DNA of 18,528 bases from an uncultured Deinococcales bacterium (lineage in GTDB: Bacteria; Deinococcota; Deinococci; Deinococcales; JAAFIG01), in NCBI GenBank assembly GCA_964244895.1, contig CAXTKV010000090.1, positions 1,292-19,819 on the forward strand, in the 5' to 3' direction. Shown piece after piece: positions 1-18,528 of the stretch (positions are counted from its first letter, which is position 1; each line of letters starts with the position of its first letter). Made by a program: the position numbers and the translations under genes. The notes under the pieces were generated by a model. It was not told the DNA's origin. It worked only from the letters and a program-made list of their open reading frames with translations, and made no database searches.

Positions 1-794
1 TGAATCGGGCTGGGGCGGTATTTCGGGTCTTGAAAAAACGATTCGTATACGGTTTTCGTGGCGGCAAATCCCACGTCCAGCCCGACCAGATCCATCAACT
101 CGAACGGCCCCATCTTGAAGCCAGCGCCGCGCATGATGCGGTCGATGTTCTCGAGAACCTCGCGGGATTCGCCGTTCTCTGCCAGGATGCGCAACGCTTC
201 CCCGGTGAACGGTCGGGCGATGCGGTTGACGATGAATCCGGGCGTGTCCTTGGCCAGCACACAGGTCTTGCCCATCGCCTCTGTGACTTTGACGGCGGCC
301 TCGAGCACGTCTGCTCTGGTCAGATCGCCGGGGATGACCTCGACCAGCGGCATGATGGTCGGCGGGTTGAAGAAGTGCATCCCGACGACCTTGCCGGGAT
401 CGCTGACCTGTCCCGCGATGGCGCTCACCGACAGCGTGCTGGTGTTGGTGGCCAGGATCGCGCCCTCGCAGAAATGCTCGAGCTTGGCGAACAATTTGCG
501 TTTCACATCCAGGTTTTCGGGCGCGGCTTCGATCGCCAGGTCTATCGCGGTGAATTCGCTGATGTCCTGCACGGTCTCGAGCCTGGACGCGGTGTTGGTC
601 GCGTCCAGTTCCGTGATCTTGCCTTTGCGAACCAGTCTTTCGAGGTCGGATCGGGTGCGCTGCACGGCGCGCTCCAGGGCTTGCGGGTCAAGGTCGTACA
701 GGCACGTCCTGTACCCGGATCGGGCGGCGACCTGCGCGATGCCCGCGCCCATCGTGCCCGCACCGAGGACGGCGATTGAAAGGATGTCCGGCAT
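1..794 (-). CDS. paaH: 3-hydroxyacyl-CoA dehydrogenase (PaaH/Hbd family), 3' end runs off the window
   Basis: Absent from the ORF track because it has no stop in the window. Manual translation from ATG 794: MPDILSIAVLGAGTMGAGIAQVAARSGY...AIEAAPENLDVKRKLF...LATNTSTLSVSAIA...VVGMHFFNPPTIMPLVEVI...KDTPGFIVNRIARPF...GFKMGPFELMDLVGLDV. Contains the Rossmann GxGxxG, catalytic HFFNP and PGFIVNR motifs. An in-frame ATG also exists at 806 but lies inside the -10 box. The symbol paaH rather than hbd is inferred. Confidence 0.9.
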   Translation of the reverse strand, partial: MPDILSIAVLGAGTMGAGIAQVAARSGYRTCLYDLDPQALERAVQRTRSDLERLVRKGKITELDATNTASRLETVQDISEFTAIDLAIEAAPENLDVKRKLFAKLEHFCEGAILATNTSTLSVSAIAGQVSDPGKVVGMHFFNPPTIMPLVEVIPGDLTRADVLEAAVKVTEAMGKTCVLAKDTPGFIVNRIARPFTGEALRILAENGESREVLENIDRIMRGAGFKMGPFELMDLVGLDVGFAATKTVYESFFQDPKYRPSPI

Positions 795-801
795 GCTGGC
801 G

Positions 802-831
802 AGCATACGAAGCTTGCTTTGGGGGCGTCAA
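802..831 (-). promoter_or_regulatory. Sigma70-type promoter of the dehydrogenase: TTGACG-18 nt-TATGCT, 7 nt before ATG (leaderless layout)
   Basis: Minus strand reads TTGACG cccccaaagcaagcttcg TATGCT cgccagc ATG; no Shine-Dalgarno sequence. Confidence 0.75.
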
Positions 832-880
832 TGCGATATCCGTCGTGCGGCTCGAGCGTTCTTTTGAGAACCCGATTTTT

Positions 881-904
881 GTAGGGGCGCGATTGATCGC
901 GCCC
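881..904 (+). repeat. GTAG-type REP-like palindrome
   Basis: GTAG-GGGCGCGAT-TG-ATCGCGCCC: a GTAG tetranucleotide followed by a perfect 9-bp GC stem, the layout of RAYT-associated REPs. Only one copy in the window. Confidence 0.55.
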
Positions 905-907
905 TGG

Positions 908-968
908 CGAGAACACCGTCCAGCACACAAAATTCGTATGCTCGAGAATTGCGTCCTGAACGGTGTTC
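908..968 (+). repeat. Palindromic repeat family, copy 1
   Basis: CGAGAACACCGTCCAGCAC...CTCGAGAATTGCGTCCTGAACGGTGTTC; directly abuts the antiporter stop codon (969-971). Confidence 0.85.
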
Positions 969-2150
969 CTAGCTTTCAACCTTCGCGGGTTCGGGTCGTG
1001 GACGCTCGAAAAGCGCCATGATCGGGTCGCTCAAGCGCGCCAGCAACGGCCCCAGAACCGCCGTGATCAGCACGTAGGTCGCGGCGGTCGGCCCGAGGGC
1101 GGGCTCGAGTCCGGCTGCGACGCCCAGGTTGGCGATCACGATGCTGAACTCGCCGCGAGGGATCAGGGTCGTTCCGGCGCGCAATCGGCCTCTGGGTTTG
1201 ATGCCCGCTCGGGCCGCACCCATCCATCCGGTCAGGATCTTGGTGGCGCTGGTCACGACCGCCAGCAGCAGGGCCACGCCGAACACGGGCGGGATCGTGG
1301 CGGGGTTGACCTGAAGCCCGAAGAACACGAAGAACGCGGCGGCGAACAGGTCTTTTAAGGGGTGGAACAAGTCCTTGGCGCGTTCGGCGGCCTGCCCGGA
1401 GACGGCCAGCCCAACCAGGAAGGCACCCACGGCGGCGCTGACCAGCAACCGGTCCGCGATGCCCGCGATCACCAGCGTCAGGCCCAGCAACGACAAGAGC
1501 AGCACTTCGTCGTTGCGGATGAACAATCCCGCAGACAACCGTTCCCCGAAGCGCGTCGAGACGAACAGCGCGACCGCGACAGCCGCGAGCGCGACCACCA
1601 GCGAGATCATCGTGCTGAGAAACCCGCCGCCGACCAGCAAGGCCGCCACGATCGGCAGGTACGCGGCCATGGCCAGATCCTCGAGCACCAGGATGCTCAA
1701 GATCGTGGGCGTTTCGCGGTTGGCCAGGCGTCCAAAGTCCGAGATGATCTTGGCGGCGATACCGGAACTGGACACGTAGGTCGCGCCGCCCAGGATCGAG
1801 GCGGCCAGCGGCGACCAGCCCAGGATCAGGGCGATCAGGAATCCGGGCGCGAAGTTCAGCCCGAAATCGATCCCCCCGGCGGCCCGGGACGCGCCCAGGC
1901 TGCCGAAGAGTTCTTTGGCGTTGTACTCGAGCCCCAGCGTGAACAACAGCAGCACCACGCCGATTTCGGCGGCGGGCTTGATGAATTCTTCGGCGGTTAA
2001 GAGCGGTAAAATCCCGCCCGAACCGAACGCCAGGCCGCCGATCAAATAGAGCGGGATCGGTGAGAGCCCGATCCGCGAGGCGAGCCTGCCCAGTACGGCC
2101 AGTCCCAGGATCACCCCGCCCAGCTCGAGGAACAGCGTGCCGTCGCCCAC
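969..2150 (-). CDS. CPA2-family cation (K+)/H+ antiporter membrane subunit (KhtU/YhaU-like)
   Basis: 393 aa with about 12 hydrophobic helices; AEIGVVLLLFTLGLE, YVSSSGIAAK, ILVLEDL, FFVFFGL and PRGEFSIVIA motifs; GTG start 7 nt after the RCK-C gene stop. Confidence 0.92.
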   Translation of the reverse strand: MGDGTLFLELGGVILGLAVLGRLASRIGLSPIPLYLIGGLAFGSGGILPLLTAEEFIKPAAEIGVVLLLFTLGLEYNAKELFGSLGASRAAGGIDFGLNFAPGFLIALILGWSPLAASILGGATYVSSSGIAAKIISDFGRLANRETPTILSILVLEDLAMAAYLPIVAALLVGGGFLSTMISLVVALAAVAVALFVSTRFGERLSAGLFIRNDEVLLLSLLGLTLVIAGIADRLLVSAAVGAFLVGLAVSGQAAERAKDLFHPLKDLFAAAFFVFFGLQVNPATIPPVFGVALLLAVVTSATKILTGWMGAARAGIKPRGRLRAGTTLIPRGEFSIVIANLGVAAGLEPALGPTAATYVLITAVLGPLLARLSDPIMALFERPRPEPAKVES

Positions 2151-2157
2151 GACGGCC

Positions 2158-2643
2158 TCAGCCGACCAGCAGGATCGCGGCGGCGCGCTTGACGGCGTCC
2201 GGCGATCCGATCACGACGGTCGTGTCGTCGGCTTCCAGTCGCACGTCCGGCCCCGGCGCGGCGATGGATTGGCCAGCGCGCAGCACGGCAGCGATGCTCG
2301 CGCCGGAACGCGAGCGCATGTGGGTTTCCGCGATGGTCTTGCCGACCACCGGTGATGCGGCTTCGATCTTCAGCCAGTCGATCGCCAGCCCGTCGATTTC
2401 CTGGTGCAAGCCCTCGAGCCGCCGCGTCAGGGACGATCCGCCCAGCAGGTCGGCCATGGCTTCGGCTTCCTCTTCGGCCAGCGAGATCATCGTGTCGCAC
2501 GAATCGGGATCGCGGGCGTTGTAGACGAAGACCTCGCGGTGTCCGTCGCGGTGGGTGATCACGCCCAGCCGCCGACCGGATCGGGCGGTGAAATCGTGGC
2601 GTTTGCCGATGCCGGGAAGGTTGGTTTCTTCGACGTTGACCAT
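2158..2643 (-). CDS. K+/H+ antiporter regulatory subunit with C-terminal RCK_C (TrkA-C) domain (KhtT/YhaT-like)
   Basis: Start reassigned to ATG 2643: MVNVEETNLPGIGKRHDFTARSGRRLGVITHRDGHREVFVY...SPVVGKTIAETHMRSRSGASIAAVLRAGQSIAAPGPDVRLEADDTTVVIG (161 aa). TAATCT lies 7 nt upstream. The ORF-track extension to 2844 crosses a repeat. Confidence 0.9.
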   Translation of the reverse strand: MVNVEETNLPGIGKRHDFTARSGRRLGVITHRDGHREVFVYNARDPDSCDTMISLAEEEAEAMADLLGGSSLTRRLEGLHQEIDGLAIDWLKIEAASPVVGKTIAETHMRSRSGASIAAVLRAGQSIAAPGPDVRLEADDTTVVIGSPDAVKRAAAILLVG

Positions 2644-2659
2644 GCCGAGCAGATTAAAC

Positions 2660-2681
2660 CGTGGCGCACATGTGCACCACG
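2660..2681. promoter_or_regulatory. 22-bp palindrome, candidate operator in the antiporter promoter
   Basis: CGTGGCGCACATGTGCACCACG is self-complementary except for one pair. It starts 3 nt upstream of the TAATCT -10 box (2651-2656, minus strand). Confidence 0.45.
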
Positions 2682-2710
2682 AGTCATCGCCCATTTTTGC
2701 GAGGTTCGCT

Positions 2711-2771
2711 CGAGAAAACCGTCCAGGACGCGTTTTTTGCGGCTCGAGAATCCGCGTCCGGGACGGTATTT
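2711..2771 (+). repeat. Palindromic repeat family, copy 2
   Basis: CGAGAAAACCGTCCAGGACGCG...CTCGAGAATCCGCGTCCGGGACGGTATTT, between the divergent khtT-like gene and aroH. Confidence 0.85.
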
Positions 2772-2843
2772 GTTCGCGCCCGAGGTCGGTTCTTCGAGGC
2801 TCGAGTTCGCGCGGTGCGCCCGCATCCTGGTACGATTCACGCA

Positions 2844-3242
2844 ATGATCCGAGGCATTCGCGGCTCGACCACCGTCACCGAGAACACGTCGGCGTCCATC
2901 AACGACGCCACCCGCGAGCTGCTGGTCGAGATGCTGCGCGCCAACGAACTCGCCCGCGACCCGGCCAACCCGACGCAGGAAGAACTCGAGCCGTTGTGCT
3001 CGATCATCTTTACCGTCACGCAGGATTTGAACGCCACCTTCCCCGCGGAGGCCGCCCGGAACGCCCTCGGCATGAAGTTCGTGCCGCTGTTGAACGCCCT
3101 GGAAATTCACGTTCCCGGCAGGTTGTCTCGCGCCATCCGCGTGATGATGCACGTCAACACGGACAAAGCACAGCGCGACATCCGCCACGTCTACTTGCGC
3201 GACGCGGTGGTGCTGCGCCCCGACCTCGAGAGCGCACAGTAA
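2844..3242 (+). CDS. aroH: Chorismate mutase, AroH class
   Basis: [15 protein letters not shown]...[19 protein letters not shown]...[53 protein letters not shown] (132 aa). Start reassigned to ATG 2844, with TACGAT 7 nt upstream. Confidence 0.95.
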
Positions 3243-3248
3243 AAAGCT

Positions 3249-3344
3249 GGGGTTAAGGGTCAAAGGGAAAAGTGAAAGGGCAAAAGCGCCGGTCTGCGCT
3301 CTGCGCGTCTCCCGAATGTTCTCTCTAACCCCTTACCCTTGCCC
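3249..3344. repeat. Facing short tandem purine-rich (heptamer/hexamer) tracts between the convergent aroH and hrcA
   Basis: Plus strand GGGTTAA GGGTCAA AGGGAAA AGTGAAA GGGCAAA (3250-3284). Minus strand after the hrcA stop: GGGCAA GGGTAA GGGGTTA GAGAG (3321-3344). Confidence 0.6.
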
Positions 3345-4289
3345 TCAAGCCGCGCCGAGCGCATCGCTGACGGCCTTGGCCACGCTGATCGCCTGCGGGT
3401 AACGCATGCGGGTCGGCCCGACGATCACGACGTTGCCGCGCCCGACGAGGGATTTGAAACCGACCGTGATCGCGCTGACGCCCATCGGGTCGTCCACCGC
3501 CAGCCCGACCTGACCGAGCGGCACGTCACCGGACGGTGAGGCAGGGTGCTCGAGCAGTTCCAGCACGCGGCGCAAAAAAGTCACGTTCTGCGATTCGGGT
3601 TCGCCCAGCACGGGGCTCGCGCCGCTCGAGAAGGTCACTTTCGGCGCGGCCTCGCCCCAGCGTTCGCGCAGCGCGCGCGCGATGCCCGCCACGCCCGGAG
3701 AACCCGAGATCTCGAGTTGCCGCAGTTTGCTCGGCACGTCCTGGACGGGCAATTTTGCGCCGCGCAGGGCTTCCTCGACGCGCTCCAGGGTGGAACGTTC
3801 GACGCGGAAGCCCGGATCGAACTTGATCTCGCGCGCCACGCCGCCTTCCAGGATCAGCACCGCCATGACCCGACCGTCCGGCAGGGCGTTCAAGAGCATC
3901 GCCTCGAGCTTGGCCTCGCGCGGGGTCAGCACCGCGACCGCCGCGTACCCGGACAGGCTGGACGCGAGTTGCGCCCCGATCCGCAGGCGGTTCTCGCCCT
4001 CTATCTTGCCGAGCGCCCCGTCGAGCCGCGCTCTGGCCGCGTCCGAGAGGGGTTTCGGCGGGATGAAACGGTGCGCGTAGGCCCGGAACGCCTCGCGGGT
4101 CGGCACGCGCCCCGCCGAGGTGTGGGGCTGGTGCAGCAAGCCCATCTCCTCGAGCGCCGCCAGTTCGAAACGCACCGTGGCCGACGAGACCCCGAGCGAT
4201 TCGGTCAGGTCGCGGCTGGGCACGGGACGGTTCTGGCTGATGAAAGCCTCGACCACGAGTTGTAGAACCTGTTGACGGCGCGCGTCCAC
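3345..4289 (-). CDS. hrcA: Heat-inducible transcription repressor HrcA
   Basis: VDARRQQVLQLVVEAFISQNRPVPSRDL...VSSATVRFELAALEEMGLLHQPHTSAGRVPT (HrcA winged-helix signature), ending ...IVGPTRMRYPQAI. GTG 4289 preferred as start, with extended -10 TGaTAGATT 5 nt upstream; the track start is TTG 4310. Confidence 0.93.
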   Translation of the reverse strand: MDARRQQVLQLVVEAFISQNRPVPSRDLTESLGVSSATVRFELAALEEMGLLHQPHTSAGRVPTREAFRAYAHRFIPPKPLSDAARARLDGALGKIEGENRLRIGAQLASSLSGYAAVAVLTPREAKLEAMLLNALPDGRVMAVLILEGGVAREIKFDPGFRVERSTLERVEEALRGAKLPVQDVPSKLRQLEISGSPGVAGIARALRERWGEAAPKVTFSSGASPVLGEPESQNVTFLRRVLELLEHPASPSGDVPLGQVGLAVDDPMGVSAITVGFKSLVGRGNVVIVGPTRMRYPQAISVAKAVSDALGAA

Positions 4290-4450
4290 GATGCAATCTA
4301 TCACGTTCAAAACGCGGTTTTGGGGCGCGGTTGACGCTCGAGAAACCCGAAGTCATGGTCATGCGTCCGGGTTCATCGGGCGCGATCGGGCGATTTTCGG
4401 ATGGAGGAGTGCGACCCGTTGCGCCAACCCTGATACCCGAGGTGGATGCT

Positions 4451-4500
4451 CGAGAACACCGTCCTGGACGCATTCTAGAATTTGCGTGTAGGACGGTGTT
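4451..4500 (+). repeat. Palindromic repeat family, copy 3 (followed by a degenerate partial copy at about 4518-4552)
   Basis: CGAGAACACCGTCCTGGACGCA-TTCTAGAATT-TGCGTGTAGGACGGTGTT; then CGAGAACATCGCCCCGGACGCGAATCTTACGGTG. Confidence 0.85.
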
Positions 4501-4557
4501 ATTCGCGATCGGCGTCTCGAGAACATCGCCCCGGACGCGAATCTTACGGTGCGCTCC

Positions 4558-5250
4558 TTACGGCAGCGAACCGTACTTCGCGCCCAGCTTGATGTACACG
4601 CCGCTGTTGTCCGCACCGATGTCCAAGCGCAGCGCGAAATTTTCCGAGAGCGGCAAGAGCACGCCGCCGAAAATGTCATACGTCAGGCTGAACGGGCTCA
4701 AGCCCGAAATGACCGTGTCCGTGCCCAGCAAAAAGAACAGCGGGAACAGCGCCCTCGGGCCGTAATAACCGCGCGCCGAAATGCCGGGGCCGATCCCGAC
4801 GCCCGGACGGAACGCGCCCAGAAGCGCGACGTTGCCGATCACGATGGCGTCCGGCGTGCTGGCAATGGCGTACACGCCCGCCGCCGCGACCAGCGTGAAT
4901 TCGGTGACGGGCACGACCTTGACGCGAGCCTCGAGCCGTCCGGCCAGCCCGAAGGTCAACCCGTCCTCTTTGGTGATCGGGTAGAGGTACTGCCCGAAGA
5001 GTTTCAGCGTCACGTCCGGGCTGGCATTGACCACGAACCAGCCCGCGTCCAGGTTCCCGCCGAGTTCCAGGCTGTCGCCGGGCGCGGCGTTCTGGATGGC
5101 ATAAAAGCTGTACCCGACGGAAGCCTCGAGCTTCAGGCCGATCCCGAAAACCTGGCGCAGCGCGCCGGATGCCGTGAAACCCTCCGCTCCGGCCTGCGAT
5201 GCACCGAAGGCCGCGAGCCACACCAGACACCAGATCCCTAATTTCTTCAT
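4558..5250 (-). CDS. Secreted hypothetical protein, predicted outer-membrane beta-barrel
   Basis: 230 aa; SD GGAGG upstream; Sec signal MKKLGIWCLVWLAAFGASQAGA; many alternating amphipathic segments (LKLEASVGYSF, LKLFGQYLY, FALRLDIGA, VYIKLGAKY). Confidence 0.7.
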   Translation of the reverse strand: MKKLGIWCLVWLAAFGASQAGAEGFTASGALRQVFGIGLKLEASVGYSFYAIQNAAPGDSLELGGNLDAGWFVVNASPDVTLKLFGQYLYPITKEDGLTFGLAGRLEARVKVVPVTEFTLVAAAGVYAIASTPDAIVIGNVALLGAFRPGVGIGPGISARGYYGPRALFPLFFLLGTDTVISGLSPFSLTYDIFGGVLLPLSENFALRLDIGADNSGVYIKLGAKYGSLP

Positions 5251-5283
5251 GTTCCCTCCCCAGGGTTTGGATTGCGGTTCGGT

Positions 5284-7860
5284 TCAAGGACCCGTTGGCG
5301 CGGATGGAACCTTCGGTGCGGTGGCTGCGATGGTCTGGCGCAACCGACGCCGGAAGGTCACAGCCTCAACCAGGACGGCGATCAGGTTGATCAGGTAAAT
5401 CGCGCCCAGAATCGCGTACAACCAGATCTGGACGCTCAAGAGATCCACCACCGGCGCGACCGAAACCAATCCCAACGGGCTCGAGGGTGCGAGCAAGCCC
5501 GGCATCAGGCTCGAGCCCAGGTTGAAGACGGCCAGCGTACCGCCCAGTACGGCCCATGGCACGATCAACAGCACGCCCCAGACCTCGTCCGCCAGACCGC
5601 TGCCGGGCACGATCAGCGCCAGGAATTCGTAGATCAGGCTGCGCGGCGAGAAGTGCGCGCCGCGCACGCGCGGCACGACCAGCCACACCAGGCTCAATCC
5701 GACCAGCACCAGCACCGCGACCGCCACGCCGACGCGAACCAGGCTGACCTCACCGAATGGAGCCCACTCGGGCAGTTTCAAGGGCAAGCGCGTCAGGTAC
5801 GACCACGGGTCGGAGGTCGCGCGACGGAATTCCGAACCCAGATCGCCGACGCTCGCCTCGAGCAACTCGACGGGTTCGGGCACGGACAGCATCGGTGCGT
5901 TCTGGTGAAAAGAATTGTGGAACGCGACCCGATAACCGTTCGGGTTGAGCCCCAGGTTCCAGCGCGGCGCGACCGCGCTCGCCTCGAGCCGCAGGGCTTC
6001 GCGGTAGGCGGCCTGCGCGCCCGCCTGATCGCCCCTGGCGGCCACGATTGCACCCAAGTTGTTCTGCGCGCTGGCGACATTCGGCGCCGTGCGGTACGCC
6101 TCGGCGGCGCGTTCCGTCTGTCCATCGAGCTGAGACGCCAGACCGCGCAAGGCTTCCAGTCTGGGCGTCTGCGGCAACCCGCTCAGGCTCGAGTAGAATG
6201 CCTCCCCGCCGAGCGTGCCCGCGTTCAACGGGGTCGCTCGCATGGTCGCGTTGCCGCGCAGCGCCCACGTCCAGACGATCAACCCGAGCGCCGCCAGCAC
6301 CAGTAGCACCAGCAGCACCAGTTTCTCCGTCAGGCTGTGGTAGGCGGGCAGACTGTGGCGCAAACGCAGCAGCGGCGAACGGTTCCACGCGCCCCAGCGA
6401 CCGCCGAGCGGCCTGAGGTCGCGGCTCTGCGCGATCCAGTATTTGGCGCCCAGCGTGGTCTGCAAGGCCAGGTAGGCCGCCAGGAGCGCCACGACCGCCG
6501 CCAGCGCCAGGCTGGCGACCCTGGAAAGGGATTCCTCGCCAAATTTGAACGGCGTGCCCTGCGCGAGTTCGTTGGTGAAGGCGCGCCAGTCGGTGGCCTC
6601 GCCGGGACGGCCCTGCGCCTCGAGCCAGGCCGCGAATTCCGTGTCGGCGCGCTCGTAGCCCGCGAAGCGCGGCATGGTCGTGCGCAAGAACCCCATCCAG
6701 GCCGTGCCACGCACCGCGTCGCCCTCGCGGAAGCGCATCCGGGCGACCTCCAGAGGATCACCCCAGGCCCGCAGCGCGCTCAGGCCGACCCGGAAGCCCG
6801 GATCGTAGCCCGCCCTCGCCCACGATGCCCGCGCTGACTCGAGCGCCCGATCCGCCAGTTCGGGGCGTTTGATCGCGTCCAGCAGCGCCGCCAGCCTGAT
6901 CGAGACGTAAAACGGAGCGGGGATATCGAGCGCCCGCGCGAAGCTCGCGTTGGCTTCCGTGGGCTTGCGCTCGCGCTCCAGGGCCGCGCCCAGGAAGACC
7001 GCAATGAACGGGTTGGTCGGGTCGCGCTCCAGTCGTTCGCGCATGACGCGGCTGGCGTCCGCCGGGTTGGATGGTCTGAGGGGATCGAAGTTCAGACCCG
7101 CTCGGGCCGCGCCCTCGAGCGAATCCAGCAGCGCCTTCGAGGGCGGGAAGGTCACGCGCTCGAGAGGCTTGCCGTCGCGCACGGTGAAGGTTTCGGTGGC
7201 CCGCCCGGTTCCGTCCGCGTCCCCCGCGTGCGAGACGATGGCGCGAATGTCCGATCCGCTGAGTTCCAGGGTCGTGATCGGCCCCGACAGGTACGTCCGC
7301 CAGATGCCCCGCCCGGTCTGGATATCCCTGGCCAGCAGGCTCGTGCCCTCAATGCTCACGACCTTCGCACCCAGCGTCACGGGCGGCACGGTGGAACGGG
7401 TGTCCGCCGTCCAGAGGCTCACACCGCCGCGCGTGGCCCGGAGCGAACCAGCCTCGAGTTGCACGGTGACGGGTGCGGCTGGTGGTGGACTGGTTGCCCC
7501 CGGTGCGGGCAGCACCAGCGACGCGCTCCGCTCGGTGCCGTTCTCGCGCAGCATGGCGCGCACGGCCAAGCGGCCTTTGGCCACCAGCGGCAATCGGAAG
7601 CCGCCCGTGTTGTTGGTCGTGAGTGTTGCGGGTGCGGCCTTGCCGTCTTTTGAAACAGGTTTCGGATCGCCGAACTCGAGCTCGAGAGGTTTTTTGGCCG
7701 GGAATCCGCGCCCGACCAGATCGAAATGCTGCGCGTCCTTCGGTGGCCACGGTTCGGCGGTGAGGCTCTGCGCGAACGCGGCGTGCGAGAGGCTGACGAG
7801 GATCGGAAGGGCCATCAGAACGCGCCGCCAGTTTCCAGGGCGCGAGAAAGAATCGTTCAC
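5284..7860 (-). CDS. Large membrane protein with signal peptide, PQQ-like beta segment, TPR-like repeats and several TM helices (function unknown)
   Basis: 858 aa; SD GGAGG 7 nt before GTG; signal peptide ...SHAAFA-Q; LLARDIQTGRGIWRT (PQQ-like); TPR-like AQNNLGAIVAARGDQAGAQAAYREALRLE and DPTNPFIAVFLGAALERE; hydrophobic helices in the middle and at the C-terminus. Confidence 0.85.
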   Translation of the reverse strand: MNDSFSRPGNWRRVLMALPILVSLSHAAFAQSLTAEPWPPKDAQHFDLVGRGFPAKKPLELEFGDPKPVSKDGKAAPATLTTNNTGGFRLPLVAKGRLAVRAMLRENGTERSASLVLPAPGATSPPPAAPVTVQLEAGSLRATRGGVSLWTADTRSTVPPVTLGAKVVSIEGTSLLARDIQTGRGIWRTYLSGPITTLELSGSDIRAIVSHAGDADGTGRATETFTVRDGKPLERVTFPPSKALLDSLEGAARAGLNFDPLRPSNPADASRVMRERLERDPTNPFIAVFLGAALERERKPTEANASFARALDIPAPFYVSIRLAALLDAIKRPELADRALESARASWARAGYDPGFRVGLSALRAWGDPLEVARMRFREGDAVRGTAWMGFLRTTMPRFAGYERADTEFAAWLEAQGRPGEATDWRAFTNELAQGTPFKFGEESLSRVASLALAAVVALLAAYLALQTTLGAKYWIAQSRDLRPLGGRWGAWNRSPLLRLRHSLPAYHSLTEKLVLLVLLVLAALGLIVWTWALRGNATMRATPLNAGTLGGEAFYSSLSGLPQTPRLEALRGLASQLDGQTERAAEAYRTAPNVASAQNNLGAIVAARGDQAGAQAAYREALRLEASAVAPRWNLGLNPNGYRVAFHNSFHQNAPMLSVPEPVELLEASVGDLGSEFRRATSDPWSYLTRLPLKLPEWAPFGEVSLVRVGVAVAVLVLVGLSLVWLVVPRVRGAHFSPRSLIYEFLALIVPGSGLADEVWGVLLIVPWAVLGGTLAVFNLGSSLMPGLLAPSSPLGLVSVAPVVDLLSVQIWLYAILGAIYLINLIAVLVEAVTFRRRLRQTIAATAPKVPSAPTGP

Positions 7861-7920
7861 GGGTGAACCTCCGGTTCAGTCCGTCTCGAGTGGCACGCCG
7901 TGCTTCTCGAGAGCGTCTTC

Positions 7921-7953
7921 GGTCGCGTGATGGCGTCACCTTAACACGCGACC
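7921..7953 (-). promoter_or_regulatory. Candidate promoter of the TPR/beta-barrel operon: extended -10 embedded in a 9-bp inverted repeat
   Basis: GGTCGCGTG-15 nt-CACGCGACC; the minus strand contains TGtTAAGGT (-10 box at 7938-7943). Confidence 0.4.
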
Positions 7954-8027
7954 ATCAAGCCGTACTTGAAGGGTTTTCACCAGGCTCGACGCCGCCGGGG
8001 GCGCGAAACCATCCCGACCAAATCAAA

Positions 8028-8085
8028 GAAGACCGTCTGGCACGGTCTTCTCTAGATTCAAAAAACGCTGTCCAGGACGGTCTTT
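8028..8085. repeat. Palindromic repeat family, copy 4 (variant arms AAGACCGTC/GACGGTCTT)
   Basis: GAAGACCGTCTGGCACGGTCTTC...CGCTGTCCAGGACGGTCTTT; overlaps the permease stop codon (8084-8086). Confidence 0.7.
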
Positions 8086-9004
8086 ATTCCTGCACGTCGC
8101 GGTTGGTGAAGCTCCAGATCATCAACCCGGCGAACAACAAAAAGTACACGCCGGACACGCCGACCGACCAGCCGACCTGCGACCAGTCGAGCACCGGAAT
8201 CACGCTCGGTGCGCTCGACCCCAACAAATTGACCGCGTCCTGCCCGAGCAGCCTCGAGCCCAGGCTGATGTTCGGCGTCAAGAAGAAGCGCGGCACGTCC
8301 TGAAGCACCTGCTGCAAGCGCGCCGCCTCGAGCGGAGCGGACAGCGGGCTGAGCTGTCCGACCTGCGCCACGATCGCCGCGCGCACGATGGTTTCAATCA
8401 ATCCGGGCAGCACCACCACGCCGATCACCGCAATCGCAGGCGAGGCCGTCAACCACGCGATCAAGAAGCCCAACGCCAGCGGAGCCGCCAGCACCAGCCA
8501 TTGCAGAAAATGCAGCGCCACCAGCGCACCCCAATCGCCCCCAAAACCGTCTGATAGCCCTGCCACGGTCGCCAGGCTGCCGAACACCAGGCTGCCCAGC
8601 AAACCGCCGAACAGGATGGCCGCCAGAAGCAGCATTCCCGACACGAACTTGGCGGCAATCACCCGTATCCGATCCGGGTTGGCGACCAGGATCGTTTTCC
8701 ACATCTTGAAGCTGCGTTCCTCACCGACCAAAAAGATCGCCATGACCGCCACCACCGGCAGGAGCATCAACTGGAACAACCCGCCCAGGCTGTTGCGCGC
8801 CATGTTGTACGGGCTGGCGATCTGGTTGATGGCCGTGTTGATGGTGTTGCCGTCCGCCAGCCCGCTGCCCGCCACCCGGCTCGAGACGAAGGCTGCCGAT
8901 ATCAGCTGCAAGGCGGGTGCGACGAGAATAAAAAAGGCCAGCAGCACCCAGAAACGCTTTTTCCTGGATGCCTTGAAAATTTCTGCGGCGATCATCTCAA
9001 GCAC
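8084..9004 (-). CDS. ABC-2 type exporter permease
   Basis: 306 aa; MLEMIAAEIFKASRKK N-terminus, GEERSFKMWKTILVANPDRIRVIAAKF, six or more TM helices, C-terminal FTNRDV; 8-nt overlap with the ATPase gene. Confidence 0.9.
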   Translation of the reverse strand: MLEMIAAEIFKASRKKRFWVLLAFFILVAPALQLISAAFVSSRVAGSGLADGNTINTAINQIASPYNMARNSLGGLFQLMLLPVVAVMAIFLVGEERSFKMWKTILVANPDRIRVIAAKFVSGMLLLAAILFGGLLGSLVFGSLATVAGLSDGFGGDWGALVALHFLQWLVLAAPLALGFLIAWLTASPAIAVIGVVVLPGLIETIVRAAIVAQVGQLSPLSAPLEAARLQQVLQDVPRFFLTPNISLGSRLLGQDAVNLLGSSAPSVIPVLDWSQVGWSVGVSGVYFLLFAGLMIWSFTNRDVQE

Positions 9005-9959
9005 GGCTGGCCTCCACGACCGGGTTCTGGGATGCGGCGCCCTGCGAAGCCTTGACGATCTCCAGGTACGCGTCCTCGAGATCCTGCTGCGGTGCGTCCC
9101 GGCGCATCTCCAGGATCGGGATGTTCGATTGCACCAGCAAGGGCGCGAGGCGGTACGCGGCGGCCTGCGGCATGACGATCCGCACGGTGTTTGTCGCGTT
9201 TTCCAGAGCCTCCGCGCGAATCACCCACGGTTCGCGGCGCAAGATTTCCAATGCTCGAAGCGCCTCCGAAGTCTCGAGCCGGTAGGCGGTGTCGGCGGCG
9301 TCGATGCGGTGAAAGAGATCACCGACCGGGCCGTCCGCCAAGAGCTTGCCTTTATCGATGATCAGCACGCGCCGCGCGAATTTTTCGACTTCCGCCAGAA
9401 TGTGGCTCGACACCAGCACCGTCAAGCCCGTCTCGCCGAAACGGATGATCGTGTCGCGCAATTCCGCCACGCCCTCCGGATCCAGGCCGTTGGCGGGCTC
9501 GTCCAGGATCAGGACTTTCGGGTTCGGCAAGAGCGCCCGCGCCAAGCCCAGGCGTTGCCTCATGCCCTGCGAATACTTGTGCACCCGATCCTTGGCTCGA
9601 GCCGTCAACTTGACCAAATCCAGCACTTCCGAAATGCGTTTGTCCGGAATTCCGCCGTGCATGCCCGCCGCATAGGACAGGTTGTCGTGCCCGGAAAGGT
9701 ACGGGTAAAAGGACGGTTCCTCGATCATTGCGCCCAGTTGCCGCAAGCTCGCGCCCGGCACGGCCTGATCCAGCACGCGCACCGTGCCGGACGTGGGGCG
9801 GATCAAGCCCACGATCATTCGCATCGTGGTCGTCTTGCCCGCACCGTTCGGCCCGAGAAACCCCACGATCTCTCCGGGTTCGAGCTTGAAAGAGATGTTG
9901 TCCACGGCTTTTCTCGAGCCGTAGCGCTTACTCAGGCCGCCAATTTCGATCACGCTCAC
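8997..9959 (-). CDS. ABC exporter ATP-binding subunit (CcmA/BcrA-like)
   Basis: Walker A GPNGAGKTT, signature YSQGMRQRLG, Walker B LILDEPANGLDP, H-loop SSHILAE; TAGACT 6 nt before GTG. Confidence 0.95.
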   Translation of the reverse strand: MSVIEIGGLSKRYGSRKAVDNISFKLEPGEIVGFLGPNGAGKTTTMRMIVGLIRPTSGTVRVLDQAVPGASLRQLGAMIEEPSFYPYLSGHDNLSYAAGMHGGIPDKRISEVLDLVKLTARAKDRVHKYSQGMRQRLGLARALLPNPKVLILDEPANGLDPEGVAELRDTIIRFGETGLTVLVSSHILAEVEKFARRVLIIDKGKLLADGPVGDLFHRIDAADTAYRLETSEALRALEILRREPWVIRAEALENATNTVRIVMPQAAAYRLAPLLVQSNIPILEMRRDAPQQDLEDAYLEIVKASQGAASQNPVVEASRA

Positions 9960-10013
9960 GAGGTCAGTCTACGCGAGCCGCGCCTGAGCGGTTCCCGTGA
10001 TGGGTGCTCAGCG

Positions 10014-10063
10014 CGAGAACACCGTCCAGCACGCGAAATTGAGAATGCGTGCTGGACGGTGTT
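10014..10063 (+). repeat. Palindromic repeat family, copy 5 (best-preserved copy)
   Basis: AACACCGTCCAGCACGC (10018-10034) / GCGTGCTGGACGGTGTT (10047-10063): perfect 17-bp stem with a 12-nt loop. Confidence 0.92.
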
Positions 10064-10228
10064 GCCCTCAAGCAATGTCAGTCAGACTCAAAATGGACGC
10101 GAAGACAGAATGCAAACCGTGCAGATCAGGCTCGAAAGCACCGCTCTCGATCGACGGTTTGCGCTCCTCCGGTTGACTTCAAATGTGCGGCCCGAACTGT
10201 ATTTGTCGCCTCGAGCAAGACTGCCTCA

Positions 10229-10248
10229 GGGTAAGGCCAATCTTACCC
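10229..10248. promoter_or_regulatory. Dyad GGGTAAG-N6-CTTACCC, candidate regulator site upstream of icd
   Basis: Perfect 7-bp inverted repeat about 45 nt upstream of a TACGAT -10 candidate (10294-10299). Confidence 0.4.
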
Positions 10249-10309
10249 GAAAAGACCGTCGCCAAAACACCAGAATCCCGTTCCGATCACCCCTACGATG
10301 CCGTGCAGC

Positions 10310-10342
10310 ATGTGCTGGAGAGCGAATAACGCTCCAGCACAT
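10310..10342 (+). promoter_or_regulatory. Strong hairpin in the icd 5' UTR directly before the SD
   Basis: ATGTGCTGG-AG-AGCG-AATAA-CGCT-CCAGCACAT, then c GGGAGG cgt ATG. Confidence 0.6.
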
Positions 10343-10352
10343 CGGGAGGCGT

Positions 10353-11804
10353 ATGTCAAAAATTCCCATCACCGTCGCACACGGCGACGGTATCGGCCCG
10401 GAAATCATGGACGCGACGCTCGAGGTGCTGACGGCGGCGGGCGCGCAGCTTCAACCCGAAACCATCCAGATCGGCAAATCGGTCTACGAAAGGGGCTTCT
10501 CGAGCGGCATCGAACCGGCCAGCTGGGAATCGTTGCGGCGCACCAAAGTCTTCTTGAAATCCCCGATCACGACTCCCTCGGGCGGCGGGTACAAGAGCTT
10601 GAACGTGACGATCCGCAAGACGCTCGGCCTGTACGCCAACGTCCGACCGTGCCAGTCGTTTGAACCTTTCGTGGCGACCAAACACGCCGGTATCGACCTG
10701 GTGATCGTGCGCGAGAACGAGGAAGACCTCTACGCCGGGATCGAACACCAACAGACGGACGAAGTCGTGCAGTGCTTGAAATTGATCTCGAGACCTGGCA
10801 CGGAACGGATCGTGCGTTACGCCCTCGAATACGCGCGGCGCACCAACCGAAAACGCGTGACCTGCATCACCAAGGACAACATCATGAAGTTGACCGACGG
10901 CCTGTTTCACAAGGTCTTCGACGAGATCGGCGCAGAATACCCGGAACTCGAAAAGGACCACATGATCGTGGACATCGGCGCGGCCAAACTGGCTGAGACG
11001 CCCGAACGATTCGACGTGATCCTCGCGCCGAACCTCTACGGCGACATCCTCTCGGACATCGCCGCCGAGGTCACGGGATCGGTCGGGCTGGCCGGATCGT
11101 CCAACGTCGGCGATCACATCGCCATGTTCGAGGCCGTCCACGGCAGCGCCCCCGACATCGCCGGAAAAGGGATCGCGAATCCGTCCGGTCTGCTGAACGC
11201 CGCCGTGCTGATGCTGGTTCACATCGGTCAGCCGGAGGTCGCGTCCCGCATCAAGAACGCCTGGTTGAAAACCCTGGAGGACGGCGTTCACACCGCCGAC
11301 ATCTTCGAGGAAGGCGTCAGCCGACAGCGCGTCGGCACGAAAGAATTCGCGCAGGCGGTGATTGGAAATCTGGGTTCAGGGCCATCCAGACTGCCCGCAG
11401 CCAAGTTCGGTGCCGCCAACCCCGCCCCGATGGTTCCAATCTCGACCGGAACGCGCCGCGAGCCCGCCAAGAAAGAGACTGTCGGCGTGGACGTGTTCGT
11501 CAACTGGCGCGGTCAGAACCCCGAAGAACTCGCGGCGCAACTGCAGGGCTGCAACCTCGAGCACCTGAAATTGATCATGATCACCAATCGCGGCGTCAAG
11601 GTCTGGCCCGGCGGCTTTCCCGAGACCTTCCGCACCGACCACTGGCGCGGACGATTCACCGTGCCGGACGGGCTGGCCGCCAGCCACCACGAGATCGCGC
11701 GCCTGCTGGCTCGGGTGGCGGACGCGGGCATGGATTTCATCAAGATCGAGAACCTGTGCACGTTTGATGGGCAGCCGGGGTTCTCGCTGGGTCAAGGTCA
11801 GTAG
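10353..11804 (+). CDS. icd: Isocitrate dehydrogenase, long form with C-terminal extension (483 aa)
   Basis: MSKIPITVAHGDGIGPEIM...PITTPSGGGYKSLNVTIRKTLGLYANVRP...IVRENEEDLY...TKDNIMK...PNLYGDILSD...FEAVHGSAPDIAGKGIANP; SD GGGAGG. Start is 10353, not 8388. Confidence 0.95.
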   Translation: MSKIPITVAHGDGIGPEIMDATLEVLTAAGAQLQPETIQIGKSVYERGFSSGIEPASWESLRRTKVFLKSPITTPSGGGYKSLNVTIRKTLGLYANVRPCQSFEPFVATKHAGIDLVIVRENEEDLYAGIEHQQTDEVVQCLKLISRPGTERIVRYALEYARRTNRKRVTCITKDNIMKLTDGLFHKVFDEIGAEYPELEKDHMIVDIGAAKLAETPERFDVILAPNLYGDILSDIAAEVTGSVGLAGSSNVGDHIAMFEAVHGSAPDIAGKGIANPSGLLNAAVLMLVHIGQPEVASRIKNAWLKTLEDGVHTADIFEEGVSRQRVGTKEFAQAVIGNLGSGPSRLPAAKFGAANPAPMVPISTGTRREPAKKETVGVDVFVNWRGQNPEELAAQLQGCNLEHLKLIMITNRGVKVWPGGFPETFRTDHWRGRFTVPDGLAASHHEIARLLARVADAGMDFIKIENLCTFDGQPGFSLGQGQ

Positions 11805-11815
11805 AGCTGTCATCT

Positions 11816-11866
11816 CGAGAACACCGTCCCACGCGCGAATCTTGAAGCGCGTGTGGGACGGTCTTC
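11816..11866 (+). repeat. Palindromic repeat family, copy 6, between the convergent icd and recQ (may act as 3' stabiliser or terminator)
   Basis: CGAGAACACCGTCCCACGCGCG-AATCTTGAAG-CGCGTGTGGGACGGTCTTC fills most of the 66-bp gap. Confidence 0.88.
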
Positions 11867-11870
11867 CGAT

Positions 11871-14354
11871 TCAGCTGTTCTTGAGCGCCCACAGCCGAAC
11901 CCGTGCCGCCGTGCGGACGTAACTGATGGGATCGCTCGAGGACAGATGCTCGAGCTTCGCGGAATCCTTTGAAACCCGCACCGCCGCGAGCCGCACGCGC
12001 GGTCTCGCGTCCTCGAGCATGAATTCCATCCGGAAATCTGGGTCGAGCTTGTGCAACGCACCGATGGCGCTCGAGGCGATCTGCTCGTCGGCGTGATCCA
12101 GGTACGGGCGCACGGCCTCGAAGCGCCCGCCCAATTCCGCGATGATCTCGAGCGCTTTGGACAGCACGCGTTCGGGCAGGGCTGCGAGTTGATCCTCGAG
12201 CAGTTTCGCCTCGAAGCGCACGCCCTGCGTGGCGGCCTCGATCAGCTCTAAGGCTTCAGAGAACGCGAAGCCCGCGCCGGATTTCGCAACCGCGAGACGG
12301 GGTTCCGGGGCCGCAGGCTTCGGCGTCTCGTTCCTGGACATTTCGGATTTCGGGATCGGCTTCGGCGGTGCGGGACGCGCAGCCGTATCGCCCTTCAGCA
12401 GCTCCAGCACGTCCTGGCCGTAACGCTCGAGTTTGCTCGGCCCGATGCCGGGAACGTTGCCCAGCGCCTCGAGCGTGCGCGGGCGAGCGGTCACCAGCGC
12501 GGCCAGCGTTTTGTCGTGCATGACGTAGGCGGGCGAGAGCTTGTCGCGTTTGGCCGCCTCGAGCCGCCAGCTTTTGAGCGCCATCGTGAGTGGGTCGTCC
12601 GGGTCGAGTTCGGGCTTCACGTTCACCGCAACACCGTTCTGGACGCTGTTTTTTGACGCTCGAGATTCGCGTGTGGGACTGTGTTCTCGAGACTCGCCCG
12701 ATTCTGGACTTCCGCTGGTCACCACGATCACGCCGCTTTTTTCCGTCAGTTCACCGTCGCGGATGGCTTCCTCGATGGCGGCGCGAACCTCGTCCTGGCT
12801 GTAAAAACGCAGCACGCCGAAACCGGGATCGGTGCGCAGGCCGCCCATCACGACTTCCTTGGCGGTTGATCCGGTCAAGACCTGCACCATCAGTTTCTTG
12901 GTGACGGTCTTGCGTTTCGCCAGCGCCAGGATGCCGGTGCGCAGGCTGGCGCTCTGGCGCGGGTCGCCGACCTCGCCGAGTTCGGGGCGGCAACGGTCGC
13001 AGTTGCCGCACGGCCCCATGCGCTGGCTGAAATGCCCGACCAGAAAGGCGCGTCGGCAACCCGCCGTGCGCGCGTAACCCACGACTTTTTCCATGGCGTT
13101 CAGCTCGAAGCGTTTGCGGGCGTACATGGCGGTGTAGCTGGCGGTGCGGGCGTTCGCGCCCTTGACGGCGGTGTAGACGCCGCCCTCTAAGGTCAGCAGG
13201 TTTGCGTCAAAAAGCGCCTTGACGGCCACGTTGACGGGCGTGGAATCGAACCCCAATCGCTCCGAGACCTCGCCGCTCGAGCCGGGTTCGCCTTTCAGGC
13301 TGTCGAAGACGCTCCAGATCAATCGGTCGGGCGGGTAGTTGCCCTCTATCAAGCGTTTGCGCGTCATCGTGTCCTGCACGGCGTAGAGCATCGCGGCGTG
13401 GGCGGGCTGCCCGTCGCGCCCGGCGCGTCCGGCCTCCTGGTAGTAGGCTTCCAGCGTTCCGGGGTGCTGGTAATGCACGACCAATCGCACGTCCGCTTTA
13501 TCGATGCCCATGCCGAACGCGACCGTGGCGCAGATCAGGTCGGATTTCCCGGCCAGGAACTTGTCCTGCACGCGTGATCGGGTCTGATCCGGCAATCCCG
13601 CGTGGTAGGCGATGCCGCCGAGGGCTTCCGCGAGTTCCTCGGTTTTCTTGCGGGTGGAGCAATACACGATGCACGGCCCCGGATGCTGACGGCGCAGCAG
13701 GCGCAATGTCTCGAGCTTCGTGCCCTCGGTTTTCGTGTCGTGGACGCTGAAGGTCAGGTTGGGACGATCAAAACTGCCGACCTGCACCAGTGGATTGTTC
13801 AGCAACCGTTCCGCGATCTCCTCGCGCACCTTCGGCGTGGCCGTCGCAGTCAGGGCCAGCGTCGGCGCGTTCAATGGCCGCAAGATATCGCCGAGCGCCA
13901 GGTAATCCGGTCTGAAATCGTGACCCCATTGCGAGACGCAGTGCGCTTCGTCCACCACCACCAGCGCGGCCTTGCCGAGCATCGTGGCCGAGGCCCGCAC
14001 GCGTTCCGGCGCGATGTACACCAGTTTGTACTCGCCGCGCCGCACGCCCTCGAGCCGGGAATTGAACTCTTCGCTGGTCAAGCCGGACGCCAGATACGTG
14101 GCCCTGACGCCGCGCCGCTCCAGGGCGTCCACCTGATCCTTCATCAGCGCGATCAGCGGGCTGATCACCACGGTCGTTCCCGGCAACAGGGTCGCGGGCA
14201 ACTGGTAGGTCAGGCTTTTGCCGCCGCCCGTCGGCAGCACCGTCAAGGCGTCGTGGCCGTCCAGCACGGCCTGGATCGTCTCGAGTTGCAGGGGTCGGAA
14301 ACTCGAGTGCCCGAAGCGTTTGAGCGCCTGCTCGAGTTGGGCGGGGGAGATCAC
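11871..14354 (-). CDS. recQ: RecQ-family ATP-dependent DNA helicase with Zn-binding, RQC and HRDC domains plus C-terminal HEAT-like repeats
   Basis: [72 protein letters not shown]...CGNCDRC, HRDC-like [26 protein letters not shown]...[16 protein letters not shown] 14354 preferred as start, with TAGACT 7 nt upstream. Confidence 0.93.
12630..12689 (-). repeat. Palindromic repeat family, copy 7, inside the recQ coding sequence
   Basis: Minus strand CGAGAACACAGTCCCACACGCGAATCTCGAGCGTCAAAAAACAGCGTCCAGAACGGTGTT, translated as part of [23 protein letters not shown] in the RQC-HRDC linker. Confidence 0.85.
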
Positions 14355-14373
14355 GCCCCCAAGTCTACCCCGA

Positions 14374-14390
14374 TTCTGTCTCGAACAGAA
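14374..14390. promoter_or_regulatory. RDRM-like (DdrO operator) 17-bp palindrome in the recQ promoter
   Basis: TTCTG-TCTCGAA-CAGAA; 6 nt upstream of the TAGACT -10 box (14362-14367, minus strand), covering the -35 position. Confidence 0.8.
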
Positions 14391-14519
14391 TTCCATCCGG
14401 TGTGCCCTTCAGTCGCCCCCCGCGAAGGGGGTCACGGCAGCGCTGCGCGCGGTCGGTGTCATCGGCCCCGTCCTGGTTCATCGCGGAGGGGTCGCCTCGC
14501 ACCGCTCTCGAGCGTTCAC

Positions 14520-14569
14520 GAACACCGTCCAGCACGCATCTTTCAAACAGCGTCCCAGACGGTGTCCCG
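14520..14569 (+). repeat. Palindromic repeat family, copy 8
   Basis: GAACACCGTCCAGCACGC-ATCTTTCAAACA-GCGTCCCAGACGGTGTCCCG; 10 nt from the radical SAM stop codon. Confidence 0.85.
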
Positions 14570-14579
14570 AGCAACGCGC

Positions 14580-15662
14580 TCACTCGAGCCCCGTGAACAA
14601 CGAATCCTGAACCCAGCGCCCAGGCACGCGAAAATGTGCGGTGGACAGCTTGAACTCGGATTTCCGCAATCCGGCCTGACGGCGTGCCGTGCGGTGCAGG
14701 GCGCGAATCTGTTCCGCAAAGATGCCCTCCCCGTTCATCCGGCTTCCGAAGCGCGAATCGCTCAGTTGCCCGCCGCGCGTAGATTTGATGCGGTTCAGAA
14801 TCTTGTTCTTGCGTTCGGGCAGGTGGCGCTCCAGCCAGTCGGTGAAGATGTCCTTGACGCCGTGCGGCAAGCGCAGGATCGAATACCCGACGAATTTTGC
14901 GCCCGCGCCGACGGCGGCCTTGACCAGCGCGGGGATCTCGTGATCGTTCAAGCCGGGAACGATCGGTGCGGTCAGCACGCCCACAAAAACGCCCGCTTCG
15001 GCCAGAAGGCTGACCGCCTCGAGTCGGCGCGCCGTGGTGCTGGTGCGCGGCTCCATCACGCGGCGCAGGTCTTCATCGAGCGTCGTGATCGAGACGGCCA
15101 CGCTGACGGCCTCAAACCGCGCGAGTTCGCGCAGGATCTCCAGGTCGCGGGTGATCAGGTGGTTCTTGGTGATGATCCCGACCGGGTTTCTGAACTCCAA
15201 CAGCACCTCCAGACACCGTCTGGTCAGCTCGAGTTTGCGCTCTAAGGGTTGGTACACGTCGGTGATGGCGCTCAGGGCGATCACCTGCGGATTCCAGCGG
15301 CGGGCGCTCAGTTCTTTGCGCAAAAGCGCGGGCGCATCCACCTTGACCATGATCTTGGTTTCAAAATCCAATCCCGAGCCGAAACCCAGGTATTCGTGCG
15401 TGGGACGAGCGAAGCAGTAGCTGCACCCGTGCTCGCAGCCGCGATACGGGCTGAGGCTGGCTTCAAATCCGATGTCGGGGCTCGTGTTGTACGCGATGAT
15501 CGTTTTGGCGTGATCGCGGTAAAAAACAGTCTTGCGCGGCGCGGCGTCGGGTTCGTACTCGTCGGGGTCTATGGTGACCTCGAGTTGCTCGAAGCGGTTC
15601 TTGGGGTTCCAGCTCGAGCCTCGGCCTTTGAGCGTCGGGTAAAGGTGGTCGTTCGAGGACAT
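14580..15662 (-). CDS. Radical SAM protein, PA0069/Rv2578c family (SplB/spore-photoproduct-lyase-like), putative DNA repair
   Basis: 360 aa; KGRGSSWNPKNRF, NTSPDIGFEASLSPYRGCEHGCSYCFARPTHEYLG (CxxxCxxC), TDVYQPLERK, ITK, MEPRT, PIVPGLND. Confidence 0.92.
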   Translation of the reverse strand: MSSNDHLYPTLKGRGSSWNPKNRFEQLEVTIDPDEYEPDAAPRKTVFYRDHAKTIIAYNTSPDIGFEASLSPYRGCEHGCSYCFARPTHEYLGFGSGLDFETKIMVKVDAPALLRKELSARRWNPQVIALSAITDVYQPLERKLELTRRCLEVLLEFRNPVGIITKNHLITRDLEILRELARFEAVSVAVSITTLDEDLRRVMEPRTSTTARRLEAVSLLAEAGVFVGVLTAPIVPGLNDHEIPALVKAAVGAGAKFVGYSILRLPHGVKDIFTDWLERHLPERKNKILNRIKSTRGGQLSDSRFGSRMNGEGIFAEQIRALHRTARRQAGLRKSEFKLSTAHFRVPGRWVQDSLFTGLE

Positions 15663-15663
15663 G

Positions 15664-15680
15664 ATCTGTTTCTAGCATAA
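15664..15680. promoter_or_regulatory. RDRM-like (DdrO operator) 17-bp site overlapping the radical SAM -10 box and likely start site
   Basis: Minus strand TTATG-CTAGAAA-CAGAT, one mismatch to TT(A/C)(T/C)G-N7-C(A/G)(T/G)AA. It contains TATGCT and ends 1 nt before the ATG. Confidence 0.75.
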
Positions 15681-15854
15681 ATATGTAATCTGATTTCGCT
15701 TTTAACCTGCTGACTCGAGGCGGGTTCTCCGAAACCCGAGTTTGAGAACGGGCGTCGGGCGCGCAAGACTTGTTTTTCTGACCGAACCCGTGCCCATTTT
15801 CCTCAGTATTGACTCGATAAAAGGTCTACAGTGCGGCTCAGGAGCTCTCTCCGA

Positions 15855-15928
15855 CTCGGAGGCGATGAATCCTGTCCCGCAAGATTGGGCGCTGGGGACA
15901 GGTGGAGCCAGTAGCGCAACCGACCGAG
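15855..15928 (+). ncRNA. Cyclic di-GMP-II riboswitch aptamer
   Basis: CTCGG-AGGCGATGAA-TCCTGTCCC...TTGG-GCGCT-GGGGACAGG-TGGAGCCAGT-AGCGC-AACCGA-CCGAG. Closing stem CTCGG/CCGAG, kink-turn-like GATGAA/TGGAG, stem CCTGTCCC/GGGACAGG, pseudoknot GCGCT/AGCGC and the conserved CAACCGACC tail are all present. Confidence 0.88.
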
Positions 15929-15929
15929 C

Positions 15930-15946
15930 ACACGCGAAACGCGTGT
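15930..15946 (+). promoter_or_regulatory. Hairpin immediately after the aptamer (possible expression platform)
   Basis: ACACGCG-AAA-CGCGTGT; no adjacent U-tract. Confidence 0.45.
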
Positions 15947-16000
15947 CGTCCTGTTTGGTGCAGCGTCCCAGCCTGAACGCACTATGCGCTGGAGACACCC

Positions 16001-16573
16001 ATGAAAAAATTATTCGGACTCGGACTCGCCGGAATCGTCATGCTGGCCGGTTGCACGCTTCTGCAGGTGCCCGTCGATCTCGCCCCGTACCTGGGCGCGC
16101 AGGTCAGCGGCAGCTACAGCTACGACGTGCCGCAGGGCACGTATTCTGTCAGCGACAAGCTGCCCAGCGCGAGCGGCTACCCGGCGGATTTCTCGAGCGT
16201 GGACTTGCCCGTCACGCTGACCAGCGCGTCGCTGGATTACGGTTTCGGCCTGAGCTACCAGGGCGACACGCAACTTTCCGGTAACGTCACCGTGCAGCTT
16301 TACATGGCTCCGGCTGGTAGCGAGCCCTCCGACACGCTCTGGCAGGACAAGTACAAGCTCGGCGCGTCCCAGACGGTCGCGTTGGCGGCCAACCAGACCA
16401 GCCTTCAGGTGGCGGGCCAGGTCGCGCTGACATCCGATCAGTTGCGGGCCGTCAACCAGCGCAAGATGCGCTTCGGCGTGATCGCGCAGGGCGATGGCAA
16501 CAGCACGAAAGCTGCGCACGTCGAGTTCACCTACCAGGTGCAGCGCCTGGTGTTGAAGGTCGGAATTCTTTGA
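16001..16573 (+). CDS. Hypothetical lipoprotein, beta-rich, downstream of the c-di-GMP-II riboswitch
   Basis: 190 aa; SD GGAG; MKKLFGLGLAGIVMLAG-C lipobox; strong GC3 codon bias. Confidence 0.88.
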   Translation: MKKLFGLGLAGIVMLAGCTLLQVPVDLAPYLGAQVSGSYSYDVPQGTYSVSDKLPSASGYPADFSSVDLPVTLTSASLDYGFGLSYQGDTQLSGNVTVQLYMAPAGSEPSDTLWQDKYKLGASQTVALAANQTSLQVAGQVALTSDQLRAVNQRKMRFGVIAQGDGNSTKAAHVEFTYQVQRLVLKVGIL

Positions 16574-16579
16574 GGCCAT

Positions 16580-16629
16580 GAGAACACCGTCCGGCGCGCA
16601 GTCAATGATTCGCGTGCTGGACGGTGTTC
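16580..16629 (+). repeat. Palindromic repeat family, copy 9, between the convergent lipoprotein gene and paaX
   Basis: GAGAACACCGTCCGGCGCGC-AGTCAATGATTC-GCGTGCTGGACGGTGTTC; overlaps the paaX stop codon (16628-16630). Confidence 0.88.
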
Positions 16630-17434
16630 AGACCAGCTCGAGGGCAGGCAAGCCCTCGAAGCTTCGATCCACGAACGCCTGCACGCGAGGCGCGAGCGAC
16701 GCCTTCCGGTCGCGGAACAGGCGCGCCGCCTCGAGCCCCAGGAAGCCCTCGGGTTGCAGCTCGAGCGGCAGCCCCGGATCGGAAAACAGGAACTTGCGGT
16801 ACTCGTGCAGCACCGTCACGAACGCCCGGAACGCATCCTCGTCGGAATTCGGTTCGGGTTGCGCGCCGAATTCTTTCAGGAAGGCCGCGTAACGCGCGTT
16901 GATGCCCGGCACGTCCCAGGCGCGCTCCACCAGTTGCAAGTCCGTGCCAGCCGATAATCGCGTGGCCTCGAAGACCTCGACGAAGGCTTCAAGGCCGTGA
17001 ACCCTGGAAAGCGCCAGCGCTTCCTGCGACAGATCGTTCGGGCTGATCCAGACGCCCGGCGTCAACGCGCCGAAACCCAGCACGGAAAGCTCCTTGCGCA
17101 AGCGGTCGCGCTCCGCGCGGCGCTCCTCGGGAATGGTGTAGATCAGCACGCGCCACAGCCCGTCCCACGGCGCATCCAGCGGTCGGTACAGACGCCCGAC
17201 CGCCCGGTGAACCCTCCAGCGCACGTCCGGCGTCAGCGCGTAATAGGATTTGCGCCCGAACTTCTGCGCCTCGAGCCAACCCGTGCGCATCGACCTGGAC
17301 ACCGCCGCGCGCACGGCGGGTTCGGAAAAACCCATCACCCGCATCCACTCGATGATCGTGCCGACCCACGCGACATCGCCGCGCGGGTGAACGAACTCCC
17401 CAAACATCGTGAACAAGCTCGAGCGCGCGTGCAT
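16628..17434 (-). CDS. paaX: PaaX-family transcriptional repressor (phenylacetate catabolism)
   Basis: MHARSSLFTMFGEFVHPRG...GFSEPAVRAAVSRSMRTGWL...YYALT...WDGLWRVLIYTIPEERRAERDRLRKELSVLGFG...WISP...LHEYRKFLFSDPGLPLELQP; TAGAAT 6 nt before ATG. Confidence 0.93.
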   Translation of the reverse strand: MHARSSLFTMFGEFVHPRGDVAWVGTIIEWMRVMGFSEPAVRAAVSRSMRTGWLEAQKFGRKSYYALTPDVRWRVHRAVGRLYRPLDAPWDGLWRVLIYTIPEERRAERDRLRKELSVLGFGALTPGVWISPNDLSQEALALSRVHGLEAFVEVFEATRLSAGTDLQLVERAWDVPGINARYAAFLKEFGAQPEPNSDEDAFRAFVTVLHEYRKFLFSDPGLPLELQPEGFLGLEAARLFRDRKASLAPRVQAFVDRSFEGLPALELV

Positions 17435-17471
17435 CGAGGGATTCTATCGCGCGCGCGGTCGCGTCCCGGTT

Positions 17472-17499
17472 GGTCAGAGGTCACAAGTCAGGGTTCAGA
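17472..17499 (+). repeat. Heptamer tandem tract
   Basis: GGTCAGA GGTCACA AGTCAGG GTTCAGA. Confidence 0.5.
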
Positions 17500-17536
17500 A
17501 GCGCTCAGGATGCAATTCAGACTCGATCCGAATGCC

Positions 17537-17597
17537 CGAGAACACCGTCCTGGACGCACAATTTTGATACTCGAGAATCTCGTCCTGAACGATATCC
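17537..17597 (+). repeat. Palindromic repeat family, copy 10 (right arm decayed)
   Basis: CGAGAACACCGTCCTGGACGCAC...CTCGAGAATCTCGTCCTGAACGATATCC; similar to copy 1. Confidence 0.8.
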
Positions 17598-17619
17598 CCT
17601 CGACCCGGCCCCGCGAATA

Positions 17620-17643
17620 CTTTTGCCCTTTAACCTTTGCCCT
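17620..17643 (-). repeat. Heptamer tandem tract starting in the GNAT stop codon
   Basis: Minus strand AGGGCAA AGGTTAA AGGGCAA AAG; shares the ending AAAGGGCAAAAG with the tract after aroH. Confidence 0.55.
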
Positions 17644-18196
17644 ACCTCCTCGAGCGTTCCCAGTCCGAGCGCAGCACGCTCATCATCACGTCGTCGTGCC
17701 AGGTTCCGGCGCGGTACCAGACGCGGCGGCGCGTGCCCTCGAACTGAAATCCGGCGCGCTCGTACGCGCGCAAGCCAGCCGGGTTGCTGCCGAAGGCGGA
17801 GAGCGCCACGCGGTTCAGGTCGAAGCTCACGAAGGCGTAATCGACCAGCAGGCGCACCGCTTCCGTGCCGTAGCCCTGCCCCTGAGATTCGGGCTCGATC
17901 AGGATCGCGATCTTGATGGATCGCGTCTCGTGGTCGTAGGAATGAAAGTGGCACAGCCCGATCGGTCGTTCCAGCCCGACCGGAGCGATCAAAAACGCCA
18001 TCAGGGGCTCACCGGATGGCAACCAGGTCGCGGCGTCGGACGGTTCCAGGGGCCACGGGATGGCCGTCACCAGCGTGCGGTTGACGCGCGGATCGTTGAT
18101 CCAGCCGGCCACCAACCCGAACCAGGCGCGATCCGGTCGGGCCAGCGCGACGCGTTCGCCGCGCGTCACGGCGCGCAGCGCCAGCGGTCGGGTCAC
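17642..18196 (-). CDS. GNAT acetyltransferase, RimJ/RimL family
   Basis: 184 aa; GERVALA, PIGLCHF, IAILIEPESQGQGYGTEAVRLLVDYAFVSFDLNRVALSAFGSNPAGLRAYERAGFQFEG. Confidence 0.92.
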   Translation of the reverse strand: MTRPLALRAVTRGERVALARPDRAWFGLVAGWINDPRVNRTLVTAIPWPLEPSDAATWLPSGEPLMAFLIAPVGLERPIGLCHFHSYDHETRSIKIAILIEPESQGQGYGTEAVRLLVDYAFVSFDLNRVALSAFGSNPAGLRAYERAGFQFEGTRRRVWYRAGTWHDDVMMSVLRSDWERSRR

Positions 18197-18528
18197 GGCA
18201 TCACCCGCAGCACCCAGTCATCGCGCAGCACGGCGTGAACGCTCGAGTTGACGTAGCGCCCACCGCGCCGCATGGCCTCGCGGCGGGTGGCCTCGCGCTG
18301 AAATCCGGTGCGTTCCAGCAACGATGCCGCGTCCGCGTCACCCGCGACGATCTCGGATTCGACGCGTTCCATGCCCAGTTCCATGAACGCGAACCCGACC
18401 ATCACCCCGAGCGCTTGCGCCTCCAACGCGAGGGCGTTGCGCCGCGAACCCCAGATCAGGCTGGCGTGCCGATTCTTACAGTCCATGCCGCGCAACCCGC
18501 ACCAGCCGAGCGCTTCGGCGTTGCGCCC
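18193..18528 (-). CDS. Second RimJ/RimL-family GNAT-fold protein, 5' end outside the window
   Basis: Frame is open to the window edge: GRNAEALGWCGLRGMDCKNRHASLIWG...FAFMELGMERVESEIV...LLERTGFQREATRREAMRRGGRYVNSSVHAVLRDDW; GTGA stop/start overlap with the next gene. Confidence 0.82.
   Translation of the reverse strand, partial: GRNAEALGWCGLRGMDCKNRHASLIWGSRRNALALEAQALGVMVGFAFMELGMERVESEIVAGDADAASLLERTGFQREATRREAMRRGGRYVNSSVHAVLRDDWVLRVMP

Follow-up and report, generated by a model that had tools for sequence, protein, structure and literature searches.

The window analysed here, i.e. a whole stretch of 18,528 nucleotides from an uncultured Deinococcales bacterium, contains two 17-bp sites that are probably operators of the repressor DdrO, with recQ and a neighbouring radical SAM gene predicted to be repressed in undamaged cells and induced when the protease IrrE cleaves DdrO. 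In Deinococcus, this cleavage of the DdrO dimerisation domain by IrrE is an established mechanism (PMC6868357, PMC5552922). As recQ is already a published member of the RDR regulon (PMC5552922, including its Table S2, and also excerpts of PMC8072749 and PMC6300522), the recQ half of our finding repeats known biology and contributes nothing beyond the new lineage. The radical SAM gene, by contrast, is likely a new member of the known DdrO regulon, and this membership appears to be new to the literature, since the gene is not among the members given in the main text of PMC5552922 or in the part of PMC8533742 available to us, nor was it found as a member by a full-text literature search. The question of previous reports, which a preliminary description of this DNA had left undecided, thus receives a different answer for each gene.

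Two candidate operators and the predicted promoters

The features on which the following argument is built are (in window coordinates):

11871..14354, minus strand: recQ, 827 aa from a GTG at 14354 (assigned by TIGR00614, Pfam domains and PDB 4q47)
14362..14367, minus strand: predicted recQ -10 hexamer TAGACT, 7 nt before the GTG
14374..14390, no strand: RDRM-type candidate DdrO operator before recQ
14416..14431, minus strand: G+C-rich hairpin (CCCCC-loop-GGGGG) without a T tract, in the 225-bp spacer between the radical SAM stop codon and the recQ site
14580..15662, minus strand: PA0069-family radical SAM gene, 360 aa (assigned by NF033668; motif CEHGCSYC)
15664..15680, no strand: RDRM-like candidate operator over the radical SAM -10 element, with one outer mismatch

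The preliminary description had reported TTCTGTCTCGAACAGAA at 14374-14390 on the recQ side and ATCTGTTTCTAGCATAA (plus strand; TTATGCTAGAAACAGAT on the gene strand) at 15664-15680 on the radical SAM side, and both are present there. A perfect 7+7 inverted repeat, ATTCTGT/ACAGAAT, spans the recQ site (14373-14391). Compared with the pattern TTMYGY-N5-RCRKAA, the recQ site has no mismatch and the radical SAM site a single one, in an outer position. When scored with a weight matrix made from 12 sites in front of repair genes or ddrO in the same genome, from which the contig of the window was left out, the recQ site reaches 22.3 bits, a value attained by 6 of 5,119,686 genome positions, and the radical SAM site 14.8 bits (rank 41, i.e. 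41 genome positions score as high). No third position in the 18.5-kb window comes up to 7 bits with this matrix, in agreement with the earlier impression that no such site precedes any other gene here. An iterated version of the matrix was dropped, as it came to favour A+T-rich sequence together with a terminal repeat of IS type, TTTTGATCAAATCAAAA, which occurs at several contig ends.

The preliminary view that both sites are RDRM-like thus stands firmly for recQ, whereas the radical SAM site is weaker and, on score alone, marginal. At 14.78 bits or above, 27 of 4266 upstream windows (-120 to +20) contain a match, compared with 4.5 on average when the sequence is shuffled by dinucleotides (20 shuffles), and in the band from 14 to 15.5 bits, which includes this site, about half of the upstream matches are expected by chance, so that its score by itself is not significant. 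Moreover, the mismatch, an outer T changed to A, affects a position that never varies (T/A) among the 29 ddrO and 13 uvrB operators examined from the family. Apart from position 1, however, the site is a near-consensus RDRM, and its 11 right-hand bases (plus strand) are those of the distal ddrO operator in five genomes of the family. A search for inverted repeats revealed no other palindrome in the vicinity of the radical SAM promoter.

As for their placement, 6 nt separate the recQ site from the TAGACT hexamer (14367-14362) downstream, so that the site would cover the -35/spacer region. Between the radical SAM site and the ATG (15662-15660) there is a single nucleotide; this site includes TGCTAGAAA, an extended -10-like element, and would therefore cover the -10 region of a presumably leaderless promoter. 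Both positions, over the -35 at recQ and over the -10 at the radical SAM gene, agree with what had been noted before. A strict sigma-70 consensus scan of 14250-16050 found no promoter, neither before recQ nor before the radical SAM gene, and is therefore uninformative for both. The left half of the radical SAM site, TATGCTA, coincides with the -10-like element, and this element is conserved in the promoters of Meiothermus/Calidithermus-like orthologs, whose RDRM is placed at a greater distance upstream; the match may thus in part represent promoter rather than operator.

In the spacer between the two genes, the G+C-rich hairpin is included in the minimum-free-energy fold and may be a terminator that has no T tract; the whole spacer RNA folds no better than its shuffles (z -0.86), and an Rfam search with the spacer gave no match. 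An open reading frame of 72 aa (14365-14583), which overlaps the radical SAM stop codon (GTGA), was taken as non-coding, having no Pfam match and a lower third-position G+C content of 0.71.

These arrangements suggest a simple mechanism. A DdrO dimer would occupy each palindrome, blocking RNA polymerase at the -35/spacer region of recQ and at the -10/start region of the leaderless radical SAM promoter. Upon DNA damage, IrrE would cut the dimerisation domain of DdrO and both promoters would be freed, with the non-consensus outer base possibly making the radical SAM site the weaker operator. The radical SAM enzyme would then act on damaged DNA. Rather than forming one module, as the preliminary description had proposed, recQ and the radical SAM gene would be separate transcription units in one regulon that are neighbours by chance: each has a site of its own, 225 bp of spacer lie between them, and their adjacency is confined to this genome, as the four relatives carrying both genes have them on different contigs.

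The predicted DdrO regulon in the host genome and its relatives

The preliminary description had proposed to look for ddrO and irrE orthologs in the genome and for the motif before repair genes. Both orthologs are present, as judged from matches to proteins of known structure. DdrO corresponds to an XRE protein of 129 aa (C77:2266-2655 in G000, the genome of the window), which aligns over its full length with the chains of PDB 6jq1, 6rnx and 6rmq (E 2.6e-66 to 4.8e-64), is about 80% identical to DdrO proteins of solved structure and has two RDRM sites upstream of its gene (C77:2059 and C77:2107). About 640 bp downstream, on the same strand, lies the gene for an M78 (COG2856) protein, the IrrE ortholog, which matches 8slm (E 1.7e-63) and 3dte (E 1.3e-59) with residues 5-246 aligned, i.e. 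including the C-terminal domain. It is one of six M78 peptidase matches in the genome; given the five others and four LexA-like genes, which with 87-97 bits do not reach the curated cut-off, another repressor may be at work.

The motif is enriched before repair genes. Of the 22 strict occurrences of TTMYGY-N5-RCRKAA, 17 lie outside gene interiors, in a fraction that makes up 25% of the genome, and the genes behind strict sites are ruvB, cinA, uvrC, uvrD/pcrA, gyrB, uvrB, dnaE, polA, a SRAP gene, DinB-family genes and ddrO (two sites); further genes behind an RDRM are recG, ssb and one for an SbcD-like phosphoesterase. At a threshold of at least 14 bits, 32 matches are located in upstream windows, which make up 11% of the genome, and 17 elsewhere, with 30 upstream windows observed as compared with 6.8 in shuffles.

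This regulon shares with that of Deinococcus (PMC5552922, PMC6868357, parts of PMC8533742) its 17-bp palindrome, a repressor and a protease that are orthologous, autoregulation of ddrO via two sites, operators on or beside the promoter at variable distance, and a core of genes comprising the cinA-recA operon, uvrB, uvrD, ruvB, ssb, gyrB, recG and recQ. It differs in that ddrO and irrE share one strand with about 640 bp between them, in additional sites before uvrC, polA, dnaE, the SRAP peptidase gene and the PA0069-family radical SAM gene, and in its host, whose family is uncultured and, although of the same order, separate from the Deinococcus-like one, as the preliminary description had suspected.

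For comparison we distinguish the family of the window (f1), a sister family without DdrO (f2), a Deinococcus-like family (f3) and a Meiothermus/Calidithermus-like family (f5). DdrO is present in 17 of 18 f1, 119 of 125 f3 and 32 of 68 f5 genomes (by f5 genus, 24 of 26 in g13, 4 of 4 in g26, 3 of 3 in g27 and 1 of 1 in g28), and in 0 of 128 f2 genomes. The matrix carries over to f5, with ddrO sites of 19.4-21.2 bits in five of five genomes; in two f5 genomes (G193 and G207) the ddrO-proximal site begins with TTATGCTA and ends 3 nt before the ATG, a layout equal to that of the radical SAM site in the window.

Before recQ, conservation of the site, which had also been suggested as a check, is nearly complete in f1 and f3: the site is found in 16 of 17 f1 genomes (at least 13.4 bits, at a distance of 9-23 nt from the start codon), in all six f3 genomes (at least 16.4 bits) and in none of three f2 genomes. 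The RecQ protein itself scores 402.1 bits with TIGR00614 (cut-off 219.8) and 512.9 bits with the equivalog model TIGR01389, under the cut-off of 640.2 of the latter; its Pfam domains are DEAD, Helicase_C, RecQ_Zn_bind, RQC and one HRDC, and it matches the RecQ core structure 4q47 with an E value of 1.3e-96. It thus resembles D. radiodurans RecQ, which has three HRDC domains, in the helicase core, the Zn-binding, RQC and HRDC domains and the RDRM before its gene, but differs from it in three respects: a single HRDC domain is detected (a search of the C-terminus for more found none), about 70 aa are inserted where the helicase passes into the Zn-binding domain, and the C-terminus is extended by some 170 aa, which have no Pfam match. 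This long form is kept to its end in 8 of 16 f1 relatives; for the remaining ones, the alignment breaks off at query residue 653-688 or, in G007, is divided between two contigs.

Before orthologs of the radical SAM gene, the RDRM recurs in lineages that carry DdrO and is absent where DdrO is absent, with a pattern that is clear in f5 and mixed in the family of the window. All ten f5 orthologs have a site that ends 26-32 nt before the start (9.8-19.4 bits, nine of them at 13.2 bits or more), a count that overstates the evidence because related genomes are not independent samples. The f5 site in G182 recurs identically in Calidithermus chliarophilus (L030), as does that in G180 in a Meiothermus sp. 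MAG (L027). In f1, three of five orthologs including that of the window reach at least 12.5 bits, i.e. the window with 14.8, G004 with 13.4 and G005 with 12.5 bits, and G007 and G009 have 6.5-6.7 bits; the G004 site abuts the ATG, in the same place as that of the window, and the G005 site is at the -35 region. The f3 sites all lie at the start codon and score 13.4, 11.9, 10.6, 7.1 and 6.0 bits (one of five at 13 or more). Sites are absent from all 14 f2 orthologs (best 4.7 bits) and from all 74 that come from other phyla (best 9.3, median -0.6 bits).

Family and predicted structure of the radical SAM enzyme

By its match to NF033668 (460.1 bits, cut-off 360, model positions 1-347 of 348), the radical SAM gene is assigned to the PA0069 (COG1533, 'SplB-like') family. 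The cluster cysteines of its CxxxCxxC motif, C76, C80 and C83, are invariant in 38 aligned sequences, and a fourth, C150, is nearly so. Members of this family are widespread, and we know of no established substrate for any of them. Spore photoproduct lyase (SPL) is likewise a CxxxCxxC radical SAM enzyme, in which catalysis involves a hydrogen-donor cysteine, C140, and the tyrosines Y96 and Y98 (numbering of the Geobacillus enzyme). The protein of the window lies outside the SPL models TIGR04070 and TIGR03886, neither of which is among the four families matched at E <=0.001 in the profile search, and a PDB sequence search gave nothing below E 0.2. In structural terms, SPL is the best solved match to the predicted fold: with a model built from the 38-sequence alignment (pLDDT 79.7; single-sequence prediction reached only 39.9), the six best PDB matches in Foldseek are all SPL chains (4fhc, 4fhf, 4fhg), at E 2e-7, but with a TM of only 0.50-0.56, an rmsd of about 6 Å and 16-17% identity over some 300 aligned columns.

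The preliminary description had called the enzyme an orphan; published work, however, does link its family to DNA damage. COG1533/SplB-like genes are LexA-regulated, according to the available parts of PMC8565304 and PMC3323433, as splB of Alpha- and Betaproteobacteria and Bacteroidetes; PA0069 of Pseudomonas aeruginosa is given as a LexA/SOS target in a passage of bioRxiv 10.1101/2022.03.14.484287 (citing Cirz 2006); and a table row of PMC3381160 records a RecA-dependent LexA ChIP-seq peak at Rv2578c/Rv2579. In those systems the same enzyme family thus stands behind the operator of the DNA-damage repressor of the cell, whereas in the window this repressor would be DdrO, an XRE-family protein with a separate protease, rather than self-cleaving LexA, and the operator an RDRM rather than an SOS box.

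According to Table S2 of PMC5552922, irradiation induces an SPL-family gene of D. deserti, Deide_3p02150 ('SplB'), 3.9-fold in wild-type cells (p 0.003), as against 1.69-fold (p 0.27) when irrE is mutated. We rejected this induction as evidence for the gene of the window, because Deide_3p02150 belongs to the TIGR03886 family (628 bits), shares 23% identity with the window protein in an alignment of 172 residues, and lacks an RDRM before it (best 0.1 bits). A tblastn search against plasmids had no Deinococcus record among the matches listed.

Alternative explanations and wider meaning

An important question is whether the radical SAM site is an operator at all. It could be that only the recQ site binds DdrO, and that the second 'site' is a chance product of the extended -10 element TGCTAGAAA and a fortuitous ACAGAT, with the gene being constitutive or, like its relatives elsewhere, under other control, e.g. 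by a LexA-like repressor. The marginal score, the mismatch at an otherwise invariant position and the weak sites of G007 and G009 within the same family speak for this reading, as do the f5 promoters that have TATGCTA-type -10 elements and no matching right arm, and both the four LexA-like genes of the genome and the LexA regulation of the family in other bacteria would provide for alternative control. Against it stand the close fit beyond position 1, with a spacer and right arm equal to those of a ddrO operator; the independent G004 site in the same place and the G005 site at the -35 region; the recurrence before ten of ten f5 orthologs, compared with none in f2 or in other phyla; and the lack of another palindrome near the promoter. 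Overall, we consider a chance match rather unlikely, and two functional DdrO operators remain our preferred explanation.

Two further alternatives concern the transcript and the repressor. Transcription of both genes as one operon from the radical SAM promoter, with the recQ site acting as an internal operator or roadblock, would fit with their common orientation, the 225-bp gap, a hairpin devoid of a T tract and the blank consensus scan before recQ; yet that scan is equally blank before the radical SAM gene, a -10-like hexamer lies 7 nt before the recQ GTG, and recQ orthologs keep their site and its distance where the radical SAM gene is on another contig or was not found, all of which makes a single operon improbable. 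That the sites are bound not by DdrO but by another XRE repressor paired with another M78/COG2856 peptidase, e.g. of a prophage, could be argued from the six M78 matches in the genome and from the wide distribution of such pairs (described in the part of PMC8072749 available to us). We regard this as very improbable indeed, as the same motif precedes ddrO and canonical RDR genes in this genome as well as in the f1, f3 and f5 genomes examined, and the DdrO ortholog is so close to the structurally solved proteins. DdrO control of two separate transcription units therefore remains the reading that we favour.

If so, enzymes previously seen under LexA control would also be controlled by a repressor unrelated to LexA in three families belonging to a different phylum, and their regulation would thus independently point to a function in DNA repair. 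One might speculate, although we regard this as doubtful, that the enzyme is an ancestral DdrO-regulon member of Deinococcus-Thermus that was kept in the Meiothermus/Calidithermus-like family and in the family of the window and was lost from most Deinococcus, and that it was captured by both DdrO and LexA because it reverses a DNA lesion of UV-exposed, dehydrated, non-sporulating cells, i.e. is a vegetative counterpart of SPL. Cultured and non-pathogenic carriers of the strongest radical SAM sites, Calidithermus and Meiothermus, offer themselves for testing both induction and loss-of-function phenotypes. Finally, with uvrC, polA, dnaE, the SRAP gene and the SplB-like gene among its putative members, the RDR regulon of this uncultured sister family of Deinococcus seems to resemble a classical SOS regulon more than that of Deinococcus does.

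Two operator-like sites and their genes

The analysis concerns the following features of the window:

14374-14390, RDRM-type site before recQ, read from the sequence as TTCTGTCTCGAACAGAA
15664-15680, RDRM-like site before the radical SAM gene, read from the sequence as ATCTGTTTCTAGCATAA (gene strand TTATGCTAGAAACAGAT)
11871-14396, minus strand, open frame of a RecQ-family helicase, with family matches beginning at residue 12 counted from the GTG at 14354
14580-15662, minus strand, radical SAM gene (360 aa), matching NF033668 (PA0069 family) with 460 bits (cut-off 360)

The radical SAM protein contains the motif CEHGCSYC. The recQ site lies within a perfect 7+7 inverted repeat and, reading the sequence only, is followed on the gene strand by 6 nt, TAGACT, 7 nt and the GTG, while a single base separates the other site, which includes the extended -10-like element TGCTAGAAA, from the ATG of the radical SAM gene. 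A strict consensus promoter scan returned no promoter for either gene. The predicted positions of both sites agree with what the accessible part of PMC4007540 describes for Deinococcus, i.e. a common leaderless layout and a variable distance between operator and transcription start site.

Sites were scored with a symmetric weight matrix built from 12 RDRM sites of the same genome, with the window's contig left out. The recQ site reaches 22.3 bits, a score as high being found at 6 of 5,119,686 genome positions; the radical SAM site reaches 14.8 bits (41 positions as high). The remainder of the window stays below 7 bits, in line with the preliminary description, which had noticed no such site before other genes. 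Genome-wide, matches of at least 14 bits number 32 in upstream windows, which make up 11% of the genome, versus 17 elsewhere, and a score of 14.78 bits or more is attained in 27 of the 4266 upstream windows, whereas 20 shuffles averaged 4.5 such windows. In the band of 14-15.5 bits, however, the real sequence yields only about twice as many hits as the shuffles, and the radical SAM site taken alone is therefore marginal. A first, iterated matrix was discarded, as it was contaminated by the 17-bp palindrome TTTTGATCAAATCAAAA; with its variants this recurs in the genome, often near contig ends (C3:18058, C137:12252, C167:11685, C260:41, C300:27 and others), and probably represents an insertion-sequence terminal repeat.

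The far side of the intergenic region carries a cyclic-di-GMP-II riboswitch (RF01786, 15849-15934, plus strand; 59 bits, gathering score 53.5, E 4e-11) upstream of a divergent 190-aa open frame (16001-16573, no NCBIfam match), and thus belongs to that gene rather than to the radical SAM promoter. In the 1138-aa open frame at 8388-11804 (plus strand), the isocitrate dehydrogenase match is limited to residues 657-1138; the N-terminal 650 codons could reflect a fusion or, given the G+C-rich DNA, an open frame that extends too far.

The predicted DdrO regulon and recQ

The preliminary description made its proposal dependent on DdrO and IrrE homologs and on enrichment of the motif before repair genes, and all of these were found in the assembly (5.12 Mb, 328 contigs, 62.7% G+C; window on contig C90). 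DdrO is represented by a 129-aa XRE protein (C77:2266-2655) matched over its full length by 6jq1, 6rnx and 6rmq (E 2.6e-66 to 4.8e-64), and IrrE by a 248-aa M78 protein encoded about 640 bp downstream on the same strand (8slm, E 1.7e-63; 3dte, E 1.3e-59). This pair (C77:2266-4040; locus L023, 767-2541) resembles the adjacent COG2856/XRE cassettes of mobile elements; ddrO and irrE are not known to be neighbours in Deinococcus. The degenerate pattern TTMYGY-N5-RCRKAA has 22 occurrences; 17 fall outside the deep interior of genes, in a portion that by crude gene calls amounts to a quarter of the genome. The genes behind the pattern include ruvB, cinA, uvrC, uvrD/pcrA, gyrB, uvrB, dnaE, an SRAP peptidase and DinB-family proteins. 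With one mismatch allowed, polA joins them; ddrO itself is preceded by two RDRM sites, and a second batch comprises recG, a two-OB-fold ssb and an SbcD-like phosphoesterase.

Genes for SRAP (YedK-type) peptidase, dnaE, polA and uvrC lie behind sites at C139:1275, C328:1491, C21:20712 and C43:10511, the peptidase gene adjoining a DinB/ImuB-like polymerase gene. Such genes are typical of LexA regulons. Of them, only polA is named in the published RDR member lists, as far as these were accessible (dr1707, a sub-threshold ChIP peak; PMC8533742).

Control of recQ by DdrO is almost certain. A RecQ form of 830-870 aa was present in all genomes searched of the window's family (f1), and 16 of 17 have an RDRM of at least 13.4 bits located 9-23 nt upstream of the projected start. 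Sites of at least 16.4 bits were found in 6/6 genomes of the Deinococcus-like family f3, and none in the three genomes scanned of f2, the sister family without DdrO (best score -4.5). The parts of the literature available to us list recQ as a demonstrated or predicted RDR member (PMC5552922, PMC8072749, PMC6300522), with an RDRM and more than 5-fold induction in D. deserti (PMC5552922) and only a sub-threshold ChIP peak in D. radiodurans (PMC8533742). This half of the finding is thus known biology in a new lineage. The protein also carries an insert of about 70 aa (residues ~340-410, window 13100-13340) and a C-terminal extension of about 170 aa (residues ~654-827, window 11871-12395), neither with a significant Pfam match; the extension is kept to its end in 8 of 16 f1 relatives.

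The radical SAM gene across the order

Among the genomes searched, no other belongs to the same genus. The family comprises 18 further, mostly fragmented, genomes, and the order also holds f3 (Deinococcus-sized genomes), f4, f5 (Meiothermus/Calidithermus-like) and f2. The radical SAM gene is patchy in this order, and its closest relatives are only about 65% identical. The idea that recQ and the radical SAM gene form a module did not survive comparison: in G004, G005, G007 and G009, which are all the relatives with both genes, the two are on different contigs, and it is coincidental that they are neighbours here.

Table. Close DdrO homologs (E 1e-30 or better), radical SAM genes and best upstream sites (bits; regions -150 to +20 scanned with the 12-site matrix). 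Kin among the orthologs are not independent samples, and A+T-rich upstream regions in Deinococcus-Thermus raise chance scores.
f1: DdrO 17/18; gene 4/18; window 14.8, G004 13.4, G005 12.5, G007 and G009 6.5-6.7
f3: DdrO 119/125; gene 5/125; five orthologs, all sites at the start codon: 13.4, 11.9, 10.6, 7.1, 6.0
f4: DdrO 14/23; gene 0/23
f5: DdrO 32/68 (genera g13 24/26, g26 4/4, g27 3/3, g28 1/1, g9 0/32); gene 10/68; sites 10/10, ending 26-32 nt before the start: 19.4, 18.5, 18.5, 18.0, 15.5, 15.5, 14.9, 14.1, 13.2, 9.8
f2: DdrO 0/128; gene 76/128; sites 0/14, best 4.7
Other phyla: 74 orthologs, best 9.3, median -0.6

The DdrO distribution agrees with the accessible part of PMC8072749, where Meiothermus, Calidithermus, Marinithermus, Oceanithermus and Deinobacterium have close IrrE/DdrO homologs and Thermus has none.

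The main competing explanation is that the radical SAM site is a look-alike derived from a promoter, with another regulator controlling the gene. The site partly coincides with a conserved -10-like element, and its outer T is replaced by A at a cost of 7 bits, a position (with its mirror A) kept in 29/29 ddrO and 13/13 uvrB operators collected from f1; in genus g5, four recQ sites carry C instead. Another regulator could be sought among four LexA-like genes present in the genome (C164, C45, C276 and C122; loci L179-L182), which match TIGR00498 nearly over its full length, yet at 87-97 bits remain below the cut-off of 110.95. The remaining 16 bases, on the other hand, are near consensus, and the 11 right-hand plus-strand bases (TTCTAGCATAA) recur identically in the distal ddrO operator of five f1 genomes. 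The G004 site likewise ends at the ATG, and that of G005 occupies the -35 position. In f5, where in 5/5 genomes ddrO itself is preceded by sites of 19.4-21.2 bits as well as by weaker ones and the matrix is thus valid, the radical SAM upstream regions show an RDRM and, downstream of it, a -10 element of the TATGCTAACAT type. The sites of the genomes G182 and G180 recur in Calidithermus chliarophilus DSM 9957 and in a Meiothermus sp. MAG, respectively. In two f5 genomes, the proximal ddrO operator, starting TTATGCTA with 3 nt between its end and the ATG, has the same architecture as the window's radical SAM site. We consider a mere look-alike unlikely, though not negligibly so.

We thus favour, with fair confidence, a scheme in which DdrO would repress both promoters, through a strong operator at recQ and a weaker one overlapping the -10 element at the radical SAM gene, and DNA damage would release both via cleavage of DdrO by IrrE. 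While recQ under an RDRM and DdrO/IrrE outside Deinococcus are already known, we found no paper joining RDRM, DdrO and 'radical SAM', and the main text of PMC5552922 contains none of splB, radical or photoproduct. Judged from predicted operators and within the literature searched, a PA0069-family radical SAM gene recurrently preceded by an RDRM in DdrO-bearing lineages outside Deinococcus appears to be new, and would mean that the damage regulon captured an enzyme family controlled elsewhere by LexA.

The enzyme and its family

For a structure model of the radical SAM protein (38 sequences, pLDDT 79.7), the six highest-ranking PDB matches are all spore photoproduct lyase (E 2e-7, TM 0.50-0.56, 16-17% identity); spore photoproduct lyase family models do not match the protein, nor did a PDB sequence search give any chain below E 0.2. 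By this model, the enzyme is lyase-like in fold class only. LexA control is described, in the accessible portions of the sources, for COG1533 'SplB' in Alpha- and Betaproteobacteria (PMC3323433) and in Bacteroidetes and 'several species' (PMC8565304), for PA0069, counted among 15 SOS genes of P. aeruginosa (bioRxiv 10.1101/2022.03.14.484287, after Cirz 2006), and for Rv2578c/Rv2579 as a RecA-dependent LexA ChIP peak (PMC3381160). The D. deserti 'SplB' Deide_3p02150 (plasmid 3, L178, 298258-299322), radiation-induced 3.9-fold in the wild type and 1.69-fold in an irrE mutant (PMC5552922 Table S2), belongs to a different family, that of spore photoproduct lyase; it lies two genes from ddrOP3, and no RDRM emerged with the matrix, the highest score in its upstream region being 0.1 bits.

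In G005, the ortholog lies within a 726-aa open frame (C97, L113/L114); its match is interrupted immediately past the CxxxCxxC motif, after query residue ~82-97, and in about ten f2 orthologs, with frames of 500-730 aa, the match covers only residues 82-357. This looks like intein insertion (cf. the NCBIfam entry 'intein-containing Rv2578c family radical SAM protein').
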